A DNA stretch of 64,000 bases from Octopus sinensis (Eukaryota): the NCBI RefSeq assembly GCF_006345805.1, contig NW_021833278.1:1-64000 (forward strand). Direction: 5' to 3'. Position numbers and translations under genes: made by a program. Positions within the stretch are counted from its first letter, which is position 1. Each line of letters opens with the position of its first letter. This document shows positions 1 through 64,000 of this stretch, piece after piece. The notes under the pieces are model-generated. The model was not told the origin of the DNA, searched no databases, and saw only the letters and a program-made list of their open reading frames with translations.

Positions 1-160
1 GTTGGTGGATCCCTGCTGTACTCTTTCACCACTTTCTTCTCCCACTCATTCTTCTGTTGGCCTGCTCGCTTTGCCAGCGGGGTGGGCGTCATCGAAGGCT
101 AAAACAGTGCGAACGCATGTGACCAGCGATGTGTAACTACATCTGCTGGACTGGGTTTAC
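1..160 (+). mobile_element. 3' portion of a SINE-like repeat (family C)
   Basis: Shares ctgtactctttc-ccac-actttct-ctc-cactc-ttc with the tRNA-headed element at 63232-63520; its reverse complement resembles 12470-12590. Confidence 0.5.
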
Positions 161-346
161 AGGTACTCAACTATCTCTTTCGTATTCATCTATTAACAGT
201 TTAGCTCTCTTAATTATAAAACAATATGAAACCGTTATTCTATACCGATATAGTTAATTGTAAGACAGAAATTTAAATGTAATAAAATGTTTTAAAAGAA
301 ATTTAAAGTGCCTACGTGATAACTGTAAGCCTACTTTTGGGCCATC

Positions 347-382
<36 letters not shown>

Positions 383-1084
383 ACTGCCATCGATCCATGT
401 CTCCCTCCCTCCATTCAACCATCCATCCATCCATCCATCCATCCATCCATCCATCCGTACATCCATCCGTAGATCCCTCCTATCCTTCTTTCCATTCAAC
501 TGCCCCTCCCTTCAACCGTGCATCCATCTAGTCATCTCTTCATACATACATACTTACATGCATTATATATGAATACTTACTATATACACACGTTCGCACA
601 TGCATTGATCACACTTGTACATACATACACATACATACATACATACATACATACATACATACATACATACATACATGCATACACGCATACATATACAAAC
701 ATATATTTGTATACACACAAACTCACACACATATATACACAAATATATGTGTGTATACACACACACACACACACACATATATATACAGTAGTGGCCATAA
801 TATAAGGGTCAGTAAGAACAAGTGTATTGAAATAGTTATTAAAGAAGCTTAACAACACGTTGAGACGAGATATTTTACACATATTTAGATATGTCTAATA
901 TCTATCTGTCGTGAAAATTTCAAGTGAATGGAATAAATATTTCATAAGTTATGAAGAAATAAACAATCTTCCAAATTGCAGCGGCCAAAAGTTGAGTGTC
1001 TCTCAGAAAAAATTGAACCGAGGAAATTTGTTGCTTAGAAGACTGTTAATGGGTTAACAGTTATTTCTTAATGATCTTACACTA

Positions 1085-1290
1085 TTGAAGCATTCAACTG
1101 TCAACCTGGCGGCTTGTGAGAGACGACCGTTGTCCTATGATGAAAAGCAAAGGATTGTGTGCTTTCACCAAGAGAGTAAGTCAAATATTTTTATCAGCAG
1201 GGAAACCTAGTATCTGTGACCCATCACAGGGCCTTCGAGATTGGTGTGAGAAAGTGAGAGCAGGCAGGAGGTATGAAGTTATCCTACTGT
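1085..1290 (+). pseudogene. Possible degenerate Tc1/mariner-like N-terminal HTH fragment
   Basis: Translates RRPLSYDEKQRIVCFHQESKSNIFISRET*, then after a frameshift GLRDWCEKVRAGRRYEV. Loosely resembles a transposase HTH; judged by eye only. Confidence 0.3.
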
Positions 1291-2218
1291 AGGAAGGTCT
1301 AGAAGTGTTGAGCAACGAATTGTAGCTCGTTTTAAGTCATCGAATAGAATGCTCACAGTTCCGAGTTCAAATCCTGCTGAGGTCAACTTCATCTATCATC
1401 CTTTCGGTATCGATAAAAAAAACAAAAAAATCCCAGCTCTTCAGATTAACCTGGAGAGGTGGATTTGAAGGACTATAGGAAAATTGGACCGGACAACTCA
1501 GTATTTTTTCTGATTCTACGTTCTGAGTTCAAATCTTGCCGAGATCAACTTTGCTTTCTGTGTTCAAATCCCACCATGGCCTTTGTGTGTGTGTGTGTGT
1601 GTGTGTGTTGTGTGTGTGTGTGTGCGTGCGTGCGCGAGCGTGTATGACTGACACTGTCCCTGTTTAACACCACTACTTGACACCCTGGATGTCTTTAACC
1701 AGCCTCTCACTAATAGAATACTTCCGGCTATTTGTTCGATGCTTATCGTTCTGAGTTCAATTTCAACCTAGGCCAACTTTTCTTTCGAACCTTTCGGGTT
1801 CGATGAAAAAAAACAAAGCAAAACCGGGGTAGAAGAGTATCAGAACTGTAAGAAAATCGAACCAAATGCCTTGCAGTGTTTACTCCGGCACTTTGCATTC
1901 AGGTTTCTTGATTTGTTTGTGTAGCAGACGGAATCTCTCACCTGGTTTAATTCTGAAGTTTTGTCAGTGAACAGGTCGCGGTTTCAAAGCGACAAAAATA
2001 TTTTGACACAAATGAAATTTAAATGTTGAAGTGAATCTAACGGTTTTTGTGTGTTCTTGAATGGCTTCCAAACATCTTCCACGTTGCAATTGCTTTTGTT
2101 TCAGCACACCATCTCAGATCAAGTCACTTGCTATGCAAGTACATCTCCGCAACATTCTGTTGTAAATTTTTGCGCCAAGTCTCAAGTTTGAGGATAACTT
2201 CGTACCTCCCGCCTGCTC

Positions 2219-2278
2219 TCACTTTCTCACACCAATCTCGAAGGCCCCGAGATGGGTCACAGATACTAGGTTCCCCTG
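2219..2278 (-). CDS. Candidate terminal exon of the coiled-coil gene: (Q)GNLVSVTHLGAFEIGVRK*
   Basis: Acceptor atattttatcag|cag (NAGNAG) at 2279/2276. Phase 0 from the upstream exon gives TGA at 2221-2219. May be exonised repeat sequence (see findings). Confidence 0.4.
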   Translation of the reverse strand, partial: QGNLVSVTHLGAFEIGVRK

Positions 2279-2375
2279 CTGATAAAATATATAAAAAGCA
2301 ACAACAACAACAGCAATAACAACAGCAACAACAACAACAATAACAACAGCAACAACAACAACAGCAACAACTTAC

Positions 2376-2522
2376 TTTAGTACGTTGTTCAGCAATGGTT
2401 TTCTGGGTAATCAGCTTACAGGTAAGGGCGCGTTCTTTGACCAACTGTTCGCGGAGTTCCTCACATCGTTCTAACAACGCTCCTTCTCCTTGTTTGATGG
2501 CCTCGATAGTCATATTGGCCTC
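2376..2522 (-). CDS. Internal coding exon, coiled-coil (EANMTIEAIK...TIAEQRTK, 49 aa)
   Basis: Acceptor tttccattgttcag|GAG, donor AAA|gtaagt, 147 nt, phase 0/0, open frame, heptad-like composition. Confidence 0.7.
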
Positions 2523-2907
2523 CTGAACAATGGAAACATGTTTCTTTTTACTTACCCTTCTGGGCTCAAGCCCGCCGCCTTCAAAAAGCTTACATTCTAA
2601 CCCTTTGTGTAGAGGTGACGACGGGTACTTCCCCGAACTACTGCTGCTCCCACCGCTTTTATAACTGCTACGGCTGCTACCGCTACTACGGCTGCTGTTG
2701 GTGCTTCCGCAATAACTATTGCTACTACTACTACAATTCATTAGGTGTGATAATGTAATTAACTCTCCACATAACCATCGATTTTACCGTTATCATTATC
2801 GTTGCTAAACCCAACAGGACCCTTCAAAATAGCACCGCCACCAACAAGAGCAACTCTATTCCGTGTATATCTAATACAGTTACACTTGTTCATGCTAACT
2901 GTAGATA

Positions 2908-2984
<77 letters not shown>

Positions 2985-3432
2985 TTGTGTATATATAAAT
3001 ATATTTATATACACGTTCGGCGAAAACCCCAGGAAAAAGGATTGTATTTGCACTGCATTGGATCTCTTGGAACTAATGCAAGTACCGAAAGCGAAGGCAT
3101 CGGACGAAGAATGTAGTTAGTCCATGTAATTCACATGTATAAATGTGAAGTCTTATGGCTTTTCTACGTCTTTCGTGAAGAATGGTAATAACCCACACAC
3201 ACATACACACACACACAACAAGTCATCGTTGTTGTCGAAGTTGCGTTTAATGACGTCATAGTGAGGATTATATTTTACCGGAAGTTCTCAAGTTTTAAAG
3301 GGAAGGCGTTTGTTTCGATTCTATCTTCGTAGAAAAGTTTGTACATCACAAATGTCTGTGTGTCTGTGGGGTGGAGGGTGTTTGAGAATTTACCAAAAGC
3401 AATTAATAGCTGCAGGCAAGATGTGAAGTGTA

Positions 3433-3770
3433 GGCCCATATGAATTGGTAATATGACCAGGCCAAATATGAAATGTGGGAAGTATTGAGCAGTAATATAC
3501 CCAGATCAGATATTAAAAATGGGCCCATATGAATTGGTAATATGACCAGGCCAAATATGAAATGTGGGAAGTATTGAGCAGTAATATACTCAGGTCAGAT
3601 ATTAAAAGTGGGCCCATATTAATTAGTAATGTGACCAGGTCAAATATGAAATGTGGGCCGTATTGACTGGTAATATACCCAGGTCAGATATTAAAAGTGG
3701 GCCCTATGAATTGGTATTATGACCAAGTCAAATGTGGAACGTGGGCCGTATTGATTGGTAATATATCCAC
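3433..3770. repeat. 89-bp minisatellite, about 3.8 copies
   Basis: ggccc(a)tat recurs at about 3433, 3522, 3611 and 3700; each unit is two diverged ~44-bp halves. Confidence 0.9.
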
Positions 3771-4268
3771 AGAGAAACGACCCTTCATCAGTTGTCGGCT
3801 GTCTATTTACTCCTCATTTCGAGCATTCAACGACAAAATGAGTCTTCAAAAACAATTTCTCCCATAAATTCTAAAATAAAATTCAGCATTTATGGAGGAT
3901 CAAAGTTGATATATATATATATATATATATACATACATATATATATATATACATATATGGTATGCATACAAACACACGCATGTGTGTGTTTGTTTGTTTT
4001 TGTCCCCCACACGTGTTTACATCCCCGTAACTTAGTGGTACGGCGAAAGGGACAAATAGAATAAGTATTAGGCATTAGAATAATAAAATAAGTTCTGGGG
4101 GCGAAATCGTTCGACTAAAAACTCTTAAAGCTGGTGCCCCAGCGTGGCCGCAGCCAAGTAGAACATAAACGATTAGCCCTTTTGCCTGGCAAGCTAAACG
4201 ATTCCGGCCCCACCGCCCCACCCCCACCGCCTTAACTAAGCAGTAAAATCACATAAACTCATATAGAC

Positions 4269-4672
4269 GCAGGAGTGGCTGTGTGGTAAGTAGCTTGCCT
4301 ACCAACCACATGGTTCCGGGTTCAGTCCCACTGCGTGGCATCTTGGGAAAGTGTCTTCTGCTATAGCCCCGGGCCGACCAATGCCTTGTGAGTGGATTTG
4401 GTAGACGGAAACTGAAAGAAGCCTGTCGTATATATGTATATGTATATATATGTATGTGTGTGTATGTGTTTGTGTGTCTGTGTTTGTCTCCCTAGCATTG
4501 CTTGACAACCGATGCTGGTGTGTTTACGTCCCCGTCACTTAGCGGTTCGGCAAAAGAGACCGATAGAATAAGTACTGGGCTTACAAAGAATAAGTCCCGG
4601 GTTCGATTTTCTCGACTAAAGGCGGTGCTCCAGCATGGCCGCAGTCAAATGACTGAAACAAGTAAAAGAATA
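4269..4672 (+). mobile_element. tRNA-headed SINE family A (CORE-like middle), near full length
   Basis: Head gcaggagtggctgtgtggtaag...ggttccgggttcagtccc with A/B-box-like motifs; near-identical copies at 9541-9922, 24815-25212 and 51851-52265. Confidence 0.85.
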
Positions 4673-4700
4673 AAAGAGTAAAGAGTAAAGAGTTACTTAC

Positions 4701-5495
4701 AATGTTTTCAATCTGGTGTCTCAGACTGATGCAGTCAGGTTCCAAATCTGTATTAATCGCATTGTCTTTCAGTTTGTTCGATTTTTCCCTCAGAGGAAAA
4801 TATTGAGCTTCATCATTCAAGTCGCTTGTAGAGCCCCAATTGTCATCTTTCTTTACAACAACCAAATGTTCAGAGAAGCCATCTTCGTCAGACACCAATA
4901 AGTCATCATCCAACGGCAATGATTTAGACTTGTAATTAGCCTTGCTACTTTTTTTCAGAGCGCTGTAGTTGATATTGCCCGCAATAGATATTTTGTCTTT
5001 TGCGTTTCTGCCTCGGTTCTGAATATTAGAAGGAGCCTTAATGGATCTTAATAAATGCTCTTCTGTCTTGGTACCATTCGTCAACGGTGCATTTTTCACG
5101 ATGTTACCAGTTTTTGATAAAGCACATTCCTCGTCAGACGATTCGTGGGAACGATTTAGTGAAAGATTCTGAAGGAATGCCAAACTTCGTTCTTCAGCGC
5201 CTTTAAACGAAATCTTTGTATTCTTAAAGACAAATGGAACATCGTCGGATAAAGCTGAAGATGCAGAATCAGAAATGGCGCAGCATTTGGTAATAGGGAA
5301 GTTACAGGCAACAAGTCCGTCCGACGTGTCTCTTTCGAGCTTGGAGTTCCACCTGTCACCGAAACGGTCTTGGATACTGTCGTGCTTTTGTCTGTATTTT
5401 TCTCTCTCAATGCATTTTTGCATTTCCGGAGCAGCAGACAAGATACTAATATCCGAAAGTCTTTTACTGTTCGTTGGTGGTGGGCAAGAATTCAT
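4701..5495 (-). CDS. Large coding exon (265 aa, Ser/Asp/Lys-rich, low complexity) of an unidentified coiled-coil protein gene
   Basis: Long non-repetitive ORF. Strong acceptor ctttttactcctctttcctctgtag|G at 5537/5536, with an in-frame TGA upstream of ATG 5495. Donor ATT|gtaagt at 4701/4700 is phase 0, compatible with exon 2522. The ORF tail 4700-4581 is SINE read-through. Confidence 0.75.
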
Positions 5496-5739
5496 GTCTT
5501 TATTTGTTGAAGATGCATAAATTCAATATTCTGGTCCTACAGAGGAAAGAGGAGTAAAAAGTTCAGAACAGGAAGCTGGAAATTTAGCGAGGTTAGAACT
5601 ACAGAAATGGCAATAATAATAATTTTCTTTGGAAATTAATAACAACAATAACTACGACGACGACGACAACAACAACAACAACAATAACAATAATGAAATG
5701 ATAACAATATCAATAACAATACTGATAATGTTAATAACA

Positions 5740-5741
<2 letters not shown>

Positions 5742-5772
<31 letters not shown>

Positions 5773-5806
5773 GTGGCGTTGATGATGATGATGATGATGA
5801 TGATGT

Positions 5807-5858
<52 letters not shown>

Positions 5859-5995
5859 GGTGATGGTGATGGTGATGGTGATGATGATGATGATGATGGT
5901 GATGGTGATGGTGATGGTGATGGTGATGGTGATGATGATGGTGATGGTGATGGTGGTGGTGGTGGTGGTGGTGATGGTGATGATGGTGATGATGA

Positions 5996-6029
<34 letters not shown>

Positions 6030-6109
6030 GGTGATGATGGTGATGATGATGATGATGATGATGGTGATGGTGATGATGATGGTGATGGTGATGATGATGG
6101 TGATGATGA

Positions 6110-6143
<34 letters not shown>

Positions 6144-6318
6144 GGTGATGATGGTGATGATGATGATGGTGATGATGATGATGGTGATGATGATGGTGAT
6201 GGTGATGATGATGGTGATGATGATGATGATGATGATGATGATGGTGGTGGTGATGATGATGATGATGATGATGATGGTGATGATGATGGTGATGGTGATG
6301 ATGATGGTGATGATGATG

Positions 6319-6350
<32 letters not shown>

Positions 6351-6375
6351 GATGGTGATGGTGATGTTTATGATG
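5742..6375. repeat. (ATG/GTG)n trinucleotide array
   Basis: Direct reading; source of the poly-Met/Val ORF. Confidence 0.95.
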
Positions 6376-6821
6376 ATTTCTTTATTTAGTACGAAAGGTT
6401 CATAAGAAGATACTTCTTGCCCAAACTACAAGCAAATTGGGGGTTAAAGACCAAGGCTGAGCCGTTTTCTGCTGTTGCTTAGTAACCGCGCCATGGCAGT
6501 CACGTTCATTGTTGTTACATTCATACGCGTTTCATATTGTTATATGCATCTCACATCGTTGAATACTTGCCCAAGGTGTCGCGTACAATAATATTAAACC
6601 CGAAAAACATCGAATGAAAAAAACATAATTTTTCAAATATGAAATCGTAATTATCTGAGCCGAAGCGTTATTAATAAGATTACACTGTTTTGTACGATTA
6701 AATTTAATTTTCAAAGATGAAACAGTTTTTAAATATTTACATCTACGCCGGTGGTGGACAATGAGGTTGCTGTTGTTGTTGTTGTTGTCGTCGTCGGTTG
6801 CGTTTGTGGTTAAATTGTTGC

Positions 6822-7149
6822 CATCATCACCATCATCACCACCACCACCACCACCATCACCATCATCATCATCATCATCACCATCATCACCATCATCACC
6901 ATCATCATCATCATCATCATCGCCATCATCACCATCACCACCACCACCACCACCACCACCACCATCATCATCACCATCATCACCATCACCACCACCACCA
7001 CCACCACCACCACCATCATCATCACCATCACCATCATCATCACCATCATCATCACCATCACCATCATCACCATCACCATCACCATCATCATCACCATCAC
7101 CATCATCATCATCATCATCATCGCCATCATCACCATCACCACCACCACC

Positions 7150-7183
<34 letters not shown>

Positions 7184-8106
7184 CCATCACCACCACCACC
7201 ACCACCACCACCACCATCATCATCACCATCACCATCATCATCACCATCATCATCACCATCACCATCATCACCATCACCATCACCATCATCATCACCATCA
7301 CCATCATCATCATCATCACCATCACCATCATCATCATATCATCATCATCATCATCACCATCATCACCATCATCACCATCATCATACTCAGCATCGCCATC
7401 ATCACCATCACCACCACCACCACCACCATCATCATCATTTTCATCATCACCATCACCACCACCACCACCACCACCACAACCATCATCATCAACATCACCA
7501 TCATCATCATCATCATCACCATCATACACCTCATCACATCATCATCATCATCATCATCGCCATCATCACCATCACCAACCACCACCACCACACCACCACC
7601 ATATCATCACCATCATCACCATCACCACCACCACACCACCACCCCACATCATCATCACCATCACCATCATCATCACCATCATCATCACCATCACCATCAT
7701 CACCACAACATCACCATCATCATCACCATCACAACATCATATCATCATCATCGCCATCATCACCATCACCACCACCACCACCAACCACCACATCATCATC
7801 ATCATCATCACCTCACCACCACAAACACCCACCACCACCATCATCATCACCATCACCATCATCATCACCTCATCATCACCATCACATCATACCATCACCA
7901 TCACCATCATCATCACCATCACCATCACATCATCATCACCATCACCATATCATCATCATCATCATCGCCATCATCACCATCACCACCACCACCACCACCA
8001 CCACCACCTCATCATCATCATCATCAATCACCACCACACACCACCACCCACCATCATCATCACCATCACCATCATCATCAGATCATCGCCATCATCACCA
8101 TCACCA

Positions 8107-8138
<32 letters not shown>

Positions 8139-8225
8139 TCATCATCACCATCACCATCACCATCACCATCATCACCATCACCATCATCATCATCATCATC
8201 ATCATCACCATCATTAGCAGCACCA

Positions 8226-8260
<35 letters not shown>

Positions 8261-8590
8261 ACATCACCTATCATCATCATCATCACCATCACCATCACAA
8301 CCACACCACCACCACCATCATCACCACCACCACCACCACCACCACCACCATCATCATCACCATCACCATCATCATCACCATCATCATCACATCACCATCA
8401 TCACCATCACCTCACCATCATCATCACCATCACCATCTCATCATCATCATCATCGCCATCATCAACATCACCACCACCACCACCATCATCATATCATCAT
8501 CATCATCATCATCACCATCACCATCACCATCACCACCATCACCATCACCATCATCATCATCATCATCATCATCACCATCATTAGCAGCAC

Positions 8591-8625
<35 letters not shown>

Positions 8626-8672
8626 ACATCACCATCATCATCATCATCATCAACACCACCATCACATTAGTG
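6822..8672. repeat. (CAT/CAC)n trinucleotide array, ~1.85 kb
   Basis: Direct reading; reverse complement of the 5742-6375 array; source of poly-His/Ser/Pro ORFs. Confidence 0.95.
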
Positions 8673-9540
8673 ATTTTTTAGACGTTGTTGTTGTTGTGTT
8701 GTCACGGACAGGAATGGCCGATGGCGGTGGTGGTGGGGGTGTTCATTAACCGTAGTAAATATTTGTTTTCTCCAAACTTTCAATCAAGAGAGGAATGGTT
8801 TCATTTCTAATAAATAAGGCGAGTTCCCCCACCTTTCGGTACTACTCCCTCCTTTCCTGTAATTTCTCTTGTCATTTCCTTCTCTTAGACATTGTTTCAA
8901 ATGTTGGCACAATGCCAGCAGTGTTGTTGCGTGTGTGTAGGAAATGTGAGTTAAAATTCGATTGCATCGCCCCCAGTGCCTAACTGGTGCTTTACACCAG
9001 TGCTCCCCAAGGTGCCACGCAGTGGTACTGAACCCGGAACCATGTGGTTGGTAAGCAAGTTACTTACCACACAGCCACTCCTGCGCCTAAAGTGATTTTT
9101 AAAACTCAATATTTACACGCTATCATTTATAGTGTTCTAAACTTAATTGATTAATTAATTAATTAATTAAAGAAGGATTATTTCGCCGTCTTTAACTTTC
9201 TAAATTCTTACGACATAAAAAATATATATTTGAGGGTTTAGGTATAATTTTCTTACAATCGTAAGTCTTGTTTATATAATCCAATGGTGGCAGAATGGCC
9301 GAATCGTTAGATTGTCGACACAATAACTTTGGTATTACTGCTTAACACTTTTGATACAAATTCACCTCAAACCGCCCTTGTTTCTATGATAAAAACTCCC
9401 TGTTATATGAATTAAAATCTTCCTTGAAAAGTCGTTGCTAGTTTATGTTCCAAATACTTGCTTAATAATGACAATGTTATTTCAATAAATTCTTCGTTAT
9501 TTTAAAAATTAATTGAAACCAAAAATAGTTTTTTTTTTTT

Positions 9541-9922
9541 TTACTTGTTTCAGTCACGTGACTGTGGCCATGCTGGAGCACCGCCTTTAGTCGAGCAACT
9601 CGACCCCGGGACTTGTAAGCCCAGTACTTATTCTATCGGTCTCTTTTGCCGAACCGCTAAGTGACGGGGGCATAAACACACCAGCATCGGTTGTCAAGCA
9701 ATGCTAAAAGACAAACACAGACACACAAACACATACATATATAAATATATATATACATATATACGACAGGCTTCTTTCAGTTTCCGTCTACCAAATCCAC
9801 TCACTCGGCATTGGTCGGCCCGGGGCTATAGCAGAAGACACTTGCCCAAGATGCCACGCAGTGGGACTCAACCCGGAACCATGTGGTTGGTTAGCAAGCT
9901 ACTTACCACACAGCCACTCCTG
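9541..9922 (-). mobile_element. SINE family A
   Basis: Reverse complement of 4269-4672. Confidence 0.85.
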
Positions 9923-10611
9923 TGGACGTGAACGGTAATAAGAACGGTTAAACAGTTTTATTTTACAAGTGGACTTTCAGTGAGATGTTTTCAATTTGAT
10001 GTGGGCGAAGGATTGTCCACTGTTTTAGTCACTAAAAAGCAATTTTTACAACATAGCCACCTTTATACTTAATACAGAATAGCTAAAATTGACTTGAGAC
10101 ACTTTAGGGAAAATAAAATGGAGAGAATTAGTAGAAAGTACTTACAAACGACACAGATAAATATTAAGAGCCGAACTGAAAACCGGAAATAAGATGGCTG
10201 GTTAATACCAAATCGGAAGTAGAAAACATTACCAAAGAAAAATGCGAAATTATCAGGTCTGCTGTTGGTATTCTGCGAACCTGAACAGAAAGGAAGTGAA
10301 TATGAAAGCTAACAATGGTCTTGAAAGATCTGTACTAAACGTGAAAGGGAATCTATAAAACAAGCTCAGCAAAAACATGCATTTTATGAATATCAATATG
10401 AAAGGAAACTAACGAACAATTAACCTCATCGTTTGTGGCTGCTGTCCTCTCCTCCTCACAAAGACAGAATGTAGTTACATTCATAGGATAAAAACTGATG
10501 CTATTTCTACATGAAAGCTTAGAAAGCGTGTGTTTCAGTTAGCTCAGTTTCTTGTATGAGACAATAGCATTTTCCTTGCCACTTAATAAAGGTAAGAGTA
10601 AGAAAAAAAAA

Positions 10612-10940
10612 GACCCTCTTCGGTCATGAATAACCATGGGGTTACACCTAGAAAGTTACCCTCCCAGGTACAAGTCCGGGCAAAGTTGTTTATAGAAGAC
10701 CAGTCGTCGCCCATGTATATCAGCCTCCCCTTTCCACGCCACCGATGGGAAGGCAAAGGGGCCGATACAGCATGGCACCTGTGACATCGCAACTCATTTC
10801 TACAGCTGAGTGAACTGGAGCAACGTGAAATAAAGTGTCTTGCTCAAGAACACAACACACAGTCCGGCCCGGGAATCGAACTCACTACTTCATGCTTATG
10901 AGCCCGATGCGCCAACCACTGCGCCATGTGCCTTCACCAC
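10612..10940 (-). mobile_element. tRNA-headed SINE family D with CORE-like segment
   Basis: Minus strand reads ggtgaaggcacatggcgcagtggttggcgcatcgggc...gagttcgattccc (A/B boxes), then gtgttcttgagcaagacactttatttcac; related head at about 31380-31500. Confidence 0.7.
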
Positions 10941-12894
10941 TTAGTAAGGGAAGTGAGGACAATGTTCTTATCGTTCCTTATTTTTATTAGAGCTTCGAAG
11001 TCTTGTGGGAGGAAGAGAGAAAGTTATTCCCAAACTGAAGACCCAGCCCGAATGCTTAAAACAGAGTGAAGTCTGCTGAAAGTACCCTAGGTACCAGGTG
11101 TTGGTGTTTAACCAGACGCCAAGGTTGAGATAATCTAAGCGAAGCAAATTAAGGGGACTTTGCACACATTACATCAAAGACAAGGAAGCCCATGTTCTCT
11201 GATAAAAAATTCGATTCCTTCTAACCAAAATATCACCCAGAAGGAAGAGGAAATCTATGAAGTTATAAAGAACCCGGAGGTAAATAATGAAGATATGAGG
11301 TAAAAGAAAAATAGGAAAAGAAATATTCACACACAGATAGAGAGAGTGAGAGAGAAAGAGTAAGGGGGGTAGAGAGGCATTATAATTTATTAATTGAATA
11401 TTTTCTCGCACTCATACAAAAAGAGAGGGAGGGAGAGAACGCGAGAAAAATTAAAATGGTTGATGTCAAATAAGTCAGCATCGAATCAGCAACGCCAAAC
11501 AGGCAGCGCCAAAACTGCTGTGCCAAGACGCCTCAAACCGTCACCTCGACACGAAGCAACGTGCAATACTACGTCGTGCCTCACACGATTTATTCAGTTC
11601 TTACCATTTTAAGTCTTTCCTTTCATCTACCCACACAACATTTTCTTCCCAAGACATTACTATCAGCGCATTTCTTTCAGGACATCGACACTCCAGACAG
11701 TATTGTTCTTTTTTCAAGAAAGACCATACCACAAGGTCAGTATGTAGCTTCCTTGTCGTAATGTTTGCAAGTTTTTAAAAATAAAATTAAAAACTTTAGA
11801 ATATCTACACTTATCTTTGAGTATTTTGAGAAATATGCTATTCACAATTTTGTTATAAACATTTATGATAGATAAAACAGAAGTTTGGGTATCGGTTTTC
11901 TTTTCATTATGTTCCTGCGTTATCCTTTCTCACCATCTTTGTGGAAAACAACAGGGTGCAACTTGGAGTTAATTCTCAATGCATTGATGTTGTTGCTTTG
12001 CTATTGTTATGCAACAGCAATGCATACATATGCATGCATGCAGAATTTGTAAAAAAGTAGAAAACGTAATTGAAATTTCAAATTTTATAAAACATACACG
12101 TGTTCTAATAAACTGACTGACAAGGTTACACATTTCTTAGGTGAAGTTGCATAATCTTATTGAAATACCTCGTCAGTAGTCCGAATCGTTTTATTGAAAC
12201 ACGTGTCGGTTTTATAAAGAATAAAATGCTAGTTACGTTAACTGTATTTTTATGAACACTATTACATAGCTCTCATTCCGCACACTTGCCTATCCGTTTA
12301 ACTTCACTGAGCACAAGAGGGGAGAGTGTGGAACTTACTACTGGGCCCTTACTTTTGGTTACGCGTCGCGCTTTACAGCGCACGTATATTCTGTTTTTAA
12401 CTGAAGGCCGTTGTGTATTTGTGTGTGTGTGAGTATATGTACACCCACAATTTATATATATATAAATATCACGTGATCACGTGACCGACCAGATTACTTG
12501 ATGTTGTTACACATCGTTGCTTACAATGCGCTTTGCATTCGAATGACACCGCTCCACTGGCTACGGGACCAGGCCAACATTACCCCTTGATCGAAAGGTA
12601 GACTGGAAGTCGACTTTACCATTCTTTCATTCGGTGTCTATAATTTAAGTACCATGTGCGTACTGGGGCCGATCTAATTGACTGGCCCCCTCCCACAAAA
12701 ATTTCGGGCCTTGTGCCCAGAGTAGAAAATAAAAAAACAACAACACCCACAAACACATAAGAAGGGAATGTTTGTCAACATGGCGTTATGAAAGAAAAGG
12801 CAAGCAGGACCAAGGCGTCGCAAAGAGGGATCGATCTCGGGCACACGAAGTTGTGCATCAAACGTCTTCACTACACAACTCTTCCGTGCCTTAT

Positions 12895-13130
12895 ATCTAT
12901 TTCTTTATTACCCACAAGGGGCTAAACACAGAGAGGACAAACAAGGACAGACAAACGGAAAAAGTCGATTATATCGACCCCAGTGCGTAAGTGGTACTCA
13001 TTTAATCGACCCCGAAACGATGAAAGGCAAAGTCGACCTCGGCAGAATTTGAACTCAGAACGTAACGACAGACGAAATACGGCTACGTATTTCTCCCGGC
13101 GTGCTAACGTTTCTGCCAGCTCGCCGCCTA
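12895..13130 (-). mobile_element. SINE family B
   Basis: Reverse complement of ggcggcgagctggcagaa...gttctgagttcaaattc...gtcgactttgcctttcatc, with the long tail variant. Confidence 0.8.
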
Positions 13131-13279
13131 TCACACCAAAACGAGAACTAAACTGTAAATACTGTTTTTCCTTCTTATTTTCGCTTCGGCAAAAATACAT
13201 GAATTTTGTGAACATTTACACTTACCACAATGCCCTCACCGGAAGTTAAGCAACATGTCTGTGCGTGTGCGAATATATG

Positions 13280-14030
<751 letters not shown>

Positions 14031-14197
14031 TGCGTGTATAAACATTTCTGGCATGGTTGTTTCCTGAAGGGGATGAATTTGTGATCTATCGTGATAACAA
14101 ATTAGTTTTCATGTCATATCCATATCCATATATATATATATATATATATGCATAACTGCACACACGTACATATCGTATATAAGATATATATATATAC

Positions 14198-14256
<59 letters not shown>

Positions 14257-14680
14257 ATATAATATAAATGATATAATATAATATGATGTGATGTATGTGT
14301 GTGTGTGTGGTGTGTATGTATGTGGTGTGTGTGTGTGTATGTGTGTGTGTGTGGTATGTATTATTTTCATTTTGCAAGAGACATCCATTGAGAGATTTTG
14401 TTCCACGTAAAGCAAACAAAAAAAATAAAATAAAATAAAAAGAAACATGAAACATTGCCAAAAACAAACAATAAACAACACAGCCAGCAACAACAGCAAC
14501 AACAACAACAAGATGCTGCTGCTGATGAAGATGAGGATGATAATGATTGAGAACATCAAGCAAAAAAAAAAAAAAAAAAAAAACAAAAAAAAACTTGCCA
14601 GAGAGGAAAAACTAAAGGAACAACCAACAAACCAGAATGTGAACGAAGCAGAGAGTCATTATTTAAACCTCTAACATTGT

Positions 14681-14711
<31 letters not shown>

Positions 14712-14929
14712 CTTTGCGCTTGTTTGTAAGTGTGTGTGTGTGTATGTGTGTGTGTGTCATTGCGCGTGTTTGTAAGTGTGTGCTTGTGCGTGCGTGCATG
14801 TGTATGTGTTGTGGTTAGAACCACAATATACACACTTCAATATAATACATACTCATGCTCTTGTATATACACACACGCACACACACACAAACACACACAC
14901 ATACACACGCCATGATAGATCGCTAGCCA

Positions 14930-15110
14930 CTACACATTCTTTATTTTCTCTCCTTGTTTCTTTCTGTGTTCCTTTCTGTGGAAGAGCGTAGGCTCGAAAC
15001 GTTAACGACTTTTTCACTTCCCAAGCGTTATACTAATACATCTTTACCACCTGTCTATACCACCTGTCTCCGTCTTTTGATCTTTTTTTTTGTGAATTCT
15101 CCTTGTATGC

Positions 15111-15145
<35 letters not shown>

Positions 15146-15360
15146 TAATCCAAACAAGAAAGCCCCAAAAAACACAACAACGCGAGGACGTGGAACAAAT
15201 ATAGTATTATTGGACGCTCAGGAAAGAAGGAAAGAAGGAGGGTTTAACGTTTCGAGCGGAGCTCTTCGTTGGAAACATAGGAGAAGGAAAGATCCAGAGA
15301 AGGCAAAACAGAGGGAAAAAAAATCGACAACGGTACACACGAGGTCACATTTTGAATATA
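14930..15360. mobile_element. Two oppositely oriented short repeats in (TA)n tracts, each with a degenerate hammerhead-like motif (Penelope pLTR-like)
   Basis: gaagagcgtaggctcgaaacg (+, about 14981-15001) and gaagagctccgctcgaaacg (-, about 15249-15268); the first recurs at about 57540 and 57984. Confidence 0.5.
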
Positions 15361-15365
15361 TACAT

Positions 15366-15494
<129 letters not shown>

Positions 15495-15509
15495 ATATAC
15501 ATGTATATA

Positions 15510-15560
<51 letters not shown>

Positions 15561-15618
15561 TATATTCATCATCTGATGGAAACAAACAAGATTGTTTTCG
15601 ATGCGTTGAAATGTATTG

Positions 15619-15811
15619 TAGAACAAGTAGATAGATAAATTTTAATCAACGTGTAGATATTGAACAGTATATATATGTATAAAAGATAAAATCCCTTTTT
15701 CCTGCTTTTAAAAGAAAAAAAAATAAGGATTTTATCCTTTATACATTTATATACTGTTCAGTATCTACACGTTGATTAAAATTTATCTTTCTACTTGCTC
15801 TATGTATATGT
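15619..15811. repeat. ~190-bp imperfect palindrome
   Basis: Left arm tagaacaagtagatagataaattttaatcaacgtgtagatattgaacagtat... matches the reverse complement of ...atactgttcagtatctacacgttgattaaaatttatctttctacttgctcta. Confidence 0.9.
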
Positions 15812-15928
15812 ATATATATGTATATATATGTATATACATACAGTTCTATATTTAAGAGATGAGGAACTATGTACATTATTTACATTATTTACAATTGACG
15901 GATATTTGTACTCATCTTGTTTGTTGTT

Positions 15929-15974
15929 AACACAACGCTTCGGCTGATATATCCTCCAGCCTTCATCAGGTGTC
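15929..15974 (-). ncRNA. Minimal type-I hammerhead-ribozyme-like motif (GAAA mutated to GAAG)
   Basis: GACAC-CTGATGA-A-GGCTG-loop-CAGCC-GAAGC-GTT-GTGTT: stem I, core and stem II present, with a loop-less stem III (palindromic ACGT if GAAA is restored). Confidence 0.55.
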
Positions 15975-16039
15975 TTGGGGAAATTTCGAACCTTGGGTTC
16001 TCATTCCTAAGGTATTTTTCGATGCTGTTGTTGTTGTCG

Positions 16040-16075
<36 letters not shown>

Positions 16076-16102
16076 ACACCACCATCATCATTATTATTAT
16101 TA

Positions 16103-16156
<54 letters not shown>

Positions 16157-16211
16157 TATTATTATTATATTATTATTATTATTATTATTATTATCATTAT
16201 TATTATCATTA

Positions 16212-16288
16212 TTCAGATCACTGCCTCGAATCGAACTCGAAATCTTGGGGTTAGTAGGCTGCGCTCTTAACCACTACGCCATATGCCC
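16212..16288 (-). mobile_element. tRNA-like SINE head followed by an (AAT)n tract
   Basis: A box TGGCGTAGTGG and B box GTTCGATTC; does not fold into a complete cloverleaf. Confidence 0.7.
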
Positions 16289-17153
16289 TTGGGCATATGG
16301 CGTAATAGTTAAGAGTCTCCTGAGGCTAAATTACAGCAACATTCGTCCTAAACCAGGACTGCCATGTTATGCTGGCAAATGATCTTTACTCTAGAGTACT
16401 GTTGCTGAATATTTCCCGTTGGAAGATTTACTAAAAGTAATTTTCCATAGTATGAAAAAAGGTGTTGACGCATCTTCTGTTTTTTGCGTTTGTCTTCATC
16501 TTATCTTTTACTTCTTCCTTTGAAAAGTTCAATTCCGGTGGTAACAGAGTGAAACTATTTGAAAAGGTTCTGGCCACCAGTTTCCCCACAATCTTATATC
16601 GATGTTAGCCATTCTGAAAGTTGAATTTAGCTGGTCTTTGTAATGGCAGAAAGGACAACATCGTACTCCTTGTTCCTTTCGCCCTTCATAGATGAGATGA
16701 TCGATTTCATCTTAATATTCTTTTGTCATCGAAAAGACTAAAAGCAGACTAAAACGTGTACATAAAACTGCTTGTACATCGCTTCTAAGTCTCTTAGCTA
16801 CAAAGCCAAGTATTCCAGAAACAAGCAAGAGCAGGATCGTGGCTTCGCAACGGGCGGTTGTGATTTCCGAATTTCCTTCTTTTCGAGTAATATCTAAAGA
16901 AAGACTCAACGCCCACGACTCCCAGTTGTTGGATGGTCATTGACTCTCCTGAGCTTATCCATCCTTTGACAGGTTTTGTCTTTCATTCTACAGGATGGCT
17001 TGGTAGGGCTATCGGTTTAGTCGCCGATGGCCCGGCCATGGGATAGTCTGTACTGCGTTATGGGTAGCACTAAGAGTGACCCGAGACACACACACACACA
17101 CACACACACCACACACACACACAGACTTATACACATAATATAATACATAAAAT

Positions 17154-17515
17154 AGGCGACGGGCTGGCGGAAATGTTAGCGCGCTGGGCGAAATGCTTAG
17201 CGGTATTTCGTCTGCCACTACGTTCTGAGTTCAAATTCCGCTGAGGTCGACTTTGCCTTTCATCCTTTCGGGGTCGATTAAATAGGTACCAGTTACGCAC
17301 TGGAGTCGATGTAATCGACTTGATCCGTTTGTCTCCTCTGTGTTTAGCCCCTTGTGGGTAGTAAAGAAATAGGTATTTCGTCTGTTTTTACGTTCTGAAT
17401 TCAAATTCCGCCGAGGTCGACTTTCGGGGTCGATAAATAAAGTACCAGCTGTGTACTGGGGTCGATGTAATCGACTGGCCCCCTCCCCCAAAATTTGGGG
17501 CCTTGTGCCTCGAGC
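17154..17515 (+). mobile_element. SINE family B with internal head-to-tail re-entry
   Basis: Head at 17154; the tail rejoins the body at aaagaaataggtatttcgtc (about 17363-17382). Confidence 0.8.
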
Positions 17516-18133
17516 AGAAAAATATATAATGCATATAATATATATAGTTACGTGTATGCATATATATATGATGCTGTTATGATGAGAATATTTTCATAAT
17601 GTATTCCCCCCCCCAAAAAAAAGTGCATCAAATAATAGCTAGAAAAAAATTTATTCCAAATGGGAAAGTAATTCAAAATATAATAGATTTGTTAGGTTTT
17701 TTATATGTTTTCCACGTTTCTCTTACACGTCTTAGCTATACATTTTTCATAAATAATACGATAGACGTATTGTAGTTTTTTCTTGCCGGCATTTTTCTTT
17801 GCCATCAACCGTATCATAGTTTCGTCAACACGCTCAATAATTCAGTTATGTGGCGTTATGATAATGCCGAGCAGAAACCACCCGGCGAGAGGGTGGCTGT
17901 GATTGTTTTCTGCTCGTGTGTTCAATAAATATTTAGCTAATTCCATTGTGAAAATATAACCCGTGGATAAAACAATACTATAGCTTTAGGTTATATCTTC
18001 ACAGCGCTACTAAATATTTCTTTATTGAGGATATCAAGTATCATTTGAATTTTCACAAATACATAAACATATATTTGGCTGTGACGTCTTCTCATCGACT
18101 TGGAGGCTTTATATGTATATATATATATATATG

Positions 18134-18186
<53 letters not shown>

Positions 18187-18301
18187 ATACAGAGAGACAG
18201 AGAGAAAGAGAGACAAACAAATAAACAGATATAGTACATATAGGTATATCCACGTATATACATTATATACATTTATTTATGTATGTACACACACACACAT
18301 A

Positions 18302-18332
<31 letters not shown>

Positions 18333-18384
18333 CACAACACACACACACACACACACACACATACACACACATACACATATATAA

Positions 18385-19211
18385 GCAAGGTGCGATGAGT
18401 ATATTGTCGTCTATATTACGCAAAAATGAGAATAACACTGACATCTCATTTTAACAGATATATTTACCAAAATTGCATAAAAATATCTTGAAATACCAAA
18501 GAGCAAATGTATTCAATAAAATCGCCATCAGCTTCAACCACGGCCTTCAGACGCCTTCGGAATCTCTTGCATCTCTTCTGGACAGTCTCCTTGGTTATGT
18601 TGGTGAATGCTGCCATAATCTTTGCCTTCAGTTCATATTTGGTGTTACAAGGAATTTTGTCGGTCTCTCGCCCCACACACAGTAATCAAGGGGGTTGCAG
18701 TCTGGGGAGTTAGGTGGCCAAAATGTTAGTGGAAATTGTCTGACAGCCATGACTGGGTTCCCCTGCTTGTATGGCGTGGTGCAGAATCCTGTTGCCACAC
18801 ATAGGGTGTTCCAGCAGCCACCCTCTTGACCCAGGCACTTGATGTACGACTCTGTGTTGAGTCTGAGGCCGTGTGGGAAGATGAATGGAGACATAACATT
18901 GCCATCACTAGTGATCACTCCAAACACCATGATGCTGATTGGCTGTTCGATTTTTATCACTCTTGGTACATGTTTTGGGGACACGGCAAGCCAACGGTTG
19001 TTCTGTGTGTTCCCCATCTGTTCATATTGGAGCTTCTGGTCCGAATGCCAATCATTACAGCATGTCATTTCCAAATTTCTGGCAGAGTGAATTGCACCAT
19101 GGTGCTGTTTTTCTCGCAGGCGGTGCCCAACTGACCCTACTATACTGTGTAGTCGATAAAATCAAAAACAAACAATGCGCACGCGTGAAATTTACCCATC
19201 GCATCCTGTAT
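18385..19211 (-). pseudogene. Internally deleted Tc1/mariner (maT/DD37D-like) transposon relic
   Basis: Frameshifted fragments: IMVFGVITSDGNVMSPFIFPHGLRLNTESY, YVWQQDSAPRHTS, FWPPNSPDCNPLDYCVWG, CKRFRRRLKAVVEADGDFIE. Imperfect TIRs caaggtgcgatgagtatatt and aatttacccatcgcatcctg. Confidence 0.85.
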
Positions 19212-19819
19212 ATACTGACATCTCAAAAATAAATAAGCATCATTCATTATACCCACTTCTTTGTCTGGGGCTTCGAAAGATGTTGATGTATTATTATAAG
19301 ATATTATGGGATTATAGGAGATCAAATGCTCACAGCAAAAAGCCGTGCTGCGAACACAAGAAACAAAATTGTATTGTGAGTCAACCTGAAGGTGGACTTA
19401 GTACAAAGAGTGTACAGAACCTTGGAATTCCTCTTGCTATAGTTAACAGAGCGATTGTACAAACAAATAACCAGTAAAAGAAAGGATTCAACAAGTTCCA
19501 GCTCAGGTTGACCATGGCCTTCTGATCAAAATGTTGTTCAACATGTGGTATGCAGCCGAGTCAGAAATTTCGCAGGAGATAATTTCTGAACTTATTAGTT
19601 CGATACCCAAACGGGTTTAATCACTGAGAACTGCACAAGGAATATTTTGGTTCTAGACACTATTTTGGTTCTAGACAGAAACTGTTAAAAATGGCGTCTA
19701 TTTACTTTTGGCATGTCTGTGTATGTATTTTGTAAAAAGGATTTGTTTGTCTCTGCCAAAGATGAAAGACGAACCGCCATTAATCATATACTACAGAGCG
19801 TGATTTAGAACACACGTAT

Positions 19820-19864
<45 letters not shown>

Positions 19865-22089
19865 TATTAATGTAACACAGTAACTTAAAACCTAGTGAAG
19901 CTACCAGTCTTGCTCAAATTCCCGCCAGAGTTCTGACGGGAATTTGAGCATTCGCCAGCCTTCTTTGCTTCGCTATATTTTTCCATACCAGAGGAATATT
20001 GCATCTGTTTCGTAGACATAAAAGGAGACTTCAAAAAGGATATATTTCCTTATTGGACGTCATCAGAAATGAATTGAGGTCACCAGGCCACAAACAACTT
20101 GCAAAACAATCAGATCGAATGTGAAATCATTCCGATCAAATTATAACACAGGTGATAACCCCGACACAATCTTTTTTCTCAAGGAACAACCAGCTTTCTG
20201 TAGGCCACGGATGTATGTGTCATGGTTGTCACATGAAAGGAGCTTAAAACTGAAGATGTAGAATAATGTAGGTGTCTTTGACACCTCAAAATACAAATAA
20301 ATAAAAAATAAAACTCAGTGAAAACTAGCGACTGATTGAAGATCAAACGGATAAAATTCCATGATATAAACATTGACAATGTATTTACGCATTATTGCTG
20401 TTGCCAAATCGGCTCTGATTTAGGTAGATCTATGGTCACGGGTATTGCAGCTGGGACTATTTCGTGTTTTATTGGGATAGGGAATAAATTGAGGGATTAT
20501 TTGGCTATTGTTTTCAGAAGATTAACGTATTATACGTTATTGTGATTATTTAGCACCAAACCAGCTCTGATCCGGCAAACCTATTTTGTTCAGGTCTCAA
20601 TATAATCGTTAATATTGACCCCCTGGGGAAAGGTTTATGTGGCTATCCAAGGGGTTGATTTTCCAACAATATCAACATAATATAACGGAATTTTTATTGT
20701 TATTTATCAATTTCGTTAAGTATTTTCATTAATTTTTTAAAAATTATTTCTTATTGAAATCGATAATGACACAAAAGAATGAAGAAATTAATGTTTTTAA
20801 ATGAAGAAAATATTTTTATTAATTGTAATTTTTAACGATTCCACGAAAGGGGTCAAGATATAAGCCTGCTGACCCCTTATTTTGTGTATCTTTCCCTAAA
20901 ACGGTAGTGCATACTTTAAGGGTTATTTGGCTACCGTTTCTAGCAAATCACAATATCTATGAAATCGTGTTGTTCTTTAGCCCCAGGCCGGCTCTGAGGA
21001 AGTACACCAATGATCAAAGGTGTTTCAATAGGAAACACACTCTTGTTTATTCAGGTAGATATTTTCTCCGCACGTCTACGGAAACACATAATTGAAAATA
21101 TTTTTAACTTCTATGGATGCACATACTCGAACATAACATCAGTTTTGCATTGTGGAATCATTAGAAACACATTAGTTTTTAGGATTTTAGCTCTTATTTC
21201 TAGCAATATAGGTGTTTACAACACCCAAGACATATTTAGTAACAATCATTGTTTACCTGTGTGTGTGTGTGTATAGATACGTGTGCATGTATGTATATAT
21301 GCATTTATGTACACACAAATATATGATGCTTTTGTCTCTCGTCATATGCATGTGTATATCTAGGTACGCTTGCACGTAACTAACGGTCTGAGCATGTCTG
21401 TAACGTATATCTATGGAAGTGTATATGTGTGTGTGTGTTTGCGCGCCGCGTGCGTCTGTCTGTCTGTGTATGTGTATACGCTCATGGATTCGTATATATT
21501 CATACATCGTGTAATGATGCTAAGCTTGTACAGAAACAAATGCAACACGATTTCACATCTTCAAGAAGGCGGTCAACTGCGGAAGAGAAGCAGAGAGAGA
21601 GAGAAAGAGAGAGAGCGAAAAAAAAAACAACGAAAAAGACATTGCAAAACACTGCCAGGTGACGCTCGGATATAGAACCGTGTTGGATGGATAGGCATTT
21701 CAAGAGCAACGGAATTGGACATTAAGAGATGCTTATTTACTAAAACAATACTTACCGTTCGCTAGGAGACGCTCGCCAGTTCCGTTAGAACGCGGGGTGT
21801 TTACTTGAGCAAGTTTAGCAACGATCTTTTTTATCTCTTCCTTCAGACGCCTCCAGAAATCTCCTTCATTCCAAGAAATCGCTTCGTAGAATTCATTTAT
21901 TTTAACACCACTCTTGTTTGTCTTTCTGTCTATTCTTACCGATTCGACCACGGCTGTCATCTGATTTTGTATGTATGTATGTCTGTCTGTATATATGTGT
22001 TAGTCTGTCTCTCTCTGCTCGTATAAATGCATGTGTTTATAAATGTATGTATGTATAAATATATGTATTATGTCTGTATATATGTGTGT

Positions 22090-22500
22090 GTGTGTGTATA
22101 AGTATATGTGTGTGTGTATAAGTATATGTGTGTGTGTCTAAGTTTATGTGTGTGTGTCTTTATGTATGTACGGAGTTATGTGTCTGTGTGTATAAGTTTA
22201 CGTGTGTGTGTCTTTATGTATGTACGGAGTTATGTGTGTGTGTATAAGTTTATGTGTGTGTGTCTTTATGTATGTACGGAGTTATGTGTCTGTGTGTATA
22301 AGTTTACGTGTGTGTGTCTTTATGTATGTACGGAGTTATGTGTGTGTGTATAAGTTTACGTGTGTGTGTCTTTATGTATGTACGGAGTTATGTGTGTGTG
22401 TATAAGTTTACGTGTGTGTATCTTTATGTATGTACGGAGTTATGTGTGTGTGTATAAGTTTATGTGTGTGTGTCTATGTATGTACGGAGTTACGTGCATG
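22090..22500. repeat. ~52-bp minisatellite x7 built on a GT-rich scaffold
   Basis: cggagtta at 22171, 22225, 22277, 22331, 22383, 22435 and 22485. Confidence 0.9.
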
Positions 22501-23119
22501 TATCAAGTGTATGTATTTATATATCTATAAATGTATAAATGTATGTATATATTATGGCTATATGTACGCTTTTATGGATATTAAATGCATGTATATATAT
22601 ATATAAATGTATATATATGTATATGTATATATATATGAGTGTGTGTGTGCGTCTGTGTATGCTTTTTATATTCGTTTTTATTGACAAATTTTCATGTATG
22701 TTATATATACACAAATATATATATATATATATACACACAAATAAATGCCTGTTATCATCATATACAATATATATATGTGTGGTTGTATGTACGCATAGAA
22801 TGTATAGGCAGCGATTAGGCCCAGTCTATAGAGAGCCTGGCAATATTCGTTGAGACAGTCTCGAAGATCTAAGTTCAAATACTGCCGAGGTCAACTTCGT
22901 CTTTCATGCTTTCTGGGTACTGTGTTTGGGTCGGTTCCTGCTTTGCTTTGTTTGTTTATCTCTATGTCATTTTCTAGCAGAAAACGGGTAGGTTCAGAGC
23001 TGCAGAAGGACAGGTTCCGCAGTGTCTTAAACGTGGTCCAGTTAACCAGTGTAACGTCACGTTGTCCTCACGATACCATTAATAATTGAGGCTGCAGGAC
23101 AAGGCAATGTGCATATATA

Positions 23120-23502
23120 TCTCTCTCTATATAAACGGCAGTTTGTCTGTCGTGTTTCTGTGTGTCTGTTTGCTTGTACCCTCACCCTGACCACGGCTTT
23201 CAACCGATTCTGATGAAACTTGACACACACATAGCCCAATGTCATAATTCAAAACTAACGTAGCGAAAATTTTGAAAAGTTCCCCCAGTTCTGAAAAAAA
23301 TCGATAAATTCGACATGGGGTCGAGAATCAGAAACACAAACCGCAAACTGTCTAGGGGACGCAGCTCCACCTTTTTTCACTCTCAAAAAGAATTTACCAT
23401 CATTTTTTTCCATTTTTTTGCTATTTTTTGGCTATAACTCTCTAAAAATGCTTTATAGTTATTTCCCTTACAAACCTGAGCAACGCCGGGCGATACTGCT
23501 AG
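23120..23502 (+). mobile_element. Non-autonomous Helitron/Helentron-like element
   Basis: 5' TC(T)CTATATAAACGGC; 3' GC-rich mini-hairpin gcaacgccgggcgatactgc then CTAG|T; internal tctg repeats. Confidence 0.55.
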
Positions 23503-23902
23503 TTATAAATACATGTATACACAAACACATACACACACACACACATCCTTTAGAGATTAGTGGTTCTGATGAATCTTCAATATATTGAGATATCTGTAGA
23601 ATTTCTTGTTTATATTGTATTATAGATGTTCTCTTTGATATTGTCATATTCTGTTTGCAATCTTGTTTTGCTTATATATGTATGTATATATGTATGTATG
23701 TATATATATATATATATATATTTACACACACACACACACACTCACACATATACATACATACTTACATATATATATATTGATAAAAAGGGTAAGATAACAA
23801 AAGAAAGAAAGAGACCTCGATATTATGTAATTAGAAGAATTTATCTGTAAATGTAATGTGACAATTATTCGGTAGCCATATATATATATATATGTGTGTG
23901 TG

Positions 23903-23951
<49 letters not shown>

Positions 23952-24149
23952 TGTGTGTGTGTGTAAGATTATTCTTCAAATTCTTTCAATAAAGACAGGA
24001 TGCTAATTAAAACAAAAACCAAAACAAAACCAATAAAAAAACAGAAAAGGAATCTTAGATTGTTCATTGGTATCAATCAAAGACAACAGTGTACAAATAA
24101 TATCAGCAGATTCAGAAATGTCTTTTATATGTCTTCAGCGTCTCGCATA

Positions 24150-24660
24150 ATGGCAGAGTTTCTTCTGGTCCTTCACGTTTTGAGTTCAAATTCCACCGAG
24201 GTCAACTTTGCCTTTCATCCTTTCTAGGTCGATAAAATAAATACCAGTTAAGCACTGGGGTCGATGTAATCGAATAGACCCCTCCCCACAAATTTCAGGA
24301 CTTGTGCCTATAGAAGAAAGGATTATTATTAGGGTGGTGCGTTGGCAGAGTCATTAGGCCGTCGGACAAAATGCTTAGCGTCATTTCTTCCGGAACTTTA
24401 CGTTCTGAGTTCAAATACCGCCGGGGTCGACTTTACCTTTCACACTCTCGGAATCGATGAAATAAGTACCATTTGAGCAATGGTGAGGTGGCCTGGGGGA
24501 GGGGTGTGATCGATGTAATCGAATAGCCCCTTCCCCTCAAAATTGGTGCCCGTGTTCAAATTCCACTGGCGTCAGCTTTGTCTTTCATCTCCTTGGGGGT
24601 CGATAAAATAATTACCAGTCAAATACAGACATTGATGTGATTGAGTTGTCCCCTCTCCGA
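24150..24660 (+). mobile_element. Cluster of partial or degenerate SINE family B copies
   Basis: Repeated gttc(t)gagttcaaat / gtcgatgtaatcga blocks. Confidence 0.7.
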
Positions 24661-24733
24661 AAAACAGCTAACCATGTACAAAAGTTTTAATCTCTCTCTC
24701 TCCCTCTCTCTCTCTCTCTCTGTATATATCTAT

Positions 24734-24780
<47 letters not shown>

Positions 24781-24814
24781 CATATATATACATATATACA
24801 TCTTTTACATCTTT

Positions 24815-25212
24815 TATTTGTTTCAGTCATTTGACTGCGTCTATGCTGGAGCACCGCCTTTAGTCGAGCAAATCGACCCCAGGACTTATTCTTTGTAAGC
24901 CTAGTACTTATTCTATCGGTCGTTTTTGCCGGACCACTAAGTTACGGGACGCAAACACACCAACATCGGTTGTCAAGCGATGTTGGGGAACAAACACAGA
25001 CACGCACACACACACACACATATATATATATATAATATATATATACATACGACGGGCTTCTTTCAGTTTCCGTCTACCAAATTCACTAACAAGGCTTTGG
25101 TCGGCCCGAGGCTATAGTAGAAGACACTTACCTAAGGTGCCACGCAGTGAGATTGAACCCGGAACCATGTGGTTGGTAAGCAAGCTACTTACCACACAGC
25201 CACTCCTGCGGC
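24815..25212 (-). mobile_element. SINE family A
   Basis: Reverse complement of 4269-4672. Confidence 0.85.
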
Positions 25213-25380
25213 TACATATATATATATATTACCGAAGAGTCCCAATAAATGAACGCTAGCGCTAAATAAAGAATTATCCAAAATTCTGACTGCTACCATT
25301 TTTTAATATACAAAATCACTGCTAAAAATCTATACATACATACATACATACATACATACATACATACATACATACATACA

Positions 25381-25412
<32 letters not shown>

Positions 25413-25462
25413 CAGATATATACATACATACATATACAGATATATACATACAGACAGACTGG

Positions 25463-25514
<52 letters not shown>

Positions 25515-25789
25515 AAGAGATACATATCTGTGGGTATCTGCCTTTGTGTTTGTCCCCTAAACTGGTATCGACAACTAGTGTTGGTTTGTTTACGTCCCCG
25601 TAACCTACAAGTTCGGTAAAAGGGACCAACAAAATAAATATCAGGCAGGGGTTGATGATTTGTCCGACTAAAACCTTTCAAGGCGGTGCCCAACATGGCC
25701 GCAGTCCAATAACTGAAATAAGCAAATGATAAAAGATACTTGTAAATTCAATTGACCAAACAACTGAATCCTCATTGTCGAGCGACGGA

Positions 25790-26645
25790 GACCCATAACC
25801 AGTCTTACATTGCAATGAATTTTGAGGACTATTGCCCCACGATCTCGAAGTGAAAATCTCTTCAGAAGGAATGATTATTTGTATGACCCATAACCAGTCT
25901 TACATTGCAATGAATTTTGAGGACTATTGCCCCACGATCTCGAAGTGAAAATCTCTTCAGAAGGAATGATTATTTGTATGACCCATAACCAGTCTTACAT
26001 TGTAATGAATTTTGAGGACTTTTGTCCCACGATCTCGAAGTGAACATCTCTTCAGAAGGAATGATTATTTGTATGACCCATAACCAGTCTTACATTGCAA
26101 TGAATTTTGAGGACTATTACCCCACGATCTCGAAGTGAAAATCTCTTCAGAAGGAATGATCATTTGTATGACCCATAACCAGTCTTACATTGTAATGAAT
26201 TTTGAGGACTATTGCCCAACGATCTCGAAGTGAAAATCTCTTCAGAAGGAATGATCATTTGTATGACCCATAACCAGTCTTACATTGTAATGAATTTTGA
26301 GGACTATTGTCCCACGATCTCGAAGTGAAAATCTCTTCAGAAGGAATGATTATTTGTATGACCCATAACCAGTCTTACATTGCAATGAATTTTGAGGACT
26401 ATTGCCCAACGATCTCGAAGTGAAAAATCTCATCAGAAGGAATGATTATTTGTATGACCCATAACCAGTCTTACATTGTAATAAATTTTGAGAACTTTTG
26501 CCCCACGATCTCGAAGTGAAAATCTCTTCAGAAGGAATGATTATTTGTATGACCCATAACCAGTCTTACATTGTAATAAATTTTGAGAACTTTTGCCCCA
26601 CGATCTCGAAGTGAAAATCTCTTCAGAAGGAATGATCATTTGCAT
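25790..26645. repeat. 95-bp minisatellite x9
   Basis: gacccataacc at 25790, 25885, 25980, 26075, 26170, 26265, 26360, 26456 and 26551. Confidence 0.95.
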
Positions 26646-26992
26646 GCTTGTTAACAATCGCTAAAGCTAGCTTAACGTCTACAGTTCACAATAGAAGCTG
26701 ATCGCCACATAAGACTACGGGATCTCAGTCATGTCTGCGTATTGTTCGCATTGTTCTAGTCACCAGAACACAGCGTGAACCCGTCAGAAGAATCGGTAGA
26801 CTATCCAAGTTCTCAGCAAGACGGCACAAACGATTGATGCGAAGGCGATGTTTTCGGCGAGAAGATATCAACCCTCTCCCTCCCTCCGTTCCGTCTACAA
26901 TTCATTCCACTCGAAATTTTACATTTGTGCCATGTGTGTGTGTGTGTATGTGTGTGTATGTATGTGTGTGTGTGTATATATATATATGTATA

Positions 26993-27040
<48 letters not shown>

Positions 27041-27179
27041 ATAATCTATCTTATCTATATAGGTGGCATATCTTATCTATCTATCTAAATCTATATCTAT
27101 CTATCTATCTATCTATCTACCTATATATATATATACATACATATATATATATATACTTATGTGTGTGTGCGTGCGTGTG

Positions 27180-27221
<42 letters not shown>

Positions 27222-27248
27222 TAATACATATATTTATGTATATATGTG

Positions 27249-27360
<112 letters not shown>

Positions 27361-27361
27361 C

Positions 27362-27401
<40 letters not shown>

Positions 27402-27684
27402 ATGTATATACATAGATGTGTGTCGAGTGAATGTGTGTACGTGCGTGCGTGTGTGTGCTTCTGATATGATTTATAAAAACTTCTCACCAATTCTAAGAGC
27501 GGGTCTCCCACCCAGAAACTGGTTTCGTCACTGGAATTTAGACAATACCAATTACGTATGCATATGTGTATGTGTGTATGTATGTTCTGCTTATGGCTAC
27601 ACACGGCAGTGGAGCTCTTGTTCGGGAATCTTCGGATTTTGAAGAATGTGGAACCATCTCTTAGCCATTATTGTCCCAGGTTTA

Positions 27685-27890
27685 AGGCGGTGAGCTGGCA
27701 GAAACGTTAGCGCGCCGGGCGAAATGCCTAGCGTTATTTAGTCTGTCTTCATGTTCTGAGTTCAAATTTACGCCGAGATCAACGTTACTTTTCATCCTTT
27801 CGGGGTTGATAAATTAAGTACCAGGTACGTACTGGGGTCATTTTAATCGACTGGTTCCCTCCCCCAAAATTTCGGTCCTAGAGTAGAAAA
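27685..27890 (+). mobile_element. SINE family B
   Basis: ggcggtgagctggcagaaacgttagc head and body. Confidence 0.8.
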
Positions 27891-29265
27891 AAATTGTCCC
27901 AGGTTTACTCTGACCCAGAGTAACAGCACCTATCAGAGTCCCATCTATGAACTAGCATATGTGATAACAATCTTCTAAGCGCAGTGTGCAGAAATACATT
28001 TAGTTGGTGCCAGGGCGCACAGTAAAACCACTGAGAGTAAGGAGCCCCTAGATATTGGCAAAGCGTCCTTTGATGTTAAACTGAACCCAGAATCATGTGG
28101 TTGGTAAGCAAGTTACTTACCACACAGCCACTCCTGCGCCTATACATGTGTGTATGTGTGTGTGTGTGTGTGTGTGCGTGTGCCTTTATATTACGTCATT
28201 CTTGAGTGCTGCTGGTAAAACCCAGTACTGCCTTCTGCATGCTCGGATCATCGTCAACTTATCTAACAACATCACTAAGTCTGCATAGTGAGGAGGGTCA
28301 TTTCTGGACACCCCGAGGGAGAAAAAAAACAACAAGACTTGTAAAACAATGGATATATATATAAGAGTCCATGACCAATCAGTTCTGCGCAAATACACTT
28401 TCAAATCCCTGCAGACTTCCATGTATCTTTAGATTTGGAAAGTCTAAGACACTCTGACATGAAACGTGCGGTTGCTGTCTGTGTCTGCATGTATTAATGT
28501 GTACCTACGTTTGTGTTGCTGTATGTGGGCGCGTTTGTTAATGTGTGTGTGTGCGTCTGTGTATGCATTTATGAATGTGCCCGTCTGCATTTATTGGTGT
28601 GTATGGATGGATGTCTGTTTGTGAATATATATGTGTGTAGGTATTATGAGCGTGTGTATGTGAGCGTCATTCTTGTATGTGAGAGTACGTGTAAATATGT
28701 ATGTGTATGTGTATGTGTGTGTGCGTATGTGTTTTTGCGTGCATGTGCGGGCGTTTATTTATGTGTGCGTGTGCGCGCGTGCGTATGCGTATGCATTTGT
28801 GCGTGCGTGCGCGTATATGTATGTGTGCGTGTGTGCATGTGCGTATGTGCGTGAGCACGCGTGAACACGCGTGAACACGCGTATGCGTGTGTATGCATGT
28901 ATATGTGAGCGCGCATATGTATGTATGTGTGTATGCATGCGCGTCTCTGTGCATGTGTATGTGCGTATGTGCGTAGTGTGTGTGTGTGTGTGTGTTTTTT
29001 TTTGTGTGTATGTACGCATGTATTTATTAACATTAGAAATACACAAAACCGTGACACGCCCACACGCCAGAATGGAAAAACTAACAACGTAGGAACCAAA
29101 GAATCTCTTTTAATCGTAGAAAAATGGTAATAAAGAATCTTTCAAATGTATTCCATGCCTCCAGGCATTATTTTTACTGTTGTTAACAATTGGCGTAGAT
29201 ATCTGTTGCTATCGGTATTAATCTTAGAGTTGTTGCTGCAGATTTTGTTTCTCATGTCTACATGT

Positions 29266-29300
<35 letters not shown>

Positions 29301-29502
29301 TTGCTGCTGATGCTGTTGTTGCTGCTGTTGTTGTTACTGTTAACGTTATAGCTGCTGTTATAACCCTTGTTGCATCTGTCTTATCATTGCCGTTGTAGTA
29401 CAGGATGTTGTTTTCTGTTGTTATTGTCGGTAAAGGCCTTGTTGTTGTTATTGTTGTTATTGTTGTTGCTGTTGCTGCTAAAGCCAGCGAGCTGGCAGAA
29501 TC

Positions 29503-30320
29503 GTTAAGCACGCCCGGCGAAATGCTTAGCGGTATTTTGTCTACCGCTACGTTCTGGGTTCTAATTCCGCCGAGGTCGACTTTGCCTTTCATCCTTTCGG
29601 GGTCGTTTAAATAAGTACCAGTTACGCACTGATGTCGATATAATCGACTTAATACCATTGTCTGTCCTTGTTTGTCTCCTCTATGTTTAGCCCCTTGTAG
29701 GTAATAAAGAAATAGGTATTTCGTCTGCTGTCACGTTCTGAGTTCAAATTCCGCCGAGGTCGACTTTGGATTTCATCCTTCCGGGATCGATTATTTAAGT
29801 ACCAGGGGTTAATGTAATCGACTTCATCCCTTTGTCTGTCCTTGTTTGTCTCCTCTATGTTTAGCCCCTTGTTAGCAGTAAAGAAATAAGAATCGTTAGC
29901 ACGCCGGACGAAATGCTTAGCGGTATTTCGTCTACCGTTACGTTCTGAGTTCAAATTCCGCCGAGGTCGACTTTGGATTTCATCCTTCCGGGATCGATTA
30001 TTTAAGTACTAATGAAACACTGGGGGTCGATGTAATCGACACATCCCCCTCTCCCTAATTTGAGGCCTTGTACCTGTAGCAGAAGAGATTATTGTTATTA
30101 TTATGAAAGGCGGCGAGCTGGCAGAATTGTTAGCATGCCGGGCTAAATGCTTAGCTGCATTTCGTCCGCCTTTACGGTCTAAGTTCAAATTCCGCCGAGG
30201 TCGACTTTGCCTTTCATCCGACCGGAGTCGATAAATCAAGTACCAGTGAAATACTGGGGTTGATGTAATCGACTTAACCCGTCCCCCAAAATTTCAGGCC
30301 TTGTGCCTTTAGTAGAAAGG
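29503..30320 (+). mobile_element. Tandem cluster/concatemer of SINE family B
   Basis: Four successive body copies, joined through the tgtttagccccttg...aaagaaata tail. Confidence 0.8.
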
Positions 30321-30580
30321 ATTATCATTATTATTTTTTTCCTTCTTTCTTCAAATTTCCTTCAATTTCTCGCCGGGTGTTTTCCGTACACCTAGGACAG
30401 AGAAGCTCATTGTATGCATTCCCAGATTACACACGCAAATTCACAGGTAAAATATGTATTAAAAAAAATTAATAAACAAATAAATTCATGAATGGATGTT
30501 GTTTACACAGCGATAATGCTCTTCTCTGTACATGAGTCGTTCCAGTTAACACGATTTATTATTATTACTATTATTATTTA

Positions 30581-30620
<40 letters not shown>

Positions 30621-30756
30621 GTTATTGTTGTTGTTGTTACTGTTGTTGTTGTTACTGTTGTTGTTGTTGTTGTTATTATTATTATTATTGTTATTGTTAT
30701 TGTTATTGTTATTATTATTATTATTATTGTTATTATTATTATTATTATTATTATTG

Positions 30757-30809
<53 letters not shown>

Positions 30810-31500
30810 GCTATATCTGGAGGTGTGTTTTTGGAGCGCCGTAAGTTTACGACTCATTCACTTGTTTAAAAGGTTCTATACCGTACTTTGTTGCTTAAAT
30901 CGTTTTGCGAGCCAGTTGCCCTTATGGGGGTGGGGCTGACGTTTGTTAACCAAAGCCCCCATTTTGTGGGTGACATAAACCTTTTGGTTTTCAAAATTTT
31001 CCTCGAAGAAAGTAAACTTTGAAGATGACGACGAAAAAGCGGGAGTGAGGAAGGAAGGTGGTACGGCAATTTGCACGAGGATTTCCCCGTTCTCCCCACC
31101 ATGATTGGCAGTAGAAAAAACAAACAAACAAACACCGTTAAAATTGTTTCCCGAAACTGAAACGAAACTGCCAACCAATCCGTGACCCTAAGGATGATAA
31201 CAATATGATGACGAACTCTCCTGTTGTAGACGATGTCTGAGTGTTTAGCTTTTTTGCCGAATGCCCTGCACAAGCGATTTGCTTCTAGTGCTCAAATGTA
31301 TGTGCCGTACTTTAGTTCACTTCTTCCATCAAATCAACGTTACCTGAACAGGTGCACGGTTTAAATCAGGTGTCGAAGTGATCACAGGGCAACGTGAGAT
31401 GAAGTGGTTTGCTCAAGAACACAACGCGCCACCCGACCGAGGAATTGAAACCATCTCGCGATCGTGAGGGCAACACCCCAGCCACTAGACCATGCTTCCC

Positions 31501-31546
<46 letters not shown>

Positions 31547-31578
31547 GTAATAATAATGATAATAATAAAATAATAATG

Positions 31579-31645
<67 letters not shown>

Positions 31646-31705
31646 TAATAATAATAATAATAATAATAATGATAATAATGATAATAATGATAATAATAAT
31701 AATAA

Positions 31706-32677
31706 TTGGCAAGAAAAACCTCTCTATGGCAAATACCCAAAGAGAGCGAATAATGCAGATATCGACAAAGCCCTGACCCATCAATGGCTAATGGCCTCTG
31801 GCTTAAAATCTGAAACAGAGGGGTTTATCATAGCAGCTCAAGATCAATGCCTACCAACAAGAAACTACCAGGCCAACATATTAAAGAACGGCAGTAGCCC
31901 AACATGTCGTGTATGCCGACAACAAAATGAAACCATTGACCATGTTGTCTCCAAATGCAGTCTTCTAGCGCCTACAGAGTACCTCAGTAGGCATGATAGA
32001 GCTGCACAATATATTCACTGGGTAATTTGCAAAAACCTGGATTTGCCTCATGAAAAAAACTGGTGGGAACACAATCAACCTCCTGTGCTTGAAAATGACA
32101 TCTCACTCCTCTGGAACTTCACCATTCAAACTGACAGGAAGATAGATGCAAATAGGCCAGACATTATATTGAAAGACTTCAGACAAAGAACATACCTCCT
32201 CATTGATATGACTGTCCCAATCGATATAAACGTATCTGTCAAGACCAACCAAAAACTGAGCAAATACAAAGATCTTGAAATAGAAATCAGCAAAATGTGG
32301 AAGCTGAAGACTAAAACAATACCTGTTGTCATAGGTGCCCTGGGAATGATAGCGAAAGGGACTGATTGCTACCTAACTCAGATACCAGGAAACCCCAAAA
32401 TGGCAGAAATTCAAAAGATAGTGCTCATGGGAACTGCTCATATCCTACGCAAAATACTCTCTATGTAATCCCAAGGTTTAAAACAAACTTTTTTATTTAT
32501 TTATTTTTAAAAAAATTTTTTTTTTATGTATTAGACATTCACTAGTACAACACCAGAAAAAAAAGAAGAAAAAAAACCCCAAATATATGGCACAGAACTT
32601 CTAACCTGTTGTCTCTTGAGGTCTCTGGGTGAGACTTGGAGCCAACTTGTACAGACATAAAGCAAAAGTCAAACATA

Positions 32678-32680
<3 letters not shown>
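31706..32680 (+). mobile_element. 5'-truncated R4/Dong-like non-LTR retrotransposon (CCHC finger + restriction-like endonuclease)
   Basis: ORF 31791-32468 has CRVC..ETIDHVVSKC, RPDIIL..LIDMTVP and KYKDL; flanked on both sides by (AAT)n. Confidence 0.85.
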
Positions 32681-32729
<49 letters not shown>

Positions 32730-32738
<9 letters not shown>

Positions 32739-32818
32739 AACAATAATAATCTTCAATTCGATATCCCATTGCATATTTCGAGTCATTATATTCATTTATT
32801 CAATAAATTTGGGTTTTG

Positions 32819-32859
<41 letters not shown>

Positions 32860-33868
32860 AATTTTCTTTGTAAATTGAAATTGTTTATTAGTTTGCGACT
32901 CCATCGTGTTTTTTGGAGCGTTTAGGTCCTGCTTTGATGGTCTCCATTTCCTTTCGAACGTGATCTCATCTTCAAGCAGTGAACGTCGCCCCAAAGACAT
33001 GGGGCCTCGAAGTCGTCATCTGCACGAAGGGCATCACGGCTGTCACGCAACTGTCGGTTCACTAAGTCCCTTTGGCGTGCAATCATAGACTGTGGATATA
33101 AAAAAGAAAGAAAAAAGAAACAACTTAGTAAACTGCAATGAAACACAGAGAAAGAAATTCTTACAACACAAACAACAAAACTTTCGCTGGTAAAAACAAA
33201 AGATCTGAAATAAATGGAGAAATTCGAAAGACGGTTTGTCATATTTACAGATGCAAATTTGTGTTTCATGAGCAGCTTTCAACATTTTCCATCCAAGCGT
33301 TTTTAGCCTAATATCTATACCATTGTTTGTAGCTTTATCAACTTGGAATTTTTTACCGTTAAAAAGAATTTGCTTCACATCTCTCGAAGTTTCTAAATAC
33401 TTATAAAATAAGCTTCCTGAAATGATCTCTGATAAGTACGAAGCTTCTAAAATAGATGGCGGTTTGGACTGCTTTAGTATAGCGGCAAAAACGTCTACCA
33501 CGTTTAAAGAAGATGTGGGTTCGAGTCCTATGTGAGACTAGGTAGAGCATTTATTGTAAAAAAAAGAAAGACTCTTAGAATAACGAGTGAATCATTGAGA
33601 ACAACACATTGTATATATTGGATTTAAAATTTTAAACAAGGCCAGCAATTTTGGGCGACAAGAGAGGGCGTTTACATCAACCCTGGTGATCAACGGCTAT
33701 TTATTTTATCGATCCCGGCGCTCCACTGCTACTTATTTTATCGAACCCAAATAAATGAAAGGCAAAGTCGACATCGGCGGAATTTGAACTCAGAATGTAA
33801 AGATGGACGAAATGCCGCTAAGAATTTTGTTCGACGTGCTAACGAGTCTGCTAGCTTCGGCGCTTTAG
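32730..33868. repeat. Segmental duplication block X (3' UTR, peptide exon, part of intron); paralogs at about 40095-40555 and 50312-51482
   Basis: Long co-linear matches, e.g. caattcgatatc-cattg-atatt, ggtcctgctttgatggtctccatttc, gtgagactaggtaga. Confidence 0.9.
32922..33089 (-). CDS. Peptide-precursor paralog 1, coding exon 2: SMIARQRDLVNRQLRDSRDALRADDDFEAPCLWGDVHCLKMRSRSKGNGDHQSRT*
   Basis: Acceptor ttttttctttcttttttatatccacag|TCT, phase 0; C-x6-C motif; AATAAA at 32889-32884; homologous to the exons at 40440 and 50683. Confidence 0.75.
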   Translation of the reverse strand, partial: SMIARQRDLVNRQLRDSRDALRADDDFEAPCLWGDVHCLKMRSRSKGNGDHQSRT

Positions 33869-34867
33869 CAATCCTACTCCCAATGTAGGATTCCTCACCA
33901 TCCAGGTGACAGGCACAGCCATAAGATGCATTAGGAATCTATAGCAATTGGAAGGGCGTGACCCAACTGAAATAAACATTAACACCTGTGTGACGTGAGG
34001 GCTAAGGAGAAATGAAAGTGTCACCTCTGGAGTTTGCAAATGACCACTATACTGATACGTAACTGGACAGAATAAATTTACCAACTATAAATGTCTTTGA
34101 ATAACCAGTCACTCATCTGGGAAGGCCTTGAAATCAATCTGGGGTCAATGTGTGACCCAGTGATAATAAAAAGACTTGAAAGGAGGTCTGCAATCAAATA
34201 ACTTTACTTAACACTTTGCAACTAAATCAGTGGAGGCAAAGATGCCTCTCATTTACTTGACAATTTATGCACCACATTGTAGAAATCACAATCTAAGTGT
34301 ATGTCAAAGCAAACTCTTACACTGTTGTACCATTGAATTACAAATAATGCTCATCTTCTATGCTCGGATGACCCCAGAGCTTCCAAGAATACAAATGTAT
34401 TCGTCTTTGCATAGATAAAATGACAAAATTGTGTGTTAAGTCCCCATGAGGGATCTTTTTAACTTAAGAAGATGAAATTTCATAATACTTACATCATTTG
34501 TATCTAATATCTATGGTTAAAATTTCATCAACGCAAAAGTATATGAATTGTCATGGGGGTTGTGGCCCTTATGCATAGAATATAATTTCCAAATTTCGTA
34601 AAGATCCATTCAGAACTTTTGACTTAGTTTGGATCATAAAAAAATGACTAAAATTTGGATTTAAGGCCCCCATTAGGGTGTCTTAGAATCCTCATGGAAA
34701 CTTTGTCATTTTTCTCCCCATGACACTCCCTGGACCCTAATAAGGCATGTGTAAAAATTTGAATGAAATCGGTTGTGTAGTCTCAAGTTTGTAGGGATTC
34801 ACACAGACAAACAGAAAGGACAGACAGACTACACATTCTCAGTTATATTATATATATATTAATATAT

Positions 34868-34899
<32 letters not shown>

Positions 34900-34957
34900 A
34901 TATATATATAATCATATAGAATATATATATATATATTAATAATATAATACATATATA

Positions 34958-35017
<60 letters not shown>

Positions 35018-35359
35018 TATATAATAATATATATATATATATATTGGGTGAATTCCATCTCATGCACAGATTTTTTAATTAATTTTTGAAAACTAAACAT
35101 TTTGAAACTTCAGTGCATGAGATTAAAAGATCCGATATATGTATATACGTATGTCAGCATTTATGCATGGATGATATAATAATAATAATAATAATAATAA
35201 AAAAATAATAATAATATAATAATAATAATAATAATAATAATACAACAACAACAATAATAATAATAAATAATAATAATAATAATAATATAATAATAAAATA
35301 ATAATAATAATAATATACAACACAATAATAATAATAATACTATAATAATAATAATAATA

Positions 35360-35469
<110 letters not shown>

Positions 35470-35478
35470 TAAAAATAA

Positions 35479-35514
<36 letters not shown>

Positions 35515-35982
35515 TAATAATAATAATAATAATAATATATATAAAAAAATAATAATAATATAATAATATAAAAATAATAATATAATAAAAAATAATATAA
35601 TAATAATATAATAATAATATAATATAATAATAATAATAATAATAATAAAATAAACAACAACACAATAATAATAATAATACATAATAAAATAATAAAAAAA
35701 TAATAATATAATAAAAATAAAATAACAACAATAATAATATAATAATAATACTAATATCATAATCAAAATAATAATAATAATATAATCATAATAATAATAT
35801 ATAATTAAAATATAAAAATAATAATAATAAAATAATAATAATAAATAAAATAATAATAAAAATAATATAATAATAAATAAAAATATAAAAATAATATAAA
35901 AATAATAATAATAATAATAATAATAATATGATAAAATAATAATATATAATAATATAATATATATAATATAATATAATAATAA

Positions 35983-36016
<34 letters not shown>

Positions 36017-36032
36017 TAATAATAATATAATA

Positions 36033-36067
<35 letters not shown>

Positions 36068-36186
36068 TAATAATAATAATAATAATCCTAATAATAATAA
36101 TAATAATAAGAATAATACTAATAATAATAATAATCATAATAACTAATATGAATAATAATAATAATAATAAAATATTGCACAATTAC

Positions 36187-36318
36187 ATTTTTCCTTCGGA
36201 GCAGATCGATAGCCCTCTCATCGTTTATTGGCACCGTCTCTACTGGTTCAAACATCACCGCTGCTACGCTTAACAAAACCACTAGCACAATCATATTCTT
36301 GTATATTCTGTGTTCCAT
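36187..36318 (-). CDS. Peptide-precursor paralog 1, coding exon 1 (signal peptide + pro-region): MEHRIYKNMIVLVVLLSVAAVMFEPVETVPINDERAIDLLRRKN
   Basis: Start context tcaaaaaATG; basic n-region, hydrophobic h-region, VET-VP cleavage-like site; donor AAT|gtaatt, phase 0; acceptor tttacag| at 36461/36460. Confidence 0.75.
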
Positions 36319-36609
36319 TTTTTGATCTCAACTCAGTTCTCTCTTTTAAAAACTTCCAAACTTCTATATTTCAAACTTCCAGATTTCAACTGATTTCAAT
36401 GGAGCCAGATATAAGGCAGTCCCCAAAACGATTCTTATGAAGTCCCAAGAACAAAATCACCTGTAAATATATCGTTTATAGTTCTTTGTTTTTTTTTACT
36501 TTCCCCTCTTCTTTGTTTGTGGTTCGGGTTTCTGTTCTTTCTTGTTTGTGTGGTCAGTGCTGTTGTTGCGTCTCGTTTTGGTTCGTTCTCCTATGGAAGC
36601 GGCGACTTT

Positions 36610-36658
36610 CTTTTATAGCCGTATTACTCCTCTCAGTCGCTCAAGGGCACGCCATTTT
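36610..36658 (-). promoter_or_regulatory. Candidate core promoter of paralog 1: TATA box plus YY1-like motif
   Basis: TATAAAAG at 36617-36610 and AAAATGGCG at 36658-36650; both conserved in paralog 2. Confidence 0.5.
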
Positions 36659-36687
36659 GCGAGGGAGGAGATGATATAGTATATATA

Positions 36688-36778
<91 letters not shown>

Positions 36779-36782
36779 CTAG

Positions 36783-36841
<59 letters not shown>

Positions 36842-36964
36842 GTGTATGTGTGTGTGTATGGAAATAAAAAGAAGATGATAAAGAACAAAAATAAAAACGT
36901 AGAAGAAGAAGAAGAAGAAGAAGAAGAAGAAGAATAAGAAGAGGAAAAGAAGAAGAAGAAGAAG

Positions 36965-37012
<48 letters not shown>

Positions 37013-37098
37013 TGAAGAAGAAGAAGAAGAAGAAGAAGAAGAAGACTGGCCAGAACTGGTGACCAATAATTCTTGCCCTCTAGACTAATAATAATGAC

Positions 37099-37158
<60 letters not shown>

Positions 37159-37769
37159 TGCTGTTGTAGTGGTGGTATGATTTAATTCTATTTGCTTTGC
37201 GAGGCTCATTCCTTATCATAGAAAAAGGACAATCCCCCACCCCCGTCGTTATCGAAGGAATTGGAATTTGATTGGTTGTTATCATATACTCTTTATCCTT
37301 CTAGCTTCACACTGATTGGAAGAACAAGAACATGCATGTGCACATGCGCACACAGGTACTACACATGCACACCTATAAATTACATGGAGCAGAAACACAC
37401 ATAATAAATCATATGGAGAAGAAACAATAAATAATATCAAATGGATGTCTTATAAAACTATTCCGAACATACAATAACAGCCATGCTAACAATCCAACAC
37501 ACCTCCTTCATCAGCTGCCACACGGATATCACTATGGTTTCGACACCTGGGGCAGTACCATTCAATCAGACGGTGTCAACAGCACTAAAATAAGTGTTGT
37601 TTGAGAACAAGATACCATAAATTATTGGAGAAGAAACAATAAATCTTAAATACAAGTAACAGCACAATATGTGGCGAAGAAACATTAAATCATATTGTCA
37701 CTGGGAGTCCAGTCCTGGCTAAGAAGGAATATATTCACAGACACGACTGAGTTGGGACCTGGACACATT

Positions 37770-38300
37770 GGAAGCTATGCCAACATTATGGAATAACAAC
37801 AGAAAAAAGATGGTATAGGCATACGCCAGAAAAGGTCACAGAAAATGAGAAAGCAAACATACTCTGGGATATGCCAATACACACAGATTAAACTAAGGCC
37901 AATAGGCTGGATATAGTTGTCAGAGATCATCAAGAAAAAAATGCTTTCTAATCGATATATCAATATCAAAAGATGACAACGTTTCAAAATACAAACATGT
38001 GGAAATAGAGGCAAATCATATGTGAGTCTAAATACAGAAACAATTCCCATCATAGTTGGCGCATTAGGTATAATAAGAAAAAGTATTCAGATAAAAACAT
38101 AACAAAAAAGCAGGACTAACAAGTATATATAACATACAGAAATAGCACTACTAGGCATCGCACACATCCCACGTAAAACACTTTCAATACAGTAACAATA
38201 AAAGCACCACAACAAACCACAGCACATACCCAAGGCACACAGAGTTGCGCTCGGTATTGAAGTGAGAAAGCACGTGATAAAAATAAGACTGTTCGATAGC
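37770..38300 (+). mobile_element. Decayed 3' end of an RLE-type (R4/Dong-like) LINE
   Basis: Frameshifted KANILWDMPIHTD..ANRLDIVVRDHQEK and IPIIVGALG..IQKIALLGIAHI. Confidence 0.75.
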
Positions 38301-38509
38301 AAGACGAGGAGGAGAGAGAAGAAGAAGAAGAAGAAGAAGAAGAAGAAGAAGAAGAAGAAGAAGAAGAAGAAGAGAAGAAGAAGAAGAAGAAGAAGAGAAG
38401 AAGAAGAAGAAGAAGAAGAAGAGAAGAAGAGAAGAAGAAGAAGAAGAAGAAGAGAAGAAGAAGAAGAAGAAGAAGAAGAAGAGAAGAAGAGCTGCTCTCT
38501 CATGGTTTC

Positions 38510-39040
38510 TGATCTTAACTGATTGGAAGTGTTATCATGTACATTGTTTTCTCTTGGTATAAAAGATGGGCTACAGCAAATATTCTGCTCAGTACACACA
38601 TTTGCTTGTCAGTTATTTGACCTTAACCAGTTGACCATGTCCCTTAGTGGCTGATGATATGTACATCTCTGATCACGAGCAGAAGTAGTGGGGGAGCATC
38701 ATAGCCATGTATTGAGAGTAATATTCTTTGGGGTTTGGATAATTCACCTCTGGAAACATGGGTGTTCTGTTCAACATCCTTAAACAACTCTTGTTCAAGG
38801 ACCTTTTGTGCGGGGTGGATTACTCGACCAGAAGAAAATTCTAACTGGGCTCCACGGGCAAGGTCATACGCTGTTTATCTTGATATGAGATCGCGATGTC
38901 GTGCATATATGGTTGTGATGCATGTGCCTGGTGTACACTTATCAGACAAGTAGTCATGGTCGGTATACTGAGCTTCGTATATTTGTACCCCAGTGTCACT
39001 TTGATGGCATGCACTGCTCTCTCACTCAATAATAATAATA
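38510..39040 (+). mobile_element. Non-coding interspersed repeat ending in (AAT)n
   Basis: Ends ...gcatgcactgctctctcactc-aataataataataat, like a retroposed 3' end; no second copy in the window. Confidence 0.4.
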
Positions 39041-39364
39041 ATTCTTTCTTCTATAGGCCCAAGGCTTGAAATTCTATGGGAGCCAACAGTTATTAGAAGA
39101 GATTGGTCGGTACCTTTGACTCCAGTACTTGACTCTAGACTCCTTTATTATTTTGAAACCTAAAAGAATGAAAGCCAGATTTAAACTCGGTGAGATGCGA
39201 TCTCGAAATGTAAAAAGCCGGAACTAAAACAGCAAGACAGTTTTTCGATGTTTTAACCATTCTTCTAGCTTTCAGCCTGAATTTTCCCCACAAATTTTTC
39301 TCTTTCACAAAAAAATGAGCCGAACACACAGCTAAAAGCACACGCACACACATAGGCACGCACG

Positions 39365-39407
<43 letters not shown>

Positions 39408-39559
39408 GATATGGAAACAGCTGTAGCAGAGGATCTCATTATATATCTTGGAAAAAACTTATGTCTGCACATCAATTTTTCCATTTTCTCCCTTTTCTCA
39501 TTCATATATATATTCATATATATATATGTATGTATAACTATATACATACATATATACAT

Positions 39560-40035
39560 ACATTTATATGAGAATTGCAAAATCCCGTGGGATGCAACGA
39601 TCAAGTGCGATAACCCGACCAGACATCGGAAACCGGATATTGTTGTGGTGAGTAAAAGACAAAGAACATGTATGGTAACCTACTTAGAATGCCCCGGTGA
39701 AAGCAGGATCGATGTGAAAGAAGAGGAAAAAATAAACTAGGACGATTTGAAATGGGAAATACGAAGGTTTTGGTCAATGAAGGGAGTAGACGTAATACCA
39801 ATAGTAATTGGTTCACTTGGAAGTATCAGCACCCAGCTACCAGCATGGCTGAAAAAAGATCGGTGCAAGTGTGAGGATAGAACACCTTCAAAAATCAGCG
39901 TTGCTTGGAACTGCAAGAATTCTTTGCAGGGTTCTTGAAGCATGACAAGTAAACAAGTGTCACCTTAGTCTCTTGACTGTGGACAGCTGACACTTTCCAT
40001 GATACCCAGTAAAATGAACTGTGAGTTTTCATATA

Positions 40036-40040
<5 letters not shown>
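39560..40040 (+). mobile_element. 3' end of an R4/Dong-like LINE, duplicated with the peptide gene
   Basis: Near-identical to 49800-50260 (RKPDIVVVSKRQ; VIPIVIG[S/A]LG); followed by (AAT)n. Confidence 0.85.
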
Positions 40041-40099
<59 letters not shown>

Positions 40100-40309
40100 C
40101 AACGAAAACAATAATAATTTTCAATTCGATATCACATTGTATATTTAGAGTCATTATATTTATTTATTCAATAAATTTGGGTTTTGTTTTTTTTTGTTGT
40201 AATTTTCTTTGTAAATTGAAATTGTTTATTAGTTTGTGATTCCGTCGTGTTTTTTTGGGGGCGTTTAGGTCCTGCTTTGATGGTCTCCATTTCATTTCGA
40301 ATGCGATCT

Positions 40310-40440
40310 TTACTTCTTCCTCTTCACGCAGGAAATGACGTTCCAGATACATGGGTCGTTTTTCCTTCATCTGAAGGAAAAGCATCTCGGCCGTCAAGAA
40401 ACAGTCGGTTCATTAAGTCCCCTTGGCGTGTAATCATAGA
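40310..40440 (-). pseudogene. Peptide-precursor paralog 2, exon 2, with a frameshift just before the cyclic peptide
   Basis: Acceptor tatccacag|TCT. In frame it reads SMITRQGDLMNRLFLDGRDAFPSDEGKTTHVSGTSFPA* (TGA 40326-40324). Restoring 1 nt gives NDPCIWNVISCVKRKK* (TAA 40312-40310). An assembly indel is possible. Confidence 0.7.
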
Positions 40441-41799
40441 CTGTGGATATAAAAAATATATATAAGTGAGAAACTTAGTAAAACTGGAATGGAACACCGA
40501 GAAAGGAATTTTTACAACGTAAATAACAAAATTTTCGCTGGTAAAAACAAAAGTTCTGGGATCTTTTCACTTTGACCGGCAGATTTTTAAAATAATTTTT
40601 TTGTAACTAAACACTTTTAAACTTCGTATACTTGTAGTGTGTTACATAAAGCATCTTTTTCTCTTGGCTTTCTTTAGAAAATTCTGTAGTTTGTAAGCTA
40701 TTTGTTGTTTAATTTCTTACATTTCAGCAATTTCAACCAATCAATGACGTCTACTGAGGTGAATACAATTTCTGCAGTAAACATTTATAATCTGCCGATC
40801 AAAGCGAAAATAAACATTAACACCTGTGTGACGTGAGGGCTAAGGAGAAATGAAAGTGTCACCTCTGGAGTTTGCAAATGACCACTATACTGATACATCA
40901 CTGAACAGAATAAATTTACAAACTATAAATGTCTTTGAATAAGCAGTCACGCATCGGGGAAGGCCTTGAAATCAATGTTACCATCTGGGGACTATGTGTG
41001 ACCCAGTGATAATAAAAAGACTTGAAAGGAGGTCTGCAATCAAATAACTTTACTTAACACTTTGCAACTAAATCAGTGGAGGCAAAAATGCCTCTCATTT
41101 ACTTGACAATTTATGCACCACATTGTAGAAATCACAACGTAAGTGTATGTCAAAGCAAACTCTTACACTGTTGTACCATTGAATTACAAATAATGCTCAT
41201 CTTCTATGCTCGGATGACCCCAGAGCTTCCAAGAATACAAATGTATTCGTCTTTGCATAGATAAAATGACAAAATTGTGGGTGTTAAGTCCCCATGAAGG
41301 GATCTTTTTAACTTGTAAGAAGATGAAATTTCATAAATATTACATCATTTGTATCTAATATCTATGGTTAAAATTTCAGCAACAGCAAAAATATATGAAT
41401 TGTCATGGGGGCTGTGGCCCTTATGCATAGAATATAATTTCCAAATTTCGTAAAGATCCATTCAGTACTTTTGACCTAGTTTTGGATCATAAAAGAAATG
41501 ACTAAAATTTGGGAGTTAAGGCCCCCATTAGGGTGTCTTAGAATCCTCGTGGAAACTTTGTCATTTTTTTGCCCATGACACTACATGGACCCTAAGTAAG
41601 GCATGTGTAAAATTTGAATGAAATCGGTTGTGTAGCTCTCAAGTTTTAGGGATTCACACAAACAAACAGACAGACACATATTCTCAGTTTTATATATATT
41701 GGGTGAATTCCATTTTGAAACTTCAGTGCATGAGATGGAAAAGATCCGTATATATGTATATACGTAGGTAAGCATTTATGCATGGATGATATAATAATG

Positions 41800-41839
<40 letters not shown>

Positions 41840-41955
41840 CAACAACAACAATAATAATAATAATAATGATAATAATGATAATAATAATGATAATAATAAT
41901 GATAATAATGATAATAATAATAATAATGATAATAATAATGAAGTGCAACAACTAC

Positions 41956-42087
41956 ATTTTTCCATCGGAGCAGATCGCTATCCCTCTCATCGTTTATTGG
42001 CACCGTCTCTACTGGTTCAAACATCACCGCTGCTACGCTTAACAAAACCACTAGCACAATCATATTCTTGTATATTCTGTGTTCCAT
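41956..42087 (-). CDS. Peptide-precursor paralog 2, coding exon 1: MEHRIYKNMIVLVVLLSVAAVMFEPVETVPINDERDSDLLRWKN
   Basis: Three nucleotide differences from paralog 1 exon 1 in 132 nt; RRK changed to RWK; weaker donor AAT|gtagtt. Confidence 0.65.
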
Positions 42088-42381
42088 TTTTTGATCTCAA
42101 CTCAGTTCTCTCTTTTAAAAACTTCCAAACTTCTATATTTCAAACTTCCAAATTTCAACTGATTTCAATGGAGCCAGATATAAGGCAGTCCCCAAAACGA
42201 TTCTTATGAAGTCCCAAGAACAAAATCACCTGTAAATATATCGCTTATAGTTCTTTGTTGTTTTTTTTTACTTTCCCCATTTCTTTGTTTGTGGTTCGGG
42301 TTTCTGTTCTTTCTTGTCTGTGTGGTCAGTGCTGTTGTTGCGACTCGTTTTGGTTCGTTCTCCTATGGAAGCGGCGACTCT

Positions 42382-42432
42382 CTTTTATAGCCGTATTACT
42401 CCTCCCAGTCGCTCATAAGGGCACGCCATTTT
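42382..42432 (-). promoter_or_regulatory. Candidate core promoter of paralog 2 (TATA + YY1-like)
   Basis: TATAAAAG at 42389-42382 and AAAATGGCG at 42432-42424. Confidence 0.5.
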
Positions 42433-42619
42433 GCGAGGGAGGAGAATGAACGTATATATATATATATATATATATATAGATGTGTATGTATGTGTGTGTG
42501 TGTGTGTATGGAAATACAAAAGAAGATGATAAAGAACAAAAAGAAAAACGTAGAAGAAGAAGAAGACTGGCCAGAACTGGTGACCAATAATTCTTGCCCT
42601 CTACACTAATAATAGTGAC

Positions 42620-42689
<70 letters not shown>

Positions 42690-43384
42690 TCTGTTGTGGT
42701 GGTGGTATGATTTAATTCTATTTGCTTTGGGAGGCTCATTCCTTATAATAAAAAAGGACAATCCCCCACCCCCGTCGTTATCGAAGGAATTGGAATTTGA
42801 TTGGTTGTTATCATATACTCTTTATCCTTCTAGCTTCACACTGATTGGAAGAACAAGAACATGCATGTGCACATGCGCACACAGGTACTGCACATGCACA
42901 CCTATAAATTACATGGAGCAGAAACACACATAATAAATCATATGGAGAAGAAATAATAAATAATATCAAATGGATGTCTTATAAAACTATTCCGAACATA
43001 CAATAACAGCCATGCTAACAATCCAACACACCTCCTTCATCAGCTGCCACACGGATATCACTATGGTTTCGACACCTGGGGCAGTACCATTCAATCAGAC
43101 GGTGTCAGCAGCACTAAAATAAGTGTTGTTTGAGAACAAGATACCATAAATTATTGGAGAAGAAACATTTATTAATAATGTCACTGGCAGCCCAGTCCGG
43201 GCTAAGAAGGAATATATTCACAGACACGACTGAGTTGGGACCTGTACACATTGGAAGCTATGCCAACATTATGGAATAACAACAGAAAAAAGATGGTATA
43301 GGCACACGCCAGAAAAGGTCACAGAAAATGAGAAAGCAAACATACTCTGGGATATGCCAATACACACAGATTAAAATCGCGTAA

Positions 43385-44190
43385 GCATTTGGGCCTTAAT
43401 CACTTAATTTCACAATGGTACAATTAAGATCTTTCAACATTTCTTTTAATCCCCTATTAGTCAACCATTAGCTTTTTATCAAATTAATGGCCTTAGTTAC
43501 AACTTTCATTACCCTGCCCAACTTTAGAGATTTTGCACATAAACTTTCCATATCAATAAAGCAATGACACACAAATTTTCCGGATCCAAAAGACGCTTCT
43601 TAAATTCATTCTGAACCAGAGCTACGAACCCTTTTTCACGACCTGCCATGGATGGAGTGCGAACTGTAGCAAGGCCACTCATTTTTTCATTCGGAAAATC
43701 AAAATCATTAAGATTGAGTCGACCATTTGAAATAGATCTTTACCTCTAGTTGTCTCATACATTGAATTTCTTCTCGAATGTTGAATTTTGCAGTTATTCC
43801 ACGTACAAATGTTGCCATCTGAGCAGTATTAGTTAGACAGATCAATTGTTTCATCAATAGCTAATGAATACAATACGAATTCTGCTGAATCATATTTTAG
43901 AGAATTTTCTATGTAATCGGTAATATCTTTAATACGATCAGAAACAGTTTTTTGTTTTATAAGCTAATATTTACCAAACAAAGTTTTTCTGGGCATATAT
44001 TCGCAACAGCAGTAAGGATACGTTCTTTCATGAATTCACTATTGTTCGAGTTTCTTTTAGCAATATTTCGGCATACCACAAAACTAGCTCGAGCAACTGA
44101 CGCACTTCCAAGAATCAGCTTTTTTAAAAAGAGTTTGTCATTTGGTCAGATTTTCTTTCAAGGAGGCTATCCTGTGATCTTTTCGGTTTG
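43385..44190 (-). pseudogene. Decayed hAT (Buster/SPIN/GTF2IRD2-like) transposase
   Basis: Frameshifted fragments: FVLYSLAIDET, TAQMATFVRG, ETTRGKDLF, LATVRTPSMAGREKGFV, CHCFIDMESLCAKSLKL. Confidence 0.85.
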
Positions 44191-47138
44191 AACGGCAGTT
44201 TTTAACATAATTTCAAGGTAACTAAACACTTTTAAACTTCGTATAGTGGTAGAATGTGTGTGTTTATAAAACATCTTTTTCTCTTGGCTTTATTGAGAAA
44301 ATTCTATAGTTTGTAAGATATTTGTTGTTTTTTTTCTTCAATTTCTGCAATTTCAACCAATCAATGACGTGTATTGAGCTAAAAAACATTCTGTGCCGTA
44401 TGAATATGTCCCTCGTTTAAGAAACAGTTTGGGTTTATTTAGATTTGTGAAGAAAAAAAAGATACCCTTCCCCAACCCCTAACCCTAACCCTAAAACAGA
44501 TTCAAATGCAATAGATCGATACTAGGGTCATAATTATGGGTGACAATTTCATATGACACCGCTAGAAAAAACTGCCGTTGAAACTAAACAGAGCCCTATC
44601 TTGTCTAAATGTTCAGATTCTATCAAATTTCCACAGGCCTTATGCTTACTCACAAAATGCCTCTAATTTCATATTTTTTATGAACGCTTACTTGTTCATT
44701 GTAAATAAGACAAATGCGCTTTTTACCTGTTTCAATAAAAAGAAAAAGCTTCAATTTTCATCAAACAAGACACACTCACCAGCACTTGTCTTTTAGGATT
44801 CTTATAACCGCTTGCCATATTGAAAAATCGAAAAATTGATCTTACAAAGTTAACAATGTTACAAACCGGTTAAATTTATATGATCCCTTTCGGAATTTTT
44901 GTTATTACCGCTGCCTGGGAAAACCAAAAGCCAACTGGTTCGTAGTCATAACGCGTGCGTTTAGTGTTGTAATAATTAAAAAAAATAAAAATCTGCAAAA
45001 AATTTAGCTATTGTTTGGTTCTGCAAAGTTTAACTTAATTTCTCTCTCTCTCTCCCTCTCCCCCCCTCTCTCTCTCTCTCTTGTCCACACAGGTGTTGAC
45101 AAGTGAGTGGATAGGGGTGGGTGATAACTGATAAACCGATGGCAGATGTCAGTAACACCTGTTGACTTTCTTGACGCCGACTGATAGCAAACATGAGACA
45201 AAAGTTATTTTTCAATGCTTTTTCAGAAAAAAATTAGTAATATTTTTTCATAATTCTGTTCGCAAAGCACCAAACTAGTAGTTTCTGTTTCAATGAAGCT
45301 TTACTCCTATAATACAGACAATGGACTATATACCTGTTGTAATTTGTTTTTGATTTTTAATAGATTTTTAAATATTTTTTTCTTATCGATTGACAGAAAG
45401 AAGGTGAGAATCGATTTCGGAGATTTATTTCGTAAAAACGTGAAAAATGAAATAGGGAGGAAAGTTTAAATACTTGGGGTTCTTGGATATGAATAATTTT
45501 TGCACACTATCTTCTACAATCCTTCAGTTTCCGTTTCATATAAAAATCATTTTAATACACGCAATATATTTTTAGTTTTCTCAGCTAAAGTGTAGATGGG
45601 TCTCAAGCGGGTGGGACAAACCTAGTAATATGTGTTTTATAGTGAAAACAAAATTTCCATTCAAATGGTAATTACCGGACGATTTCTGTTCGAGCACGAC
45701 CTTTCTAATCGTAGTGGAAACTCGATCTATGTCGCAAATAGGCATACGAGTATTGTATAAATTTTATAATTGCAAAATTTACTCTATTTTGTACAGAATA
45801 AACAAGTTTTGAATGGTACAACAATGCACTATAATACAGACAATGGACTATATACCTGTTGTAATATAGTCATCCATAGTCTGATATTATATTTTGGAAT
45901 AATATTCCTTCTTCAGATATTCTTAGATGGAGTCGCTTCTCCAATCGATTTTCTAACGGCTTTCCTTTTTTATTTTTTGGGAGCGTCTCAGCAGTGATCT
46001 CACGATGCTCCTTCCGGAATTCCTCATGAGAATGTATGAGGTCGGCCATTTCTCAATCTCGTTTGTGTTGGTACATCCGTAGAGCTGCTTCTAAGTCACG
46101 TATTATACGTGCAGCCTCTTTTTTTCCCTTCTTTTTTCTTCTGTTATAAACTACAGAGAAGCATATCATCAAAAATGAACCTACACGCATCCAGATGTAT
46201 CTAAATAATCTATTGATTACCAACCTCCAGCCTGTTGTTCATTTGGGGCCCTGTGTATGAGTGTATATGAGTATAGCTTCCTTTATGCTTAAATTACCCC
46301 AAATTCTTTCATTGGCCCCAGTTGTGACTGTTATGCTTTTGTCGGTGTTCCGGCATCTGTCTAGATGTATTCTGAAGGAGTATACTACGAGTACATACGA
46401 GTATATTAGCCTGCGGTTGGATTCAGGTAAACTTCAAACCGCTTCTTCTTACTTGCTAAAATCTTAAATCACTGAAGTTTACCACTTCTGTCCATTTATT
46501 AGTCAGATGTCAGCCAGCTATTTGAAACACTCTGACTACTACAATGCACAACCTATTGTTCTAAGTACATGTATTTCCTCTCTCTGTCTGTCTCTCTATC
46601 TCTCTCTCCGTTTCTCTTTCTTTCTTTCTCTGTTGTTTTACCACCACTCTCTCTGTCTTTCTGTGTCTTCTGCCCCTCTATCATTTTCTTCACTACTTTT
46701 GAAGATTACTTGTTGAAATCGTAAGTACATGTATTTACTTTCTCTCTCTCTCTCTCTCCTCTCTCTCTCTATCTCTCTTTCTCCCTCTTTCTCTCTCTCC
46801 TTCCCTATCTCTCTGTTTTTCTTCTACCTCTATCTCTACAGTTTTCTGTCTCCCTCACTCCTTCTATAACTTTCCTCGCTGCTTTTGAAGATTGCTTACT
46901 GACATCGTAAAATTCTTCAGCCGAATTCACACCTTCACAGAACAATTCAGACAGTAAGCTCCTTTCTCTCGTTAGATTCAGGTAAACTTTAAACACTTTT
47001 TCCTACTTGCATAAAGATTAAATCCCCAAAATTTCCACTTATCTCCATTCATTGACATATGTAAGTTACCTATTTGAAACACCCTGAGTGCTACAATGCT
47101 GAACCTATTGTTGAAAGTACATGTAGTTCCTCTCTCTC

Positions 47139-47186
<48 letters not shown>

Positions 47187-47589
47187 GCTTCTCTCCCACC
47201 ACTATGTCTATGTCTTTCTGTCTCTTTCCCTCTCTCTATCAATTTCTTCACTATTTTGGAGATTACTTGTTGACGTCGTAAACTTCTTCAGCCGAAGTCA
47301 CTCTTACACGAACCAATTCAAACAGCAAGCTAAGTTTTCCTTAGATTCAGATTTGGTAAAATCTTAAATTCCGTCTTTTGTTAATTCTTAAATTTACATT
47401 TGGGAATGGAGGAACGCTGCAGTAGGAACCTCTTCTCGGCCTTGGTGCACCCCCACCCCGTACCATCTTCCCTGATGTCCGCTTGTAAGCGGTCGTCCTA
47501 CTCTCTCTGCCATTGTGAATGTATTATACTGAACCTGTGTCAAAAGACTTCCTCCTAGTTGACATCGCTTTCTTTTCCTTCATCTAGCT

Positions 47590-50260
47590 TTTCTGTCAGT
47601 AAAAACAAGAGGAAATAAACAACGGTGGTAGAAAAGAGAATTGCTGAAGATATAAACTCCTTGAACAGTGTAGTGTTAATACTTGTCCGGAAAAATAAAA
47701 AAATTAAGAATGAATGGTAATTCGAAAAAGTTAGGAAAAAATATGGTGTAGATACAAAGGCCTAAATGTTGTAATTGAAAAACTGAAGCAGCGCATAGAG
47801 GCAAAAAAATCAAAGCTAACTTCGTTTGAACATCGGATGAAGCAATACTTGCAAGAGAAAATTTTTAGAAGTGACCAAAAAAGATTTTACCAAGAGATTA
47901 ATGACGATAAAAAACGTGAAAGATTTGTCCCTGATGGTGATGAAAGTCGACTTTTCTGGAATAAGCAAGACCAACAAAACACTACAGCTGAATGGCTCTG
48001 CAGCCTCACGCAAACAGCTTCTCATCCCCAGCAAGAGACTATCCACTTCACAGAAGACAGTATTATAAATATGAGTTAAAAGATAAGCAATTAGAAAGCA
48101 GCAGGACCTGATGATGTACAGGGATTTTGGATAAAAAAAAAGTTCAGTAGTTGCCATAAATTGATCGCAGAACAATTTAATGCATTAATCAATGGAGAAG
48201 AATAAATTCCGCGCAGGTTGACAAAAGGACGAACGGTGTTGTGCCTGAAGGATGCATCAAAGGGAAATGCTGCTGACAATTACAGACCAATTTCCTACTC
48301 CACGTTAATGTAGAAGTTACTGTTAGGAGGAATTCCAGAAGAACTGTATAAATTTCTTGATGAGAACGAAATATCATCGCCGGAACAAAAAAGGTTGTAG
48401 AAGGAGATGCAGAGGTACCAAAGATCAACTATTGATAGACAAAATTATAATGCAAGATTGTAAACGAAGGAGAACAAATCTGGGAATGGCCTAGATTGAC
48501 TATCGCGAAGCTTACGATTCATGAGTCACCGAGTTCTTTCCTGAAGAGAAGTATGGTGGGATGGAAAACTGAACTGAAATCTTACAGAAAAAGCCTGGGC
48601 ACTTTGGGTATCAGGAGAGGGATTTTTTGTTTTCCGTTATTTTTTTGTTCTCTGCATGATACCCTTATCCTTGGTACTTGGGAAAATGAACCTGGGGTAC
48701 CAACTAAAGGAAAAATGCCAAACAATCAACCACCTCCTCTTCATGGATGATTTGAAACTGTATGGCAAAAACGAGACACAAGTGAGCTCCTTGGTGAACA
48801 CGGTCCACTGTTTTAGTACTGATATTAGAATGGAATTTGGACTCAAGAAGTGTTGAATAATTTACCTAAAAAGAGGCAAGATACAGTCCCCAGCAGGGAT
48901 AGAATTACTGAACAGAGACTTGATTAAGCAAATTGAAACAGAAGGATATAAATACATTGGTGTACTAGAGTTCAACGAGATAACGGGAAAAGAAAAGAGC
49001 AACTGAGGACGGAGTATTTCCGAAGTCTGAGGTTGGTGTTGCGCTCAAAATTGAGTGGATGGAATAAAATCCAAGCAGTTAATGCGTGGGCGATAGCAAC
49101 ACTTCGGTATGGAGCAGGAATTATAAAATGGCAAAAGAGAGTAATGAAGAAAATGAATACCAAAACCAGAAAAATGTTGACTGTACACAGAGCCTTCTAC
49201 GCTAAGAGTGACAGCGATATGTTGTACTTGTCCTGAAGAAAGGGTGGGAGAGAGGTTTGATAAGTTGCTGGGACTTTGTCGAAGCAGAGAAAAACAGCCT
49301 AGGGTTGTATATAAAAATGCTGTGGAGCCGCTGTTGAAACACACGAAGAAGACCGGCATCTTCAAAACTGAAAATTGCGTAAGTAAAGAAGAAATGAACA
49401 AAAATAAGAAAAAGAATAGAAGGAAAAGAAAATGTATGGTCAGTTTGCAAGAGATGTGAACGCGAAGACAGATTCAGAGGACCAGTGTCTATGGATGAGA
49501 AGGTGTGACCTGAAGATAGTAACAGAAACACTCGTATGCACAGCTCAGGAACATGCGTTAAGGACCGATTATATGAAGTGCAGAATTGACAACACTACCA
49601 ATTGCGACAAATACAGAATGTGTGGTGAGAGGGGCGAAACGGTATGGCACATTGTTAGCGAATGCCTGAAATTGGCACAACACGAATACAAAAGACGACA
49701 TGTCAATGTGGCAAGAATGATCCATTGGGAGTTCTGTGGATATCACGGCCTACAAAGAGCAAAGATGTGTTATGAGAAAACTTTAGGAGTCACTGAAAAT
49801 GAGAATTGCAAAATCCCGTGCGATGCAACGATCAAGTGCGATAACCCGACCATACATCGGAAACCGGATATTGTTGTGGTGAGTAAAAGACAAAACATGT
49901 ATGGTAACCTACTTAGAATGCCCCGGTGAAAGCAGGATCGATGTGAAAGAAGAGGAAAAAATAAACTAGGACGATTTGAAATGGGAAATACGAAGGTTTT
50001 GGTCAATGAAGGGAGTAGACGTAATACCAATAGTAATTGGTGCACTTGGAAGTATCAGCACTCAGCTACCAGCATGGCTGAAAAAAGATCGGTGCAAGTG
50101 TGAGGATAGAACACCTTCGAAAATCAACATTGCTTGGAACTGCAAGAATTCTTCGCAGGGTTCTTGAAGCATGACAAGTAAACAAGTGTCACCTTAGTCT
50201 CTTGACTGTGGACAGCTGACACTTTCCATGATACCCAGTAAAATAAACTGTGAGATTTCA
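47590..50260 (+). mobile_element. Decayed ~2.7-kb R4/Dong-like non-LTR retrotransposon (RT + CCHC + RLE)
   Basis: NLGMA*IDYREAYDS; INHLLFMDDLKLYGK (RT catalytic motif); RMCGERGETVWHIVSEC; RKPDIVVV; ends in an (AAT)n tract. Confidence 0.9.
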
Positions 50261-50273
50261 TATAATAATAATA

Positions 50274-50318
<45 letters not shown>

Positions 50319-50542
50319 CAACAACGAAAACAATAATAATTTTCAATTCGATATCACATTGTATATTTAGAGTCATTATATTTATTTATTCAATAAATTT
50401 GGGTTTTGTTTTTTTTTATATATATATTTGTTGTAATTTTCTTTGTAAATTGAAATTGTTTATTAGTTTGTGATTCCGTCGTGTTTTTTTGGGGCGTTTA
50501 GGTCCTGCTTTGATGGTCTCCATTTCCTTTCGAATGCGATCT

Positions 50543-50683
50543 TTACTTCTTCCTCTTCACGCAGGAAATGACGTTCCAGATACATGGGTCGTTCTTCTTG
50601 TCATCTGATCCATCTGAAGGAAAGGCATCTCGGCTGTCACGCAACAGTCGGTTCATTAAGTCCCTTTTGCGTGTAATCATGAA
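50543..50683 (-). CDS. Peptide-precursor paralog 3, coding exon 2, allatostatin-C/somatostatin-like: FMITRKRDLMNRLLRDSRDAFPSDGSDDKKNDPCIWNVISCVKRKK*
   Basis: Acceptor ttttctttttcttttattcatttctacag|TTC; KK site before and KRKK after a C-x6-C 12-mer; TAA at 50545-50543; downstream AATAAA. Its exon 1 was not found in the window. Confidence 0.8.
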   Translation of the reverse strand, partial: FMITRKRDLMNRLLRDSRDAFPSDGSDDKKNDPCIWNVISCVKRKK

Positions 50684-51254
50684 CTGTAGAAATGAATAAA
50701 AGAAAAAGAAAACAAGTGAGCAATTTATTAAAACTGGAATGAAACACAGAGAAAGAAATTCTTACAACACAAACAACAAAATTTTCGCTGGTAAAAACAA
50801 AAGATCTGAAATAAATGGAGAAATTCGAAAGACGGTTTGTCATATTTACAGATGCAAATTTGTGTTTCATGAGCAGCTTTTGACATTTTCCATCCAAGCG
50901 TTTTTTAGCCTAATATCTATACCATTGTTTGTAGCTTTATCAACTTGGAATTTTACCGTTAAAAAGAATTTGCTTCACATCTCTCGAAGTTTCTAAATAC
51001 TTATAACGTAAGCATCATGAAATTCTCGCTGGTAAGAAGGAAGCTTCTAAAATAGATGATGATTGTAAAATAGATGACTGCTTTGGTACAATGGCAAGAT
51101 GTCTGGCATGTTTAAAGAAGGTGTGGGTTCGAGTCTTATGTGAGACTAGGTAGAACATTTATTGTAAAACAAAAAAAAAGGAAACAACGACTCAGAATAA
51201 CGAGTGAATCATTGAGAACAACACATTGTATATATTGGATTAAAATTTTAAACA

Positions 51255-51755
51255 AGGCCAGCAATTTTGGGCGACAAGAGAGGGAGTTTACATCAACTCC
51301 GGTGATCAACGGCTATTTATTTTATCGATTTCGGCGTTCCACTGCTACTTATTTTATCGAACCCAAAAGAATGAAAGGTAAAGTCGATATCGGCCGAATT
51401 TGGACTCAGCATGTAAAGATGGACGAAATATCGCTAAGACGTTGCTCGACGTGCTAACGAGTCTGCTAGCTTCGGCGCTTTAGCATATTGTACATATTTG
51501 AAGAGATCAAACTTGCATAATATTTGATCCGCGGAAGGCAGCGAGCTGGCAGAATCGTTAGCACGCCGAGCGAAATGCTTTGTGGTATTTGGTCCGCCGC
51601 TGCATTCTAAGTTCAAATTCCGCCGAGGTCTACTTTTCCTTTTATTCTTTCGAGGTCGATAAATTAAGTAACAATGAAACTCTGGGGGTCGATGTAATTA
51701 ACTAGTCCCCTACCACCAAAAATTTCAGGCCTTGTGCCTTTAGTAGAAAGGATTA
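51255..51755. mobile_element. Two adjacent, oppositely oriented SINE family B copies
   Basis: Minus copy about 51255-51480; plus copy from ggaaggcagcgagctggcagaatcg at about 51532. Confidence 0.75.
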
Positions 51756-51850
51756 TTATATTAATGTTTTGAGTCCTTTAGTTTAAGAAATAATTATTAT
51801 TATTTAATCAAAGTGTTGCCAAAGTCTGAATTTATTGCTGTGATTTTCAA

Positions 51851-52265
51851 GCGCAGGCGTGGCTGTGTGGTAAGTAGCTTGCTTACCAACCACATGGTTC
51901 CGGGTTCAGTCATACTGCGTGGCACCTTGAGCAAGTGTCTTCTGTTCTAGCCTCGGGCCGACCAACGTCTTGTGAGTGGATTTGGTTGATGGAAATTGAA
52001 AGAAGCCCGTCGTATGTATATATGAGTATGTATATATGTGTGTGTGTGTATGTGTGAGTGTGTGTGTATCTGTTTTTGTGTTTGTCCCCTGACCATCACT
52101 TGACAACCGAAGCTGGTGTGTATACATCCCCGTAACTTAGCGTTTCAGCAAAAGTGACCGATAGAATAAATACTAGACTTACAAAGAATAAGTGCTGGGG
52201 GTCGATTTGTTCGACTAAATGCGGTGCTCCAGCATGGCCGCAATCAAATGATTGAAACAATTAGA
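51851..52265 (+). mobile_element. SINE family A
   Basis: Same head and tail as 4269-4672. Confidence 0.85.
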
Positions 52266-52578
52266 AGGAAAAAGTTCTAAGTTACTAGAAATAAGGAAAA
52301 ATTGAATATTGTGAAATTTTACCGATTTTTTAAAACACGGGATTTTTTGTTTGTGTATAATTTGGATGGACTTAAATTCTGTCATTAATTTTTGCTTATT
52401 GGAAACGCTTCGTCCTATTAACACGAAGACATCTTGTTTGCCGAAACACAGTGGTGTCCGGAAAGGTTTGTTTTATTCTACTTATTCTGACTACTCCCAC
52501 AAACACACACAAACACACACACACACACACACACACATGCGAGTGTATGCATGTATTTATGTCTGTGTGTGCGCATAC

Positions 52579-52644
<66 letters not shown>

Positions 52645-52900
52645 TTGTGTGTGTATTTATAGTAGGGAACATCGAGTCCCTCTCCTCCTTCATAATATTG
52701 TCGTGTGTCAACGATAGAAATCAATATGAGTATTTGAAATTTCTTTCTTTATATATTTATTTATTCACCCGCCCCCACACACACACACACTTGTCCTCTC
52801 ATTATCTCTCTCTTTCTCTCTTTCTCTCTCTCTCCCTCCGGCTATTTTTCTTGTTTTGTTGTCTTATTTTCTTTCCAGAACTAATGAATTTATTGCATCA

Positions 52901-52938
<38 letters not shown>

Positions 52939-53198
52939 GTTGTTGTTGTTGTTGTTGTTGTTGTGTTGTTTGTGCAGAGGCGGCACCATAGCCAATGATG
53001 ATTATCCAAGGAGCGGTTATGACAAGTTGAAATTAATATTGTTAACATTATTATTAACATTACTATTTAAATAGAGAGAAATTAGTTTCCATCATCCTCA
53101 TCGACATCGTCATCCTCATCATCATCATCATCATCACCATCATGATCATTATCATCATCATCATCACGACGACGACAACGACCACTACCACCACAACA

Positions 53199-53229
<31 letters not shown>

Positions 53230-53699
53230 TCATGATCATTATCATCATCATCATCACGACGACGACAACGACGACGACCACCACCACCACAACCATCATC
53301 ATCATCGTCATCATCAGCACCACCACCACTAAAATTTCAATAATAAACCCTCGTTTAATCACTTGCCTAAGTAATCAAAGTTCGTTGATACACGTCGTAA
53401 ACACGCCATTGAACTATAATGCTTCTTGCTTAGTCGCCTGTTTATATTTTATTTTCGTTTCGTTTTGCTTTTAGTTTTGCTTTTCGTTACACCGTTTTGC
53501 TTCTTTCATCTAATGAGGAATTCAAAAGAGGACATTTGCGTGTTGTTTATAGATTTCGTTTTCTGTTTTCCCTTCTTTTAATTTCCCCGTGTACATTATT
53601 AAAAACGAATAGGTTACGCGTTTCCTTTCGGCTTTGATGACAACAATAAATAATAATAATTCTTTCTACTGGAAGCACAAGGCCTCAAATATGGGGGAA

Positions 53700-54590
53700 G
53701 GGATTAAGTCGATTACATCGACCCCAGTGCGTAACTGGTACTACTTATTCAATCGACTCCGAAAGGATGAAAGGCAGAGTTGACCTCGCGGAATTTGAAC
53801 TCAGAACGTAAAGACAGACGAAATACCTATTTCTTTATTACCCACAAGGGGCTAAACATAGAGAGGACAAACAAGGACAGACATAGGTATTAAGTCGATT
53901 ACATCGACCCCAGTGCGTAACTGGTACTACTTATTCAATCGACTCCGAAAGGATGAAAGGCAGAGTTGACCTCGTCGGAATTTGAACTCAGAACGTAAAG
54001 ACAGACGAAATACCTATTTCTTTATTACCCACAAGGGGCTAAACATAGAGAGGACAAACAAAGACAGACAGGTATTAAGTCGATTACATCGACCCCAGTG
54101 CGTAACTGGTACTTACTTATTCAATCGACTCCGAAAGGATGAAAGGCAGTTGTGACCTCGTCGGAATTTGAACTCAGAACGTAAAGCGACGAATACCTAT
54201 TTCTTATTACCCCCAGGGGGCTAAACATAGAAGGACAAACAAGGACAGACATAGGTATTAAGTCGATTACATCGACCCCAGTGCGTAACTGGTACTACTT
54301 ATTCAATCGACTCCGAAAGGATGAAAGGCAGAGTTGACCTCGTCGGAATTTGAACTCAGAACGTAAAGACAGACGAAACCTATTTTTTATTTTCCCACAA
54401 GGGGCTAAACATAGAGAGGACAACAAGGACAGACATAGGTATTAAGTCGATTACATCGACCCCAGTGCGTACTGCTACTTATTTATCGACCCCAAAAGGG
54501 TGAAAGGCAAAGTTGACCTCAGCGGAATTTGAACTCAGAACGTAAAGACAGACGAAATACCGTAAGCATTTCGCCCGGCGTGCTAACGAT
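53700..54590 (-). repeat. ~185-bp tandem array (x5) of headless SINE family B units
   Basis: attaagtcgattacatcgacccc at 53703, 53889, 54074, 54257 and 54441; further diverged copies extend to about 55740. Confidence 0.9.

Positions 54591-64000: not shown

Follow-up and report, generated by a model that had tools for sequence, protein, structure and literature searches.

An allatostatin-C-type gene cluster in Octopus and the possible remodelling of one of its three copies

Introduction

Why does one of three tandem copies of an octopus peptide precursor carry a cysteine-framed loop in which five of six residues have been replaced, when its signal-peptide exon is nearly identical to that of its neighbor? 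The question is raised by a 64,000-nucleotide stretch of Octopus sinensis DNA (contig NW_021833278.1, positions 1 to 64,000), which is referred to here as the window. An earlier note on this DNA, made from the letters alone, likened the pattern to that of venom peptide families and suggested positive selection on a duplicated hormone, possibly with a role in venom, in saliva or as a pheromone, or with a new receptor specificity; it also pointed out that cone snails have recruited somatostatin-like hormones into venom.

Two peptide families are of relevance here. Protostome allatostatin-C (ASTC) peptides always have six residues between their cysteines, most have an Asn in the loop, and those of molluscs and annelids have an aliphatic first loop residue; the published structure of spiralian ASTC genes has a single phase-0 intron (PMC9048919). 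Somatostatin-like (SSRP) genes encode a WK motif in a four-residue loop, are comprised of three exons separated by a phase-0 and a phase-1 intron, and have their peptide spread across exons 2 and 3; the somatostatin/urotensin-like venom peptides of cone snails derive from this family (PMC9048919). According to the literature, O. vulgaris, like molluscs at large, has one AstC precursor gene but two receptors ("two receptors, one peptide").

Architecture of the cluster

A degenerate pattern search of the window finds exactly three copies of the loop, all on the minus strand (Table 1). They belong to a tandem array of two-exon secretory precursors of about 90 amino acids and of the AstC type, of which copy 1 is the most downstream. 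Each copy has a signal peptide, a proregion and one C-terminal Cys-x6-Cys peptide, with a phase-0 intron between its two exons. Exon 1 spans 132 nt, or 44 codons, followed by GT, and encodes MEHRIYKN and the hydrophobic stretch MIVLVVLLSVAAVMF, from which the signal peptide was called by inspection. Exon 2 continues in frame directly after AG, and the loop is at the C-terminal end of a product of 90 amino acids in copy 3 and 99 in copy 1. Three loops, two copies of exon 1, splice sites, polyadenylation signals and a TATA-like box were identified. Similarity between the units is a mosaic.

Table 1. Coordinates of cluster features within the window.
Feature	Position	Strand	Sequence or remark
Copy 1 AATAAA polyadenylation signal	32884..32889	-	same 24-mer in copies 2 and 3 at 40207-40230 and 50441-50464
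Copy 1 exon 2, coding part	32922..33089	-	SMIARQRDLVNRQLRDSRDALRADDDFEAPCLWGDVHCLKMRSRSKGNGDHQSRT, stop; acceptor AG 33090-33091
Copy 1 loop codons P-C-L-W-G-D-V-H-C-L	32973..33002	-	CCATGTCTTTGGGGCGACGTTCACTGCTTG = PCLWGDVHCL
Copy 1 loop detail	Cys1 32997-32999; 18 nt between Cys codons 32979-32996; Cys2 32976-32978	-	
Copy 1 intron	33090..36186	-	phase 0, GT...AG; 3' 780 nt differ from copy 3 intron by 8.8% mismatch
Copy 1 exon 1, coding part	36187..36318	-	MEHRIYKNMIVLVVLLSVAAVMFEPVETVPINDERAIDLLRRKN; signal peptide and start of proregion; copy-1-specific RRK
Gene-conversion tract, copy 1	36240..36645	-	promoter, 5'UTR and exon-1 codons 1-27; partner in copy 2 42009-42419
TATA-like box in copy 1 tract	36595-36619	-	GCTATAAAAG
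Copy 2 exon 2 from conserved acceptor	40324..40440	-	SMITRQGDLMNRLFLDGRDAFPSDEGKTTHVSGTSFPA, stop; loop codons 40325-40354 out of frame
Copies 2 and 3, loops	40325-40354; 50558-50587	-	both CCATGTATCTGGAACGTCATTTCCTGCGTG = PCIWNVISCV
Copy 2 exon 1	41956..42087	-	…ERDSDLLRWKN
Copy 3 exon 2	50543..50683	-	FMITRKRDLMNRLLRDSRDAFPSDGSDDKK-NDPCIWNVISCV-KRKK, stop; loop 50558-50587

The window is 94-97% identical to O. vulgaris, whose annotation represents the cluster by CAI9731369.1 and a chimeric CAI9731370.1, both labelled "hypothetical". The cluster was previously undescribed and is known so far from these two genomes only; annotation has either overlooked or mis-modelled these three further AstC-type copies. 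The canonical AstC gene was not found in the window, and Rfam and tRNA scans of it gave no matches. A 16.8-kb ORF in the window reads …KRRK…DPALACFWNTWLCS and then a stop; an exact look-up returned no product on record for this ORF or for the genomic ORF over copy-1 exon 2.

The three copies have had different fates. Copy 3 is a conventional family member, with its peptide framed as KK-NDPCIWNVISCV-KRKK-stop. Exon 1 of copy 3 falls past the end of the window and, in O. vulgaris, is 24 kb upstream of exon 2. Copy 3 is under purifying selection, its exon 2 differing between the species at 1 of 256 positions versus 41 of 803 in the intron (p = 1e-4). Copy 2 is a frameshifted pseudogene common to O. 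vulgaris, which has the same frameshift. Compared with copy 3 it carries a 10-nt indel, so that its loop is no longer in frame with exon 1 and the 5' part of exon 2 of the same copy: the distance from acceptor to CCA is 86 nt, not 87, and the frame runs to DEGKTTHVSGTSFPA and a stop.

Copy 1 has lost the dibasic sites on both sides of its loop, where it reads …ADDDFEAP-C… upstream and KMRSRSK downstream. Two 9-nt in-frame indels, both within 30 nt of the loop, account for the absence of the upstream KK and the downstream KRKK-stop; since one of them, a deletion, took out the stop codon, the last 15 codons of exon 2 are former 3'UTR read through (CLKMRSRSKGNGDHQSRT, then a stop). In exon 1, a W-to-R change has made an RRK. 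The earlier note spoke of a rewritten mature peptide; without both processing sites, a short mature peptide is not predicted for copy 1. In O. vulgaris the same ORF of copy 1 is open (CAI9731369.1), with identical loop and C-terminal tail. As the frameshift of copy 2 and the patch of copy 1 are both present in an independent genome, sequencing or assembly error is ruled out as the source of either.

Family assignment

Judged by sequence and gene structure, the cluster is of the AstC type and not of the SSRP type. The assignment is made because of the six-residue loop, the Asn, the phase-0 intron and, less decisively, a sequence similarity to the canonical AstC precursor of cephalopods that is weak yet significant. 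The six-residue spacing is present as C-LWGDVH-C in copy 1 and as C-IWNVIS-C in copies 2 and 3, and the latter two have both the aliphatic first residue (Ile) and the Asn. In copy 1 the Asn has become Gly and the Ser before the second Cys has become His; its first residue, Leu, is still aliphatic. The gene structure agrees with the single phase-0 intron of spiralian ASTC genes. Dibasic sites that would release a peptide of 13-15 amino acids are present in copy 3 (KK…KRKK-stop) and absent from copy 1. SSRP membership was considered and rejected: the tryptophan is followed by Gly (copy 1) or Asn (copies 2 and 3) and not by Lys, the loop has six residues and not four, and there are two exons with one phase-0 intron and the peptide wholly in exon 2. 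The parallel with somatostatin-like cone-snail peptides drawn in the earlier note thus refers to another family.

Copy 3 aligns with the canonical precursor (P0004/P0005) in two places, at the loop near the C-terminus and over the motif R-x-R-x-L-x-N-R-L-L in the proregion. Against P0004, BLASTP gives E = 0.001 with 13 of 53 identities, and 5 of 3000 shuffles reach the Smith-Waterman score (10 of 3000 when the signal peptide is left out). The values for copy 1 are E = 0.019 and 22 of 3000 shuffles. A Pfam scan of both precursors returned sub-threshold noise only.

The canonical cephalopod AstC (OvAstC, mature peptide AVITACYFQAVSCY; P0005) is likewise made from a 90-amino-acid precursor with a signal peptide, the same proregion motif, one C-terminal peptide with a six-residue disulfide loop and a single phase-0 intron (bioRxiv 10.64898/2026.02.18.706622). 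The octopus cluster differs from it in being a separate locus of three tandem copies with about 25% identity. The residue after the second Cys is aliphatic (V/L) in the cluster and aromatic in the canonical peptide, copy 3 keeps the Asn where cephalopod AstC has Gln, and copy 1 is without Asn, Ser and dibasic sites. The arthropod AstC, AstCC and AstCCC genes are also duplicated AstC-type genes with distinct six-residue-loop peptides, and such paralogous peptides can share one or two receptors (summarized in PMC8514136). However, the arthropod genes are ancient paralogs, and those of ecdysozoans have an extra phase-2 intron, whereas the octopus cluster is recent, tandem and gene-converted and includes one pseudogene; orthology is not implied. 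The evolutionary pattern that the earlier note had in view is that of the SSRP-derived cone-snail toxins: a duplicated prohormone, a conserved prepro region, retained cysteines and loop change with dN/dS > 1. The cone-snail toxins differ in having hundreds of diversified copies expressed in the venom gland, against three copies here that are known from genes alone.

Gene conversion of the 5' region

The near-identity of the copies at their 5' ends has its own cause. From the promoter to codon 27, nine species-specific sites are common to the paralogs and no site groups the orthologs; paralog-specific states persist from codon 36 onward. The promoter, 5'UTR and signal-peptide codons are held near-identical among the copies by ongoing gene conversion, and it is this conversion that produces the "conserved signal sequence", which had been taken for a toxin-style feature. 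Concerted evolution in other tandem families resembles the present case, with species-specific substitutions common to paralogs in 5' regions and distinct functional sites. It is a mechanism and not a gene family, and here it accounts for the flanks, not for the loop. A conserved signal sequence with a divergent mature peptide can therefore come from gene conversion, and alone is no sign of toxin recruitment.

Divergence of the copy 1 loop

The counts given in the earlier note hold up on the minus strand. Between the cysteines, copy 1 differs from copies 2 and 3 at 8 of 18 nucleotides and 5 of 6 residues, with Pro, both Cys and Trp unchanged. Exon 1 of copies 1 and 2 differs at 3 of 132 nt, and the 3'UTR of copy 1, for which about 7 of 115 had been counted by eye, differs at 8 of 112 positions from copy 2 and at 7 of 113 from copy 3. 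"Hypervariable" was too strong a word: the three copies have just two types of loop between them, and one copy is a frameshifted pseudogene.

The divergence of the peptide patch is about 5 times the rate of the flanking intron and UTR. The 8 of 18 differences in the loop compare with 68 of 775 in the adjacent intron (Fisher p = 1e-4). Over 60 nt comprising spacer, loop and tail there are 21 mismatches where the mean is 6.45, and 0 of 5000 permutations reach as high a value. About 15 nonsynonymous changes in 85 sites are more than the 4-7% expected under neutrality along a single branch (p <= 8e-4). By the NG86 method, the 12 codons that carry the loop have 9 nonsynonymous differences and 1 synonymous one (dN 0.40, dS 0.16, with two close species to compare), a dN/dS of about 2.4 that has a single synonymous difference behind it and is not significant alone. 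The skew away from third codon positions in copy 1 is not significant either (p = 0.14). Of the proposal of positive selection, clustered and non-neutral change with a 9:1 nonsynonymous excess and a retained framework stands, and the dN/dS ratio itself is underpowered. Within the sequence compared, the patch was not templated or converted from elsewhere: no donor with more than 11 nt of identity occurs in the window, L001 or L002 (~90 kb, two genomes), and canonical AstC coding DNA is unrelated to it.

Relatives and expression

Word-indexed searches and an exhaustive HMMER search found as relatives only the two O. vulgaris genome-annotation models; P0003 was rejected as a low-complexity false match. 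No further relative occurs among 1.84 billion representative proteins. In a collection of 15 billion proteins there is no transcript-derived relative, and the canonical AstC precursor is found there on 62 Logan transcript contigs. Metagenome scans with a degenerate signal-peptide pattern and with a conserved 3'UTR 21-mer gave 0 matches, and the loop sequences are absent from a full-text literature search. In a screen of cephalopod venom glands, the toxin candidates were compared with models that covered Ast-C and SST; no mimic of this kind was reported, and the mimics that were reported were stanniocalcin, luqin, myosuppressin, tachykinin and neurotensin only (bioRxiv 10.64898/2026.02.02.703354).

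Selection, decay or age

Copy 1 is probably a remodelled and possibly neofunctionalized AstC-type duplicate. After duplication it would have had five of its six loop residues replaced, including the family hallmarks Asn and Ser; that copy 1 is the derived form is inferred solely from how the copies compare with the AstC consensus. Selection most likely drove the remodelling, in a duplicated hormone gene that has neofunctionalized or is neofunctionalizing and is not passively decaying. Selection is suggested because the changes are clustered far above the local neutral rate, are nearly all nonsynonymous, and spare the Pro, Cys, Trp and Cys codons as well as the frame. What copy 1 makes would probably be a longer peptide, secreted and of about 55 amino acids if cut at RRK, that keeps its C-terminal disulfide loop and is predicted no longer to resemble an AstC-receptor ligand.

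We consider it rather doubtful that copy 1 is instead a non-functional, decaying duplicate in which one or two complex, indel-associated events of error-prone repair and relaxed constraint have replaced the loop, with the frame and cysteines kept by luck. Substitution clusters are known alongside indels, and the copy 1 loop sits between two of them. The loss of both processing sites would be expected of a dying gene, the stop codon and the hallmark residues are lost too, and the C-terminal extension is in essence unchanged 3'UTR, with 2 differences in 45 nt from that of copy 3. Decay does happen in this cluster, as the neighboring copy 2 shows, and the lack of a transcript-derived protein points the same way. 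Constraint on copy 1 is not detectable between the species: exon 2 differs at 1 of 237 positions and the intron at 9 of 782 (p = 0.28), and all three coding differences are nonsynonymous. Neutral decay by itself is nevertheless unlikely. Nonsynonymous divergence in the loop is 0.31-0.5, or 3-5 times that of intron, UTR and synonymous sites, and the changes avoid the Pro, Cys1, Trp and Cys2 codons (0 of 12 nt, versus 8 of 15 at the other loop positions; p = 0.003). Both indels are of 9 nt and so multiples of three, whereas pseudogene copy 2 has a 10-nt indel in the same spacer, and in two species copy 1 has intact splice sites, an intact polyadenylation signal and an intact 99-codon ORF.

It is less probable still that the patch is merely old, the split of copy 1 from copies 2 and 3 predating what the flanks imply, with conversion having since homogenized introns, UTRs and exon 1 around a patch that escaped. 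There is direct evidence of conversion for the promoter and exon 1, and it is implied for the loop and 3'UTR of copies 2 and 3, which differ at 1 of 130 positions beside an adjoining intron at about 24% (alignable for about 150 nt upstream of exon 2); the mosaic similarity between units fits as well. However, the 11 codons from Pro to Lys have one third-position difference and a dS of about 0.16, close to 0.135 in the 5' part of exon 2 and 0.088 in the intron, so the patch does not look older at silent sites. Since the species split, moreover, the exon-2 region has 125 orthology sites and 1 site that groups by species. Even if the split were old, escape from conversion would itself imply selection holding copy 1 distinct.

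Recruitment of copy 1 to venom, saliva or pheromone use with toxin-like evolution is highly improbable: the salivary glands of octopuses do make use of mimics of neuropeptides (bioRxiv 10.64898/2026.02.02.703354), and copy 1 pairs a conserved signal with a divergent, cysteine-framed region and a nonsynonymous excess, but the signal is explained by gene conversion, the family, with its two loop types, is neither expanded nor diversified, the precursor is absent from the transcript-derived proteins of the collection, the gland screen with Ast-C and somatostatin models gave other mimics only (bioRxiv 10.64898/2026.02.02.703354), the family is not the one that cone snails recruited, and the sites to free a short peptide are gone.

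Significance

Octopus may have a second AstC-type ligand system that has so far escaped notice, in which the copy 3 peptide NDPCIWNVISCV would be an endogenous ligand and copy 1 a positively selected, neofunctionalized offshoot; we regard this as possible and put it forward tentatively, on genomic evidence. If it is true, the copy 3 peptide could go some way to account for the presence in O. vulgaris of two AstC receptors at which the one known peptide has different potency. The secreted product of copy 1 would then be a longer peptide with a disulfide loop and a new target, either endogenous or exogenous, and the cluster would be the first case in a mollusc of an AstC-type hormone gene diversifying adaptively. 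Copy 3, if expressed, is a candidate second ligand that can be tested on receptors that have already been cloned. The cluster is also a natural experiment in the fate of duplicated prohormones, with conserved, dead and remodelled copies within 20 kb and gene conversion acting on part of each unit.

Gene structure and counterpart in O. vulgaris

The window carries three tandem minus-strand copies (copies 1 to 3) of a two-exon AstC-type gene, and a degenerate pattern made from the two loop sequences of the earlier note has exactly three matches in it. Each loop (a Cys-x6-Cys segment) lies in a terminal exon. Upstream of that exon stand a polypyrimidine tract and AG; downstream comes a strongly conserved 3'UTR, in which an AATAAA-containing 24-mer is identical in all three copies. 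The first exon (132 nt) encodes MEHRIYKNMIVLVVLLSVAAVMFEPVETVPINDER… and the intron phase is 0. In this 3'UTR the six sequences, three each from this genome and O. vulgaris, are nearly identical: between copies 2 and 3 1/84 positions differ, and the 31 nt past the polyadenylation signal do not vary in any of the six. Conservation here is higher than in the 5' coding half of the exon and may be due to gene conversion or to some functional element in the UTR.

Positions of features in the window
Feature	Position	Strand	Detail
Copy 1 loop	32973-33002	minus	PCLWGDVHCL
Copy 2 loop	40325-40354	minus	PCIWNVISCV
Copy 3 loop	50558-50587	minus	PCIWNVISCV
Copy 1 exon 1	36187-36318	minus	3.1 kb upstream of copy 1 exon 2; then GT
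Copy 2 exon 1	41956-42087	minus	1.5 kb upstream of copy 2 exon 2; then GT
Conserved TATA-like box, copy 1	36595-36619		
Conserved TATA-like box, copy 2	42367-42391		
Spacers, copies 1, 2, 3	33003-33017, 40355-40368, 50588-50611	minus	indel hotspot
3'UTR	32866-32921, 40207-40310, 50441-50542	minus	
Introns compared between species, copies 1, 3	33090-33870, 50684-51485	minus	
AstC-like ORF	16797-16940	minus	
PF27073 fragment	43735-43897	minus	40979-41137 in O. vulgaris segment L002
zf-RVT retroelement ORF fragment	31791-32465		
Related ORF	49432-49926		
Micro- and minisatellites	5742-8664, 13276-14002, 25790-26646, 35176-36174, 53699-54561, 57216-58131		

The window aligns colinearly, at 94-97% identity, with a chromosome segment of O. 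vulgaris (L002, OX597825.1), where exon 2 again occurs three times, as does exon 1. Exon 1 of copy 3 is absent from the window; in O. vulgaris it lies 24 kb upstream of exon 2, which would place it about 11 kb past the window end. After splicing, copy 1 encodes a protein that shares 97% identity with O. vulgaris CAI9731369.1 (P0001). A second O. vulgaris model, CAI9731370.1 (P0002), is chimeric: it joins copy 3 exon 1 to part of copy 3 exon 2, which it leaves at a cryptic GT within the Cys1 codon, then takes in a transposon-derived exon and finally the frameshifted exon 2 of copy 2. The transposon-derived exon is a fragment (PF27073, FAM200-ZBED5 RNase-like) that sits between copies 3 and 2, upstream of exon 1 of the latter. 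Searched exhaustively with HMMER, a set of 1.84 billion representative proteins returned no relatives beyond these two. The window is also rich in tandem repeats (GAT/CAT arrays of ~3 kb; a 95-nt unit x9, a 186-nt unit x4.7 and a 444-nt unit x2) and contains no Rfam families or ARAGORN tRNAs.

Condition of the three copies

Copy 3 reads FMITRKRDLMNRLLRDSRDAFPSDGSDDKK-NDPCIWNVISCV-KRKK-stop, which by its sequence is a textbook prohormone end. Between the two species 1/256 nt of its exon 2 differ, compared with 41/803 nt of the neighbouring intron (p = 1e-4), so copy 3 is under constraint. The same comparison detects no constraint on copy 1 (exon 2 1/237, intron 9/782, p = 0.28), the species being too close; orthologous intron divergence differs four-fold between the two copies.

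Copy 2 has a 10-nt indel relative to copy 3 in the spacer just upstream of the loop's Pro codon. Translated from the conserved acceptor on, it gives …DEGKTTHVSGTSFPA and a stop, never reaching the loop in frame, and the loop's own frame has two stops upstream. Because O. vulgaris copy 2 has the identical defect, an assembly error is ruled out and copy 2 is a real pseudogene common to both species.

Copy 1 reads SMIARQRDLVNRQLRDSRDALRADDDFEAPCLWGDVHCLKMRSRSKGNGDHQSRT and a stop. A 9-nt spacer deletion relative to copy 3 loses the KK site, and a second 9-nt deletion takes out KRKK-stop, so that copy 1 is translated 15 codons into the other copies' 3'UTR, a segment with 2 differences in 45 nt. 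Its exon 1 has RRK in place of the RWK or RGK of the other copies, and its loop and the tail after Cys2 are identical in O. vulgaris. The spacers are GA-rich with short GATG/GAC repeats.

Family assignment

Protostome ASTC loops always have six residues, usually with Asn, the first being aliphatic in molluscs, and spiralian ASTC genes have one phase-0 intron; protostome SSRP-like (somatostatin-like) genes, from which the cone-snail venom family derives, are marked by a WK motif, a loop of four residues and a three-exon structure (PMC9048919). Copies 2 and 3 show every one of these ASTC features and none of the SSRP-like ones, and the parallel once drawn with somatostatin-like cone-snail toxins falls away. 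Copy 1 lacks the Asn and the dibasic sites, and is hence called derived from an AstC-type gene rather than an AstC gene.

The literature gives O. vulgaris, and molluscs generally, only one AstC precursor gene. The canonical cephalopod precursor (P0004/P0005), recovered from transcript contigs, fits the OvAstC description (22-aa signal, KR, then AVITACYFQAVSCY). At 90 aa it equals copy 3 in length, and the two align via a proregion motif (SRERQLANRLL vs TRKRDLMNRLL) and the terminal loop (E = 0.001; 5/3000 shuffles). The cluster is best described, from such comparisons, as a divergent AstC-type paralogue group.

A unique non-repeat ORF elsewhere in the window, ending …YYSKRRKFGNHNRPLRSHDPALACFWNTWLCS and a stop, encodes a tetrabasic site followed by a peptide that contains D-P and a Cys loop of six residues (W-N at loop positions 2-3; stop one codon past Cys2). 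Its likeness to AstC is confined to this motif: neither its DNA nor its protein resembles the three copies, and the sequence upstream showed no convincing signal-peptide exon. The ORF may represent an older, fourth member of the family, or the likeness may be due to chance.

Gene conversion at the 5' end

Over ~400 bp, from upstream of the TATA-like box through the 5'UTR to codon 27, nine sites have one base in both window copies and another in all three O. vulgaris copies, and none groups by orthologue; from codon 36 on, sites group by orthologue. Judged by this pattern, the stretch is one of concerted evolution by gene conversion, later than the species split. Exon 1 of copies 1 and 2 indeed differs at only 3/132 nt, but because of gene conversion this near-identity is uninformative on signal-peptide selection, contrary to the toxin-type pattern read from it earlier, and unfit as a neutral reference; the adjacent intron and UTR, with 125 sites grouping by orthologue and 1 by species, served as that reference instead.

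Divergence of copy 1

The loop divergence described in the earlier note was recovered on recounting (8/18 nt and 5/6 residues differ, with no change in the Pro, Cys, Trp and Cys codons), as was its by-eye 3'UTR count (7-8 of ~112 nt), and is statistically non-random. Between copies 1 and 3, mismatches amount to 8.8% of 775 nt in the intron, 7/113 in the 3'UTR, 11/74 in the 5' coding part of exon 2, 8/13 in the spacer and 8/18 in the loop, the last exceeding the intron rate (p = 1e-4). A 60-nt window over spacer, loop and tail holds 21 mismatches, reached in 0/5000 permutations. The 12 loop-bearing codons have 9 nonsynonymous and 1 synonymous changes (dN 0.40, dS 0.16); the 5' 24 codons of exon 2 give dN 0.16 and dS 0.135. 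With all changes placed on the copy-1 branch, ~15 nonsynonymous changes in 85 sites exceed the neutral branch rate of 4-7% (p 4e-6 to 8e-4). Framework codons changed at 0/12 against 8/15 at the remaining loop positions (p = 0.003), and ~90 kb from two genomes contain no donor for the divergent patch. Clustering, nonsynonymous excess, framework contrast and lack of a donor together argue against simple neutral decay. Of the positive selection proposed earlier, divergence beyond such decay stands; the loop dN/dS depends on a single synonymous difference, and the skew at third positions does not reach significance (p = 0.14).

Passive decay, with mutation clustering tied to indels, is a possible but distinctly less probable account, and an old patch that escaped conversion is unlikely. 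Recruitment as a toxin is very improbable: a 2026 survey of cephalopod salivary-gland toxins, whose candidates were searched with Ast-C and somatostatin models, reported only mimics of other peptides, leaving the suggested venom or saliva role without positive support. The protein collection with canonical AstC on 62 Logan contigs has no transcript-derived protein for copy 1 or 3, a weak negative, the species of those runs not being established.

The most likely account, favoured somewhat over even, is that an AstC-type prohormone gene duplicated recently and that selection drove the remodelling of one of its copies; the polarity of change on copy 1, its processing, product and target are steps that we infer. 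The remodelled copy 1 would stand beside a conserved sister (copy 3) and a dead one (copy 2), their shared 5' end maintained by gene conversion.
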